Part shown: piece by piece, positions 1-57,427 of the stretch
Layout of the letters: each line of letters opens with the position of its first letter
Numbering within the stretch: position 1 is the first letter of the stretch
Source: Prasinococcaceae sp. CCMP 1430
Taxonomy: Eukaryota; Plantae; Prasinodermophyta
DNA: 57,427 nucleotides
NCBI GenBank assembly: GCA_013416795.1
Contig: RQSC01000306.1
Coordinates: 1,324 to 58,750, forward strand
Reading direction: 5' to 3'
Notes under the pieces: model-generated
What the model saw: the letters and a program-made list of their open reading frames with translations, nothing else
What the model was told of the DNA's origin: nothing
Databases searched by the model: none
Program-made: the position numbers and the translations under genes

Positions 1-561
1 GCTCGGCTCGGCTCGGCGAGCCGGGCTCCGTCCGAGCCGGCTCGGCGCCGATCCGCGCCGCACACCACGCGCCGGGTCGCGCTCCGCCCCGCGCGGAGGG
101 TGGGGGTTGCGGTTCTATGAGGGTCCCTCCCTTTCTACATTCATTTTGCACTTGTTTTGGTGGGTGGGGTTGGGGTTTCGCTTCTTGGTTGGTGCGGCCC
201 CTCCCCACTCCTCGTTCTAACTCTCTCTCCCTGTCTTTCGTTGTGCGGTTTCGCAGTTCGCGCACATGTGCGCTCCGCGCGCCCCGCCGCCGCGCCAAGG
301 GGCAGCGGCGGGGGCGCCTCCCTCCCCCTCGCCGCCTCCCCGCACGCCCCTCCCCCGCGCAGTTTGCGGCGCCGCGCGGTTGCGCAGCGCATGGCGCGCG
401 CGCGCCGCCGAATTGTTCCGCCGCGCCCGCCGGGCGGTCCCACTGCGCACCGCCGCTGGCTCGGTCCGGGCGCGCCCGGTTGGCGCTCGCTTGCTTTGGC
501 CCCTCGCCCTCTCCATCTCACCCCCGCTCTGCCTCGGGCCATCGCGGCTCATCCCTGCTTC

Positions 562-3500
562 ATGCCGCGGCCGAAGACGGGGCGCTCGATCGAGACGTAC
601 CGATGCAGCCGCTCGCCTTCGCCAGCAGGACACGCGGGGTGGGTGTGGGTGCCCGCCAGCGCCACCCGAAGGCTGTGGACGCATGGCACTGTCACGCGCC
701 AGTCGACGCCCCTCCCTCGCCGGGCTCTCTGCACCTAGCTCGCTTCAGTTGGAGAGAGACTGTTCGAGGCAGGCCTTCGTTCGAGTTGCTCCCATTCGTC
801 CATCCGACGCGCTGCGCATTTCCGCGCTGCCCCTCCGTGCTGCTGCTAGAGCTCGCCAATGCTGCTGCCACCACTGCTGCTGCCGCCACCCCCAGGCAGG
901 CACAGCTGGCATCTGCGCAGCGCTTCCGCGGTGCGCCGCGCCGCCGCGGCGGTGCCGATTCTTCCCCGCGGGCGGCGCGCGCCCGGCGGAGATCGGCGAT
1001 TCTACTCCGTGTTTTGCGCCGGCGGCGTCGGCGGGACTGGTCGGCGCGAGCTCGGGCGCCCGGGCCCCGGCGCTCCTCGGCGGGNNNNNNNNNNNNNNNN
1101 NNNNNNNNNNNNNNNNNNNNNNNNNNNNNNNNNNNNNNNNNNNNNNNNNNNNNNNNNNNNNNNNNNNNNNNNNNNNNNNNNNNNNNNNNNNNNNNNNNNN
1201 NNNNNNNNNNNNNNNNNNNCCCCGCGCGAGAGCTGCGCGCGCGCCGCGCCGCGCGCTGACGGTGCCCTCACCCCGCCCACCCTGTCGCGCACCGACCGTC
1301 CAACTTCACGCCGGCGCGCTGCAGGCGCCCTCGCTCACGACGTACCGCGAGCAGAGCTGCCTAGTCAACATGCAGCTGCTGCGCGGAGCCGTCAGGGCGC
1401 ACATGCCCGGGCGCGTGCTGCTCAACGCTGCGCCAGAGTGGTCCCCCAACGTGCAGGTGTACCGCGAGGACGAGTTCATCAGGAGAGACCAGGCCTTCGA
1501 GGCGGGCGTGCGCGCCACGATGGCGGTGCCGCTCTTCTTCCTCGACGACGATTCAGACGCCGGCGAGGTGCGATGCGCGTTGCCGAGGCGGCCCTCGCGC
1601 GCGGCGCGAGCCCGCGCGCCGCCACCGGCGTGCTCCGCCCTGCACGCTGACAACCCCCTTTCCACCTTCGCGCCTGTGCCCACCGGCTTGCCCCCACGCT
1701 TTCAACGACGGTGACCTGCACTCGATTGACGCGCAGGCGCCGGGCAACGGCGCGCGTAGAGGCTCGACCTGCAGTGACGGCAAGAGGCGCCCCGCCGGTG
1801 CGGCCGTCGTGATCGTGAAGAACCCCGAAGTCGACGACATTCCAGGATCGGGCGGGCGACCCAGCGCAGATGAGGCGCCGTACTTGCACAATGGCTCAAT
1901 CGGCGTACTGGAGGTGGCGACGCTCGCCGAGAACCTCTACTTCCGTGCGACCTACGAGGCAGCGGTGGGCCGTATCCTCGAGGACGAGGGGCTCAGCATG
2001 GTGCCCTCAAATGCGTGTGTGGCGGTCGCGGCGGCGATGCACCCGACGCCCGCGCTGCCACCGGCGCCGGCTGTCCGACGCGTGCCGCCGCACGGGCTGC
2101 GTTGCGCCCTGTCGGAACTCGTGAATGCGTACCCGTTGCCGCTCGTGCAGACTTGGGAGCTCTCGCAGCGACCCCAGAAAGCAAGTGCGAGGGGCATGGG
2201 TGCGAAGAATGGCAGCGCAGGCGTGGAAACGTCAGGCATCATGTTGCCAATTCGTGGCCCGTATGCGGTGGGCTCTCCGTCGGCGTGGGGCTACCGGCGC
2301 GTTTGCTGCGACAGCGCGCCCCCGCCGCGGCACAGCGGGGCAGCAGGCGCCGCGACGACGCTAGTAGGTAGCGTGTACCTCTCCAACTCGATCGCCGTCG
2401 AGCCAGACCTGCTCTCGGCCGCGTTCCAGCAGTGCCCGCTGAAGCAAGTGGCGGCGCTCTCAAACATGGGCGCGTCCGTGGCCTTCGCTGCCGACGTGTA
2501 CGAGAGCGTCGACTGTGGCAATCCGGCTGCCAAGACGCGCACGATCTTCGAGATCTTCTTCCACAAGGAGCGCCCGACAACTGGCGACTCCCCGAGCTCG
2601 TCATCCTCGCGTTTCACGCGCCAGCTCGTCTACAACGCCTCGAGCCGCATCATCACATCGCTGGTCGAGATTGCCGCTACCTACGACGTCGGCGTGGACC
2701 TGCCTCCCATGCTCAAGGCTGCCTTCGACAAGTCTCGCCCTGAGGACCAGGAGAGCGCCATGCGCGCACTCGGATTGGTGGACGACGTGGACCAACAGAC
2801 CGCCGCGGTGGCGGCCGGCGCGGCCGGCGCTTACCCGTACCCGATGGCCGGCGCAAACGTTGCACCGGCCGTGAATGTCGGTGGTGGCACAACCGCACTC
2901 GCTGCAGCTATCGGGAGGCTCACAGGGACGCCCATGTCGCCCACAGCCGTGGCTGAGCTCGCGGCCGCCCGTGCGGGCGTCGCCGCCGCCACAAACGATG
3001 GTGCCAAGGGCAGCGGGTCGAAGCGAAAGATGGAGTCTAAGGGTATTACGCTGCCCATGCTGCAAGCTCACTTCAATATGACGCTCAAGGATGCTGCTGC
3101 AGCGCTTGGGCTGTGCACGACCACCCTCAAGCGCGTGTGCCGCTCGCACGGCATCTCGCGTTGGCCATGCCGAAAGCTGAAGAAGATGAATTGCTTGGAG
3201 GGTTCGTTGCAGAGGCTGCACGCCGAGATCAGTGGTGGTCCAATGTCGAACACCATGAGGACTGGTGGGACGGCAACCAACACAGAGCGTAGCGGCCGCG
3301 CGCAGCCGGCTCCTAGCGCGAGCATTGGCGGCGCCCCGAGCGTCGGCATCGGTGGCGTGGACCCAACAGCCACGGCCACAGGCGGCGCGCGCGTGGCAGA
3401 CGCTCACGCGCATGCGGCGCAAGCACAGCGCGCGCAGTACTACCACCAGACGGCCGAGCACGAGAAAGCCGCCCATGCTCATGCACAGCAGCTGCTTGTT

Positions 3501-5228
3501 CAGCAGCAAATGCAGCAGCAATCGGAACAGCAGCAATCGGAACAGCACCAAATGCAGCAGTCCGACCAGCAGCGGCTCGTGCAGCAGCTCATGCAGCAAC
3601 AGCAGCTCATGCAGCAGCAGCAGCAGCAGCAGGCGCAACAGCAGCAGGCACAGCAGCAGCAGATGGGAGGCGCCCATCCCATGCACTCTGCAGGCATGCC
3701 GCCGCACACGATCGACATGGGCCCCGCAGTGCACCAGCAGTATGCACAGCAGCCTGGTGGCCACGGTGTGCACCCGCAAACCTACAGCGTTGGCCACCCG
3801 CCTGCTGCCGGCACCGCCGGGGTCGGTGCTGTCAGCGGGCCTGCGACGCAGCAAGTGGACAACATGGAGGAGCTCTTCGGCGCGTCTGTGCGTGACGTTT
3901 TCCGGCCGCCGCCGAACCTGGACATGCAGTCTGTGCATGGGCCCGCGCAAGGCGGGGTGCTCAGCAACATGTACAACGCCAGCAAGGGCGGTGGCGGGGA
4001 TGGCGCTGCCGCCGCCGACATGAGCGCTGGCCACGATGTTCTAGGAGGACGCAAGACTGTCCTTGGATTCGACCCTTCGCAAGGCTTCACTCCCGCGCCC
4101 GAGGCGATCTCCGATGAAGGCCAACAGCCGCAGGTCCAGCCGGGGATGCAGGGCGGTGCCCCTCATGCGAGTGCGCAGATGGCGCAAGCTCCGCAGCCTG
4201 GCGGTGCTTCGCAAGAGCATATCAACAACCAGCCCAATGCTCTGGTCGGCGCCGCCACCGCGGCCGCTGCGGCTGCGGCAACGCAGTACGCCATGGGCCT
4301 GGGCGGCGGCGCCAATGGTGGCACGGCGCATGCTGGCATGCCACCGTCCTCTGGAGCCGCGGCTGGCCTCAACCCGATCAGCCCTGCCTTCAACATTCCC
4401 ACTCCCTACGAAGAAGATATGGAGAAGATGCTCAACAGTGGCATGAACCCGCTCTCGCCCAACTTTTTCGCCGGCCAGGGTCTCACACCTGCTATGACCC
4501 CTGGCGATCAGCAGCTCGCACACCGCGGCGTGGCGATGGGCGAGGCGCAGCAGCAGCAACTTCTGCAACAGCAACAGCCGCAGCAGCAGCCGCAGCAGCA
4601 GCAGCGGGGCCAGCAACGGCGGCGGCGGCCAAGACAGCGGAGCGGGCAAGCTGGGCGACTGCCTGCTGCGCAGGCTACACAGCCGAACACAGGGAATGGG
4701 GTGAGCCCCGGCGAGGGGGAAACCTCCCCCAGTGCAGCATATGCCGTGCTCGGCGCAGGCGCGCCTGGCGTCGCGGGCGAGCTTGCGCCCGTGGCCGTTC
4801 AGCCGGACGGCGTGCAGCTCCCCATATCAACGATACCGCCGGGCGGGACAGGCACTGGTGCGGGCGGGAGCGGCGGAGCTCTCAATGGCCGCCGCGTGAA
4901 TGGCGGCCACGCGGTGAGTGAGACGATTGGCAACGCCGGTGAGCCCGGCGACATCCTGCTCAAGGTCCAGCACCACGACGAGATGGTTCGCCTGCGCCTG
5001 CCACTCTCACAGGCCGACCTCGCGAGCGTAAGCGAGCGCGTGTCGGCGAGCATCGGCTGTTCGGTATGCTCGCTGCGCCTGCGGTACAAGGACGACGACG
5101 GCGACTGGATACGATTGGACACGGCGCACGACTTTGACGAGCTCGTGGCGGCAATGCGCGAGGCGCGCATCCAACAGGGCAACCCTGACCAGCAGCTCAC
5201 TATGAAGCTCCAGGTCGTCTCGGTGTGA
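562..5228 (+). CDS. NLP: NIN-like protein (NLP/NIT2-type RWP-RK transcription factor with GAF-like N-terminus and C-terminal PB1), spliced
   Basis: WVWVP (from ATG 562); exon 1325-1567 HMPGRVLLNAAPEWSPNVQVYREDEF..VRATMAVPLF matches the NLP GAF-like motif; phase-0 intron 1568-1736; RWP-RK core ITLPMLQAHFNMTLKDAAAALGLCTTTLKRVCRSHGISRWPCRKLKK; PB1 LKVQHHDEMVRLRL..LRYKDDDGDWIRL. The 5' exon structure is uncertain (N gap 1085-1219). Confidence 0.9.
1085..1219. other. Assembly gap (N run); others at 44925-45310, 53215-53250, 53896-54027
   Basis: Runs of n. Confidence 0.99.
3495..3662 (+). repeat. CAG/CAA-rich poly-Gln tract inside NLP (second tract about 4548-4615)
   Basis: Translation QQQMQQQSEQQQSEQ..QQQQQQQAQQQQAQQQQ. 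Confidence 0.9.
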
Positions 5229-5801
5229 GCTGCCCCATAGGAGACACCGCCGGCGCGCAGGTGCGCCGGTGCCCTCGAGCGTAGATACGCAAGCACGTAA
5301 TACATGTAGTTCCAACGCCGGCGTCCGTCGCCCCGCTGTCCGGGCCACCATCTGCGCGGGCGCTCTCTGCGTCCTCCCCATGGGTCGGCGACGACTGGTC
5401 AACTACGCTTCCCCCCACCCCACCCCACCCCACCCCGTCCCGCCCATCGCCTCCGCGCGCACCGCACCACCGCCGACTTTCGCTTTCCGTCCGGGTCGGA
5501 TTTCGCGCGCGGCCATCCGCGGATTGGATCCGAATCCTCGGTGCGCCGCTGCGCCACACGTCCCCACGCCGCGCCGCGCGCGCGCGCGCGCGCGCCTCCT
5601 CGGCGCGCCCGCGAAATTGGGCGGATGCGCGAAATCCCCGGCGGCAGAAGCTCCTGCGCCCGCACCGCGGCCCCGCGCCGGAATCGCGGGCGGCGCGCGC
5701 TAAATCCAGTTCTGCGTTTTTGTGTGCCCCCGAGCCGCTGCCGCTGCCGCTGCCGCTGCCGCTCCGCTGCTGCGAGCGGCGCACCCGCAGGCGCGTGAGG
5801 G

Positions 5802-8450
5802 GTGGCCGCTGCCAGCCTCTGGCACACGCCGCGCGGCGAGCGGGGCGCGGACGGGATCCGCGAGCGCCGCGCGCGCGCCGCGGCGATAGGGCCGCGTGGC
5901 GGTGTAGGCCTCGAGACGGCCGCGACGGTGGCGGTGGCGGCCGCGACCGAGGTCGCGAGCGCCGTGCGCATGCGCGGGGTGGACGCGCCGGACGTGGGCG
6001 GCAAGACCTTCGTGGCCATGGGCGAGTCAGACGACGATGACGACGGCGATGTGTCCGGACTGCCGCGTGTGTACGACCGCAATGCCATCGAAGAGTACTG
6101 GCGCACGCAGGGCGGCGCGCTGCAGCAGCGCTGGTCGGAGTTCGTGCGGCTGAGCGTGCCGCTGCTCACGCGCGTCGTCGCGTTGGGCATTAAGGGCGGC
6201 GCCGACGAGCTCGCAGCCGAGGGCGCCAGCCTCGCCCGGCAAGCGCGACTCATCATGGAGGAGCTGGGGCCAACGTACATTAAAGCGGGCCAGATGATGA
6301 GCGTGAGGCCAGACGTCCTGCCGCAGGTTGCGTTGGACGAGCTCGCCGCCTTGCAGGACAGCGTGCAGCCCTTCGAGACGCGCGTAGCCATCGAGACAAT
6401 TGAGGCTGAGCTGGGCGCGCCACTGGGCGCGGCCTTCTCGGAAATATCCGAGGAGCCCGTGGCCGCCGCGTCGTTGGCCCAGGTGCATAAAGCCAAGCTG
6501 GCAGACAGCGGTGAGTGGGTGGCCGTCAAAGTCCAGCGCCCGGCTGTGCTGGAGACCGTGAGCAAGGACCTGTATGTGCTCAGGCGCGCCGCTGAGGTCT
6601 ATCAGGGCCTCATCGAGCGCTTTGCCCCTCAGCAGCGTACCAACTACGTTGGGCTTCTGAACGAGTGGGCCGTGGGATTTTATACTGAGCTCGACTTCCA
6701 GAACGAGGCTAACAACCAGACCAAAATCAGGCGCCTGCTCGCCGAGGAAGGCGTGGAGGGCGTGTACGTTCCGCGCGTGTACGACGAGCTGTGCACTCGC
6801 CGCCTGCTGGTTACCGAGTGGGTGGACGGCAAAAAGCTGAGCGAGTGCGAGCCGGAGGAGATCCGCGCCCTCGTTGCCGTCGGTCAGGAGTGCTTCCTGA
6901 CGCAGCTGCTTCAAGTGGGGTTCTTCCACTCTGATCCCCATCCCGGGAATATCCTACGCATGGACGACGCCTCGAAGGGCAAGATTGCTCTGATTGACTT
7001 CGGCCTGGTGGCGACAATCGAGCAGGAGGACATGGACACCATGGTGAGCTCGATTGTGCACCTTGCGAACAAGGACTACGCGGCGCTCGTGGACGATTTC
7101 ATTGCGCTTGAAATCCTGCCGGCCGACTGCGACAGGTCCAAGGTGGAGCCCCTGATGGACAAGGCGCTCAGCCCATACGTGAAGGGCGGCGGCGCGAAGA
7201 ACTATGAAGCTGAGCTGAAGCGCATGTATGGCATGGAAGGCGGGGGGCTGGAAGCGACCGCCGGCGGGTTCCAGGCGATGACGCAGGACGCACTGACTGT
7301 GCTGAACGACATACCGTTCAGCATCCCGCCCTATTTTGCCTTGCTTGCACGCGCGGTCGTCACCCTTGAAGGCGTCGCACTGATCGGCGATCCCTCGTAC
7401 AGGCTGGTCATGGAGAGCTACCCCTTCGTGGCGAGAAAGTTGTTGAAGGAGGACAGGCCCGAGGTGCAGCGTGCGCTCGCCGAGGTGCTGTACGGTGGCG
7501 GCGCAGGTTCCGCCGTCGGGGAGTCCCTTCGTGGCGCGCGTCTGGCCACACTGCTCAATTCTGCGATGGGCGTGGTCGCGCAGACAAGCGAGGCCTTCGT
7601 CGATCTCGAGACAGTGCCTGAAGAGGGCGTGTCGCTCTCAGAGGCGCTCGAGTACGCGCTGTCGCCACAGGCGGCGAGCCTGCGCACACTTCTAGAGGAC
7701 GAAGCCGCCATTGCGGCCGACCTTCTCGCGCGGCAGGCGGCGCGGCGCGCGTTCGGGCGTGCGGTGAGTGCCCTGCCGTCGCCTCCGCTGCCTTTCCTCC
7801 CCAGGCCCGAAGATGTGCCGCTGCCTGTGCTGCTGCCCACACGCTCGACGGGCGGCAATGACGGCGCGGCCGACGGCAACGCACCTGCCCCAGTGCCCGC
7901 CCTCCTCGCTCCCACAAAGCTACTCGACGCCCTCGCCCCGCCGCCGAGCCGCGAGGAGGAATTGTACGCGCTCTCCCTCCTTGACCTCGCCGAGGTCTCG
8001 CTCGGCTCGCGCGCGGCGACGCTGCTCTCGGGCGACGCGCTCACCGATCCGCGTGAAGTTGGCAGTACACTGCTGCGAGCACTTGCGCTCGCTGGCACAA
8101 ACTCCAATGCCGGTGACGATGGGGCTGGCGTGCCGCCACAGGTGATTGAGGTGGCACAGAGCCTCGCAGAGCTGCTCGCACCCGATACCGAGAGTGCCAC
8201 GAGCGGCGGCGCGCGTGCGGGCGGCGTCGCGCTATCTTCGCAGCACTCGGAAGGCGCGAGTGGCAGCGATGGCGCTGACGAGAACGTTCGTGAGCTTGCC
8301 CACACACTGCGCGAGCTCAATGAGGAGCAGCGCGCGGCTCTGGCTGATTTTGGTTCTCGCATTGGTGCCAGGGTGTACGACAAACTGGTGGAACGCGCGC
8401 TGCCTCTCGCGGGGGCGGGGGCGCAGGAGGTAAATGCGGTGGCCGCGTGA
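5802..8450 (+). CDS. ABC1K: ABC1/UbiB-family atypical kinase (plastid ABC1K type); true start uncertain (first ATG at 5970)
   Basis: LGPTYIKAGQMMSVRPD, PVAAASLAQVHKA, VAVKVQRP, ELDFQNEA, GFFHSDPHPGN, LIDFGLV motifs. Confidence 0.92.
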   Translation: MAAASLWHTPRGERGADGIRERRARAAAIGPRGGVGLETAATVAVAAATEVASAVRMRGVDAPDVGGKTFVAMGESDDDDDGDVSGLPRVYDRNAIEEYWRTQGGALQQRWSEFVRLSVPLLTRVVALGIKGGADELAAEGASLARQARLIMEELGPTYIKAGQMMSVRPDVLPQVALDELAALQDSVQPFETRVAIETIEAELGAPLGAAFSEISEEPVAAASLAQVHKAKLADSGEWVAVKVQRPAVLETVSKDLYVLRRAAEVYQGLIERFAPQQRTNYVGLLNEWAVGFYTELDFQNEANNQTKIRRLLAEEGVEGVYVPRVYDELCTRRLLVTEWVDGKKLSECEPEEIRALVAVGQECFLTQLLQVGFFHSDPHPGNILRMDDASKGKIALIDFGLVATIEQEDMDTMVSSIVHLANKDYAALVDDFIALEILPADCDRSKVEPLMDKALSPYVKGGGAKNYEAELKRMYGMEGGGLEATAGGFQAMTQDALTVLNDIPFSIPPYFALLARAVVTLEGVALIGDPSYRLVMESYPFVARKLLKEDRPEVQRALAEVLYGGGAGSAVGESLRGARLATLLNSAMGVVAQTSEAFVDLETVPEEGVSLSEALEYALSPQAASLRTLLEDEAAIAADLLARQAARRAFGRAVSALPSPPLPFLPRPEDVPLPVLLPTRSTGGNDGAADGNAPAPVPALLAPTKLLDALAPPPSREEELYALSLLDLAEVSLGSRAATLLSGDALTDPREVGSTLLRALALAGTNSNAGDDGAGVPPQVIEVAQSLAELLAPDTESATSGGARAGGVALSSQHSEGASGSDGADENVRELAHTLRELNEEQRAALADFGSRIGARVYDKLVERALPLAGAGAQEVNAVAA

Positions 8451-8631
8451 GGTGTAAATGTAACTTGTTTTGTCTTCGAACCGCCCACGTTTGCTTCGTG
8501 TGGCCTTTGTGAGCACGTTCGCTCACGTACAGAGCGCGCTGCGACATGACCGACCGGAGCGCGAGCGCGCAACTTCGCACAGTGGACGTGCTTCTCAGAG
8601 AGAAATTATCCGGGCGTCCATGCACGGCACA

Positions 8632-11600
8632 TCATGCCATCTGCTGCTGGACCTTTCGCGCCTCTCTGAGCAGCGCCTCGAGTAGCGCACGCAGCACGGA
8701 CTGCAGGCGGCCGTCTGCGCCGTAACCTTTCGTACCCGCCTCTATCAACTTGGACACTCCCCGCGCCACCCCAACGACGTTCTTGAGCCCCTGCATGTTG
8801 ACGAAGAAGCGAGGTACCTGCCAGCGCAAAATGTCCTCAAGAAAGAGGGCAACGACGCCCGCCCCAGCCGTGCCGAGGCCGCTGACGCCATTCACGCGTG
8901 TGCGGGGTAGCTCAAGCACAACCTGGTCCCACGGCGCGAGGTTGAGCAGCTGTGAGAGCTGTCCATCCTGCAGTGCGGCTGTGTCTAATTTTCGTGGCAA
9001 ATAATCCACGCGCACATAGGGGCAATTCACGAGCACCGACTGGAAGAAGGTCTCGTCGCCGCGGGTACTGGTGCATGCGCCGCTCGCCTGCGCGTCGGCG
9101 TTTGGGGCGCCCGCGACGGGCGATGCGGAGGTCACACCACCGCCGCCGTTGTTGCCCATCGCAGGCTTGTATGCGAAGTATGCTGCCATGAAGTCCGAAA
9201 CCTTATCAGCGCCAGCGCGAGAGAATGCCCCCGTCAGTAACGAGAGCCAACGGCAGTGGCGCACACCAGTCGCAGGCAATTGGCGCGTCAGTGAGGTACA
9301 AGAAACGCACCTGTTGGTCCAGTCGAGCACGCAGTGGCACCACGTCGACACGCAGCCGCGCCTCGGGCGCCTCCTCGCTTTGCGCATGCGCTGGCCGCGC
9401 AGGGCGGACCATTTCCAGCTCTAAACGTGCGGCGGGCGTCGCCGCCGCGGCAGTGTCGGCGGGTTCATCATGTACGCTGAGCACCTTGCTCCAAGCGGCA
9501 GCCGCCGAACAATCCCAAAGTTTGAGGTCGGCTGCAGCCAGCTCCAAGCGACATGCGAGGGGCGCGCCCGGCGCCAGAAGCTCGGCACACCCGCTCACGC
9601 CATCGATGGCGATCTGTAGCGCAGTGGTGGCATCCAGGGCACTGGAGAGGAGCGGCGCGTGCTGCGCGCAAGCGCGCGCCCCTGCACTGTCTCCCCATTC
9701 GAGCCCCGCGCGCAGCCACCAGCGCGCACAAAGTCCGCGCGCGCGCACGCACACGGCAACCGGATGTACACCAGTGCCTCTGGCGGTGCCCCTCGCGTCT
9801 CTGTTGCCTCCCGCGACATCCTGAGCGCCGCTACGAGCTCCCACAGCGCGGTGCTGGCCCATCACCTCGCCCGGCGGGCCCGGTGACGCACTGCTCACGT
9901 GCGCATCCCTCACGTCGGGCACAGTGTCGCCAAAGTAGCCGACCGACGGCAGCGGGGTCGAGTACGTGTCCACTGCAGGGTCGAGCCGCATGGCCTCCTC
10001 CACTCCCGCGAGGATGTCAGACGTGTCTGCTTCGTCGTCCGTGCCACCATGCGACACCAGGCCCTCGTCCCATGAGCGATCCACGTCGCCCACCGAGTCA
10101 AGGGTGTCATCAAGGCTTACGAGAAGCGCACCCTCCCGCAGTGCGCGCTCAGCAAAGCTCGGACTGCGCTGTTGCCGCGAGCTGGGCCGCGCCGTTTGCA
10201 CGGCGCAGCCGCCGCCGGTACCACCAGCCGCAATAGCGCCGACCGCAGCACCGAGTGCGTGGAGTACATCCGCACGCGCATCGACGTTGAGTTCCGCGTT
10301 GCCCACCTCAATGTCTAGCACGCCGCCAGCACTGTCCGAGTCAATCGCAGCAGTGACCTCGCGCTCGCTGGCGATGTGCACGTATGCGTGTTCGTCCAGG
10401 CCCCTCGCAGACGCGGCGCTCAACCCTGTGCCGCTTGCGCCGGGCGGTGGCACATGAACACCGATGTCTGCCAGTGATACGCGTGCGCGCGTGCCCTCGT
10501 TCATACCGCCAAGAGCTGCGCGGGCATCGCAGCGAGCGACGCAGATCACCACAGGCAGGTGCCGACGCACGACTGCGCGCGCGGCCGCACTCGAACCAGG
10601 CGAAGGCGGGCCTTTCGTGAGCGCGACCGACACGTCTTTTGCCTCAAAGAGTACGCTGATCTCGCCGACGCCCGTCTGCGCGTCGGTGTGCGACCCTCGG
10701 GGCGCACTCACGGTGCCAGCACCAGTCGTCTGTGGCTGACCCGCGATGTAGCGCGCCACTCCCTCTGTTAGCCACGCCATCCCACCGGAAGGCGCTGCCA
10801 GTGTCACGCCCGAGACCTCGCAACGCAGCGCCGTATCTACCGTGCCGACTCTGTCCCTTCTCGCACGGCGAGCGAGCACCGCGCGTGTGCCGCACCGCTC
10901 ACGCATGTGCGCGTGCGCGCCGCTGCCATCGCCGGAACTCCTGCCAAGCAACTCGTCCGAGGCTGAAAGGAGGTGCATTTGCCCATCCGCAGTGGTGCAT
11001 TCCGCTGCCCCGTGAGTCACGATAGTCATCGAGTCGCTCGCGCGTTCGTCCAAGCCGAGCACGTGGTCCACGCAGAGGCTGTCCATGCTCCAACGAAGCG
11101 AATTCTCGCGCGCATGCCAGGGCGAGGCGTGTGCCGTCTGCACCACATCCATGTCCATCTGCCAGGTAACACTTGCAGCACTGAAGCGTACGGCTGTCTG
11201 AGCGGTTGGGGCTGCTCCATTCGCGACCACGTACGCGAGCGACGCGCCGGTGGCCGCCATGGGTGCGAGCAGCTCATCACGCACAATCGCGAGGTGAGCC
11301 TCAGATGCGCGCACGTTCAGACGTGGCACAGCAAAGTCCAGCGTCGCGACGGCGTTGTCTCGCAATTCCGCTAGCGCGCGGGCACCACCGGCCGCACCGG
11401 CCACGTCGACACCTGCGGCCCGCCACGCAAGATCGGTCGCGCTCGTGTTTGCCCGCACATTTGTCCGGTCTCCATCACGGAGCTGCACGTCACAACGGAA
11501 AGGTGCGCCGATTGTGCCACTAGCTTCAAGAAGCGGCGCCACGCGTAGCCCAGTGCAACTTTCGCTGTTTGTGCGGGCGTCCGTGACGAGCCCGACAGCC

Positions 11601-14450
11601 ACGCGCCGTGCACGGACCTTCACCACCGCCGATGCCCCCTGGTCTCTAAATGCTCGTTCCATCCGCACCACAGGAACGCCGCTGTTCGCCTCAAGCACAT
11701 CCACCGCAAGCATATCACGACGCAGGCGCCACGCGACGCTCTTCGGCCGCGCCGTGCCAGCACTGACCCCACGCGTCACGAATGGGACGAATGCGTCGGG
11801 TGGAAAGCTCGACATTTCGGGAAAGGCAAGAAGGAGTCTCACGGCAGGGATCGACAGCGAGGCCTCAAGTCTGCAAGGGCCGCCACCCTCGTAGTCGCCT
11901 TCATCTCCATCCGTGCCACGATCCTTGCGTGTAGGCGCCGTCTCGGCTTCTTTATGACTGTCTGCGGTGCAAGCTGCACGGCCTGCAGCTGCTGCCATGC
12001 ACTCGAACACCCTCGCCAGGCGCGGCACGAGTGACGCGTCGAGGCATATCCCGAGCGGGCCGAGCTCCGCCTTGATTTCAAGCTCATCCAGCTGACCACG
12101 CCGACGCACCTGCAGCCGAGCGTCTGACCAACGCCCGGAACCACTGCGCGCGCCGCATGGTGCGTCCAGCCACAGGACCCGCCGCGCACGCAGCGGCGCG
12201 CGCACCTCTCGCATCCAGCGCGCTCCAATACCAGCGCCCCGCAGCTGTGCTGAGGCGCCTGCCAGCGCAGTGTACGCCTCGGCGATGAGCGCATCATCGT
12301 CTGAGCCACAGTGTAGGTGTTCCGACATCTGCAGCTCACCAGTCTGCACTTCGAACGCCCAGCTCGCACTACTCGAAGACACATCGGGTCCTTCGCCGGT
12401 GCGCAGTGACCCCACAGCCTCCAGGGTGTCCATTGAGAGCGTGATGGCCTCAGGCGGTGGCGCATCGCGCGTCTCGTCTGAGTACAGCAGCTGCAACGTG
12501 ATACGCGTCAGGCACGCAGAGATTTTGTAGCTCTCCGCCGCGGGGATACCGCCGGCCGGCGCGCCACCCTCATCCCCCAAATGGTCACCGTCGCGTGCTT
12601 CGCCCGAGCTGGCTGTCTGTGTGTCCTCACCAATGACGTCTGACATCCACTGACCCCATGCGCCCCAAGATGCCTGTCCGCTCTCGCGAGCATCAGGTGC
12701 GTTGGGGTCGTAGTACATGCTCGCCGACATGTCCATGCCCTCCACTCTCGGCGGCACGGCCATGGCCTCTGGGTCATGCAGCAGGCCCTCGAGAATGGTG
12801 CTCGCACCCAGTGCGTGCGCGTGCGCGTGCGCGTCTGTACATCCACTACCCGTCTCCGCGTCCGCCTCCGCCTCGTGTGTCTCTCCAGCGGCGGCAAGCA
12901 AGGCAAACAGACGTGCAAGCTGCCCTGGAGATGCACGGGCGCACGCGTCCTCGAACTCGACGCGCGCGTCCACTCGCGGCACTGCCTGCGCGGGGTCGCG
13001 GGTCGCGAGGCGTACACGCGCGAACACGCGGCCGCTCACACCCACTGCTGCGGATTTAGCGCCGCCGAGGATCACGCACCGCTCAGAGGGTGCGCGCGCT
13101 TCGACGCCCCCGCCTGCGCGGCGCGCGCTCGTCGCAGTATCGTCATCGGCACCAGTGGTATGGTCGGCCGCGCCGTCGCCACCGTGTTCGCTAGCTGTCG
13201 CCGCGTCGCTTTCGTTCAGCATCGACTCTTCGCCCGTCCAAGCCGCTGAGCCTGCTGAATGGAAGCTGTCAGCCATGCCAGACATGGCCGACTGGGCCAG
13301 TAGACTTCCATGCATGCTGCCGTACACGCTTCCCTGCATGCTATTGCGTACACCATAGACGCCGCCGCTGCCCCCACGCCCATCGCTTGCGACACTAGCG
13401 CCGCTGCTTGCGCTGTCGATGTCACCAGCGCCCCCGGCACCCCCTATTCGTGCATCCGCGCCGTGCGCAGCCCCGGGTAGCCCCCCCGCGGCGTCCTCGC
13501 CCCTGCGTACGCTCGCTCCGCACGGTCGCTCGAGCGCGATGCTCAGTCCGCTGAAGCGCAGCACCTTGGAGATGTGGTCGCGTTCCGTGTCTTGTGAGAA
13601 GAGCCACATACCAGCAGCGGCTCCGCCTGCGTCGCCCGCGCCCTCCAACTCTCCGTCCTCGTCGCACTCTTGCTCCTCCCCGCGAAAGTCAAGCTCGGCG
13701 ACACGCACCACGATGTCGCTCTCGCCATCCTGGCCGCTGCTCTTGACACTCGGGCCAGCGCCAGGCGCTACGAGTCGCACGCGCGCATTCGTCACGCGCG
13801 CGCGCAGACGCAGTAGTATGCGCCGCACGAGCGAGCCAATCATTTCCACGCTGTGCTCCTCGCTGCGAGCTCCTCCATCGTTTTCGCCGCAACGCACGCC
13901 CGGGTCCAGGCTGTCGCCGTGCGCTGTGCACGCTCCGGCGCCACCCTGTCTGCGCGTGCGCCCACAGGGGGCCATGCGCGCATCGAGGCCGTCAAGCTCG
14001 ATCACGCACGGCCGCGTGGCAATCCTCTCCCAGCTGAGGAGCACGCGCAGCGAGCGCACGCGCCCAGAGATGAAGCGCACACCCTGTGGCGGCGTTGGCA
14101 GGCAAGCGTCCGCGCGCGCGACCACACGAGAGCGGCGCACAGCGAGAAGCGTCAGCGCGCGGCTAGTGAGCGGCCCGTGGTCGCGCACTTGCTAGGGTGC
14201 GCGCGAGCGCGCATCCGCGCAGACTCGTTCGTGTGGCGCGCACCTGCACCCCCTCGACGTCGCTCCCCGCGAGGAGCGCGTTCAAGTAGGCACCGTCGAG
14301 CGCAATGTCGCGCAGCTCGAGTGCGCCACCGCTGATTGACACGTCGAGCTGCTCGACGCTGAGCTCGCCCTCGAGCAGTGGGCCGAGCAGCCGAAGCAGC
14401 GCGAAGCGATACACGCGCTTAAGCAGGTACTCGGCCGCACCGAACACCAT
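8632..14450 (-). CDS. ATG2: Autophagy-related protein 2 (about 1850 aa, 3 exons: 14450-14244, 14083-9311, 9201-8632)
   Basis: Chorein_N-like start MVFGAAEYLLKRVYRFALLRLLGPLLEGELSVEQLDVSISGGALELRDIALD; C-terminal VRVDYLPRKLDTAALQDGQLSQLLNLAPW..FLEDI matches ATG2; both introns are GT-AG and in frame. Confidence 0.88.
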
Positions 14451-14489
14451 GGTCTGCCTTCCCGCCGCGCGTGCGCGCACTGGCGGAAA

Positions 14490-14534
<45 letters not shown>
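14490..14534 (+). repeat. 45-nt poly-G homopolymer about 40 bp upstream of the ATG2 start
   Basis: Direct count of the G run. Confidence 0.95.
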
Positions 14535-14535
<1 letters not shown>

Positions 14536-14754
14536 ACCACCCCGCTGCGCACTCGCTGCGAAAACGCGCTGCGTTGCCTTCGCCTCACCCACCCACCCCT
14601 CCCTCCGCCCTTTCCCCGTGCGCCGTGCCGCTTCCCCCGCCACCACACACACACACCACCACCCGACTGCTCCTCCACCACCCACCCACCCCAGCCCGCC
14701 CGCGATCTCGCCGCGCGGCGCCGCGCGCGATCCTCTGCGCGCGCGCGCGCCCGG

Positions 14755-15872
14755 GGTTGAGGTTGAGGCCCTCCGAGCATGGAATAGGAATGGAAACAGG
14801 TAATATTCGTTTACAACACGGTCTGCCCCAACACATCCTGGAGGTCCCAACCGGGGCTGAGACCCGCACCCCCGTACGTCGCATGGGAGGTTGAGGCCGA
14901 TTGAGGCCAATCGATGGTTGGGGTGAAAAGCGCAGATGCAGGTAGGGTCCTCGTCTGAGCGCCCCTCGATGAGGGTCTGTCCTCTGGCCCTGCGCAGAGC
15001 CATACAAAACGTACGCAGATCCAAAAACGGGGGGATTGGCGAGGTGAGTTTGCATTGGGGCCTTTTTTTGGACGGATCTTGGACGCTTTGGACGGCTCAT
15101 TTTTGACCTCTCAATTTTGAATGCGTTTGATGGTACGTTTCGTTTTTGGGGTGTACGTTTCGAAACGTACCATCAAATCCCATGTGCGCGTTTCTGTACG
15201 TTTCGGGCCCCGTCCAAAACTTTGATCGCATGCTTTTTGATTAGGCGCGCCGAAGCGCATGATCAAATAGCATGCGATGCCGTCCAAAACTTGCTTAGAT
15301 GCTATTTGATTAGGCGCGCCGAAACGTACCGATACGTACAGGCACCCGCAGTTAGTACCGATTTTGGCGGGACGTGTTGTTCACTGAACCGATTCGGCGA
15401 GTCATTGTGCCCTCTAAATCATCCGTCCAAAATCCGCGCCGAAACGTACCGATACGTACAGACACCCGCAGTTAATACCGATTTTGGCGGGACGTGTTGT
15501 TCACTGAACCGATTCGGCGAGTCATTGTGCCCTCTAAATCATCCGTCCAAAATCCGCGCCCACAGATCCGCGCGCGCGGATCCCCCGCCCGCCGCGCCCC
15601 CCCGCAGGCAGGCGTGGATCAGCCCCGCGCGCACGGACCTCGGCCCGCGCGCGCGCGGACCGTCCGAAACACCCCGAAACGCCCCCGAAAAGCCCACTCG
15701 GACGGGCCTCGGCGGCGAAAAATGCATGCGCGTCTTTCGCGCGGGCGCGCGCGCGCGCGGGGGAGTCTCCCGTGGGCCTCGCGCGCGATTCGGGTTGGCT
15801 GGCGCCGGCCTCATTAAAAACCATACGGGGGGTCCCAACGGCCATTTTTTGGGGTTTGATCTGGAGACCCTA
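14755..15872. mobile_element. Unclassified non-coding repeat element, copy A (left boundary approximate)
   Basis: AT-richer island with no credible CDS; repeated CCGTCCAAA / TTTGGACGG motifs in both orientations; 17-bp inverted repeat 15126-15142/15161-15177; last ~190 bp shared with 17835-17997. Confidence 0.55.
15321..15560 (+). repeat. Two tandem 120-bp units (15321-15440, 15441-15560)
   Basis: GAAACGTACCGATACGTACA...ATCCGTCCAAAATCCGCGCC twice, with two substitutions seen. Confidence 0.95.
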
Positions 15873-16557
15873 AACCCTACCCTGAACTAACCCCGGCGCG
15901 CGCCCTCGCGGCACCGGGTGCGGGCGGGGCGGCATGGGGGGGAAGGGGGATGCGAGGGCGGAGGGGCGCGGAGGGGCACACAGCGCGCGGTGTGAAGGTT
16001 TTTGGAGGGGCCAGGGTGGTCCCCCGGCGAGGTGCGTGCGCCGGGCGCGCGCGACGCGCCGCGCTTTGGCGAACGTCGTGGCGTTCAGACGCAGCGCTGT
16101 GATCGCTTCCCCTTTTTCGAGTGATAAGGGGCGGGGGGCGTCAGCCCCGCCCTCCGTGCCCTCTTACAGTCCTCCCCCTAGCTCCCCGCGCACTATCCCG
16201 TCGCTTTATGGGGTGTGTGCCTCCTGTGGTGCTCTTCAGAAATGCAAGCATGTGGCTCTCCAACCGGTTCTGCTGGCTCTCCATCCGCACGAGCCTGTCG
16301 TTGATGGCCGCGGCAGTTCCTGCGCGAAACCCCCCCATCCCGCCCCCTCTCGCCCATGCCCCCCCTTCCACGCGCGCAGTGGCGGCCGCGCGGCGCGCAC
16401 GCGCCGCCGNCCCCGTGGCGAGGGGTGCGCGGCCGCGAGAGCGCGCGGCGGCGGGGAGGCCCGCGCGGGCGCCAGAGCGCGGGCGGTGCGCGAGGGGGGA
16501 GAAGAGGGGCGAACGGGGACGCGTAGGGACGGTGGGGGGGCGGAGGAGCCGGTGGCG

Positions 16558-17261
16558 ATGGAGGACTTCGAGGTGCGGGCGCGCGGCCGCCGCGCGACGC
16601 CCCTCGCAACCCCTTTCTCGGCACGCCTCCCTGTGCGCGCTGCGCTGCAGAGGCGCGAACGATGCGGAGGGGGTGGGGCGGGGGACACGGGGGATCAGGG
16701 GATGTGCGCGGGGCGAGCGCGGGCGTGTCGAGGATGGGCCGGTGTGCGTGGTGCGTCTGCGCGTGCGCGCGCTGACCCGACGGTATCGCGCTCTTGTCCC
16801 TGCGTCCGGCGCGACGGGTGCGTGCTCAGGTCGAGGAAGCGAAGCAGAGCGCAGCGGACGCGCTCTCGCAGGCGTCGGTGGTGTCGATGCTTGCGATGGC
16901 CTCGGGACGCTCACCGGCACGCGTGAGGATCGGTCTCATGCGTGAGCTCGCGGGCATGGCCGATGTGGAAGCTCAGCGCGAGGAGGCGCGCCAGCAGCAC
17001 GCGCGCGAGCATCCGCCGGCACAGCAGCAGCAGTGGACCTCGGCTGCCGGGCTGGCTTCAGCTCCCCCTCCGGCTTCGTTCGCCGTCGTCGTCGTCGGCG
17101 GCGGCGGTGGCGCTGGCCGGGGCGGGGCCGAGGCCGAGAGCCGCGCGATCCCTTCGACCCCTCCGGTCCCAGGCAGGCGCGCAGCGCGTGCGCGCACCAT
17201 CATGGCACACACACGCATGCATGCGTATATATGCGCTCCTGCATCTCACGCGCAGCGATAG
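16558..17261 (+). CDS. Small spliced ORF (MEDFE|VEEAKQSAADALSQ...); either an independent hypothetical protein or the 5' exons of the pheophytinase gene
   Basis: ATG 16558, GTGCGG donor 16573, CTCAG acceptor 16829, in-frame continuation with coding-like GC3; no recognised family. Confidence 0.45.
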
Positions 17262-17997
17262 TACGCACTGTACCATCGGATGGTACATATGGGGTGGGAT
17301 TCGTTCCACCTCCCCCCCCTGCAAGAAACGCTCTCAGCTCCCCCTTTGGGTTAGATTGTTTGAGGTTTATGGCCTTCGCCCTTCGGGCGAAGGCCAATTT
17401 GAATGGATTGTGAAAAGCGATCCACATTAGAACATATATGTAGACCCTTTATATAATTTTGAATGAAATCGATGAATATTTTTTTTCCCAAGTTTACATC
17501 AAATGAATGTAGAAGGGGGGGGAGGTGGAGCGTACGCAGGGGGAGGTGGAGCGAATGTTGGGGTGAGCTGGTTCGTGAGCTCGTGATATAGAAAATGCAT
17601 GTTGCGCTGAAACCCTTCGCAATGCATTTGATGTAGATGCAGTACAAAATGCACCGACGCTTCTTGGCATGGTTTCTATCAAAAACGGAAAATGTCACGC
17701 TCCAGCTCCCCCCCCCCACCGCGGAAAGCGGGGGGGCGCCGGTGGATCCGAATCCCGCGCGCGCGCGTCGAATCCGCACCCCCCCGGGAGCGGGATCCGC
17801 GGCGCGCGCGCGCACCCCCGGAACGGCCGCGCCGGGCGCCCGAAAAGCCTACCCGGACGGGCCTCGGCGGCGAAAAATGCATGCGCGCCTTTCGCGCGGG
17901 CGCGCGCGCACGATTCGGGTTGGCTGGCGACGGCCTCATTAAAAACCATACGGGGGGTCCCAACGGCCATTTTTTGGGGTTTGATCTGGAGACCCTA
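17262..17997. mobile_element. Unclassified non-coding repeat element, copy B
   Basis: AT-rich island; palindrome TGTACCATC-G-GATGGTACA (17269-17287); 12-bp-stem hairpin 17370-17396; right end near-identical to copy A, ending GATCTGGAGACCCTA; TAG on both flanks (17259-61, 17996-98). Confidence 0.6.
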
Positions 17998-17998
17998 G

Positions 17999-19379
17999 CA
18001 CACGAAGGCCGACGCCGCGGCCGGCGGCGCAGCTGGCGAGACGCCGTCGCGCTACTGGCGTTGGCGCGGATTCGACGTGCACTATGAGCTCCACGATGGC
18101 ACGGGGGCCGGCGTGGAAACCCGTGACGGCGCGCCTGATGCCGATGTCGTCTTCGTCGCAGGCTTCGGCTGTGGCACGTTCCACTTCGAGCGCAACCTCG
18201 CGCCGCTCGCCGCAGCCGCAGGATGCCGCACGTTCGCGATGGACATAGCAGGTCAGGGCAAGAGCTGGCCCGTCGAGGTGGCGCCCCTGAATGCGAGTGG
18301 ACACTCCTACGACGCAGAGCTATGGGTCGAGCAGCTCTCGAGCTTCGTCGACGAGGTCGTGCGCGGGGGGCGGAAGGATGGGCTGGCTGAGAGGCGAGTG
18401 TTTCTTGTCGGAAACTCGCTTGGAGGTTACCTCTGTGCCGCGGCTGCCGAGAGGCTCGCACGCGCGAGCGCAGTCGAAGGTGTCGTGCTGCTTAATGCTA
18501 CACCCTTCTGGGGCTCGACGGCGGTGCTGCCGGAGTGGTTGTGGAGAGGGGCGTTGCCCGTGCCGCGTCCGCTGCGTTCTCTCGTGACTTCCTACTGGGA
18601 CTTCTTTCGGAGCGAAGGCAACATCGCGCGCCTGCTCGCGCTGGTGTACGCGCGGCCCGACGTGACGCTCTCGCGGGGTGGGGGCGACGGGAGGGCCGCG
18701 CGGGACAAGGAAGGCGCAGACTACGCGCAGCTGGTCGCAGACATTCGCGCGCCCAGCGAGCACCCCCACGCGCTTGACGCCTTCTGCTCCATTCTGCTCT
18801 CGCCAGCGCTGGCGGCGCCACCGGGCGCGGGTAAGCTCACGGGAGCGTTCGACGCGGCGCTCGCGTCGTTGTCATCTTCCGGAGTCAAGGTCGTACTTTT
18901 GAACGGAGAGGAAGACCCTTGGGTTGTGCCCGCCTGGGGCCGGCGCGCCAAGCGTATGGTGCCGGGGGCGACGCTGGTGGAGATCAGCCCCGCGGGGCAC
19001 TGCCCGCATCATGAGGTGCGCACGAATGGCGCGCACGCGCATGCGTGCCGACCCTCGCGCCCCATTTGCGTGTGTGCAAAGTGCGTGACGCAGATGTGCG
19101 TGTCGAGCGCGCTCGCGCGTGCATCGTCACGCGCTAGCTGACAGCTGCATGCAGGCGCCCGCCCTGACCAACGAGCTCCTGCGGTGTCTGGTGACGAGCG
19201 GAGGAGTTGATACGCCCGCGGCACTCGCCGCTGCCGAGGCCGCGTCACGTGCGGAGGCTGCTGACCCGCGCGCAGCGCGCGTGGCCGTCCGCGCGCGCGC
19301 TGTGCGCGACGGCTCGCCGCAAACATTGCTTGGCAAGGTTGTCGCTGCGGCGGAGGAGCGAGGATGGGCGCAATTGTGA
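17999..19379 (+). CDS. PPH: Pheophytinase-like alpha/beta hydrolase; 5' exon(s) lie upstream of element B
   Basis: YWRWRGFDVHYE, VVFVAGFGCGTFHFE, DIAGQGKS, VFLVGNSLGGY (nucleophile Ser), LLNATPFWG, GEEDPWV, ISPAGHCPHHE|APALTNELL; intron 19017-19153. Confidence 0.85.
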
Positions 19380-19427
19380 TGGCGGGCGAGCATTCTGTCT
19401 TGTAAGATGCGGTGTACAATACTCACT

Positions 19428-20826
19428 CTAGGGCAAGGCCATCACAACGGCCTTCGCCTCAGCCGCGGCCGCCTTCGCATCGGCGGCCTTGGCCTCTGCC
19501 TTGGACGCAGCCTCGGCTTCGGCCTTGGCGATGGTGGCCGCCTCAGCAGCGGCCTCGGCCTCGGCAGCAGCCTCGGCATCGGCCTTGGCAGCGGCCTCGC
19601 GTTCGGCGTTGGCAGCGGTCTCGGCAGCAGCAGCGGCGGCAGCGGCGGTCTCGGCAGTGGTAGCGGCCTCCGCCGCAGCCTCGGTCTCGGCCTTGGACCC
19701 AACCAAGGTGGGCTGCACGTATCGCGCGCGCGTGTCAGCGCTGGTGGGATGCGCATCAAAGAGGCGCCAGTGTGCGTGTCAAGCGGGTGGCGGTGCGCAA
19801 GCCCGACCGACTGCTCGAGCTTGCGTGCACGAGGCGCTCTCGCGCCGGCGTACCTCGCCGTCGATGAACTCGTAAGTCACGTAGCCCATGCTATCGCCCG
19901 CCTTGGCAGCCGCCTCGGCGGCGGCGGCGGCGGCAGCAGCCACAGCTTCGGTTTGCGCTTTGACTGCGGCCTCGGCCTCGGCTTTGGAGACAGCCTCAGC
20001 AACAGCCTTGGCGGCAGCCTCGGCAGCAGCCTTCGTTGCCGAAGCAGCCTCGGCCTTGGCAGACGACGCTGCCTCAGCGGCGGTCGCCTTCGCAATAGCG
20101 GCTTCGGCCTCCGCAATTGCGGCAGCCTCGGCCTCGGTCGCAGCCTTGGCTTTCGCCTCCGCCTCGGCCTTCGCCTTCGCCTCAGCCTCGGCCTTGGCCT
20201 TCGCCTCGGCCTCGGCCTTCGCCTTCGCCTCAGCCTCGGCCTTCGCCTTCGCCTCGGCCTCGGCCTTGGCCTTCGCCTCCGCCTCGGCCTTCGCCTTCGC
20301 CTCCGCCTCGGCCTTTGCCTTCGCCTCCGCCTCGGCCTTCGCCTTCGCCTCGGCCTCGGCCTTCGCCTTCGCCTCGGCCTCGGCCTTCGCCTTCGCCTCC
20401 GCCTCGGCCTTCGCCTTCGCCTCCGCCTCGGCCTTCGCCTTCGCCTCAGCCTCCGCCTTGGCCTTCGCCTCAGCCTCCGCCTTGGCCTTCGCCTCCGCCT
20501 CGGCCTTCGCCTCGGCCTCGACCTTGGCGAGGGCCTGGGCCTTCGCCTGGGCGGCAGCCGCGGCCTCGGCCATGAAGACCTTCAGAACCTCTGGATTGGT
20601 GGCAGGAGCGGCCTCGGCCTCGGCTTCGACCTTGGCGAGGGCTTGGGCCTTCGCCTGGGCGGCGGCCGCGGCCTCGGCCATGAAGACCTTCAGAACCTCT
20701 GGATTGGTGGCAGGAGCGGCCTCGCCCTTGGCATCGGCGTTCGCGAGGGCCTGGGCATTGGCCTGAGCGGCCGCCGCGGCTTCGGCCTTGAAGACCTTCA
20801 GGACTTCTGGGTTGATGGCAGCAGCC
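19428..20826 (-). CDS. Ala/Glu/Lys repeat protein (3 x 36-aa repeat, then 15 x AEAEAKAK); intron 19713-19853; start not identified
   Basis: Open frame with synonymous third-position variation that preserves the octamer; GTACGC..GCAG intron joins [11 protein letters not shown]|PTLVGSK; stop at 19428. Confidence 0.7.
20143..20502 (-). repeat. 15 tandem 24-bp units encoding AEAEAKAK
   Basis: Counted unit by unit (plus strand GCCTTN GCCTTC GCCTCN GCCTCS). Confidence 0.95.
20521..20826 (-). repeat. Three 108-bp coding repeats (NPEVLKVF(M/K)AEAAAAAQA..)
   Basis: TTCAG(A/G)AC anchor at 20581, 20689, 20797 (108-bp spacing). Confidence 0.9.
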
Positions 20827-20964
20827 TTTGTGTCGGTCGCCCGCACGGCATCCGCGCGTGTCAGCAGCGCGCCGGTGCTGGCCTTGCCGAGGCGCAAGCT
20901 GCGCGCACCGAGCACCGCGGTGGGCGGGCGCGCGGGGCGGACGCGCTCCGCCGCGCAGGTGGCG

Positions 20965-22293
20965 ATGCACTTCAAGCGCGTGGAAGCAAGCCTGGATGTG
21001 TCGCTCCACCCTGCAGAGCTCAAAGATGCCTCCGCAGCGGTGGCGGGCAAGCTGGACGGCCTGCTGATGCGCTACAAGCCGCAGCTAGGAGGTGTGGTGC
21101 TCGCGTACTCCGGCGCCAAGGCGGCCGTACGCGACGCGCCTGCGGTGCTGCCGTACGTGCCGCACGTCGTGCTCGACGTGAGCGCGACACTCACAGTATT
21201 TTCGCCGCGCGTAGGGGAGTGCGTGCATGGGGTAGTGACCGCGGTTGGCAGCGAGCTCATCTCGCTGCTGGTGAGTGGCATCAAGGCGGTCGTGCGCGCC
21301 GACGAGCTCCGCGCCATCTCTGCGGACGACCAGGCTGGCGGGGACAAGTGGAGCTACGACCCCGCACGTCGTGTGTGGCACTGCGCATCGGATGGCGAGC
21401 GCTCGATCTGCGAGGGCTGCGAGGTCCGCTTCGTGGTGAGGGGCATTCAGGACCTGCGTGACGACCTGCTAGAGGAAGTTGAGGTGCTCGGTGCTCTGCG
21501 GCACTCCGAGGAAAGCCTGGACGCGGACGCGGCGCTCGGACGGGTAGGCGGCGCGCATGCGCGCGATGCCCCCAAGTGCGCGCCGACCACGCCGCTTGCG
21601 TCGCTCGCGACGCGAGGCATCGCCGCCAAGTCGCCCCTCATGTCGCCGGGAGACACGGGCGGCGGTAGTGCGAACGTCGCCCGCAAGCGCGTGAGCTTCG
21701 CGGCCCTGCCACCTGGCGGTGTGTCGATGCCCAACGGCGTGGCCAAAATCACGCCACTGCGCAGCAGCAGCGGCGGCGGTGGCGGCGGCAGCACTTTTGG
21801 AAAGCCTCAGGGGTCGGGTGGTGACGCCAGCGATGGCGACGGCGGCGGGAAGAAACGCAAGCGCAGTGGCAGCGAGGGCAGCGACGGCGGCGAGCAGAAC
21901 GGAGGCGCGGGCGGTGCGGGCGGCGACGGCGGCGAGGGCACGCCCGGAACCTCGAATGCGGAGAAACAGAAGAGCAAAAAGAAGAAGTACAAGGACAAGA
22001 AAAAGCGCAAGGCGAGGGAGCGAAAGGAGGGTGGCGGGGCCGGCGGCGGCGAAACGCCCGCCACGCCCGCCACGCCCGCTGCGGCCGCCAACGGCTCCGC
22101 CGCCGCGGCCAACGGCTCCGCGGCGGGACAAACGCCAGAGGAGATGCGCCGCAAGATGATTGAGGCGCTACAGAGCCAGATCGACAGCCTCAAGGCGCAG
22201 ACGACGCCCACGAGCGCAACGCCGGGCAAGTCGGGCGGAAAGAAGAAGAAGAAGAAGAAGAAGTACAAGGGCGGCAAAGGGGCGGGCAAGTAG
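20965..22293 (+). CDS. RPA43: RNA polymerase I subunit RPA43 (Rpb7-like) with a Lys-rich low-complexity tail
   Basis: MHFKRVEASLDVSLHPAEL..LLMRYKPQLGGVVLAYS..LTVFSPRVGECVHGVVTAVGSELISLLVSG; poly-Lys NLS-like tail. Confidence 0.78.
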   Translation: MHFKRVEASLDVSLHPAELKDASAAVAGKLDGLLMRYKPQLGGVVLAYSGAKAAVRDAPAVLPYVPHVVLDVSATLTVFSPRVGECVHGVVTAVGSELISLLVSGIKAVVRADELRAISADDQAGGDKWSYDPARRVWHCASDGERSICEGCEVRFVVRGIQDLRDDLLEEVEVLGALRHSEESLDADAALGRVGGAHARDAPKCAPTTPLASLATRGIAAKSPLMSPGDTGGGSANVARKRVSFAALPPGGVSMPNGVAKITPLRSSSGGGGGGSTFGKPQGSGGDASDGDGGGKKRKRSGSEGSDGGEQNGGAGGAGGDGGEGTPGTSNAEKQKSKKKKYKDKKKRKARERKEGGGAGGGETPATPATPAAAANGSAAAANGSAAGQTPEEMRRKMIEALQSQIDSLKAQTTPTSATPGKSGGKKKKKKKKYKGGKGAGK

Positions 22294-22612
22294 GGTGCTC
22301 CAGGGTAGCCCCTCCCGCCCTGCCACTCAACGTAATCAAAACTCCCCCTTCTGACTTCAGCACTGCTCGCATCTCAGTGTGGTTGCCGACGGTCGCTTGC
22401 GGGAGCGAGGAGGCGTCACGCGGCATCCCGCCGTGCATGCCAGGTGGTACTACGGTTGTTTTAATGTGCACATGAGTCGCGGCATCAGTGTGCGTGTGTG
22501 CCAGGCGCGGGCTCGGCGCTGCCGCCCGCACCACCGCCCCGCGGCACCGATTTTGTCCCGCACAATCGCCGGGCCTCCGTGTCACGCCGCGCAAAATTTT
22601 GTTGGCGCTTCT

Positions 22613-23562
22613 TCACAGATAGCCCTTCTTCTCAAGATACTCGATGACGGTCTGCGCCATCTCGGCGGGCGGCGCGAGGTCGCCGCCCTCCTCGGCGACC
22701 TGGATCTGAATCTCGGGCGTCAGCGGCTCCTCGTACGGGTCGTCGATGCCCGTGAAGCCCTTGATCTTGCCCGCACGCGCGGCCTTGTACAGGCCCTTCG
22801 GGTCGCGATCCTCGCACACCGACAGCGGGATCTTCATGTACACCTCCACGAAGTCACCCTCGGGCATGAGCGCACGCACGGCGTCGCGGTCGCCGCGGTA
22901 CGGCGAGATGAAGCTCACGAGGGTAATCACACCGGTGTCAGCGTACAGCTTCGAGACCTCACCGATGCGGCGGATGTTCTCCTCGCGGTCCTCCGCGCTG
23001 AAGCCGAGGTTCTTGCACAGGCCGTGGCGGATGTTGTCGCCGTCGAGCACGTACGCGAGCTTGCCGCGGTTGGCCAGGGCGTGCTCAACAGTGTACGCCT
23101 TTTGCGAGCGAGGGCAATCGCAGGATGGAGCGGCAGCAGGGAGGTTGTGGGGCGCGTCAGCAGGGCGACATTGCCAGCCTCGCGCGAGCGCACGCGATCG
23201 CAGCGCGATTGCAGCCCGACCGCGGCCGCGTCGCGGCCGGGTGGCGTCCGCCGCGTCAGCGGGGCGGGCAACGCACCAGCGTGGACTTGCCGCTACCCGA
23301 GAGACCAGTGAACCACAGCACGCAGCCCTTCTGGCCGAGAATCTTCTCACGGACGTCGCGCGTGACGTGCGACTCGTGCCACTTGATGTTGGTCGACTCG
23401 CCGACGTCGTACGCGGTCGTCTTCACGAAGCGCGTCGCCAGCGCGGGGAGCAGCGGCGCCGCCTGATCCCCACGCCGCGCAGTCGCACCGGGCGTGGCGA
23501 ATGCGGGCACACAGGCGGCGGGTTGGGGACAGGCGACACACGTCAGTCACGATCGCCGCCAT
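22613..23562 (-). CDS. APK: Adenylyl-sulfate (APS) kinase, 3 exons (introns 23550-23463, 23276-23099)
   Basis: [25 protein letters not shown]|[58 protein letters not shown]. Confidence 0.96.
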
Positions 23563-24632
23563 CGAGAGCGCTCGCGCCGGGCGCTCGCGCCGCCCGCGGC
23601 GCCCGCGTCGCCGCGCGCTTGCGCGCGCACCTTGGCGTCGGCCGCGCACAGAAAACACTTGACCTTCATGTACCAGTTGCCAGCCTTGACGACACACCCT
23701 TCCCCACCCCCATCCCCCATCCCACCCCACCCCCGCCGTCAACACCCCGTCAACACCCCCCGCCAGAGCATGCGGGCGCAATTCGCGCGCGCGCCGCCGC
23801 GGCGACGACGATTGGCCGATTTCCGCCGGCCCCGCAGCAGCCGCAGCCAACCAAACGTGCGAGGTCTATCCTGAAATCGCCATGCGATTACAGTACAGGA
23901 TCTCCTCGCGCTGATCAGGATCGATCCATCCACGCGCGGGCGCATGCACGCGAGGCACGCACGCCTCGCACGCGCCCAGCCAGCGGCGGGAGGTCGAAGA
24001 CGACGAACCTGCCTGCTGTACTGACTGACGGTACGCCGCACGAGCGCCCGCTGTGTCTGTGCCCCCGCGGCAGCAGCGCCGGGCGCCGACGCCTGGCTGG
24101 CGCCGTTCCCTGGCCGACCGGCTGACCGACCCACGGGCGCCGCCCCTCCATCCGTCCGTCTCGAACCCAAACCCAATCCCAAAAGTGCCCACATCGATCC
24201 ACACACTCTGGTGCACCCTCACACGCCACGACCACGACGAACACACCAAAACGCCTTCTCTCGCTGTTTGGTGGGGACCCTCTACGCGTTGAACCTAAAT
24301 CTCCGCGGCCCCGGGGGCGCGCCGCGCTGAGCTGGCGTGGCGGCCGCCGGCCGCTGCCAAAGGTGGTGCGCGGAGCGCGGTATCGCGCGCGGCGAGGAGC
24401 GGAATCCATGCGAGTGGAAATCGTATGAAAATTTGGTCGCATTGGATTCCAAATTGAAGATGAATTGATGGGATTCGGAGAGAGGGGTTCCGGGAACGCC
24501 CGCGCGCGCGAACGCGCGCGGCTGGCGGGGGGGGCGCGGCGGGCTGCGTCACACGCGGCGAGCGCGCGCGCGCGCGCCCCGTGGCGGCAGCTGGGCAGCC
24601 GGGCGGTCAAGCCGCCAGGTGGTCAGGCAACC

Positions 24633-25794
24633 ATGAGCCCGCCGGCCGCCGTAGCGCCGCCGCCTCCGCTGCCGGCGGCCGCGGCAACATTCCGCCAGTA
24701 CCGCAACGATGGGGGAGGGGGCAACGACGGTGCGCCGGGACAGAGCGCGCGACTGCGTGTGCCGACCGCCCACCTTTTCCACCCCTGCGTGTTCCGCTGA
24801 CCCGCTCGCGCGCTCCTCACCCGCGTCCCATCCTATTTGACCCCGCTTTTCCCGCGCGCGTGCGTGCGCCCGATGCTCTTGACGCGCACCCGCGCGCGCA
24901 TGCAGACCCGCGCACGGCGGTCACCTCGCGCGTGGAGGCCTTCTACAAGGAACAGCACGAGCGCCAGACCGTCGAGTTCGTGCGCGCCATGGAGGCGCGC
25001 TACACGCCTGCCCCGGCGCGTCGCGCGCCTGGTATGCCGCGCATGGGCGTGTGGGAGGCCGCAGAGCTGCTCGATACCATCATCGACGACAGCGATCCGG
25101 ACACGTCGCTCTCGCAGATCGAGCATTGCATGCAAACCGCCGAGGCGCTGCGAGCTGCGTTCCCCGGCGAGGAGCACGGCTGGTTGCATCTGACGGGCTT
25201 CATTCACGATTTGGGGAAGGTGCTGGCACATCCGGCCTTCGGATGCTTGCCCCAGTGGGCTGTCGTCGGAGACACCTACCCGGTTGCATGCGCGCCAGAC
25301 CCACTGGTGGTGTACCACGAGCACTTCGCGGGCTGCCCGGACGCGCGGGTCGAGGCGTACGCCAGAAAGCACGGCGTGTATTCGCCCGGATGTGGGCTGG
25401 ACAACGTGCACATGTCGTGGGGGCACGATGAGTACATTTACCGCGTGCTACGAGCGCACGCGCCGTGCGTGCTACCCCCCGAGGCGCTGTTCATCTGCCG
25501 ATATCACAGCTTCTACGCGTTGCACCAGCACGGCGCCTACGAATGGATGCTGACGGCCGAGGAGCGCCACACCATGCTCCCGTGGCTACGCACATTTCAG
25601 CGCTTCGACCTGTACTCGAAAGTACGTGCGCCCTTCCGCACGCGCACGCCCCCGCGTGTCCGAGCCTTCGCACGCTGACGGACAGCGCGCCTGCGTGCAC
25701 GCAGGACGACGACAACAGGCTTGACGTGCGCGCGCTGAGGCCATACTACGAGTCGCTCATCGACACGTACGTGCCTGGCGTGCTTCAGTGGTGA
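24633..25794 (+). CDS. MIOX: myo-inositol oxygenase, spliced
   Basis: FRQY.., FYKEQHERQTVEF, DDSDPD, QIEHCMQTAE, GFIHDLGKV, QWAVVGDTYPV, MSWGHDEY, RYHSFY, FDLYSK|DDDNRLD..LIDTYVPGVLQW. Confidence 0.96.
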
Positions 25795-25928
25795 CATGCA
25801 TGACCGCACAATGCAAGACCGCACGCGCTACTCAGGCAGCAGATGTAAGAAAGTCGGCGCGCACGCATTTGAGACAGAATAAGATTCGAGAGGAAAGAAT
25901 GCCGATGGGTACGCCGGGCACAGCGCCT

Positions 25929-28900
25929 TCAGTGGACGCCTTCAGGTTGCGTTGGCTTAACATGGAAGCCTCCTTGGTAGCGAATGCCTTCCTGGAGATC
26001 GGGCGGCAGGCGATGCATCTGCTGCGCCTCCGGGCAGCTCTCCTGCAGCGTGAGCGCCAGCGGCACGCCCGCGGGGCCGTACAGCGCGGCGGCCTCCTCG
26101 TTGTTGGCGAGCCCGAGACTCTTAGGGTCGGCGCTCACGACTTGTCCCAAAGGATTCACGGCGTAGCCCAAGCCCAAGCCTTCAGTTCGAACGCACACGC
26201 GCAAACGCGAGCAAGTGCAGGATAGCAGGTTCGTCAGCACGTCGATCGCGCATCGCAGTTGCGTGTGCGCGCCCGCGCACGCTCTGCGTGCACACGCGGC
26301 CCCATGTACGCGCGCGTGCGCATTCGCGCTCGGTTCTCACCTCTGTTTGGTTTTGGCTTGAGCGCGCCCAGCCTGTCCAAGTAGGCGCCCGGATCGGCCT
26401 CGTCCGAGTCTCCATCGACTTCGTCCGAATCGCCGAGTTCCTCTAGCAAGGCGTTCGCCTGCGCTGCGCTCAGCAGAGCGTTGCTGCACGCTTTCTCGTC
26501 GCCATCCGAGGGCGTACCGTCGGTCTCGGCCCCAGCCCCGGCCCTAAACGCCCCGGCAGCGTTGGCCGCAGCCTGAGACTCGGCACTGCTGTCATCTGCA
26601 GCTGCAGCATCGATTTTTTTGTCCTCGTCTGCAGAGGCGACCATACACGCGGCCCCGTACTCTGTTCCAGCCTCGCCAGCGGCCCCGGTCGGAGGCGTGC
26701 CCCTACCCCCTTGGCACCTTTTCGTGGCAACCTCAGCGGCGGACTCGATGCCAGCCTCCGCAGAGATGGCTCTAACTGACAGCCCGTCCAGCACTGCTGG
26801 GAACGCACGCCTCGCTTCCCTATCCTTACCGTCTGCAATGAGCCTCAGCACCGCGCGATACTCCTTGGCGAGCTCCCCCTCCGAAGACGCGTCTGGGTCC
26901 CACAGCGACACCCGCCCCGTGTCATCAGCGGTAAGCAGAACCTTGCCATCGGCGGAGAACGCCACGTGGCGCTGCGGCTCGCCGCAGTGCCACTCGCACA
27001 GTAGTGCCTTTGAAGCCGCTGCAAAGAGACGCAGGCTACCATCGAGTGACACCGCAGCAAAGCGCGCGCCATCTGGTGAGTAGGCCACCCCGAACCAGGC
27101 GCCACTGAAGCAGCCACCGTTGAGATGGACCTCGCCCATGCCGCGCAGCGACGACTGCACACAGCGGAGTGGTTTACCGCTGAGCGCCCGGCCCTTATGG
27201 GCGTCAATCACCGTCTCGGGCTTGCCCTCGCCAACTGGCTCACCCTTGATCTCCCACTCGACGATGGTCCCATCGAGACTTGCGCTGAGCAGGGTGTCGT
27301 ACTCGGCGCCCTCGTCGCGACCGGGCTTGAATGCAAGAGCACTGATGGCGCAGAGGTGGGCGTCGTGGTACCGCAAGATTCGCCCGGAGATGGCGCTGAA
27401 GACCAGCAGGCGGTTCTGCTGCACACGACCGGCAATGGCGCAGTGCGTGGCGAAGACCACCATGCGCCCACAGGGCGTGTACATGAGCTCGTTGACGGGG
27501 CCGGCAGTCCAACGCATGGTGTGCAGGCACTCGCCTGGTCCCTCGACATCGCCCACGAGATCCCACACGCGCACATCTTCGTCGTCCGACGCGCTGGCGA
27601 GCTGGCGGCCTGACGGACTGAACACGACGCGGTTGATGGTCTTCTTGTGCAGCGACGCCGTGGCAAGGCGTAGCAGGCCCGTGTGCGCATCCCACAGCCG
27701 GATGACGCGGTCGTCTCCCGCCGTGGCCAGGGCTGCGCCATATGCGTCGAAGGCGATGCTGCGTAGAGGGGCACAATGGCCTGCGAGCACCGCCACGCAT
27801 TCGCCGCCTCCGGACTCAACGTCGAGCAGCCACAGCCGAGCGGTTGCATCCTCAGAGGCTGTTGCAAGCAGCGTCGAGCCATCAGGGCACCAAGCAAGCG
27901 CAGTCACGGGCGCCTCGTGCCCCTCGAGTGCCGCGAGGAGTTCGCCGCTCGGCGCGCGCCACACGAAGGTCAGCCCGCTCTTGCAGCCGCCTGCCACCAG
28001 GGGCGCATCAGAGCCAGCGCCGCCGCCATTCCCCTTGTGCAGGTGTGACATCGGGTGCGGGTGGCGAAAGGCCACCGCATGCACCGCCGAGCCGGCGTGC
28101 GCGACACCCACGCGCGCGCAGCTTCGCAACGCCTCCCGAGCGCGCTCGAGCAGTGGGCCCGCGTCCGCCAGCCGGCAGCGTGGTGGCGCGGGGCCGTGTC
28201 CCCGCGCGAGGCCTAGCTCGCGTGCGCGCTCGAGTGCCTCGCGCGCGCCCGCCCACATCTCTAGCTCCAGCATGGCCTCGGCCTTGGATACGAATGCGTC
28301 CACCCACATTGGCCGTAGCGACGCAGCGGCAGCGCCGTCTGGGAGCGCCGCGAACACATTGCCGAGCGCGAGATGCGTGCGGCAGCGCGCTTCGAGCGCC
28401 TCGCTGAGCCGTGCGCTTAACTCTGCCGAAGACGACGCAGATGCGCTCTCGGCTTCGGACGCCAGCGCGCGCTCAGCGCCGTCCAGATACGCGAGCGCAG
28501 CCACGTAGTCACATCGCGCGTATGCGGCGTGCGCAGCCGACAGCATGTCCGACTCGGGCAAGTCGACTTCGCATGGGCGCGACGCGGGCGGCGTGTCGGC
28601 GTCTGCGCATCGCGTCTCCGACGACGGAGGCTGGGTGCCACTGCCGTACTCACTCGGCCCCATTTCTTGCGGGTGCACTCTCCTTGGTTGCTGCGGCTGC
28701 GGCTGCGGCTGCGGCTGCGGCTGCGGCTGCGGCTGCGGCTGCGGCTGCGGCTGCGGCTGCGGCTGCGGCCTCTGCGTTGCCTTCTGGGGCCTCGCTGCAA
28801 CGGTCGCTGCCGCGGCGGAGCCCCTACCCCTTGCCACCCCCCTGACGCCGACCCCGCCGCTACCCATGCCTCCGAAGGCCTTTGCGGCTGCAGTCGCGCC

Positions 28901-29378
28901 CTGCCGGCGCGCTGCCATTGCGCGTGCGAGTGATGTTGGTCCGCCGGGAGCACGCCAGGCAACGCCCCCGCGCCCACCTGCGCCTGCCCGAGCGCTGGCA
29001 GGGCGGTGGCCCGCGCGCGCTGCGCCTGCAGCGCCCGAGGCAAGCTCGGCCTTCGCCCATCCTTCCGAAAGTGCCTCATATGCCTTGCGGACTACATGCG
29101 CGAATAGGCGTGTGCGGGAGGGGCGCAGTGTGTGTCAGTGAGCGCAATACGACCACCGCGTGCATTCATTGCACACGCGGATGCCATGCGCCGGCGGCCA
29201 TTGCCTGCGACGAGTGCGCGCGCGCACCCCGGTCGAACTGCGCGGCGCTGCCGCCCTTGTCGGGATGGCTCTTCACGGCGAGTTTCTTGTACGCGACCTT
29301 CACGTCGGCCTCAGATGCGAAGCGCGGCAAGTCGAGTGCGCGCAAGGCCTCGCCAAGATCCATCGCGCCCGCCCCCAT
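25929..29378 (-). CDS. J-domain + (QP)n + TPR + WD40-repeat protein, spliced (intron 29226-29092; further intron near 26330-26200)
   Basis: AYKKLAVKSHPDKGGSAAQFDR-V-RKAYEALS is restored by the phase-1 intron and runs without stops into ORF 26234-28918; TPR-like helices (AAYARCDYVAALAYLD..RPMWVDAFVSKAEA); multiple GH..V..L.W/F..D...LATASED..RLW repeats. Confidence 0.78.
28691..28768 (-). repeat. 13 perfect hexamers (CCGCAG) encoding a (PQ)13 linker
   Basis: CTGCGG x13 on the plus strand. Confidence 0.95.
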
Positions 29379-30026
29379 CCGCCCACCCACTCCACCTTCC
29401 CGCCACCAGGCGCGCCCGTTGGCGCGCCGCGCGGAGTGCCGCGCCGGCGCGCTCGTCTGCGCTGTACGCACAATGCGCACGTGCACGCCGCAGCGGCGCG
29501 GGTCCCTCGGCGGAGGGATGGGAGCTGATGACGCGCTCACACGCATCCCAGCGAGCCTCATCCACACGGGGTCTCCCACCCCGTGCTCTCCTCGCGGCGG
29601 CCGGCCGGCGCCCCAAGCGGCGCAGCGGCAGCGCGCGCCAGGGGGGAACGCGCATTTCACGGCCCGCCTAATTCAGCGAGTGTTTGGAAAATAAAATTCT
29701 CTTTTGTGTTGTCAAGAGTCCGATTTCGCCTTCCGGAATCTTCTGGCGTCTTCGTAACGGCAGCGGCGGCGCGAGCGCGCACAGGGACTGCGGATGCGAA
29801 CGAAGCAGAATTAGGCAACCTACGTACACAACCTACGTACAGTACTGTACGATCCCCATCACAGACCCTCTCTAGTAGCTCCTCTCTCTACTGTAGCTAG
29901 GTGTCGTTGTGCATTCAGGTGGCCAGCATGTGCGGCGCGCGTGCGCCATCGGCAGCAGCGTGGGCGCCATCGGTAGCGGCGTGCGCGCCGGGTCTTTCGG
30001 GGCACGATCAAGCCTCAAGGACGCCA

Positions 30027-33000
30027 TCACACGAAGATCATATTGTTTTCGTTGCCTGAGTTGTCGTGTCGCGTGTCTTTGCTCCGGTCTGAGAGTGAGG
30101 AGGGGAAGACGGTGGGAGAAAGGGGTGGGGTAGGGTGGGGGTGGGGTGGGGGGTGGGGGAGGCGTGCGAGCGCGCTGCGGTGTTAGCGGCCGGAGGCATG
30201 CAGGGTGGGGAGCTCGCGCACGCCGTTCGCTCTTGCGTGTGGGCGGGCGAGGTGCGCTTCCCACGTGAGCGGTCAGCAGGACAATCTCACACGGGGCGCG
30301 CGCACGCACCCGTGATCCAGACGTCATCGACGACGAGCTTGTACATGTACTCGCCGGCAGGAAGTTTGAGCTTTGCTGTGAACGTCGCACAGCGTTGGTC
30401 ATCGTACTCGCTAGTGCGCGTCATCTCCAACCGGCCCTCCCACTCGTCAAAAGAGCCCGCCAGCTCGACATTCTTCGCCTCGCCGTGCCAGTCCACTGGT
30501 TTTGCGCATGCGAGCGCGCACGCGACGACGCTCGTGGCAGCGTGTCAGCGCGGGCCGCAGGGGCGCTCGCACGCAAGCGCTTCGCTCGCGCGTCCCTCGC
30601 GCGCGCTTGCGGCGTACCTATCACTGTTGTGAGCGCACTTTGATCGCCGTCACCCGAGTCGAAGACCACAGCCTCGATGCCGTCAAGAACCGCCGCCGCC
30701 GCAGCAGCTGCTGCCGCGGCCGCGGCCTCGGCCTCGGCCGCCTCCGCCGCGGCCCGAGCCTCAGCCTCGGCAGCTTCCTGAGCGGCTCGGGCCTCAGCCA
30801 GAGCGGCCAGGGCCTGAGCCTCGGCAGCTTCCTGAGCAGCCAGGGCCTCAGCCTCGGCGGCCTCCTGAGCGGCTCTCGCAGCAGCAGCAGCAACAGCGAT
30901 AGCCTCCGCCTCCGCCGCAGCCTTCTCAGCTTCCATCTCTGCGGCAGCGGCAGCGCTCTCACACTCGGCTATAGCCCTGGCATCGGCCTCCGCCTGGGCA
31001 GCGGCAGCGGCAGCGGCCTTGGCCTTCACCTTGGCCTTCGCGTAGGCCCGGGCCTCGGCCTCGGCCTTGTGCTTGGGGCCGTCCTCGACCTCGGTCGCCG
31101 CCCTGGCCTTGGCAGCCGTCTCGGCAGCAACAGCGGCAGCCACGACGGCCTCGGCTTTTAGCTTGGCCCTGGTAGCGGCGTCAGCGTCGGCCTTGGCCGC
31201 TGCCTTGAATGCTGCGTTTGCCTCGGCTTCGGTGGCATAGACGACGCCTCCGTTTGCCTCGGCCCAGACGTTGGTTTTGGCCACCTCCGCGGCGGTGGCC
31301 ACCTCATCGACCACTTCAACAGGGACGGCCGGCGCGGAAGGGGGGAAGGCGGCGCGCGAGGAGTCCCCCACAGCGTCGGCCCGGCCATAGGCGTCTGCGT
31401 TGGCTCTAGCCATGGCCTCGGCCTCGGCCTCGGCCTTGGCTGCCGCCACCTTTGCGGCGACGATGTCAACGTCGGACAAGCCCTGGACCCCGGACATCAT
31501 ATCTCGCTTTGTCTTGGCAGCAGCCTGCTGGGGTGTGAGTTTCCTCAAATCGAGCTGTGCGGCTTCCTCGGCTTTCGCCTTCAGCTGTGCGGCTTCCTTT
31601 TGCTCGGCCTTGGCCTTGGCCATGTTGGCCTTGGCTGCAGCCTTCGCTTCCGCCACCAAGGCCTCGGCCTTTGCCTTCGCATCAGCCTCGATCTTCGCCT
31701 GGTGCTCGGCTTCAATCTCGGCCTCGATCTCCTCCTCGGTCATCAGCGCGCGTCTCGCCTTCTTCTCAGCCTCGGCCTTCGCCTTCGCCTTCGCCTCAGC
31801 CTTTGCCTTTGCCTTCGCCTCAGCCTTTGCCTTCGCCTTCGCCTCGGCCTCGGCCTTTGCCCTCGCCTCAGCCTCGGCCTTCTCCTTCTCCTTTCGCTCG
31901 GCCTCCGCCTTCGCCTCAGCCTCGGCCTTCGCCTTTGCCTCGGCCTTCGCCTTTGCCTCGGCCTTCGCCTCGGCCTTCGCCTTCTGCTCAGCCTCAGCCT
32001 TCGCCTTCTGCTCAGCCTCGGCCTTCGTCTTTGCCTCGGCCGCGGCCTTTTCCTTCTCCTTCTGCTCAGTCTCGGCCTTCGCCTTCGCCTCGGCCTCGGC
32101 CGCCGCCTTCTGCTCAGCCTCGGCCCCCGCCTTCGCCTCGGCCTCGGCCTTCTCTGTCTTCTCAGCCTCCGCCTCAGCCAAGGCGTTGGTCTGTGCCACC
32201 TCTGCGGCGGTTGCCATCGCATCGACAACCTCAACGGGAACAGCCAGCGCGGGGCGGGGAACGGTGGCGCGCGGGGACTCGCCCGCAGTCTCGGCTCTGG
32301 CCTTGGCTTCCGCCTCGGCCTTGGCCTCGGCCTTGGCTGCCGCAACCTTCGCGGCGACGACATCAACGACGTCCTTCGTCTTCGCCTCGGGCTGGCCCAA
32401 GTCCTCCTGCTCAGCCTCGGCCTTCGCCTTTGCATCGGCCTCGGCCTTCGCCTTTGCATCGGCCTCGGCCTTCGCCTTTGCATCGGCCTCGGCCTTCGCC
32501 TTTGCATCGGCCTCGGCCTTCGCCTTTGCATCGGCCTCGGCCTTCGCCTTTGCATCGGCCTCGGCCTTCGCCTTTGCCTCGGCCTCGGCCTCGGCCTTCG
32601 CCTCGGCCTCGGCCTTCGCCTTCGACTCGGCTTCGGCCGCCGCCTTTGCCTCGGCCTCGGCTTCGGCCGCCGCCTTGTGCTCAGCCTCTGCCTTCGCCTC
32701 TGCCTCTGCCTCTGCCTTGGCCTTCGCCTCTGCCTTGGCCTCGGCCTCGGCCTTGGCCTTCTCCTTTGCCTCGGCCTCCGCCTTTGCCTTCTGCTCGGCC
32801 TCAGCCTTTGCTTTCGCTTCTGCCTCTGCCTTCTCCTTGGCCTTGGCCTCCACCTTTGCCTTCTGCTCGGCCTCGGCCTTTGCCTTCTGCTCGGCCTCGG
32901 CCTTCGCCTTGGCCTCGGCCTTCTCTTTCTGCTCAATCTCGGCCTTTGCCTTCGCCTCGGCTTCGGCCTTTGCCTTCGCCTCGGCCTCGGCCTCCGTAGC

Positions 33001-33465
33001 TGCAGCCGCAGCAGCGACCGTGGCGTTGAACTTCGCGGCGGTTTTGGCCTCTTTCTTAGCGGCCTTGACTTGGGCCTTGGCGACAGCCTCGACCTCGTCA
33101 GCCGTCGTGTCCTTTGAAGTGCCATGATTCGCGTCACGCCTCGCGCGTCAGCGGCGCAGGCACGAGCAGCGGCGCGGCGCCGGCGTGCGGGACGCATGCG
33201 GCGCAGGGGCGCGCAAGACGGGCGCACCGGGTGGGGCGCGCGCTTCGCCCTCGCGCCGGCGCACCTCCTTGTCGGGAAATTCGTACGTCACGAAGCCCCT
33301 ACTGTCCCTCGCGGCCTTCTCCTTGGCCTTCCGCTCCTTTGCCTTCTGGCGCCCGGGCACTCGGTGGCGCGCGGCTGTCTGCGCGCGGCGCGTGCGCGCT
33401 GCGCTGGAGCCGACGAACGCGCGCGCGCTGCGCGCAGCGCCGCCTGCGACCGCCGAGCTCGCCAT
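30027..33465 (-). CDS. About 980-aa protein: transit-peptide-like N-terminus, ~830-aa Ala/Glu/Lys repeat region, C-terminal CBM48 starch-binding module; 4 exons (33465-33265, 33111-30618, 30495-30310, 30088-30027)
   Basis: Exon lengths sum to 2943 nt (981 codons); CBM48 [60 protein letters not shown]; all introns GT-AG. Confidence 0.82.
32420..32576 (-). repeat. Six identical 24-bp units encoding AEADAKAK
   Basis: TGCATC anchor at 32431, 32455, 32479, 32503, 32527, 32551. Confidence 0.92.
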
Positions 33466-34493
33466 CGTGTGCGCTCGGGGGGCCCGGCCCTCCCCCTCGC
33501 CCGGTGCCACTCAACGCGCCCCCGCGCTTCTCGGTACCTCACACCCACCCCACCACCACCACCGACTCCNGCGCGCGCACGCGCGCGTGGCCGCCGCCGC
33601 CACGGTGGCGCGCTCTTTTCGCCCGCGCGCGCCGAACCCCGATTCCGATCCCGATCCGGAACCCACGCGCCGCGCCCCTCCCCGGCGGGACGCATCCGCC
33701 ATCGAACCCCACGCCTTCGGTCGGTCGGTCGGTGCGGACCACCGCCCGACCAACCTCATGTCCATGCATGGATTGAGGAGTCCAGCCACGCAGGGAATCC
33801 GTTCGACGCGCGCGGCATCCGTTCCGGATTCCGCTGTCGGTGCCGCCATCCGAGACCCATCCGCTCCGTCGTCGACGACTCGACATCCAACAACACACCG
33901 ACCAACCAACGTCATTCTTCCTTTTCAAGAATCCTCTCTCTTGCTCGTCCCCATCAAGTCCAAACAAGTCGCAACTCCCAACCCACCGGCCGGCCCGGCC
34001 CCCATCAACAAGCGAGGCAACAAGCACACGCACCCGCCAGCCCGGAAAAAAGATGAAAATTTGATGCCGGATTTGATCCCGCAGACGCCGCGGAGCTGGG
34101 TCGATGCGATGCAGACAGGACGGCAGACAGCCGAGGGCAGGCGGGCACAGGCAGGCACCTGCCGGGCTGCGTGCCCGTCCGTTGGTTGGTGCGGCGCTGC
34201 CCTTCTGACTGAGAGGTGGCACGCGCTGCGCCTGCGCGGTGCTGCGCTCGCTCGCGCCGCGCCGCCGCCCGGATCGCGGGCCAAACTCGAAGGGAGGTCT
34301 GCGCCGCGGCGCTAAAAAAAGAAAAAGAAAAAGAAAAAGAACGGTTGGTGCGAACACGAAGCGACGCCGCGCGCGCTTTCGATCGCGCGCGCCAGGCGGG
34401 ACGCGACGAGAGCCACAGAATGCCACGTCGGACATCCGACATCCACCACCACACCACCGGCGGGCGTGCGCGCGCGCGCCGGGCCCAATCCAA

Positions 34494-35697
34494 ATGCTGA
34501 TGCGCCCGCGGCCGGGCGCGGTCGCGAAAAGGAGCGGGGGCGGCCCGAAAGCGGATTCCGCGCTGGGTTCGGAGGCGCGCGGGCGCCGCGCGCCGGCGGG
34601 CGCNGCGCCGCAGGCCACGGGTGGAAAGAAGAAGCGAAAACCGCTGTCGACGAAGAAAAAGAAGAAGAAAGGCACCATGGGGACAGGCATGGCCACGAGT
34701 GCGCCGACGACCGGTGCCATCGAGCGCACGGAGCTCGAGTCGGTCATCGCCGCACTCGAAGAGGATTACCACGCGGAGCAGGCGCGCTACGTAGAGGCAG
34801 TGGAAGCGGCGGGCGGTGCGAGGCCGCGGCGCGCGGCGGTGCGGTGCGCGAACGGGGGCGACGCGGCGTATGGGAGCGGTGAGGCCACCAGCAGCATGAC
34901 GCGTGTGAACGAGAGTCTCGCCGCGCGGGAGACGGAGCTGCTTGCGCTCCAGGAGGAAATCCGCGCCGCGAGCAACGACCTCAAGGAGATGCGCGAGGGG
35001 CTGCAGGAGCAGGTCGGCGCCGCGAGGCGTCAGCTCGACGCACGGAAAGCCCAGATCGAGGCAGCCGAGGCCCACCTCGAGAGCCTCACGCCCGTCCTAG
35101 GTGAGCGCGGCGGCGCGACGGGCGGCGCGGCCGCGAGAGGCGGCCCGCGACGCGGCCGCGCGAGATCGCCGAGGCGCATGCTGCAGCGCGGGAGCACGCA
35201 TCTGACCCGCCGTCGCCCCCTCACCGCTTGCGCGCGCTGCGTGCCGGGCGCGCATCCGCGCTGCTTCGCTCGCGGACCTGCGCAGTGGAATGGAGCGGTC
35301 GCGCCCATCATGTTGAGATCTCCGGCTCTTTCGATGGCTGGACGTCGATGGTGCCGCTTGAGCGGCAAAGCGAGTTCGATTCCGAGGGCTCGGCGGAATT
35401 TTCGGTCGTGATGAGGCTCTACCCCGGCTCGTACGAGTACAAATTCGTCGTGGATGGCAATTGGCTGGCAGGTGCGTGTGCGCGCTCGACGTCTCCGCCG
35501 AGAGGTGCATTCGCGCGCGAGCGAGGAGACTAGAGGGCGCCATGAGCGAGTGCGTGTGCGAGTGCGCTGACGAGGAGATGCCGGCGCTCGCTCTCGCGCC
35601 CGCCCGCGCAGATCCCAACCAGGAAATGACGGCCAAGTCGGGCAACGTGAACAACATACTACGAGTAGTCGCGCCCGTGTCAGGACCAGCTCTTTGA
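34494..35697 (+). CDS. PTST2: PTST2/PTST3 (FLO6)-like coiled-coil + CBM48 starch granule protein; introns 35101-35285, 35472-35611; start at 34494 or 34677
   Basis: Coiled coil NESLAARETELLALQEEI..KAQIEAAEAHLESL followed by V-EWSGRAHHVEISGSFDGW..LYPGSYEYKFVVDGNWLA-D-PNQ..NNILRV, matching the PTST2/3 pattern LYPGxYExKFxVDGxW..DP. Confidence 0.72.
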
Positions 35698-36066
35698 CGG
35701 CCCGTGGCTGACAGCGGAGGAGCGGGCGGCTGCCCCCTTGACGCCGCGCGTGCGCGCTCTGGGAGTGAACTCTTTTGTCCCCGCTCGCGAGAGCGCGACA
35801 GACACAAACCCGCAAAGACCCCGACGCGGGGGGGGGGCACAGTGCGACGAACGAAGCCACCGCCCACGCGACTGAACCCATGCGGGCGGGCGCCTGCTGT
35901 GCCCTCCGACGTACGTCCGTGTACCTACCCTATGTAAGATTTTCTGGAGGTTTACTGCCGCCCGGCGAGAGGGCATGAACATGTGCCACGCGGGCTCGCC
36001 GCCTCAGCTCCGAACAGGCAAGGCCTCTAGCTGGTTGCGTGGCGAGTTCTCGCTCGTCGCATTTTC

Positions 36067-39000
36067 TCAGTCCCTGCACAGCCGACCCAGCACGCCGGCC
36101 TTGTTGGTGCTCCACCAGCGCTCTGCCTGCGCCTCGTCAGCGAAGTGACGGCGACTGAAGCGCACGCTCTGCAGTTCCGTGCGCGCGCCAGGGAGATCGG
36201 CCCGCACGAGCGTCACCTGCACGCCGGGTGCAGCCTCCACGCGGCGCGTGCGAGTGCCTCGGCCGGTCGCGGTCCCATTGGCGCCGGCTACAGGACTGGC
36301 TAGGCCATTTCCGCTACCCCAACGCCGGTGCATGTTGCCATTGCTGTAGGTTCGGCCGTGAGTGCCAATGCCGCGCGCCGGCGAGTTGCCCACCGATGCC
36401 GGCGAACCGAAGGCATCGCCTTGGTGGCTGTCACCCGCGAGCTTACTCAGCGGCGAGCGCCCGATGCCCGTGACGGCCCGCACGCCCGCTACGGCCAAGG
36501 CGCCACTCGTGCCTGTGAACCCCGATGCCGTCAGCTGCGAGCTCTCGGCGGCAGAGCTGCTGGCCCCGCCGCTCGTAGCGCTCGACGCCGGTAAGCGTGT
36601 GGGCGAGGCCCCGCTTCCGTCAGAATTGCCCTCAAGCGAGTTGCTCGTGGCAGGGCGCGTGGCCTCGCCTCTCCCGATGCCTGCGGTGGTCGCCGTGCCC
36701 GCGTCCTTGGCCCCGCTCCCACCAGCAATGGCGTCTTTTCCTTCGGATCCCACGGACGCAGCTGCGCGTCGCCGCCAGTTCACAAGCTGCGTGGCCATCT
36801 GCGCGGCGCGACGCGCGGCGACATCCGCGCGCTTCGCCTCGCGAGCGAGCTGCGTGCGCAGCGAGACAATTTCGGCGACCAGGGCCTCCGATGTGCCACT
36901 GACACTGACGTTCCCATTGCTCGAGGGAGCGCCACTGGGTTTCTCACCAGCAGTGGCGCCCGCCGCCGGCGTCGGCTCTGCCGCCAGCGGGGCGGGCGCC
37001 ACAGCCGCCTCGCTGGGTGCCACCGCTTCCGCAATAGGCATCGTGACCGCCGCTGCGGGTGCGTCGGGGGAGGTTGCAGCCCCATCAGGTCTGGTCGAGG
37101 TTGACGGCAGCACGCGCTCGAGCATCGCGCGGTCCATCGTGCGCGCGACAGCCTCCTTCCACGCTCGCGAGCGAGAGCTTGTGCTACCAGCGGCTTCGAG
37201 CGCGCGCAGGTACGCGCCACGGTCCATGCCACAGTACGCAGCACCGCTCGCGAAGCGAGCGGCGCCGCTCTGTCCTCCGCGACGGTCGCCGCGCTCATGG
37301 CGAAGCGAACGCTCACGCGACATGCGCGCTTCCATGACTTGCGGCACGGTCTGGCCGCTCATCAGCGCCAGCGCGCTCGCCTGAACCTCGGCGCTCGACA
37401 TGCGGCGAGGGCGCGGCCTGCGTCCTCTGGGGGTGCTCTCGGTGCTGCCTGCACTTGCTCCACGGTTTCGCCCGTCGCCTGTCGGAAATGATGCCCGCCT
37501 GCGACGACCGGTGGGCGAGGGCAATGCCTGGTCACCACCATCCGCACTGCCCGCCGCATGCGCCTCGAGTGACGCAGCGCCCATGCTGACGCTCATCTCC
37601 GCCACGTCTGCATCCATATCGGCGTCCTCAGGCTGCATTGCGGCGATGGCTTTGATGGCGCGCACAGTGGCAGCAAAGGATGCGCCCTTGGCCTTGACGC
37701 CGCTCACCTTGAACTTGGCAGCTGCCGCGTTAGCGACCACGGCCACCGTGGCATCCTCACCGCACGACGCGCGCAGCACGGGGCCCACGTCGCCCGCCAG
37801 CGCTTCCACCAGCCTCGGTGTGCTCTCGTCCCGCTCATTTCCGTGCCCTAGTCTACCGCCCTTTCCACGCCCCCACGTATAAAGCTTGCCCGCAACCACG
37901 ACCGCCGCGTGCCACGCACCGCCGCTCAGTTGCGTTGCTGGCATGCCTTTGCCCACTGTCGCGGGCGCCAGCACGGACGCGGGGAACGCTTGCCCGAGTT
38001 GCGCCGGATCAGGTTTCTTGTCCTCGCCCGCCTCGCGCGCGAGCGTGGCGCGCCCGCCGCATGTGAGCAGCTCGCCCGCACGCGTGAGCACCATTGTGTA
38101 CTGCGCGCCGCATGCCAATTTCGCTGGGACATGCGCCCCGCCGCTCCCAGCCAGGAAAGAGAGGTCTACGCGCGCGGGTGTGGACACGATACCGCCCTTC
38201 TTCCCCAGCGCGAGCTGCCCCTTGTCGTTGCTGCCCCAGGTGAATATCTCCCCGCCGATGGTTATGGCCGCCGAGTGCCACGCGCCGCAGCGCACGTGCG
38301 CCACGCTTACGAGCGACAGCGGGCCGCACACGGGCGCCAAAATCCCCACACTCGCGGGCAGACCATTGGCTGCGCCTCTGTGGCTCCTCTGGTCGCCCTG
38401 GCCAAGCGCGCCGAAGGTTCCCTCGCCGCACGTGAGCAGCGCGCCGCTCTCGGTCGTCACCGCCATCGTGAAGGCGCCACAAGCAACCGCGCGCACTCGC
38501 TCGCCCTCCAGGTGTGGCGACCTGACGCGAGCGGGCACAGCAGTCACCTCACCCTCGCCAGCGTACGCGCCCGCGTGCGCAACTGCGCGCAGTTGATCGT
38601 CAAGATGTGAACGCGCGACGTTCGAGTCGCAGGAGACCTGGGAGAGCACGCCGGTGCCCAGGCCCGAGCCCCAGGTGTAGAGCTCACCGGCTTCCGTCAC
38701 CGCCGCAGTGAAGAACGACCCGCACCCGACGGCCATCGCGCGCACACCTGCATCCGGCGCCCGCACGCCCCCACCGTGCTCGCCACCGCCGGTGTTTAGC
38801 GCCACGCGCTGCGGCACTGGCGACGACTCCCCTGTGCGAGTGCCCAATCGCCCTCCGCTCGCCTCGCCCCACGTGAAGAGCTCGCCCCCAACCGCTATGG
38901 CCGCGTGCCTGGCGCCGACGCTGACCCCGCTGAGGCCATCGAGCGCCCAGCAATCTGGCAGCGGCCGCGGCACGCAGTACAGCGCTCTGTCCTCGGACGC

Positions 39001-40252
39001 CTCGCCCGGCTGCGACGCCACCAGGTCGGCGTTGCCCCACGCATACACGTCGCACAGCGTCTCAAGCGGCGACATCGACATCGACATCGATGAGCCGGGC
39101 GTGCGGCGATGGCGCGCGCTTGGAGCTGCCCGCTCTGCAGTGGACGACGAACTGCCATTCGCTGCGGAGGTGACTTCCGCGTCCAAATGCGCACGCCGAT
39201 GCGCGGCGGCTGCGGCGGCCGGCCGGCCAACTCGCCGCGCGGGATGCTCTGAATCGAGGGCGTCGAGGCTATCGGTCGACGAGCTGTCCCGCACGCTGCT
39301 GTCGTCCGACGACGACGCCCGCGACCGCCGGCCGCCGCCGACGTCGACCTCGCTCTCGCTCTCGCTCTCGCTGAAGCCCGCACCAACGGCGGCGCCGCCG
39401 CCGCGGTGCAGCGCGGTGCTCAGCGCGTACGCCTGCGTGAGCTGCTTAAGCGAGGTGAACCACAGGCGGTACTGGCCCTCGTCAGCGCACACCACGTCCA
39501 ACGAGCGCAGCCTGGAGCCCTTGGTGTACGTGAGTGAGAAGCTCCGGTGCGCTGTCGCCGGATTGGGGTTTCGCGCGAACACGGAAGTCGTCTGCCCCGC
39601 GATGACGTCGGCCACCCTGGCGAGCGGCAGGCAGCGCGGGCGCTCGCGGGCAGGCTCCTTCCGCTTGGTCCACGTGAGCTCGGCGCAGTCGGGTGTCAGC
39701 CGGAAGAACGCCTCATGGGGCGGCCCGCGGCGGCCATGCTGCGCGAGGGGGCCACGGCACGCGCGCGCGCGTATGCGCGAGAGCGGAGGGTCGCGACCGC
39801 ACGCGCGTCAGCGTCAGAGCAGCGCGCGATGAGGGCGCCGCGCGATGGGTGGCCGCGTGTCAGCGCGGGCATGCGCGCGCTGGAGCTTTTGCGCGCAAGG
39901 CGATGGCAGCGGCGCCGCGTGCGGCCGCGAGCGCGCGCGCGCTGTCGCGCACCTTGAGCAGCGTGGCACCCAGGAAGAGCGCGCCGAGCCCACCCGACGG
40001 CCCGTGGCGCAGCTGCGCGTGCGCGCGGCGTGACGACTTGCTCGAACGCAGCCGGTCGGCGCCGCGCTGCCCCGCCACAGGGGCCGCGCGCCCATCCCGC
40101 TCGGCGGAGCTCGCTCGCGCTCGCGGCGTGTTTGCGTCCGCTCCTCGCGGCTGACGCGCGAGCTGCGCTCCCCCCCCAACAGCGGCTCCCACGCTAGGGG
40201 GTGACCCCCCACCCTCCCCGCCGGGCATCGACACGACCTTTGGCGGCGCCAT
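36067..40252 (-). CDS. PRAF/RLD-like protein: PH domain, RCC1 repeats, C-terminal BRX domain; intron 39953-39739
   Basis: GATLLK|HGRRGPPHEAFFRL..IAGQTTSVF..SFSLTY..SLDVVC (PRAF-type PH); repeated V.CG..H/FT..VT..GE..TWG.G..G.LG; EAAPGVQVTL..LQSVRFSRRHFADEAQAERWWSTNK (BRX). Confidence 0.88.
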
Positions 40253-41178
40253 CGCAGGCTGCGCCCCGCGCCCCCGCCGGCACCCGCGCGCCGGCGCCCC
40301 GGCCAGCCTCGCCCTGCGCGGGGCAGGGCAGCGGCCGCGCGCGCCCGCCCCGGCGCTCCCGCGGAGATCCCAATTTCGCGCGCCCCTCCCCGCGAAACCG
40401 CCGCGCCCCCCGCATCTCTTTTCACCTCGTCGCCCCGCGCGGCGAACGCCCCGGGAAACGGAAACGCGAGCGTAAAGCGGAGCGGGCGGTTCCCCGAAGC
40501 GCGAAACCGATGGCTCCGCCCCCAAAAAGCGAGCCGGCCGCGCGCGCGGCGGATGCGGATGCGGATGCGGATGCGTCCGAATTTGATAACCGTCGATTTC
40601 GTACGAGCGGACGCGCGCGCGGCCCGCCCGCGCGCGAATGACATGTGACGTGACCTTGGAGGCGCCCGTGGGGGGTCTTGGAGGGATTCGACGGATGGGC
40701 CGCGCAGGCGCCGGTCGGTCGGTTGGTTCGTTCGTGCGCGCTCGCCCGCGCCGCCCCCGTCCCCCGGGCGGAAGCCCCTGCCGGGCGCCGGGCGACCGGC
40801 GAGGGGCACACGGGGGGGGGGAACCCAGACAGGCCGGAACACGGACAGCGAGGGGGGGAGCGGTGTGCGGGAGTATGGCTGGCTGGCTGGCTGGCTGGCT
40901 GCGGATGGGTATGCGCTCGCCACCGGCGCCCGGGCTCACGCGGCATTCAATTTGAAACGCGGCGACCGTGTGTGCACCCATGCGTGCGGCGGTGGCGAGC
41001 GAGCGAGCGAGCGAGCGAGTGAGTGAGCTGGCGGGACGGGGCGGGGCGAGGCGAGGCGAGGTGAGGCCCGGGCTCGGGCTGGGCGCGGGCGGCGCCACAC
41101 GCGGCCACGGGCGTGCTTGCCAGTTGAGCGCGTGGGCAGCGCGTGCGCGCCTGCAGCGGAGCGCCACGCCGGCGCGCG

Positions 41179-42753
41179 ATGAGCGCCGACTTGCTCGGGT
41201 CGGTCCTCGGGACTGCTGCCGCGTCCGGGGCGTCCGGCGGCAGCGGCAGCGGAAGCGGCGGGGGCGGGGGCGGGGGTGGGGACGGGAGTGGCGCGGCAAT
41301 CCCGGCGTCCCCGGTGCGCTTCGGCGGGCGTGGCATCGGCCGGCACAAGGTGCGCGCGCGCGCACACACACACACTGCTGGTGAGCGCACACGTCTGGAC
41401 GCGCCCGTGGCCCGCGTGCATGTGACCCAGTCGCTCTGACCGATGCAACCTATGACTCGAGCGCCCTCCTAGCGCGCCGAGCCCGACGATGTCATCCTCC
41501 AAATTGAGATGGGCGCCGCCGGCGGTGCCGCCGATACTGCCGGCGATGGAGGCGCCGACGAGAAGTGCGTGCTGCGCGTGCGTGCGCAACATCCACCACC
41601 GTGCGTGCACGCATGCACGCAAGATACACGCGTGCGCGCGCGCGCGTGCCGTGCTGCCGGGCAAGAGGCTGACGCGCGGGCGCACGGGCATGCAGCGGCG
41701 GCGGCGGAGCGGGCGGTGGCAAGGACGCCGTGATGGGAGCGTTCTTTGCCGACGTAGCAGCCACCAAGGCGCTGCTCGCGCGCATCGGTCGCGCGCTGCG
41801 ATCGCTCAACGCCATGCACGCCGAGTCCAAGGCCGCCACGCGCGTGGACGACATGCGCGAGCTGCGCGAGAAGATGCAAGCGGAAACTGAGGCCACCACC
41901 AAGGTGCGCCTGCAAGCGTGCGGGTGGGGTGGGGTGGGTGAGCGGGTCACGCGCTCGCGTTGCTGTTGGCCCGGCGCGTGCTCACACGCTGTCGCCGGAT
42001 TCCCGCGCACGTCCTCTTTCGCGCGCGCACGCGCAGGCCGCCCACGAGGCCAAGACCCGCCTTGAGGCGCTCTCCAAGTCTAACGATGAGGCGTGCGAGA
42101 CCGTGGAGGGCTGCGAGGCCGGATCGAGTGCCGATCGTACGCGGCGCAGCGTGACGGCCTCGCTCTCCAAGAAGCTGCGCGACTTGATGGGCGAGTTCTC
42201 GGAGCTACGGGAGACGCTCCAATCGGACTATCGGGAGGTCGTGGAGCGCCGCGTGTTTACCGTGACGGGCGAGCGCCCGTCCGAGGAAGCCGTGGAAGAA
42301 ATGATCGAGAGCGGCGAGAGCGAGCAGATCTTCCAGCGGGCTATCCTCGAGCAGGGGCGTGGGCAGGTGCTGGATACGGTCGCCGAGATTCAGGAGAGGC
42401 ACGAGGCGGTGCGCGAGATGGAGAAGGGCCTCTTGGAGCTTCACTCCGTCTTCATGGACATGGCCGTGCTCGTCGAGGCACAGGGCGAGATGCTGGACAA
42501 CATCGCCTCGCAGGTGCACAAGAGCGTCGAGTACGTCAAGAAAGGCACCACTGCGCTGCAGCAGGCGAAGGAATATCAGAAGAAGAGCAGGAAGTGGGCG
42601 TGCTGCGCCATCATCCTCCTGCTGATGATCATCGTGGTCACCGTGGTCGCTGTGCTCAAGCCGTGGGAGACAGGCGACGCGCGCAGGCTCGCGCGGATGC
42701 ACCTGCGCGCGGGGAGGCGCATGCTTGCGCACGCACTCCCGCGCGCGCAATAG
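41179..42753 (+). CDS. SYP1: Qa-SNARE syntaxin, SYP1 (SYP13-like) group, 4 exons
   Basis: RTRRSVTASLSKKLRDLMGEFSELRETLQSDYREVVERRVFTVTGE, ESEQIFQRAILEQGRGQVLDTVAEIQERHEAV, LLELHSVFMDMAVLVEAQGEMLDNI, C-terminal TM. Confidence 0.95.
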
Positions 42754-42785
42754 TCGCGTGGGGGCGATCAGTAGAAGTACAGCAA

Positions 42786-43553
42786 CTACACCGCCCGGTA
42801 GACGCGCACGACGCACTCCTGCTGCTCCGGCCGGTTCTGACAGTGCAACTCCTCCACCTCCTCAAAGCCGCCGCCAGTGTCAAGCGTAGCGTTGACGATT
42901 GCTGCGAGCGCGCCCTCGGCCATGGCTCTCCGCAGAGGCATTGAGAGCTGGAGGTGGCTGCCCTGCTCGGGCGCCACGCGCCGCATGCGTGTGGCGTAGC
43001 AGAACCACACGTCGCGCGCTTGCTGTTGCTGTGGAAGCGGCGGCAGCAAGTCGTCCAGGCACACGAAGGCGTCGCCCTGCAGCACCCGTGGTTTCACTCG
43101 TGTGCGCGCCTCAGCCGCGTTTGCCCTGCCCGCGATCTGGCATGCGGCCATCCCGATTGCGGCGAGCTCTGGCACGAACTCGACGCCCACGCAGTCTCGC
43201 CAGTCTGCGGCGATCTCAGCAGCGGCGAGGACGAGTTGACCACGTCCGCATCCCACGTCAACGAACGCGCCGCCGCGCGCGCCGTGGACCGTCTGCAGGC
43301 GCTCCACCACGGCGCCAAACGCCGCTCGATCAAACTCCCCGTACGTGTACTCGTCCAAGGTGAGGTCGACCTCATCATCAGCCTCTGCGGCTACTTCGAG
43401 CGCGGCTACAATGTCGACGGCGTCGAAGATGGCCGACGTCGCCTCAGCAGCAGCTTCTCCGCGCGCACCCGCGCCTTCGGGCGCCCACGCCGGCTCCGCC
43501 CAACCCCACTCTGCGGCCTCGAAGTCGGCCGCCGCCGCCGCGAGCGCTTGCAT
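42786..43553 (-). CDS. Small class I SAM-dependent methyltransferase, DOT1-like
   Basis: YTYGEF, FVDVGCGRGQLVLAAA, CVGVEFVPEL, QGDAF motifs. Confidence 0.65.
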   Translation of the reverse strand: MQALAAAAADFEAAEWGWAEPAWAPEGAGARGEAAAEATSAIFDAVDIVAALEVAAEADDEVDLTLDEYTYGEFDRAAFGAVVERLQTVHGARGGAFVDVGCGRGQLVLAAAEIAADWRDCVGVEFVPELAAIGMAACQIAGRANAAEARTRVKPRVLQGDAFVCLDDLLPPLPQQQQARDVWFCYATRMRRVAPEQGSHLQLSMPLRRAMAEGALAAIVNATLDTGGGFEEVEELHCQNRPEQQECVVRVYRAV

Positions 43554-43658
43554 GCGCGTGCGCGTCCGCGCGCGAGGAGGCGTAGATCGGCGGCGCGTGC
43601 GGGCACCGGAGGCCCGGGCTGCACGTCTGCTCTGGGTCGCGTGGACGCGCTGACGAGC

Positions 43659-44588
43659 ATGGCGGCGGGCGCGCAGACGCAGGCATCGGAGCGTGGCGCG
43701 GATCTGGAGGCGGCGGTGCGCGATGAGCGCGCGCAGTGGCAAGACGCGCTTGAGCGCGAGCGGCTCGACGGCGCCGGCGGCGGCGGGCACCAGTCAACGG
43801 TGATTCACGCCGAGGCGTTGCGGATGCGCAGGGAGGCGGCGGCGGAGGCTCAGCTGCACCGCGGCAGGCTGAACGAAATTCTACGAGAGCTGGCCGTCGC
43901 CGAGCGCCGGCGCGATGCCATGCGCAGCCGGCTGGGGGCATTTGAGGCGGCGAAGGCACGCATTAAAGAGGCCGACGAGGCCGCCAAGAGAATGAGACAG
44001 GCGCGCGCCGACGAGCAGGCGCAGCAGGCGCGCACCAACAAGAGACAGCGCGCGCGGGGCAAGAAAAAGCGCGCAGTTGCGCGCTCCAAGCTTCAGGCCA
44101 GCGTCGAGGCCGCTGCGAAGGAGGTCAGGACGCTGCTCGCCGAAGAGAGGGAGGCCTCTGCGCAGCAGGCGGAGGTGCAGCAGAGGGAGCGCGAGATGGC
44201 GTGCGAGGAGAGCCGCCGGGCGACGAGGAGGATGCGCCGCGCCGCGAGGAAGGTGGACGCCACGCGGCGAGCGGCGGCCGAGGAGGTGCGCGTGCAGCTT
44301 GATGCCGATCGTGAGCTCGTGGCCGCGTTTCGCGAGGCCGAGCGTGCGAGGGGAGAGGCTGCTCTCGCGGCCGAGCGCCGTGCGCGCGCAGCGTTTGCAC
44401 GCTCGGAGAGGCGCCGCTTGGCCGCCAAGCGCCATGCGGCCACTGCGAAGAGTGGCTGGGAGGAAGAGTACGAGGCGNCGGCGCGCAGCCTCTCTGGCGG
44501 CGCGGCACGCACGAGCGCGCGCGCGCACGCGCATGGCGGCGCTCGCGCGCACAAAGTCGCCCGTGGCTACATCATATCGTATATTTGA
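43659..44588 (+). CDS. Hypothetical E/R/A-rich coiled-coil protein (single N at 44478)
   Basis: ATG 43659, long charged helical ORF with coding-like GC3; no family recognised. Confidence 0.6.
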   Translation: MAAGAQTQASERGADLEAAVRDERAQWQDALERERLDGAGGGGHQSTVIHAEALRMRREAAAEAQLHRGRLNEILRELAVAERRRDAMRSRLGAFEAAKARIKEADEAAKRMRQARADEQAQQARTNKRQRARGKKKRAVARSKLQASVEAAAKEVRTLLAEEREASAQQAEVQQREREMACEESRRATRRMRRAARKVDATRRAAAEEVRVQLDADRELVAAFREAERARGEAALAAERRARAAFARSERRRLAAKRHAATAKSGWEEEYEAXARSLSGGAARTSARAHAHGGARAHKVARGYIISYI

Positions 44589-45310
44589 TCCATTCATCAC
44601 AGCACTGCGCGACTCGCGGGCCGCCGTCGCTGGTCAAAGTCAATGCGCATGCGCTCGCCCGGGCGGGCGTGGGTTGCGCCCGACGCCGATCGGGGTGTGT
44701 CGATCCCACGTGGAGGGAGCCGTGCCGCCGCGCGGGCCTCCCTTTTCCCTCTATCGATTCAGACCTCATCTTTGATTGATTTTGATGGCTTCATTGCACT
44801 AACACATACACGCTCCCATTGTTGTCGGGCTTCCGATCCGAGCGCCGCGCGCGGGCCCGCGACGGGCGGCGGGGCGGCGCCCCGCCCGAACCCATCGTTC
44901 GACCCGTTCCGGGGCGGGGGGACGNNNNNNNNNNNNNNNNNNNNNNNNNNNNNNNNNNNNNNNNNNNNNNNNNNNNNNNNNNNNNNNNNNNNNNNNNNNN
45001 NNNNNNNNNNNNNNNNNNNNNNNNNNNNNNNNNNNNNNNNNNNNNNNNNNNNNNNNNNNNNNNNNNNNNNNNNNNNNNNNNNNNNNNNNNNNNNNNNNNN
45101 NNNNNNNNNNNNNNNNNNNNNNNNNNNNNNNNNNNNNNNNNNNNNNNNNNNNNNNNNNNNNNNNNNNNNNNNNNNNNNNNNNNNNNNNNNNNNNNNNNNN
45201 NNNNNNNNNNNNNNNNNNNNNNNNNNNNNNNNNNNNNNNNNNNNNNNNNNNNNNNNNNNNNNNNNNNNNNNNNNNNNNNNNNNNNNNNNNNNNNNNNNNN
45301 NNNNNNNNNN

Positions 45311-46418
45311 CGGGGCGGCCCAGGGCGGCGCGGCGCTGCGGGAGGGCACGAGCTGCGCGGCGGCGCGCGCGCTCGCCGAGAGCTCGCTCGTGGCGCTGCG
45401 CGCGGCCGACGCGGCCCATGCCAGGGGCGAGCCATGTGAACGCACGCTGCAGCTGCTGCTTGCCGACATCGCCGGCCTGGTCGGCGCCGACGCGGCGAGG
45501 CGGCTAGACGTGCGCGAGGGGGCGCGCTTCTACTCGCCCGTGGCGGAGCGCGTCGCCTCGGACCCGGCGCTCGTCGATGAGCTCCTGCCGCTCGTCGCGC
45601 GCCTGCGCACGCAGGCGTGGGCTGCGCCTGCACTCGCGCTGCTGCTGCACCAGTGGATGTGGGCGCCGCGCTCGCCGAGGCGTGGGGCGGCCGTCCCGCA
45701 GCCCGTCGTCGTGCTCGTCCACCGCGGCATGCGCGAGCTCTTCTACATGGACCTGGAGACGGACGCCGAGCGCTTCAAGGAGGTGCATCGCGTCGCGTGG
45801 GAGTCGCTCGGCTCGCGCTCGGGCGCGCTCGCCTCTGCGGCGCCCGCGCAGCGCCGCGAGGCGCTCGCGACGCTCGCGGCATTTGCGTTGTACTACGGAG
45901 CGGACCCATGCTCGGAGCGGCTCGCGGCGGCGGTCGGCGCCATGCCCGACGAGCACGGCTGGTGCTCCGACTCGGACGCGGACACGGCCACGCTCGTCGC
46001 GGAGGCCGCTTCCCTATTGCTCGAGACGGTCAACATCACGCCCGCGCTGCTCAGGGTGCTGCGTGCCGTGCGCGAGCACATGCCGCCGCACATATCGCGC
46101 GTGGAGGACGCGACGCGGCTGAGGCTGGAACGCGTGCTGTATAAGCTGGCAACCCCGGGGGGGAACCGCATGCCGTGCGAGGCCGTGCAGACTTCGGCCC
46201 GGGAGGCCCTCGACGCGCTGTGCCCCGTCGGGCGGCGCGGGAGGTGGGCGGTGTCGGGCGCGCTGAACGTGCTCGCGCGGCCCACGCACGCAACCGGCGT
46301 CGTCGCAAAGCACCTCATCCGGACGGTCGCGTGGGCGCTCACGTGGCCGATGGCCGCCGTGCAAGGCCAGCACGCGCGTGCGAGCGACAGCAGCACGAGT
46401 TCGGGAGGTAGCGTCTAG
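45311..46418 (+). CDS. Uncharacterised helical protein, N-terminus in the N gap; resembles a conserved green-plant unknown protein
   Basis: Open frame after the gap; LYKLATPGG..P.EAV..SAREALDALCPVG recalls a plant uncharacterised motif (from memory, unverified). Confidence 0.55.
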
Positions 46419-46797
46419 AATTGCACACCGGGAGACGGCGGCGCGCAGGACGGGGAGGCGCGCAAGACGACAGCGGCAGTCGCGCCGCCCGCTTCGGCCT
46501 CGCCATCCCGTTTGCGGGGCCGGGCGACCAAACAAACGCGTGTCGAAGGGAGAGAGCGACATCCTAGAGCCAGTAGCAGCAGCGGAGTATATTAGTGAGG
46601 ATAGTGCTAGAGCTGGCGATCAGAGCGGCGTAGACACGGGCCCCTCTAGAGAGCCAGCGGCATGCGAAGGGCGGCCCAGCCACGCCTGGGAGCGGCGCCC
46701 TCGAGGCTGACCTAACCTTGTGAAACAAGAATGGTACACAATTACACAGCGGCTCCTCGCCAGCCACCTTGCTCGCTCCAGGAGCGCACCCCGGCCG

Positions 46798-48578
46798 TCA
46801 CGCCTTGAACTCCTCGAGCTCCTCGCCGGTGCTGAAGGCATTCCACACCACGGTGCCCAGCACGTACAGACCGACCGCAACGGTCCACACCTGGTCCCAG
46901 CTCCCATCTTCGAGGATGACGCCGACGGCGTACGTGCCCAGCACGCCCGCCAGCACGCCCGCGGTGTTGCTCATCCCGAGCAGCACGCCCGCGTACCGCG
47001 GTGCAATGTCCTGGTGGTTTGAATACAGCCCTGACTGCGAGAAGGCGTCGCACGACTGGCTGATCACCAGCAGCGCCACGGCCTCCTGCGGCGAGTTGAC
47101 CGAGCTCAGCAGGCTGAGGCACACCGCCGGGCCCATGAAGCCGATCGACTGCATGAGCTTGCGAGTGAACGTGACGCTCGTGCCCTTGCCGATGAGCTGC
47201 GTGTCGGCGAAGTAGCCCGCCGCGTTTGAGGCGATGGCCATGGAGATCCACGGCAGCACCGAGTAAAAGCCCGACTCGAAGAGGTCAAAGCCCAGCACGT
47301 CTGCGTAGTACGTGGGCATCCACGTGAGCAGAATGAAGGTGCCCCAGTTGTGGCAGAAGTGGCACACGATGATGGCCCACACCTCGCTGCGGCCCAGCAG
47401 CCTCCGCCACGGAATCTCCTCGGCGGGCGCGCGCGTGCTCGTCGACTGGACGATGTACTCGCGCTCGCGCTCGCCCACGCGCTCGTCCTCCTCCGGCCCG
47501 CTCGCGCCCGCGAAGTACCACGTCGCGCCCCACAACAGTCCGAAGCTGCCGAAGAGCAAGAACACCGACTCGAAGCCGTAGTTGGAGATGAGGAAGGGGC
47601 TGCACGAAAGCCCCGCGATGGAGCCCACAAACATGCCGCTGTACACGAAGGCAAGGCTACGGCTGCGCTCCTGCTTGGGGATCCAGCGGCTCAGCAGCGT
47701 ATTCATCGCGGGCATCGCCACGCCCTCGCCCACCCCCATCATCGCGCGGCACAGCAGCAGCGTCGGCAGGCCCGCACGCGCGGCGACTGGCGTGAGCACC
47801 GTCGCGAGAGACCACCAAAGGACGCCAAAGCCGAGCACGACCTTGCCACCCATGCGGTCCGCCCACACGCCACCGGCCACCTGCGTGAGCAAGTAGCCCC
47901 AGAAGAAGCTGCTCTGCACGAGGCCCTTCGTCGACGGGCCCCAGCCGAACTCCTCGCTCATGGGAAGCATTGCTATCGAAAGGTTGACGCGGTCCATGTT
48001 GCACAGTCTGGTGTGACGGCGCCGCGGGTGACGCGTTGGAGATGCGTGCACGTGAGTTCCACAGGGAAGGCGCCGGTCAGAGCGGGGGTGGTGTGGAATG
48101 GGATGCGGGCGGCGCGCGGAGGCGCGAGATGGGGCGGGCGCGGGTCAGAACCAGGGTTCGGTCCCGCCGAGGACGACCGCAGGCGCTGGTGGGCGAGGAG
48201 GGCGCGAGCGAGCGCACCGCCTCGCCACGGCGCGCTTGGCGGGCGCGAGCAACCCGCCACTGCCGCCCTAAACGTACATGAACGCGGCGAAGCAGAAGCC
48301 CACGATCTGCAGCCGCCGCCGCCCGCCCCCATCGCCGCCCCCGCCTTGCAACGCGCCCTCATTCCCTCGGTCCTCGCCGTTGACCTTTCCCCCCGCTACC
48401 GGCGCCTTGACCACGAGCTGGCCATCGCCGTCGCGCTCACCGCCGGCCCGTGCGAGGGCGTCGCCTGCGAGCTCGCGCTCGCTGCCGGATCGCGCCGCGC
48501 GCGCGCGGACGCTGCTGCGCGCAGGCAGGCGCCCGGCCTTGCGGACGCCGGACGAAACCTAAACCTTCCCGCTCGCAT
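46798..48578 (-). CDS. PHT4: MFS anion:cation symporter, PHT4/ANTR family (plastid phosphate/ascorbate transporter type), spliced
   Basis: RRRLQIVGFCFAAF-I-LCNMDRVNLSIAMLPM, QSSFFWGYLLTQ..GG.WADR.GGK, GVGEGVAMPAMN, CHFCHNWG, LYSNHQDIAPRYAGVLLGMSNTAG; first exon (ATG 48578) is tentative. Confidence 0.92.
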
Positions 48579-48674
48579 CCGGCCGAGATATCTGATTAAA
48601 ATGAATTGAAAAGCTTTATAAGATAGACCCTTTTACCGATTTGAACCGTTACGGGCGGCCGCGGCGCCGCTGAC

Positions 48675-51600
48675 GTGGCGCGCGCGGGGGCGCCCGGCGC
48701 GCTGGGGATCACCCAGGATGAGGCGCGCGACGCCATCGACGCCATGTACCAGTACGCCGAGGAGACCTACCTGAACTCGGGCGCGGCGGGCATGCCGCGC
48801 TGCGTGGCCGCGCACGACTCGAGCAACGTCACCGCGAACGTCGCCGCCTGCCCGGACGGCGCGCCCGCCTCGCTGGACGAGGCGCGCGCGCGCGCGTGGG
48901 AGCTGGCGCCGCTGCTGCGCTTCCATCCCCTCGAGCAGTTCTTTCCGGGCGCCGTGGAGGACTGGCTCGCGGCCGCGCGCGTGTTCCTCGCCTCGGGCGA
49001 GCTCGTGGGCGACGCGACCGAGAGGACGGTCAAGAACATCACCGCCCAGACGACGCAAATCTTCGACGAGGCGATTTCGGTCTCCAGCGTCTCGTACATG
49101 AGCGCGATGGACAACGTGACGGCCGGCGCGCAGTTCGACCCCGCGGCGCAGAGCTTCGACTACACCGGCTCGCCCTTCGAGACCGTCGGCGGGAACGGCA
49201 CCGGCGGCGGGGCTGACGGCGGCGGCGGCGGCTCCGCCGGCGACAGCAGCGGCGGCGGCGGCTTCGAGGCGTACGGCTCCTCGACGGCGCCGCTGTACTA
49301 CAACGTGTACGCCACCAACCAAAGCACCTACGTCTTCAACTTCTTCGTGTGGTACCCGTGGAACGGCTGCTCGGACCTGCAGCTCACCCTGACGTCCTTC
49401 GGGGCGTGGGAATGGCTCGACTTCGTGGCGTGCGCGGTCGGCGTCCACGAGGGCGACTGGGAGGGCACCAGCGTGGAGGTGTGCGCGAGCTCGCTCGCCG
49501 GCGACGGCGAGCCCGTCATCCTCAAGCAGTGGATACGATCGCACGGGTGGAACGCCGTGTACGACTGCACCGCCGGAGAGTGCTCGCTGGCCAACGCCAG
49601 CGCCGCGGCCTCAGAGGGCATGCCCGGCGTGCTCTCCACGCACTCGGAGGTCCTGGTCGCCCAGAACTCGCACGCGGGCTATCACAGGGACCTGGAGGCG
49701 AGCGAGGTCGTGTACGTCGAGATCACCGGAGACGACCTGCTCGTGCCCGACATCCACGGTCTGTTCGTGACGGACCGGACCTGGACGGGCCGCTCCGCCT
49801 TCGCGCTCGGGGTGGTCGACGGCTCCGACGGAGGGGCGGGCGGCAACAGCAGCGATGGCAACGCCACGAACACCAGTGCCAATGCCAGCAGCACCGTCGG
49901 CGCCGAGTCGCTGGCGGGGAGCAACGAGTTCGGCCTGCGCGTGCTCATACCGACGGCGGACAACGTGATCGAGCTCCCCGACCCCTCGGAAGTGGACCTG
50001 TCGCAGGCGGCGCTCAGCGCGATCCCAGAGGACCAGCGCTTCGACCTGAACGACACGTCGTGGAACGTGTACCAGGGCCTATGGGGGCGGAGCTTCATCG
50101 AATCCTTCGCCGTGTTCGAACCGTACTGCTACGTTGAGCGGCAGACCGCGCTGGTCAACTGCAACGCGCTCAAGGTCACGTTCGCCGGGATCATGGAGGC
50201 CGCCTTCGAGGTGCTGGGCGTCGCCTCCGACGCCAGCTTCGGCATCGAGGAGGACGCAGCGGACGGCGCCGACGACTCCGATTCCGCTCGGCTGGGCTCA
50301 TTCTGCGGCGCCGTCATCATCGGCTCGACGCAGGAGGCCGCCGCCCTCTCGACCAACGGCCCCACCGGCCCTTCGTCCAAGGTCTACTGGGCGACGCCGG
50401 AGGTGGCCAAGGCGTACCCGCGCCAGGCCGCCGTGGCTGCCAACGCCTCGAACCTCACCGCCGAGCCGTTTTGCGCGAACTACAGCACGACCCGCGCCGA
50501 CGAGGAGGAGTTCCCGTGGTTCGACAGTTACTCCGACGGTCTCCTCGGCGCCGTGCTCGCAGTCATCGCGTGCATCGGCGTGCTGGTGGCGCTGCTGATC
50601 GCGCTGTCCGTCCTCGCGCCCGAGAGCACCGACGAGAGCTCCGGGAGGTGCGCGCGCTGCCTGTGGTGGACCTACGGGCTCCTCCCCGGATGGATGCTCA
50701 CGGCCCTCATCTTGGCGATCATCGGCTTCGTCATGTCCGTCGTGAGCCTCACGCAGGGCGTCGATCTCATGGACCGGTACTTTTCGACCAGCGACACGTG
50801 GGCGAGCCTCAAGGTCGTCCTGTACGTCTTCCTGGCGCTCGTCATGGCCCTCGACATCATCGTTTTCCTGTTCGCCCTCTTCGCCACCGACGAGGACAGG
50901 CCGATCTGGCGCATACACTGGTTCACGAGGAGCAAGCCCTGGATGAAGAGGCACGGCGGGACGGTGCTCTTCGTCTTCACCTTTTTGGTCGTGATGGCGG
51001 CGTTCTTGAGCGCGCTGTACATGGCCGCGGGCGCCATCATCTGGTTTGTCAAGACGCTGCTCGATGACGGGTGCAGCATCTTCAACGAGGGCGCCGAGCG
51101 CGTGTGCATCGACCTGTCGGGCTTTGGCCTGTCCTCCATCGGCTGCCAGACCGGCCTGCAGGTGGACGTGATCCAGTTCTGCAACAACTGGTGCGTGCGT
51201 CGATGCGGGCAGTCAGTGTTGTGCATGCGCCGACTGACGCGCTCGGTCAGGCAGGTCCTGCCCGCGGCGAGCGCCACTGACCCCGATCCCCCGCGCGCTG
51301 CCCCTCGCCCGTCGGCCATCCCTCCCGCGCTCCTCTTCGCGGGCGCGCGCGGCTCCGTCGCAGGGAGTCCTTCCATCCCGAGGTCCTGGCGGTCGGCGGG
51401 CTCGTGCTGACGCTCGCGCAGATGATTCTGTTGATCCAGGTGGGCTACGACATCTGCTTCTTCAAGCGGGTCTTCATGGAATACCGCCAACTCGAGCACG
51501 TGCCCGGGGACATCAAGGAGCCCGACGCGCCCCAGTTCATGACGGAGGACGCGCTGAAGGGCGCCCGAGGCGCGGATGCGAAGGTGGCGACCACCGACGG

Positions 51601-51790
51601 CAAGGCTGCGGCGCAGCTTACGCCGCCGACGCAGCACGAGGCCACTGCCATGCCCTCGTACGCCGACTTCGACTCGGACATCGAAGCGGACCGAGAGAAC
51701 TTGAACGGCGCGGCGGCGCCCAACGCGGGCGCCGAGGGAGCGCCGAACGGATCGAGGAGGGCGGTCGAGCTCGCCGAGTTCGCGGTCTAG
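48675..51790 (+). CDS. Vps62-like (DUF946-type) domain followed by five TM segments; intron about 51192-51363; start uncertain
   Basis: LAPLLRFHPLEQFFP, PLYYNVY, FNFFVWYPWNG, VGVHEGDWEG, SHG, VAQNSHAGY; many NxS/T sequons; hydrophobic segments with a CIDL..FG..C..FC loop. Confidence 0.68.
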
Positions 51791-51976
51791 TCTCAGGCTC
51801 GCGACCGAGGAGCGCGGGGCGCCGCTCCGCCCGCCCGCCCGCGACGGTGGGCGCGACGGCGGCGCAATCGTAGTGTGATAGATCAGCATTTTTACCGCAT
51901 CGGCGCGGCCCCCGCCGCGGCCCGGGTCCGGGCGGCGGGCGGAGGGTCGCGCCGCTCTAAGCTCTACCAGCTATGG

Positions 51977-53214
51977 CTAGGACGTCCACCTCGGGAGCGC
52001 GGAGGCCCACCCCAGCGCGAGCGCCGCCCAGTAGTACCCCTGGAAGCCGCCCTTCTTCACCTTGTGGAGCCTCTTGTCGATGCCCGCGCCGCTGGTGGCG
52101 TGCACGACCGCCGAGGTCACGCACATGGCCGCAGGCAGCCAGTAGCCGTAGGTGGGCGTCACGCCCGCGCTCAGCAGGCCGTAGCCCATGAGCAGCGCGC
52201 CGAGCGCGCCCGCGCGGCGGTTGGGATCGAGCCAGAAGCCCGCCATGAGCATGTCGCCCAGCGCGATGCACGCGCTCTGCGCGGGGGTGAACGTCCTGAA
52301 GAGCGCGAACTGCTGGCGCGTCATGAAGAAGTCGGCGGGGATGGCCGCGTACATCTGCACGTCCCACTTGGCGGAGAGCGCCGACAGCGCCCGGAGCGCG
52401 GCGCGGCCCACCCAGAAGGTCACCTGCCTGCTGGCGTCGCCGCTCTTCCACACGCCGCCCAGCAGGGTGGCGAACGCCGGCTGCGGGAAGAACGCCAGGA
52501 AGTTGACCAGCAGCATGGTGCACACGGAGTACGCGCCCGCCAGCGCGGCCGCCGCGCGGTCCTCGGGCGTGGGCGCGGCGAGCGCGCGCGCGGCCGTCGC
52601 GGCGACGGCCTTGGCGATGCTCAGGCACGCCGCGACCACGCCCATCATGAAGAAGGCGCCCACGTTCTCGAGCTGGTACAGCAGGCTCGCCGCGAAGTAG
52701 TCGCCGCGCGCGACGAGCGCGCCCATCGCCAGGTACGCCAGCGCGGCGGCGCGCCCCCTGCCCTTGAGGCGCTTGAAGCCCACGTAGGCGAGCAGGACGA
52801 GCAGCCAGACGTGGACGTTGACGGCGCGCAGCGCGGCGCCGGCGGCGCCCTTGGGGTACTCCATCGCGTTCAGCAGCGGCACGCGGCGCCAGACGAACGC
52901 CGCCAGCGCGTGCGGCTGCAGCAGGCCGAGCGGCGCGAGCGTGCCGGAGATCCACAGCCCCCACGCCACCTGCTTGCCCCACGCCTTGCCGTACGCGTTG
53001 AGCTTCTTGCGCACCCAGCCGTGGCCGGCGGGCCGCGCGAGCTCGGCGATCGCGCGCGCCGCGACGAGCGCGCCCTCCTCGGCGGGCGTGCGCTTGAAGC
53101 TCGCGTGGCTCGCGTGGACGAGGGCGGCGGGGGCGGCGGCCTCGTGCCCGTCGTCGTTTCGGGGCTGCGGCTGCTGCTGCTGCTGCTGCTGTCCCTGGGC
53201 GGCGGCGGCCGCCG
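51977..53214 (-). CDS. Uncharacterised polytopic membrane protein (N-terminus interrupted by N gap 53215-53250)
   Basis: About 410-aa open frame with strong GC3 bias and several hydrophobic segments; no family recognised. Confidence 0.62.
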
Positions 53215-54027
53215 NNNNNNNNNNNNNNNNNNNNNNNNNNNNNNNNNNNNGGCGTGGCCGGGGCCGGGGGCGGCCTCGGCCGCCGCGCTCGCGACACGCG
53301 CCTCCTCGGAGGAGAGCCGGAGCCGCCGGCCGCCGCCGTCGCGAGGCCGATCCAGCACGCGCACGCAGGAAGCGGCGCCGAAGCAAAGCGCCAAAGCCCA
53401 CACAGGCGAACCAAAGCCACGGGCCCTCAATCATCAACCAAGCAAACGCTGGAAGCAAAGCCAAATCCGAAGCCAAGCCTTGTACCAACCAAACGTTCGC
53501 ATGAAGCAAAGCCAGTAGGCAACCTCGGCCCAACCAGGTGCACGCAGAGAGCACACGCCCAACTGAAAGCAAAAGCCCTTCCGAAACTTGGCGGACGCCA
53601 TCGCTGGGCCGAATCGCCCCAGCCGGAATGACTAGCGCGCTCCTCCTTCCCTTTCGCTCCCCCGATTTGTTCGTTGGTTCCTGTGCGGGTTCCGGGTCCG
53701 GGTCGGTTCCGGGTTTCCTGTGGGCCTGTGCGCGGCGTTCGGGGCGCTCGCTCGCTCGCTCGCTCGAGGGCTTCGGGAGGTGGGCGGGAGCGCGCGCGCG
53801 CGCGCGGGAGCGAGCGAGGAGGGAGAGGCGGAGAGGGAGGGAGGGAGGGAGCGCACGCGCCGGCGGGTTGGGGGGAGAAGGGGGAGGGAGGAGGGNNNNN
53901 NNNNNNNNNNNNNNNNNNNNNNNNNNNNNNNNNNNNNNNNNNNNNNNNNNNNNNNNNNNNNNNNNNNNNNNNNNNNNNNNNNNNNNNNNNNNNNNNNNNN
54001 NNNNNNNNNNNNNNNNNNNNNNNNNNN

Positions 54028-55199
54028 CCGCGGGCGCCCAGGAGGCCCCGGCGGGCGCCGCGCCGCGCGCCGTCTGCGCCGAGCGCGTCGACCTGGGCCA
54101 GCGCATCGCCTACCTGGACCCCGCAGCGGGCGAGCACGTCGTCGCGGGCGAGTGGGACTTCGTGTGCGACGCGCGCTCGCCGGGGGAGTACGAGGAGGAC
54201 CACGTCATCGGCGCGCTGAGCACGCCCGTGCTGAGCGACGAGGAGCGCGCGCGCGTGGGCACGCTGTACAAGCAGGTGTCGCCCTTCGAGGCGCGCCGGC
54301 TGGGCGCGGCGCTCGTCTCGAAGAACGTGGCAGACATCCTCATGCGCGAGTTCCAGGAGGCGCCCGCCGACGCGCGCGTGCTCGTGTACTGCTGGCGCGG
54401 CGGCGACCGCAGCCTGAGCCTCGCGCACACGCTCAGCCGGGTGGGCTTCGACGTGCACCTCATCAAGGGCGGCTGGAAGGCCTACCGCGCGCGCGTGAGG
54501 GCCGAGCTGCCGTCGCTGGGCCAGTACGACCTGCGCCTGCTGCGCGGCGTCACGGGCTGCCAGAAGACCAAGCTGCTGCACGCCCTGCGCCGCAAGGGCG
54601 CGCAGGTCATCGACCTCGAGGGGGCCGCCAACCACAAGGGCTCCATCCTCGGCGTCAACGTGGACTCGGCCCAGCCCAGCCAGAAGCTGTTCGAGGGGCG
54701 GCTGGTGGCGCAGGCGGCGCGCTTCGACCGCCGCCGGCCGGTCTTCGTGGAGGGCGAGAGCAGCCTCGTCGGCCAGCGCGTGGTGCCCTCGGCGCTGCTG
54801 CACGCCATGCGCGCGGCGCCCACCGTGGTGGTCGGCGCGCCCATGGCGGAGCGCGTGCGCTTCATCCGGCGGGACTACGAGTACTTCGAGGGCCGCGCGG
54901 TCGGCGAGCTCAAGGAGAGGCTGCGCAGGCTGCGGCAGCTGCGGGGGGGGGAGACCGTCGACCGCTGGCTCGCCCAGGTGGACGCCGGGGACTTCGACGC
55001 CTTCGTGCAGGACATGCTCGAGAGCCACTACGACCCGGCGTACGAGGCCGCCGCCGCGAGGGACTGGACGGGCGAGACGCTCGAGACCGTGGTGGTGGAG
55101 GGGGTGGGCGGGGACGCGGTCGACAGGGTCGCGGAGGGGCTGCTGGCCAGGCACGACCCCGCGTGTCTCGCGGGGTCGGGGGACTCGCGTCATTCCTGA
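54028..55199 (+). CDS. selU: tRNA 2-selenouridine/geranyl-2-thiouridine synthase (rhodanese + P-loop); N-terminus in the N gap
   Basis: DARSPGEYEEDHVIGA..PVLSDEERARVGTLYKQ, VYCWRGGDRS, GGWKAYR, GVTGCQKT, IDLEGAANHKGS, QPSQKLFE, FVEGES. Confidence 0.92.
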
Positions 55200-55280
55200 G
55201 GTTGTGAAGGTGGGGCCGGCCGATCGACTCCGAGTTGAGCCGACCGACAGCGCGGCGAAGCGCGACGGCCCCCTCCGCGA

Positions 55281-55445
55281 TGTGACTAGACTACAGTAGT
55301 CTAGTAGTCTAGTAGTCTAGTAGTCTAGTAGTCTAGACTAGTCACAAGTGACTAGACTAGTCTAGTACTAGTGGACTAGTCTAGTCTAGTACTAGTGGGG
55401 CTACTGTACTACTAGTACTACTGACATGCACAAGACAGTACTACG
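55281..55445. repeat. CTAG/ACTAGT/AGTACT-dense palindromic minisatellite, including (TAGTCTAG)5 at 55297-55336
   Basis: Direct reading; bounded by the inverted 9-mers TGTGACTAG / CTAGTCACA. Confidence 0.92.
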
Positions 55446-55862
55446 GATGGTACAGGTCCATCAGTAGGTTGTTGGTTGGGCGTTTCGTGTGTTTTGTGTT
55501 TGTGTGCTGATCAAATTGTTTCTGCGTGTGTTTTTTCGTTCGGCGCGAGCGATGCCGTTGGCGTGTGGTGGAACTGCAGGGTCTCTCGCTCGGTCGGGCC
55601 AGCGCTGATGCAGCGGAAGTATAGTGCACCTTGTCCGCACGTCATCAGGATGCATTTGTTGGAACCTGGGCAGGGCTCGGCGAAGACTCCGATTCGCACG
55701 TCCAAAGCGCACAGGTTTCTGGTCGTGAGCGCTAGAGACACGCGAGCGATCGCACCATGGTGGTGGTGCGCCCACAGCGCTCGCGCCAGTGCGCCGAGTT
55801 AGACCAGCGCGACGGCCGGCACAGCTTGAAAGGAAGACGCGCGGCGCATGCGTCTTCATTGA

Positions 55863-57427
55863 TCACTCCATCGTTACTGGAGGTGGATGGCGGTCGACGC
55901 GCTCTGCCCCAAGCCCGCGTGCGCCGCCATCGACATTCCCCTCCCCCTCTTTCTCTTCTACCTTGCCTAGCTCCCTTCGGCCCGCGCTCTTCGCCGCGCG
56001 CGCGCTCCTGAGCTTGGGCAGCTTGGCGCGCGCCGCGCGCCGCGCCGCCGCGCCGTGCGTGAGCACGGCCGACAGCACGGGCATCGCGAACACCATGCCC
56101 GAGGTGACCACCAGCAGGGCGCCGATCACGCGCCGGTCGTTCGTGCCGCCGACGGTCTCCACCTTGACCAGCAGACCGGCGAAGAGGATCAGCGCGATCT
56201 CGACGAGCGCCGCCTGTGCGGAGCGGTCCACCGCGGCGTCCGCGTACGGCCTGAGCGCCAGGTTGGACACGAGGAAGAAGCACGCGACGAGAAGCCCGAC
56301 GGCGACCTGGCCGCTCCCGCCGGCATCGACGAAGACCAGCGCGCCGGTCAACACCAGCTTGCGCAGCAGCTCCACCAGCTCCCAGTACCAGCACTCGGTG
56401 TGGTAGGAGGCGAAGAGCTGGCCGCAGTGGCGAATCGCGAGCGCCTCGTCCGCATCGAGCGGCCCGTTGATATCGTCGGCGAGGCGCTCCCCGACAAGAA
56501 ATGTCCCGACGGCCCCCCCCTCGGTCGCAGCGCCCCTCGCGCTGGCGCTCGACTTGGCGCCGAAGCAGAGCTCGCCGACCGGAGCGTGCGCAGCCGCCCA
56601 CGCGACGAGCGCCTCGCGCGCCGCGCCGTCGTCGGCGGCGAAGGAGGCCGCTCGCGATGCCTTCCCCGACCGTGGCGACGCGGGGGTGTCACCGCCGGGC
56701 CGCTGGGCATTCTCCGACTCGTCGCCGGCGAGCGTTTGCGCGAGCCTCGTCCCGACGCGCACCTCGCCCTTGAAGAGCTGCTCGAGGGTGGCGCGCTCGC
56801 GCAGCAGGCGGCGCATCTCCATGCCGAGCACGGCGTCGACCTCATCGGCGTCCTCGTTGAGCGCGATGCCCACCAGGAGGGCGTTGCGCGCCACGGCGCG
56901 GCTGCGGTGCCTGGCGGCGATGGCGGGCACGCCGTGGCGGAGCATGGATGGTAGGAGGCGAAGAGCTGGCCGCAGTGGCGAATCGCGAGCGCCTCGTCCG
57001 CATCGAGCGGCCCGTTGATATCGTCGGCGAGGCGGTCCTCCCCGACAAGAGCCGTCCCGTCGGCCGACCCGGGCGCAGCGCCCCTCGCGCTGGCGCTCGA
57101 CTTGGCGCCGAAGCAGAGCTCACCGACCGGAGCGTGCGCAGCCGCCCACGCGACGAGCGCCTCGCGCGCCGCGCCGTCGTCATCCGCGAAGGGGGGCGCT
57201 CGCGATGCCTTCTCCGACAGTGGCGACGCGGGGCCGTCCTCGCCGTGCCCGGCGGTCTTTGACTGCGGCGACGCGGGGGTGTCGCAGCCTGGTTGCTCGG
57301 CATCCTTCGTCTCGTCGCCGGCGAGCGTTTGCGCGAGCCTCGTCCCGACGCGCACCTCGCCCTCAAAGAGCTGCTCGAGGGTGGCGCGCTCGCGCAGCAG
57401 GCGGCGCATCTCCATGCCGAGCACGGC
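55863..57427 (-). pseudogene. 3' part of a multi-TM protein of the algal/protist PY...W..E..RK TM family, carrying a 548-bp internal tandem duplication that shifts frame; runs off the window
   Basis: LFASYHTECWYWELVELLRKLVLTGALVFV..QVAVGLL..LALRPY; segment 56401-56948 is repeated from 56949; frame breaks at TAC CAT CC ATG. Confidence 0.6.

Follow-up and report, generated by a model that had tools for sequence, protein, structure and literature searches.

What kind of protein joins about 830 residues rich in alanine, glutamate and lysine to a C-terminal CBM48 domain, and what might it do in an alga? The question is raised by three loci in the window, meaning the whole 57-kb stretch of DNA analysed, which is nuclear DNA of Prasinoderma coloniale, an early-branching marine green alga. 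This species has a complete starch pathway (PMC7455551), and in the Prasinococcales, its order, the pyrenoid is large and starch-sheathed (PMC4860620), which bears out the starch-sheath context that a preliminary description of this DNA had invoked; because the host order has such a sheath, the idea of a sheath scaffold is plausible. Rebuilding the gene structures with GT-AG splicing, we recovered all three loci in the places where that description had put them, and a check of all frames across the 57-kb window showed A/E/K-rich blocks in genes 1 and 3 only. Gene 1, the longest of these genes, fits the known theme of starch proteins that combine a CBM with a helix, as a variant of that theme.

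Structure and reading frame of gene 1

Gene 1 lies on the minus strand (33465-30027) and comprises four exons separated by GT-AG introns throughout, with a product of 980 aa, the same length as previously described and with the same basic start, A/E/K region and C-terminal CBM48. Exon 1 (33265-33465) opens with ATG, runs for 67 codons and ends in a 14-aa motif (33306-33265). The N-terminus is Ala/Ser/Arg-rich and basic, with a net charge of +11 and its first acidic residue at position 44, and its resemblance to a transit peptide suggests plastid import; the mature protein is net acidic, at about -40.

Beyond intron 1 (33112-33264; 153 nt, phase 0), exon 2 (30618-33111) contributes 831 codons, with 41% Ala, 18% Glu and 15% Lys. 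Intron 2 (30496-30617; 122 nt, phase 1) stands directly before V-D-W, exon 3 (30310-30495) opens the CBM48 with 62 residues, intron 3 (30089-30309; 221 nt, phase 1) interrupts the domain after W-I-T, and exon 4 (30027-30088) supplies its last 20 residues and the stop codon. Were intron 2 retained, the EAK frame would reach a stop at 30421, giving a protein without the CBM48. The phases of all three introns agree with the EAK frame, and from intron phase, together with the paralogy to gene 2 described below, we infer that exon 2 is joined to exon 3.

Comparison of exon 2 with a 98.3%-identical strain contig (L002) bears directly on the frame: 20 substitutions separate the two, and when they are read in the EAK frame 16 prove synonymous, against an expectation of 25% (P about 3e-7). 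This substitution pattern shows that the EAK frame is translated and under purifying selection at the protein level. According to one alternative, the gene model would be an artefact or misread: translation of the repeat could take place on the opposite strand, giving a Ser/Ala/Phe protein, the CBM48 exons and the repeat ORF could be two genes in their own right or decayed ones, or the product could be a cytosolic relative of AMPK beta. It is true that all six frames are open over much of the gene 1 repeat, that 15 of the 20 changes are also synonymous in the wobble-aligned plus-strand frame, and that the plus-strand frame of gene 3 forms a 292-aa ORF starting with ATG, while gene 3 itself has no start codon in the EAK frame. 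However, the rival plus-strand frame of gene 1 contains 8 stops between 30641 and 31388, a segment in which the bias persists, with 7 of 10 substitutions synonymous in the EAK frame, and the intron phases described above suit that frame, two of the intron sites being common to gene 2. A protein model for gene 1 was found in neither the 90%- nor the 50%-identity set of a public protein collection, and public protein searches gave none for gene 3 either, a point in favour of the artefact; for gene 1, public annotation may therefore treat the locus otherwise. Weighing these points with the CBM48 evidence that follows, we consider an artefact highly improbable, and a real gene 1, translated in the EAK frame and joined to its CBM48, is supported by the sequence.

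CBM48 domains and the neighbouring gene 2

The spliced C-terminus of gene 1 matches PF16561 (AMPK1_CBM) with 69.4 bits (E 3e-19) and gene 2 does so with 78.9 bits (E 3e-22), both far above the Pfam gathering score of 26.8. For both domains, the best matches among solved structures are the CBMs of AMPK beta (PDB 1Z0N, 2F15; gene 2, E 1e-12; gene 1, E 4e-08), which is a point in favour of an AMPK-beta relationship. When aligned to these beta-1/beta-2 domains, genes 1 and 2 retain the Trp of GSFxxW, the Lys of YK[FL], the Trp of DxxW and the Asn of NN, which we take to be the glycogen-binding residues W100, K126, W133 and N150 of AMPK beta-1. Such retention speaks against decayed exons, as does the lack of any other coding sequence upstream of the gene 1 CBM48 on the same strand. 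AMPK beta carries a C-terminal domain for interaction with the alpha and gamma subunits, whereas gene 1 has none, because the stop codon directly follows its CBM48, and the two differ in architecture and probable compartment.

Gene 2 (34677-35697, plus strand; three exons, 231 aa) stands head to head with gene 1, and its heptads and PF16561 match agree with the divergently transcribed coiled-coil/CBM48 neighbour noted earlier. Exon 1 (34677-35100) encodes an acidic N-terminal part and then, at about residues 74-140, a coiled coil with canonical heptads, exon 2 (35286-35471) the first part of the CBM48, and exon 3 (35612-35697), which is kept in the orthologue of another species (L001), its end and the stop codon. 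This splicing agrees with the public model PRCOL_00003305-RA (P0081). The N-terminus is uncertain: candidate starts lie at 34488 (basic, with a poly-Lys stretch), at 34677 and at 34896, the choice of the public model, and none is clearly transit-peptide-like, so that plastid targeting of gene 2 is doubtful. The CBM48s of genes 1 and 2 share 41% identity and are interrupted by introns at two identical sites in the same phase, which shows the two genes to be paralogues; in their helical parts, the three genes resemble one another in composition only.

The layout of gene 2, a short coiled coil followed by a C-terminal CBM48, is exactly that of the non-catalytic PTST1 (PROTEIN TARGETING TO STARCH, Arabidopsis At5g39790), rather than the PTST2-like type named in the preliminary description; PTST2/3 are reported from streptophytes only, and PTST orthologues have been reported from chlorophytes (10.1101/2024.10.03.616402). 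No named plant PTST appeared among the matches in a representative protein search, and a word-based search returned the query alone.

The charged rod and its counterpart in gene 3

Strict E/A/K repeats without hydrophobic residues make up only about 350-400 of the 831 residues of exon 2, the remainder being Ala-rich and more varied. The EAK blocks contain no L, I, V, M, F, Y or W, no Pro and no Gly; they hold 14-23 opposite-charge pairs (Glu/Asp-Lys/Arg) at i/i+4 per 50 aa, counted in both directions, and only 0-12% of their heptad a/d positions are hydrophobic, compared with 75% in residues 61-130 of gene 2, leaving no heptad seam. AlphaFold2, run on the single sequence, predicts exon 2 to be about 90% alpha-helical (mean pLDDT 61), with long helices at exon 2 residues 4-235, 295-454 and 679-817 (pLDDT about 55-77) and with breaks only at two modules. 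Module A (32122-32391, minus strand) is predicted as helix, Pro-rich break (pLDDT <50) and helix, and module B (31195-31494, minus strand), recognized by its alignment to A and by helix prediction, is the second copy of this hinge-like module; 52 of 80 aligned residues are identical between them, 20 of these through different synonymous codons.

Because it combines a predicted helix with the lack of a heptad seam, the rod looks like a spacer of the single-alpha-helix (SAH) type, stabilized by E/K salt bridges, and not like the coiled coil or self-assembling fibre proposed earlier. It resembles SAH (ER/K) domains, rigid (EAAAK)n linkers and the EAK16 segment of zuotin in its Ala/Glu/Lys content, its dense i/i+4 opposite charges, the missing hydrophobic seam and the long unbroken helices predicted for it, a likeness of composition and not a database match. 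Known SAH domains usually span 30-200 residues and are rich in Arg, Lys and Glu with little Ala, whereas the gene 1 rod contains about 40% Ala and has two blocks of more than 150 residues each.

These features also bear on a reading of gene 1 as a PTST-type adaptor that delivers a starch enzyme, for example GBSS or a different synthase, to the granule; the A/E/K region would then be a lineage-specific low-complexity expansion of the helical part, as is typical when a genome has 70% GC, and would itself do little. The paralogy with gene 2 favours such an adaptor, as do the family-defining combination of a helical region with a C-terminal CBM48, the occurrence of PTST1 beyond land plants, the repeats themselves, which are 24-nt and 30-nt minisatellite-like arrays, and the purely compositional likeness of the three helical parts. 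Since gene 1 is paralogous to a PTST-like gene, the objection that the preliminary description had foreseen, a PTST relative with a low-complexity region, applies in part. Yet purifying selection acts on the protein sequence of the repeat, and the hinge modules and N-terminal motif are conserved, which suggests more than filler. Gene 2 has both the coiled coil and the C-terminal CBM48 of the PTST family, while gene 1 has only the latter, because of the low a/d occupancy of its EAK blocks, and so lacks the heptad seam that mediates binding between PTST and enzyme. In place of the PTST1 coiled coil of about 50-70 aa stands an 830-aa Ala/Glu/Lys helix without heptads, with the motif and the two hinge modules as additions; the transit peptide of PTST proteins, not evident on gene 2, may have its counterpart in the basic start of gene 1. 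We regard a plain adaptor as a serious but doubtful explanation.

Gene 3 (20825-19428, minus strand) is the EAK-repeat gene without CBM48 that had been reported to have a motif in common with gene 1, and we found it to be so built. Its exon A (19854-20825; 324 codons in the EAK frame, with a putative 5' limit) encodes, in this order, three NPEVLKVF modules of 36 aa each (20825-20501), an (AEAEAKAK)x15 array (20145-20504), an Ala-rich stretch and the 14-aa motif (19895-19854). An intron of 141 nt (19713-19853; GT-AG, phase 0, with an in-frame stop inside) follows, and exon B (19428-19712) adds an Ala/Glu-rich tail of 94 aa that ends at the stop codon; upstream of the first NPEVLKVF module, we found no in-frame ATG to serve as a start, and plastid targeting is doubtful for gene 3 as well. 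In both genes, the motif DSxG[FY]VTYEFxDxE is followed by GT[GA]CGCCGGCGCGAG[GA]GCG (33306-33246 in gene 1, 19895-19835 in gene 3), and 17 of the first 19 nt of gene 1 intron 1 agree with the gene 3 intron. The 15 units of the array are perfect in protein, the DNA varying only synonymously; it is striking to meet in nature such an array of EAK16, a peptide known from biomaterials.

Each AEAEAKAK unit has the very sequence of the EAK16-II repeat. Long natural E/K/A-rich segments, the zuotin region included, are helical in their native context, which is one reason to doubt an alternative in which the arrays, like synthetic EAK16, assemble by themselves into a gel-like coat or beta-sheet fibrils, with genes 1 and 3 building a protein layer on starch. 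The perfect gene 3 array lends this idea some appeal, as does the EAK16 peptide from zuotin, which gives a beta-sheet spectrum and is regarded in the literature as self-assembling (PMC2387071). Against it stand the helices given by AlphaFold2 and the dense i/i+4 Glu-Lys pairs, which favour a stable single helix, and we judge self-assembly to be very unlikely. Because short EAK16 peptides form beta-sheets, however, the predicted helical conformation of the rod in vivo is not settled.

Possible roles at the starch surface

Our preferred reading, held tentatively, is that gene 1 encodes a starch- or alpha-glucan-binding, probably plastid-imported protein, in which a CBM48-anchored, charged helical rod serves as a spacer or tether at the starch surface. 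The C-terminal CBM48 would anchor the protein on the polysaccharide, and from it would project a segmented, highly charged, Ala-rich helix of up to about 110 nm when fully extended, broken by the two Pro-rich hinge modules and capped by the conserved N-terminal 14-aa motif. With the CBM48 end on starch, the motif and hinge modules may hold a partner, or the rod may simply fix a distance. Gene 1 would have originated through an inverted duplication of the PTST-like gene 2, a long polyampholyte helix taking the place of the short heptad coiled coil, and gene 3, with motif and EAK helix and no anchor, may supply a soluble partner or a competitor. Import into the plastid, binding to starch in vivo, action as spacer or tether and any connection with the pyrenoid sheath are steps that we only infer.

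As a special case of this spacer reading, gene 1 may tether the pyrenoid matrix to the starch sheath, its motif and hinges binding Rubisco or a linker, and thus be a functional analogue of SAGA1/SAGA2 of Chlamydomonas or PMST of Chlorella sorokiniana. Like these proteins, which are proposed or shown to connect starch with the Rubisco matrix, gene 1 places a CBM on a very long non-globular protein in a pyrenoid-bearing green alga. In SAGA1/2, a CBM20 and an extended helical region occur together with motifs that bind Rubisco, and their authors predict non-homologous, CBM-bearing, lineage-specific tethers elsewhere, expected to pair a CBM with the local Rubisco-binding motif (PMC13167743). PMST demonstrates such convergence, and the starch-sheathed pyrenoid of the order and the conserved short modules and motif common to genes 1 and 3 are consistent with a tether.

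Nevertheless, the differences are substantial. There is no sequence homology, the CBM is an N-terminal CBM20 in SAGA1/2 and PMST and a C-terminal CBM48 in gene 1, and the SAGA helices are of the coiled-coil type and PMST is disordered, whereas gene 1 has a charged rod that is predicted to be SAH-like. SAGA1/2 and PMST carry Rubisco-binding motifs common to the local linker, while none was identified in genes 1-3, from which the KKPAFSFG-type sticker used for comparison is absent. Known Rubisco linkers are basic, unlike the acidic mature protein of gene 1, and no orthologues were found among other pyrenoid-bearing algae, so that we consider a matrix-to-sheath tether unlikely. The most specific version, more speculative and more unlikely again, sees in genes 1 and 3 a starch-surface system specific to this lineage of an early-branching green phylum, in which a CBM48-anchored, polyampholyte single-helix 'ruler' of ~100 nm and its anchorless partner, acting through DSxG[FY]VTYEFxDxE and the hinge modules, set the spacing or the attachment between the starch sheath of the pyrenoid and the Rubisco matrix or envelope. 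If this were true, the two-gene system would be an independent and mechanistically different answer to the problem solved by SAGA1/2, and a natural structural use of the EAK16 sequence.

Public protein searches revealed no gene 1-type architecture in relatives, no orthologue appearing beyond near-identical strains, and we found no described family with this layout, in keeping with the earlier view that it lies outside described families. If gene 1 proved to be merely a paralogue of PTST whose helix has expanded, the result would hardly go beyond a correction, albeit a useful one, to the annotation. The placing and shaping of the pyrenoid starch sheath in algae is an open question, and the known players, SAGA1/2 and PMST, are confined to single lineages; for Prasinodermophyta, sister to the rest of the green plants, gene 1 is a concrete, previously undescribed candidate. 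It indicates that a PTST-type CBM48 gene can be remade into a very long, predicted charged helical rod, and such a rod on a CBM48 would be a new way of joining a starch anchor to a spacer.

Gene 1 and its divergent partner

Gene 1, the locus that joins an Ala/Glu/Lys-rich (EAK) repeat to a CBM48, resolves by six-frame reading and junction sequence into four exons on the minus strand: 33465-33265 (67 aa), 33111-30618 (831 aa), 30495-30310, which carries the first part of the CBM48, and 30088-30027, which carries its end. The CDS of 2,943 nt yields 980 aa, the length already proposed in the preliminary description, and the three introns of 153, 122 and 221 nt are all GT-AG; introns in the window are short and GT-AG, and its GC content is ~68%. 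The published P. coloniale genome has a GC content of 69.8% and 7,139 annotated genes, with a complete starch-metabolism gene set reported (PMC7455551).

Exon 1 is basic and Ala/Ser/Arg-rich, with a net charge of +11 and its first acidic residue at position 44, and ends in a 14-aa motif, DSxG[FY]VTYEFxDxE. Exon 2 consists of 41% Ala, 18% Glu and 15% Lys and has no Pfam match at E <=0.1; its PDB matches, among them the eL29 tail and circumsporozoite protein, are compositional only and were set aside. Exons 3 and 4 together score 69.4 bits (E 3e-19) with AMPK1_CBM/CBM48 (PF16561), for which the cutoff is 26.8, and alignment to the AMPK beta-1 CBM (1Z0N) reveals retained Trp, Lys, Trp and Asn positions, which we take to be the glycogen-binding positions of that domain.

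Genes 1 and 2 form a head-to-head pair with ~1.2 kb between the start codons, and gene 2 encodes 231 aa on the plus strand (34677-35100, 35286-35471 and 35612-35697). A canonical coiled coil occupies its residues ~74-140, with 75% hydrophobic a/d positions in the best register, and the C-terminus is again a CBM48 (78.9 bits, E 3e-22; E 1e-12 against AMPK beta-2). Both introns of gene 2 coincide in site and phase with gene 1 introns 2 and 3: each is phase 1, the former directly ahead of V-[DE]-W and the latter after W-[IL]-[TA]. Identity between the two genes in the first CBM48 exon is 41%. Judged by these introns and this similarity, genes 1 and 2 are old paralogues in inverted orientation.

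The gene 2 model is partly identical to a spliced public protein, PRCOL_00003305-RA (EukProt EP00793, Prasinoderma coloniale), with which its splicing agrees, the public start being Met74. Which start codon is the true one is uncertain among 34488, which gives a basic N-terminus with poly-Lys, 34677, which gives an acidic one, and 34896, which leaves no presequence. Another species is represented by a metagenome contig of 769 nt (64% GC), on which the gene 2 orthologue has its internal intron at the matching site and its last exon conserved. A single N at 34604 falls where the coding sequence of gene 2 may extend 5', and another, at 33570, within the intergenic region between genes 1 and 2.

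Reading frame of the EAK repeat and the structure of gene 3

Since much of the repeat reads open in all six frames, ORF length proves nothing about which of them is coding. We therefore turned to a strain contig from an independent sequencing run (Logan SRR22824304; 1,794 nt, 98.3% identical to 31930-30140), which differs from gene 1 exon 2 at 20 sites. Sixteen of these are synonymous in the minus-strand EAK frame, where random substitution would give 25% (P ~3e-7), and 15 of the 20 are synonymous in a plus-strand Ser/Ala/Phe frame that uses the same bases as third codon positions. Such antisense open frames, rich in Ser/Ala/Phe, occur at 31400-33127 (+) and 19888-20766 (+); with third positions aligned across strands, synonymous-substitution tests need extra evidence to tell the strands apart. 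In gene 1 the plus-strand frame is interrupted by eight stops between 30641 and 31388, and at or below 31383 seven of ten substitutions are still synonymous in the EAK frame. All three gene 1 introns are phase-compatible solely with the EAK frame, and two splice sites are common to gene 2. The minus-strand frame of gene 1 is thus supported by the synonymous bias in the stop-broken stretch, by the intron phases and by the splice sites common to gene 2. A gene predictor could choose the wrong strand at EAK exons.

Gene 3 is an EAK locus that lacks a CBM48. Its A/E/K frame runs on the minus strand from ~20825 to a GT donor at 19853, followed by a 141-nt intron with an in-frame stop and a 94-aa Ala/Glu tail ending at 19428, and contains three 36-aa NPEVLKVF modules (TRF period 108) and a perfect run of 15 AEAEAKAK units at 20145-20504. 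The DNA of these 15 octamer units varies at four columns, all third codon positions; the rival plus-strand frame is an ATG-started ORF of 292 aa (19888-20766), and substitutions alone do not separate the strands here. The homology with gene 1 speaks for the minus strand: the 14-aa motif of gene 3, which directly abuts the intron, has 10 of 14 residues identical to that of gene 1, five of them by different synonymous codons, and the first 19 bases of the following intron agree at 17. The motif was also considered as a relic of an RRM RNP1, a candidate rejected on a consensus that fails at three of eight positions and the lack of an RRM body.

The 5' end of gene 3 is crowded. Upstream, no EAK-frame ATG precedes the Met inside module 2, and the sole ATG (20851) is in another frame; single-base assembly uncertainty could account for the missing start. 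Isolated N bases occur in the window at 16410, 33570, 34604 and 44478, together with longer N runs. On the opposite strand, the ORF at 20788-22293 (+), which by eye we take to be Rpb7/RPA43-like, has a Gly/Lys-rich tail and no Pfam match at E <=1e-5. Its conserved N-terminus, MHFKRVEASL, lies at 20962 (+), preceded in frame by ~50 transit-peptide-like codons that begin at an ATG near 20815 and lie on the strand opposite the 5' part of gene 3. As that part and the antisense presequence are not easily both coding, the divergent genes would overlap or share a very short promoter; the sequence above 20962 belongs to the Rpb7/RPA43-like gene and to a presumed APS kinase.

The latter, recognised by eye at 22613-23510 (-), and a myo-inositol oxygenase (MIOX) at 24581-25678 (+; PF05153, E 9e-87) separate gene 3 from gene 1. 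Both are ordinary housekeeping genes, so genes 1-3 do not belong to any larger cluster of starch genes, and the neighbours, whether identified by Pfam (RWP-RK/PB1, ABC1 kinase, an ATG2-like protein, MIOX, a WD40 protein and RCC1/BRX) or by eye (the APS kinase and the Rpb7/RPA43-like gene), are unrelated to starch. The WD40 protein, of 894 aa, occupies 26234-28918 (-), and a perfect (GCTGCG)x13 at 28690-28769 encodes (Pro-Gln)n near its N-terminus. The three-locus architecture described earlier is confirmed and lies far beyond chance.

Predicted shape of the rod

Single-sequence AlphaFold2 modelling of the exon 2 region (mean pLDDT 61) predicts ~90% helix, the longest helices spanning exon residues 4-235, 295-454 and 679-817, with low-confidence breaks where two related modules, A and B, have their Pro-rich centres. 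The predicted helices, if fully extended, would add up to ~110 nm at a rise of 0.15 nm per residue. Between module A (32391-32122) and module B (31494-31195), 52 of 80 residues are the same, and 20 of these are specified by different codons, a pattern that indicates an old duplication within the exon, kept under constraint.

ER/K helices and (EAAAK)n linkers are single-alpha-helix or rigid-linker segments marked by dense charge pairing. The EAK blocks of gene 1 (protein residues ~100-300 and 380-525) hold no L/I/V/M/F/Y/W and no Pro/Gly, and contain ~20 opposite-charge i/i+4 pairs per 50 residues, with a hydrophobic occupancy of heptad a/d positions of 0-12%. Read against those known segments, this is a single-alpha-helix/rigid-linker signature and not that of a coiled coil. 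Self-assembly of the EAK proteins, as proposed earlier, is improbable yet conceivable, given that a synthetic EAK16 peptide is described as giving beta-sheets (PMC2387071); nothing in the present analysis supports it.

Relatives and known starch-binding systems

An exhaustive HMMER search of 1.84 billion representative proteins with the gene 1 CBM48 exon returned 234 matches, the close ones being solely unspliced fragments of gene 1 itself from Tara and Logan assemblies. The only single-domain relatives were gene 2 (42%) and its orthologue (49%); the others, among those inspected, were all bacterial-looking multi-CBM48 proteins, and none of the best 150 of the 234 exceeded 30% A+E+K. Four of the closest relatives (P0002, P0004, P0008 and P0018) are giant proteins of 4,364-6,207 aa with 9-14 CBM48-like stretches. 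Word-indexed searches with the non-repeat part of gene 1 exon 2 (525-660), gene 2 and the gene 3 modules recovered the query itself only, a weak blank given length limits and low-complexity words that swamp the candidates. With no public model matched by their non-repeat parts, genes 1 and 3 seem unannotated or modelled differently in the database proteome. Scanning JGI metagenomes with the degenerate motif gave zero matches; the CBM48 alignment gave two, which were low-GC and AMPK-beta-like and were discarded. Motif and intron start aside, BLASTP of the helical parts of gene 1 against those of genes 2 and 3 detected nothing beyond composition.

Contigs from Tara Oceans and other marine metagenomes (L003-L012) match the 3' region of gene 1 at 97.5-99.8% identity, and their presence in many Tara Oceans metagenomes implies that close relatives of the strain are widespread in the sea. 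Two of them, L003 and L004, have a common 13-nt deletion in the gene 1 3' flank (29829-29841).

Members of the PTST family carry a coiled coil and, at the C-terminus, a CBM48; PTST1 takes GBSS to starch, and chlorophyte orthologues exist (PMC4339375). According to a 2024 preprint, PTST1 is present in Chlorophyta while PTST2/3 occur in Streptophyta only (10.1101/2024.10.03.616402), so gene 2, previously labelled PTST2-like, is best called PTST1-like, by layout alone. Gene 1 would derive from a PTST-like ancestor, and differs from the PTST-like gene 2 in having a long polyampholyte helix in place of the short heptad helix. The chief competing account, an unlikely one, takes gene 1 for an ordinary PTST-type adaptor whose helix has expanded. 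The most likely reading, put forward tentatively, is that gene 1 encodes a putative spacer or tether, targeted to the plastid and anchored on starch, with a rod that resembles a single helix.

A specific role in the pyrenoid sheath, as suggested by the earlier likening to Chlamydomonas SAGA1/2, would be an attractive subset of the spacer or tether reading, and is quite improbable. SAGA1/2 combine CBM20, long helices and Rubisco-binding motifs and localise the sheath (PMC13167743), and Chlorella PMST, with CBM20 and six linker-type motifs, is an instance of an equivalent predicted outside Chlamydomonas. What decides membership of this class is a motif that also occurs in the Rubisco linker; gene 1 resembles the class in layout. 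A search of the available literature for a CBM48-based pyrenoid tether found none. Gene 1, with its putative starch-anchored spacer or tether, falls within the theme of CBM-plus-helical starch proteins, as a new variation on it.

What the first reader, a model, noticed from the sequence alone, without database searches (positions are those of the whole stretch)
20143..20502. Fifteen perfect natural copies of the EAK16 self-assembling octamer AEAEAKAK
Seen: 15 consecutive 24-bp units all encode AEAEAKAK while third positions vary, implying selection on the peptide rather than pure DNA slippage. Established: [16 protein letters not shown] is the ionic self-complementary EAK16-II peptide from yeast zuotin, which forms beta-sheet nanofibres/hydrogels; similar A/E/K tracts (e.g. 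TolA domain II) instead form long single helices. Inference: a 120-aa perfect tract could be a natural hydrogel/amyloid-like or stiff single-helix spacer.
Basis: partly seen in the sequence, partly recalled or inferred. Interest (0 to 1): 0.78.

Follow-up and report, generated by a model that had tools for sequence, protein, structure and literature searches.

The report
Natural AEAEAKAK helix spacer in alga
A marine green alga really does encode and transcribe 15 perfect AEAEAKAK units, but the same perfect polymer serves as a linker in many unrelated bacterial proteins, so it is most likely an ordinary stiff helical spacer and not a natural hydrogel.

Summary
All 6 distinct DNA variants are silent (P about 1e-4 under neutrality).

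The minus strand is transcribed. A GT..AG intron (19713-19853) is spliced out in RNA contigs of three runs from two studies, and is present in a DNA-like run.

The tract is not unique.
- Among the top 120 protein-database hits, 53 carry at least 5 perfect units and 9 carry at least 15 (maximum 28). Most are bacterial FtsY.
- A DNA scan found at least 5 perfect units in 108 loci of prokaryotic species genomes. Carriers include IF-2, FtsY and unrelated enzymes.
- Where the carrier has recognisable domains, the tract lies between or beside them (FtsY, IF-2), like a linker.

In a helix every charged residue has an opposite charge at i+4 and no hydrophobic face exists. AlphaFold2 predicts helix.

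Best reading: an 18 nm salt-bridged helical spacer in an orphan Ala/Glu/Lys-rich protein, probably of Prasinoderma coloniale. A paralogue in the window ends in a CBM48 starch-binding module. The fibre or hydrogel idea has no support.

The gene's 5' end is unresolved. The scan noted this same stretch before, not on other DNA.

The parts
20145..20504 (-). 15 perfect AEAEAKAK units (120 aa; 30 Glu, 30 Lys, 60 Ala)
   Evidence: Translation and unit table; TRF period 24, score 617; variation is synonymous only.
20505..20828 (-). Three 36-aa (108-nt) repeats with the core NPEVLKVF(M/K)AEAAAAAQA, directly upstream of the tract. Copies 2 and 3 differ at 5 nt and 1 aa. Copy 1 differs at 21-22 nt, 13 of them third positions.
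   Evidence: TRF period 108, 3.0 copies, 88%; pairwise counts. No relatives found by word search, metagenome scan or exhaustive HMMER.
19896..20144 (-). Irregular Ala/Glu-rich continuation after the tract, predicted helical
   Evidence: Translation; AlphaFold2 helix 135-265 of the 276-aa construct.
19854..19895 (-). Motif [14 protein letters not shown] at the end of the large exon. It is shared, together with the first ~15 nt of the following intron, with the second EAK gene at 33264-33305.
   Evidence: Six-frame motif scan and donor scan; DNA alignment A1.
19713..19853 (-). Intron, 141 nt, GT..AG on the minus strand, phase 0
   Evidence: Joint 19712/19854 in RNA contigs of X1, X2 and X3 (two studies). 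It is unspliced in the DNA-like run X17, whose contig spans 19200-20181.
19428..19712 (-). Last exon, 94 aa, Ala/Glu-rich tail, with the stop codon at 19428-19430. Transcript contigs end at 19399-19441.
   Evidence: Translation; contig pieces (table 8).
20829..20919 (-). Unresolved 5' region. There is no in-frame ATG between 21050 and 20681. It holds a candidate intron 3' end: a GCTGACACGCGCG branch-like motif and an AG at 20827-20826. RNA and DNA contigs depart from the window here.
   Evidence: ATG list; sequence. X3's RNA contig matches 20695-20828 and then runs on unlike. X17's DNA contig is unlike the window left of 20920.
20920..22293 (+). Divergent neighbour gene (ATG at 20965; transcript contigs start at 20920-20939). 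It limits the space for the EAK gene's promoter and first exon.
   Evidence: ORF list; contig pieces X1 record 7 and X2 record 22; no Pfam family.

Best explanation
The tract is part of a real, spliced, expressed, lineage-specific protein made almost only of Ala, Glu and Lys. The genome is GC-rich, marine and green-alga-like, probably Prasinoderma coloniale. The 120 residues most likely form one long alpha-helix of about 18 nm. It would be stabilised by the high helix propensity of alanine and by an unbroken ladder of Glu-Lys salt bridges at i to i+4, and it has no hydrophobic face. It would therefore work as a stiff, soluble spacer or tether that sets a distance between the N-terminal 36-aa repeats and the C-terminal motif and tail.

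Shown:
- the sequence and the synonymous-only variation;
- the splicing and the strand;
- the salt-bridge geometry;
- convergent use of the identical polymer in many unrelated proteins, at linker positions where the carrier's domains are recognisable.

Inferred:
- the helical state in vivo;
- the spacer role;
- any link to plastid starch, which is suggested only by a paralogue that ends in a CBM48 module.
For: - Sequence: 15 perfect units, and all 6 distinct DNA variants are silent, P = 1.2e-4.
- Transcription: the GT..AG intron on the minus strand is removed in RNA contigs of 3 runs from 2 studies and kept in a DNA-like run.
- Geometry: 58 of 58 i to i+4 charged pairs are of opposite sign. 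The hydrophobic moment is 0.011 at 100 degrees.
- Fold: the AlphaFold2 single-sequence model is all helix, mean pLDDT 75.7.
- Identical tracts elsewhere: 53 of the top 120 database hits have at least 5 perfect units, 9 have at least 15, and the maximum is 28.
- Position in FtsY: the tract lies between the N-terminal MGFLDKLFGKKK segment (by my knowledge of FtsY the membrane-targeting helix; not tested here) and the NG domain.
- Other carriers: a protein its source names TolA, and a rhodanese protein.
- Prokaryotic genomes: 108 loci carry at least 5 perfect units. In IF-2 the tract precedes the IF2_N and GTPase domains. Other carriers are a cytochrome c peroxidase, an alpha-amylase and a PKD-domain protein. 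Nearly all of these tracts also show several synonymous DNA versions.
- Zuotin: its middle domain, the source region of EAK16 by my memory of the residue numbers, is a long rigid helix by DEER (PMC8060413).
Against: - Short synthetic EAK16-II peptides form very stable beta-sheets in vitro (literature). The tract is maximally amphipathic as a flat strand, with a moment of 0.87 at 180 degrees.
- At 50% alanine it is less charged than canonical ER/K single helices.
- The AlphaFold2 model used no alignment, has pTM 0.28, and breaks the helix inside the perfect repeat (residues 130-134). Its details are therefore unreliable.
- No recognised domains flank the tract in the alga, so what it would space apart is unknown.
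- The start of the protein is unresolved.
Confidence: 0.6

Rival explanations
1. Helical but self-associating scaffold. The EAK helices pair, as an antiparallel hairpin or in bundles. Together with the CBM48-bearing paralogue they would form a tethering network on plastid starch or the pyrenoid sheath, in the manner of PTST, MRC or SAGA-type long-helix starch proteins.
For: - AlphaFold2 folds the tract back on itself at residues 130-134.
- The second EAK gene in the window has a transit-peptide-like N-terminus.
- By GT..AG joins that keep the frame, that gene also has a C-terminal CBM48 (AMPK1_CBM 3.3e-13).
- A coiled-coil plus CBM48 gene lies head-to-head beside it (1.8e-16).
- The two EAK genes share a 14-aa motif and an intron start.
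- PTST proteins are plastidial coiled-coil plus CBM48 adaptors (PMC4339375).
Against: - Gene 1 has no CBM48 and no Pfam family.
- The helix has no hydrophobic seam: period 8 and moment 0.011.
- The hairpin comes from a low-pTM single-sequence model.
- No localisation data exist, the splice joins of gene 2 are not confirmed by RNA, and plastid targeting of gene 1 is unknown.
Confidence: 0.2
2. Tolerated low-complexity expansion. A slippage-prone 24-nt repeat grew inside an orphan gene. It is kept only because an Ala/Glu/Lys helix or coil is harmless, and neither its length nor its exact sequence has a specific role.
For: - The gene is an orphan: there are no relatives of the non-repeat part among 1.84 billion representatives, by word search, or in metagenomes.
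- Both repeat arrays (24 nt and 108 nt) are typical expansion products.
- The same polymer arises again and again in unrelated proteins, which fits an easy mutational origin.
Against: - Purely synonymous variation in 15 units (P = 1.2e-4) shows that changes to the peptide are removed.
- The units are not DNA-identical (9 versions), so the array is not a very recent slippage product.
- Convergent retention at linker positions of FtsY and IF-2 suggests the polymer is useful.
Confidence: 0.15
3. Natural EAK16-like beta-sheet fibre or hydrogel. The alternating Ala/charged pattern stacks into ionic self-complementary sheets and forms a gel or amyloid-like matrix in vivo.
For: - The unit is identical to EAK16-II, whose 16-mer forms stable beta-sheet nanofibres.
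- The strand hydrophobic moment is 0.87.
Against: - Identical tracts of up to 27 units sit in FtsY and IF-2. These are generally essential soluble or membrane-peripheral proteins (my knowledge; not tested for these carriers), so an aggregating 200-aa segment should be strongly selected against.
- Structure prediction gives helix only.
- The flanks are helix-prone Ala/Glu sequence.
- Zuotin's own middle domain is helical.
Confidence: 0.05

Closest known systems
Charged single alpha-helix (SAH, ER/K motif) linkers, e.g. in myosins (PMC4183817, PMC5347031, PMC5812594)
   Same: There is a dense, regular i to i+4 Glu/Lys network and no hydrophobic seam. The helix is predicted to be long and uninterrupted. 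In the bacterial carriers of the identical tract with recognisable domains, it lies between or beside functional domains.
   Different: Half of the residues are alanine, against mostly charged residues in canonical SAHs. The period is a perfect 8 residues, not an irregular or heptad-like one. The monomeric helical state is untested. The flanking domains in the alga are unknown.
Linker regions of bacterial FtsY, IF-2 and TolA that contain perfect (AEAEAKAK)n
   Same: The peptide polymer is identical (7-28 units) and shows the same signature of several synonymous DNA versions.
   Different: There is no homology outside the tract. The algal protein has no GTPase or TolA domain. The similarity is therefore convergence in a low-complexity segment and not common descent.
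EAK16-II synthetic self-assembling peptide, derived from yeast zuotin
   Same: The repeat unit is exactly the same and has the type-II charge pattern (--++).
   Different: The synthetic peptide is a free 16-mer at high concentration. Here the unit is a 120-residue segment embedded in a helix-prone protein. In zuotin the surrounding middle domain is a long rigid helix (PMC8060413); the placement of the EAK segment in that domain is from my memory and was not checked here.
PTST / MRC-type plastid starch proteins (long coiled coil plus CBM48; PMC4339375)
   Same: The paralogous EAK gene in the window appears to combine a transit-like N-terminus, about 900 aa of A/E/K-rich helix and a C-terminal CBM48. 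A coiled-coil plus CBM48 gene lies next to it.
   Different: The gene holding the 15-unit tract has no CBM48. Its helix lacks heptad hydrophobic positions. No sequence homology to PTST outside CBM48 was shown.

Membership tests
EAK16-type ionic self-complementary peptides (functional class) | Strict alternation of a small hydrophobic residue and a charged residue, with the --++ (type II) charge order | tested here: met
   15 of 15 units are AEAEAKAK; strand hydrophobic moment 0.87 at 180 degrees.
EAK16-type ionic self-complementary peptides (functional class) | Forms beta-sheet nanofibres or a hydrogel | not testable with these tools
   This needs CD, ThT or TEM. The only structural prediction gives helix.
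Charged single alpha-helix (SAH / ER/K) | Dense network of opposite charges at i to i+4 (or i+3) | tested here: met
   58 of 58 i to i+4 charged pairs are opposite, and there are no same-sign pairs.
Charged single alpha-helix (SAH / ER/K) | Composition dominated by Glu/Lys/Arg (about three quarters or more) | tested here: not met
   50% Ala, 25% Glu, 25% Lys.
Charged single alpha-helix (SAH / ER/K) | No heptad hydrophobic seam (not a coiled coil) | tested here: met
   Period 8; helical hydrophobic moment 0.011 per residue.
Charged single alpha-helix (SAH / ER/K) | Stable monomeric helix in solution that bridges two domains | not testable with these tools
   AlphaFold2 predicts helix, but the oligomeric state is unknown. 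No Pfam domains flank the tract in the alga. In FtsY and IF-2 the identical tract lies between recognised segments or domains.
PTST-like plastid starch adaptor | C-terminal CBM48 (AMPK1_CBM) starch-binding module | tested here: not met
   No Pfam family in either exon of this gene. The transcript ends just after the stop at 19428. The paralogue at 30290-30544 does have the module.
PTST-like plastid starch adaptor | Plastid transit peptide | tested here: inconclusive
   The in-frame sequence upstream of repeat 1 looks transit-like, but there is no ATG before 20681. The 5' exon is unresolved.
TolA (domain II) | TolA N-terminal anchor and C-terminal domain III (PF06519) | tested here: not met
   Pfam finds only a sub-threshold compositional match to Fibrinogen_BP (18.5 bits against a cutoff of 50).

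The most novel reading that the evidence does not exclude
In the alga the EAK tract may not be an inert rod. It might switch reversibly between helix and EAK16-like sheet, or bundle with the CBM48-bearing EAK paralogue, to build a gel-like matrix or ruler around plastid starch or the pyrenoid. That would make it a natural counterpart of the designer peptide hydrogel.
Probability: 0.05. Interest if true: 0.8.

Novelty: new member of a known kind. Interest (0 to 1): 0.25.

Why it matters
The main value here is corrective. The peptide-materials literature traces EAK16 to one short segment of yeast zuotin, and all 25 top-listed papers that contain the unit concern synthetic peptides. In fact, perfect AEAEAKAK polymers of up to about 225 residues are widespread natural linkers in bacteria, and one occurs in an early-diverging green alga. 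These long natural versions are ready-made test objects for the helix-versus-sheet behaviour of this sequence class. For algal biology, the gene and its CBM48-bearing paralogue are candidates for long tethers at plastid starch, but nothing here shows that. As a genomic feature the tract is an ordinary low-complexity helical spacer in an orphan protein.

Tried and rejected
- Word search with the N-terminal part and the 36-aa repeats: nothing at E <= 1e-3, and the candidate list was probably swamped by Ala-rich words.
- Exhaustive HMMER of the 36-aa repeats against 1.84 billion representatives: one hit at E = 2e-4. It is an ankyrin-repeat protein that shares only the NPEV(I/L)KV motif, so I rejected it as uninformative.
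- Metagenome scans by peptide patterns and by an exact 33-mer from repeat 1: no relatives.
- Pfam: only Fibrinogen_BP far below its cutoff, which is compositional.
- PDB sequence search: only K/A/Q-rich tails of eL29 and similar low-complexity stretches. Zuotin was not retrieved because its segment is too short.
- ESM Atlas: best score 0.79, below the useful range.
- Loose-end sequences of the DNA contigs that depart from the window are not found anywhere in the window, so they do not come from the paralogue here.
- Plus-strand ORFs across the tract (the 684-aa, 292-aa and 152-aa ORFs): rejected as open frames of GC-rich repeat DNA, because the intron is GT..AG on the minus strand only.
- The protein database did not return the window's own product within the 203-646 aa range. 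The public gene model, if there is one, is therefore longer, shorter or absent.
- The spliced protein was never joined. The exons were searched separately by reference, and the joined step was left out.

Full report
**Observation**

The minus-strand ORF 19779-21050 contains exactly 15 consecutive AEAEAKAK units. They are residues 183-302, which is window 20504 down to 20145.

Tandem Repeats Finder gives period 24, 15.3 copies and score 617. The units come in 9 DNA versions. Only 4 of 24 columns vary, and all 4 are third codon positions. There are 17 variant cells and at least 6 distinct events, all silent. Since 16 of the 72 possible single changes are silent, the chance of this under neutrality is 1.2e-4.

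Repeat homogenisation would erase silent and replacement variants alike.

**Strand, splicing and gene model**

Contigs of three RNA runs show the joint 19712/19854. Two are marine metatranscriptomes from one study, and one run is labelled with an organism and comes from another study. The joint removes 141 nt whose ends read GT..AG on the minus strand. A DNA-like run of the same organism label spans the region unspliced.

The intron is phase 0. The large exon ends in [14 protein letters not shown]. The last exon (19712-19428) adds 94 Ala/Glu-rich residues. Transcript contigs end at 19399-19441. There they meet the 3' end of the convergent alpha/beta-hydrolase gene.

Upstream of the tract lie three 36-aa repeats at 20505-20828. 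Their differences are biased to third codon positions, so all three look coding.

**The 5' end is unresolved**

- No in-frame ATG exists between 21050 and 20681, and three out-of-frame ATGs precede 20681.
- The divergent plus-strand gene starts at about 20920, with its ATG at 20965.
- One RNA contig matches 20695-20828 exactly and then continues with sequence unlike the window.
- A 6.7-kb DNA contig of run X17 is unlike the window to the left of 20920.
- 20829-20880 carries a GCTGACACGCGCG motif followed by AG at 20827-20826. This resembles the 3' ends of the confirmed intron and of the paralogue's first intron.

I infer a missing or distant first exon, or a local difference between the assembly and other strains. 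I could not test this.

**Not unique**

A word search with the tract found 1111 proteins at E <= 1e-5 among the 8000 candidates scored. Of the 120 best hits:
- 53 hold at least 5 perfect units in a row;
- 9 hold at least 15, and the maximum is 28 units, or 225 residues.

Most are bacterial FtsY. In these the tract lies between the N-terminal MGFLDKLFGKKK segment and the NG domain. By my knowledge of FtsY, not tested here, that segment is the membrane-targeting helix. Other carriers are a protein its source names TolA, an ADP-ribosyltransferase-like protein, orphans, and a rhodanese protein with a transit-like N-terminus on a metagenome contig.

A degenerate DNA scan for 5 perfect units found 108 loci from many phyla in one-genome-per-species prokaryotic assemblies, with up to 24 units. 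Pfam places the carriers in IF-2, a di-haem cytochrome c peroxidase, an alpha-amylase and a PKD-domain protein, besides orphans. In IF-2 the tract lies before the IF2_N and GTPase domains. Nearly all of these tracts also come in several synonymous DNA versions.

This is convergence on one peptide polymer. In the carriers with recognisable domains it lies between or beside those domains.

**How it most likely works**

Read as a helix, all 58 charged i to i+4 pairs are Glu-Lys or Lys-Glu, and the hydrophobic moment is 0.011. Read as a flat strand, the moment is 0.87. Both the helix and the EAK16 sheet are therefore physically conceivable.

The balance favours a helix for four reasons:
- AlphaFold2, run without an alignment, predicts helices throughout (pLDDT 75.7). 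It places one break inside the repeat, which I do not trust.
- The flanks are helix-prone.
- FtsY and IF-2, generally essential proteins (my knowledge; not tested for these carriers), carry even longer identical tracts.
- The zuotin middle domain is a long rigid helix by DEER (PMC8060413). That the EAK16 segment lies in that domain is from my memory of residue numbers and was not checked.

A 120-residue helix is about 18 nm long. I therefore read the tract as a stiff soluble spacer or tether (confidence 0.6). The rivals are:
- a self-associating helical scaffold (0.2);
- a merely tolerated expansion (0.15);
- a beta fibre or gel (0.05).

**Context**

The window has 67.9% GC. Another agent's note names the genome Prasinoderma coloniale. 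This fits that genome's published 69.8% GC and marine habitat (PMC7455551) and the marine metatranscriptome hits. I did not verify the organism independently.

A second EAK-rich gene lies at about 30290-33465 on the minus strand. It has:
- a transit-peptide-like N-terminus;
- the related motif [14 protein letters not shown], followed by a near-identical intron start;
- about 900 aa of imperfect EAK repeats;
- a CBM48 module reached through a frame-preserving GT..AG join (AMPK1_CBM 3.3e-13).

A coiled-coil plus CBM48 gene lies head-to-head beside it. This recalls PTST-type starch adaptors (PMC4339375). However, the gene holding the 15-unit tract has no CBM48, and none of the paralogue's joins has RNA support here.

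**Relatives and novelty**

Outside the tract the protein is an orphan. The kind of element, an Ala/Glu/Lys salt-bridged helical linker, is known. The exact polymer is common in sequence databases, although the papers that contain the unit deal with synthetic peptides. I class this as a new member of a known kind, with interest 0.25.

The spliced model was searched exon by exon by reference, and the joined protein was not submitted anywhere. The scan had noted this same stretch before (s1-403893), not on other DNA.

Noticed in passing
window 30290-33465, minus strand: A second, much larger EAK-rich gene. It has a transit-like N-terminus with the motif [14 protein letters not shown] (exon 1, 33465-33264) and about 900 aa of imperfect AEAEAKAK / AEADAKAK repeats. 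A donor ATAG|GTACGCC near 30616 and an acceptor near 30497 then join in frame to a CBM48 exon (AMPK1_CBM 3.3e-13). This is a PTST-like architecture inferred from sequence only.
   Followed up: partly
window 34677-35530, plus strand: A coiled-coil ORF followed in another frame by a CBM48 module (AMPK1_CBM 1.8e-16), head-to-head with the large EAK gene. It is a likely PTST homologue.
   Followed up: partly
window 19838-19895 and 33249-33305, minus strand: A block of about 60 nt is shared by the two EAK genes. It covers the end of an exon (motif G[FY]VTYEF.D.E) and the first ~15 nt of the intron (GT[AG]CGCCGGCGCGAG). In gene 1 the block lies near the C-terminus, and in gene 2 just after the transit-like peptide.
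   Followed up: partly
window 20695-20920: Independent data depart from the window here. A DNA contig of run X17 (6.7 kb) is unlike the window to the left of 20920. Neither X17 nor X1 covers 20754-20901. One metatranscriptome contig matches up to 20828 and then diverges. This could be a strain difference, an insertion or a local assembly problem at the 5' end of the EAK gene.
   Followed up: partly
window 19399-19441: Transcript contigs of the plus-strand alpha/beta-hydrolase gene (ORF 18077-19141) and of the minus-strand EAK gene end within about 30 nt of each other. The convergent 3' ends are very tightly packed.
   Followed up: no
P0003, P0002, L033, L047 (bacterial FtsY); L008, L079, L058, L055 (IF-2): Gut Clostridia / Oscillospiraceae FtsY and IF-2 carry 10-27 perfect AEAEAKAK units in their linker regions. 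These are much longer than the 16-residue zuotin segment cited as the natural source of EAK16.
   Followed up: partly
L109:3001-4368 (protein P0115): An intron-less metagenome gene encodes a rhodanese-domain protein with a transit-peptide-like N-terminus and at least 10 perfect AEAEAKAK units at its C-terminus. It may come from another picoeukaryote.
   Followed up: no
window 20965-22293, plus strand: The divergent neighbour gene is expressed and has a Lys-rich, Gly-rich C-terminal tail. It has no Pfam family at E <= 0.01. Its N-terminal part reminded me of RNA polymerase I subunit RPA43, but this was not tested.
   Followed up: no
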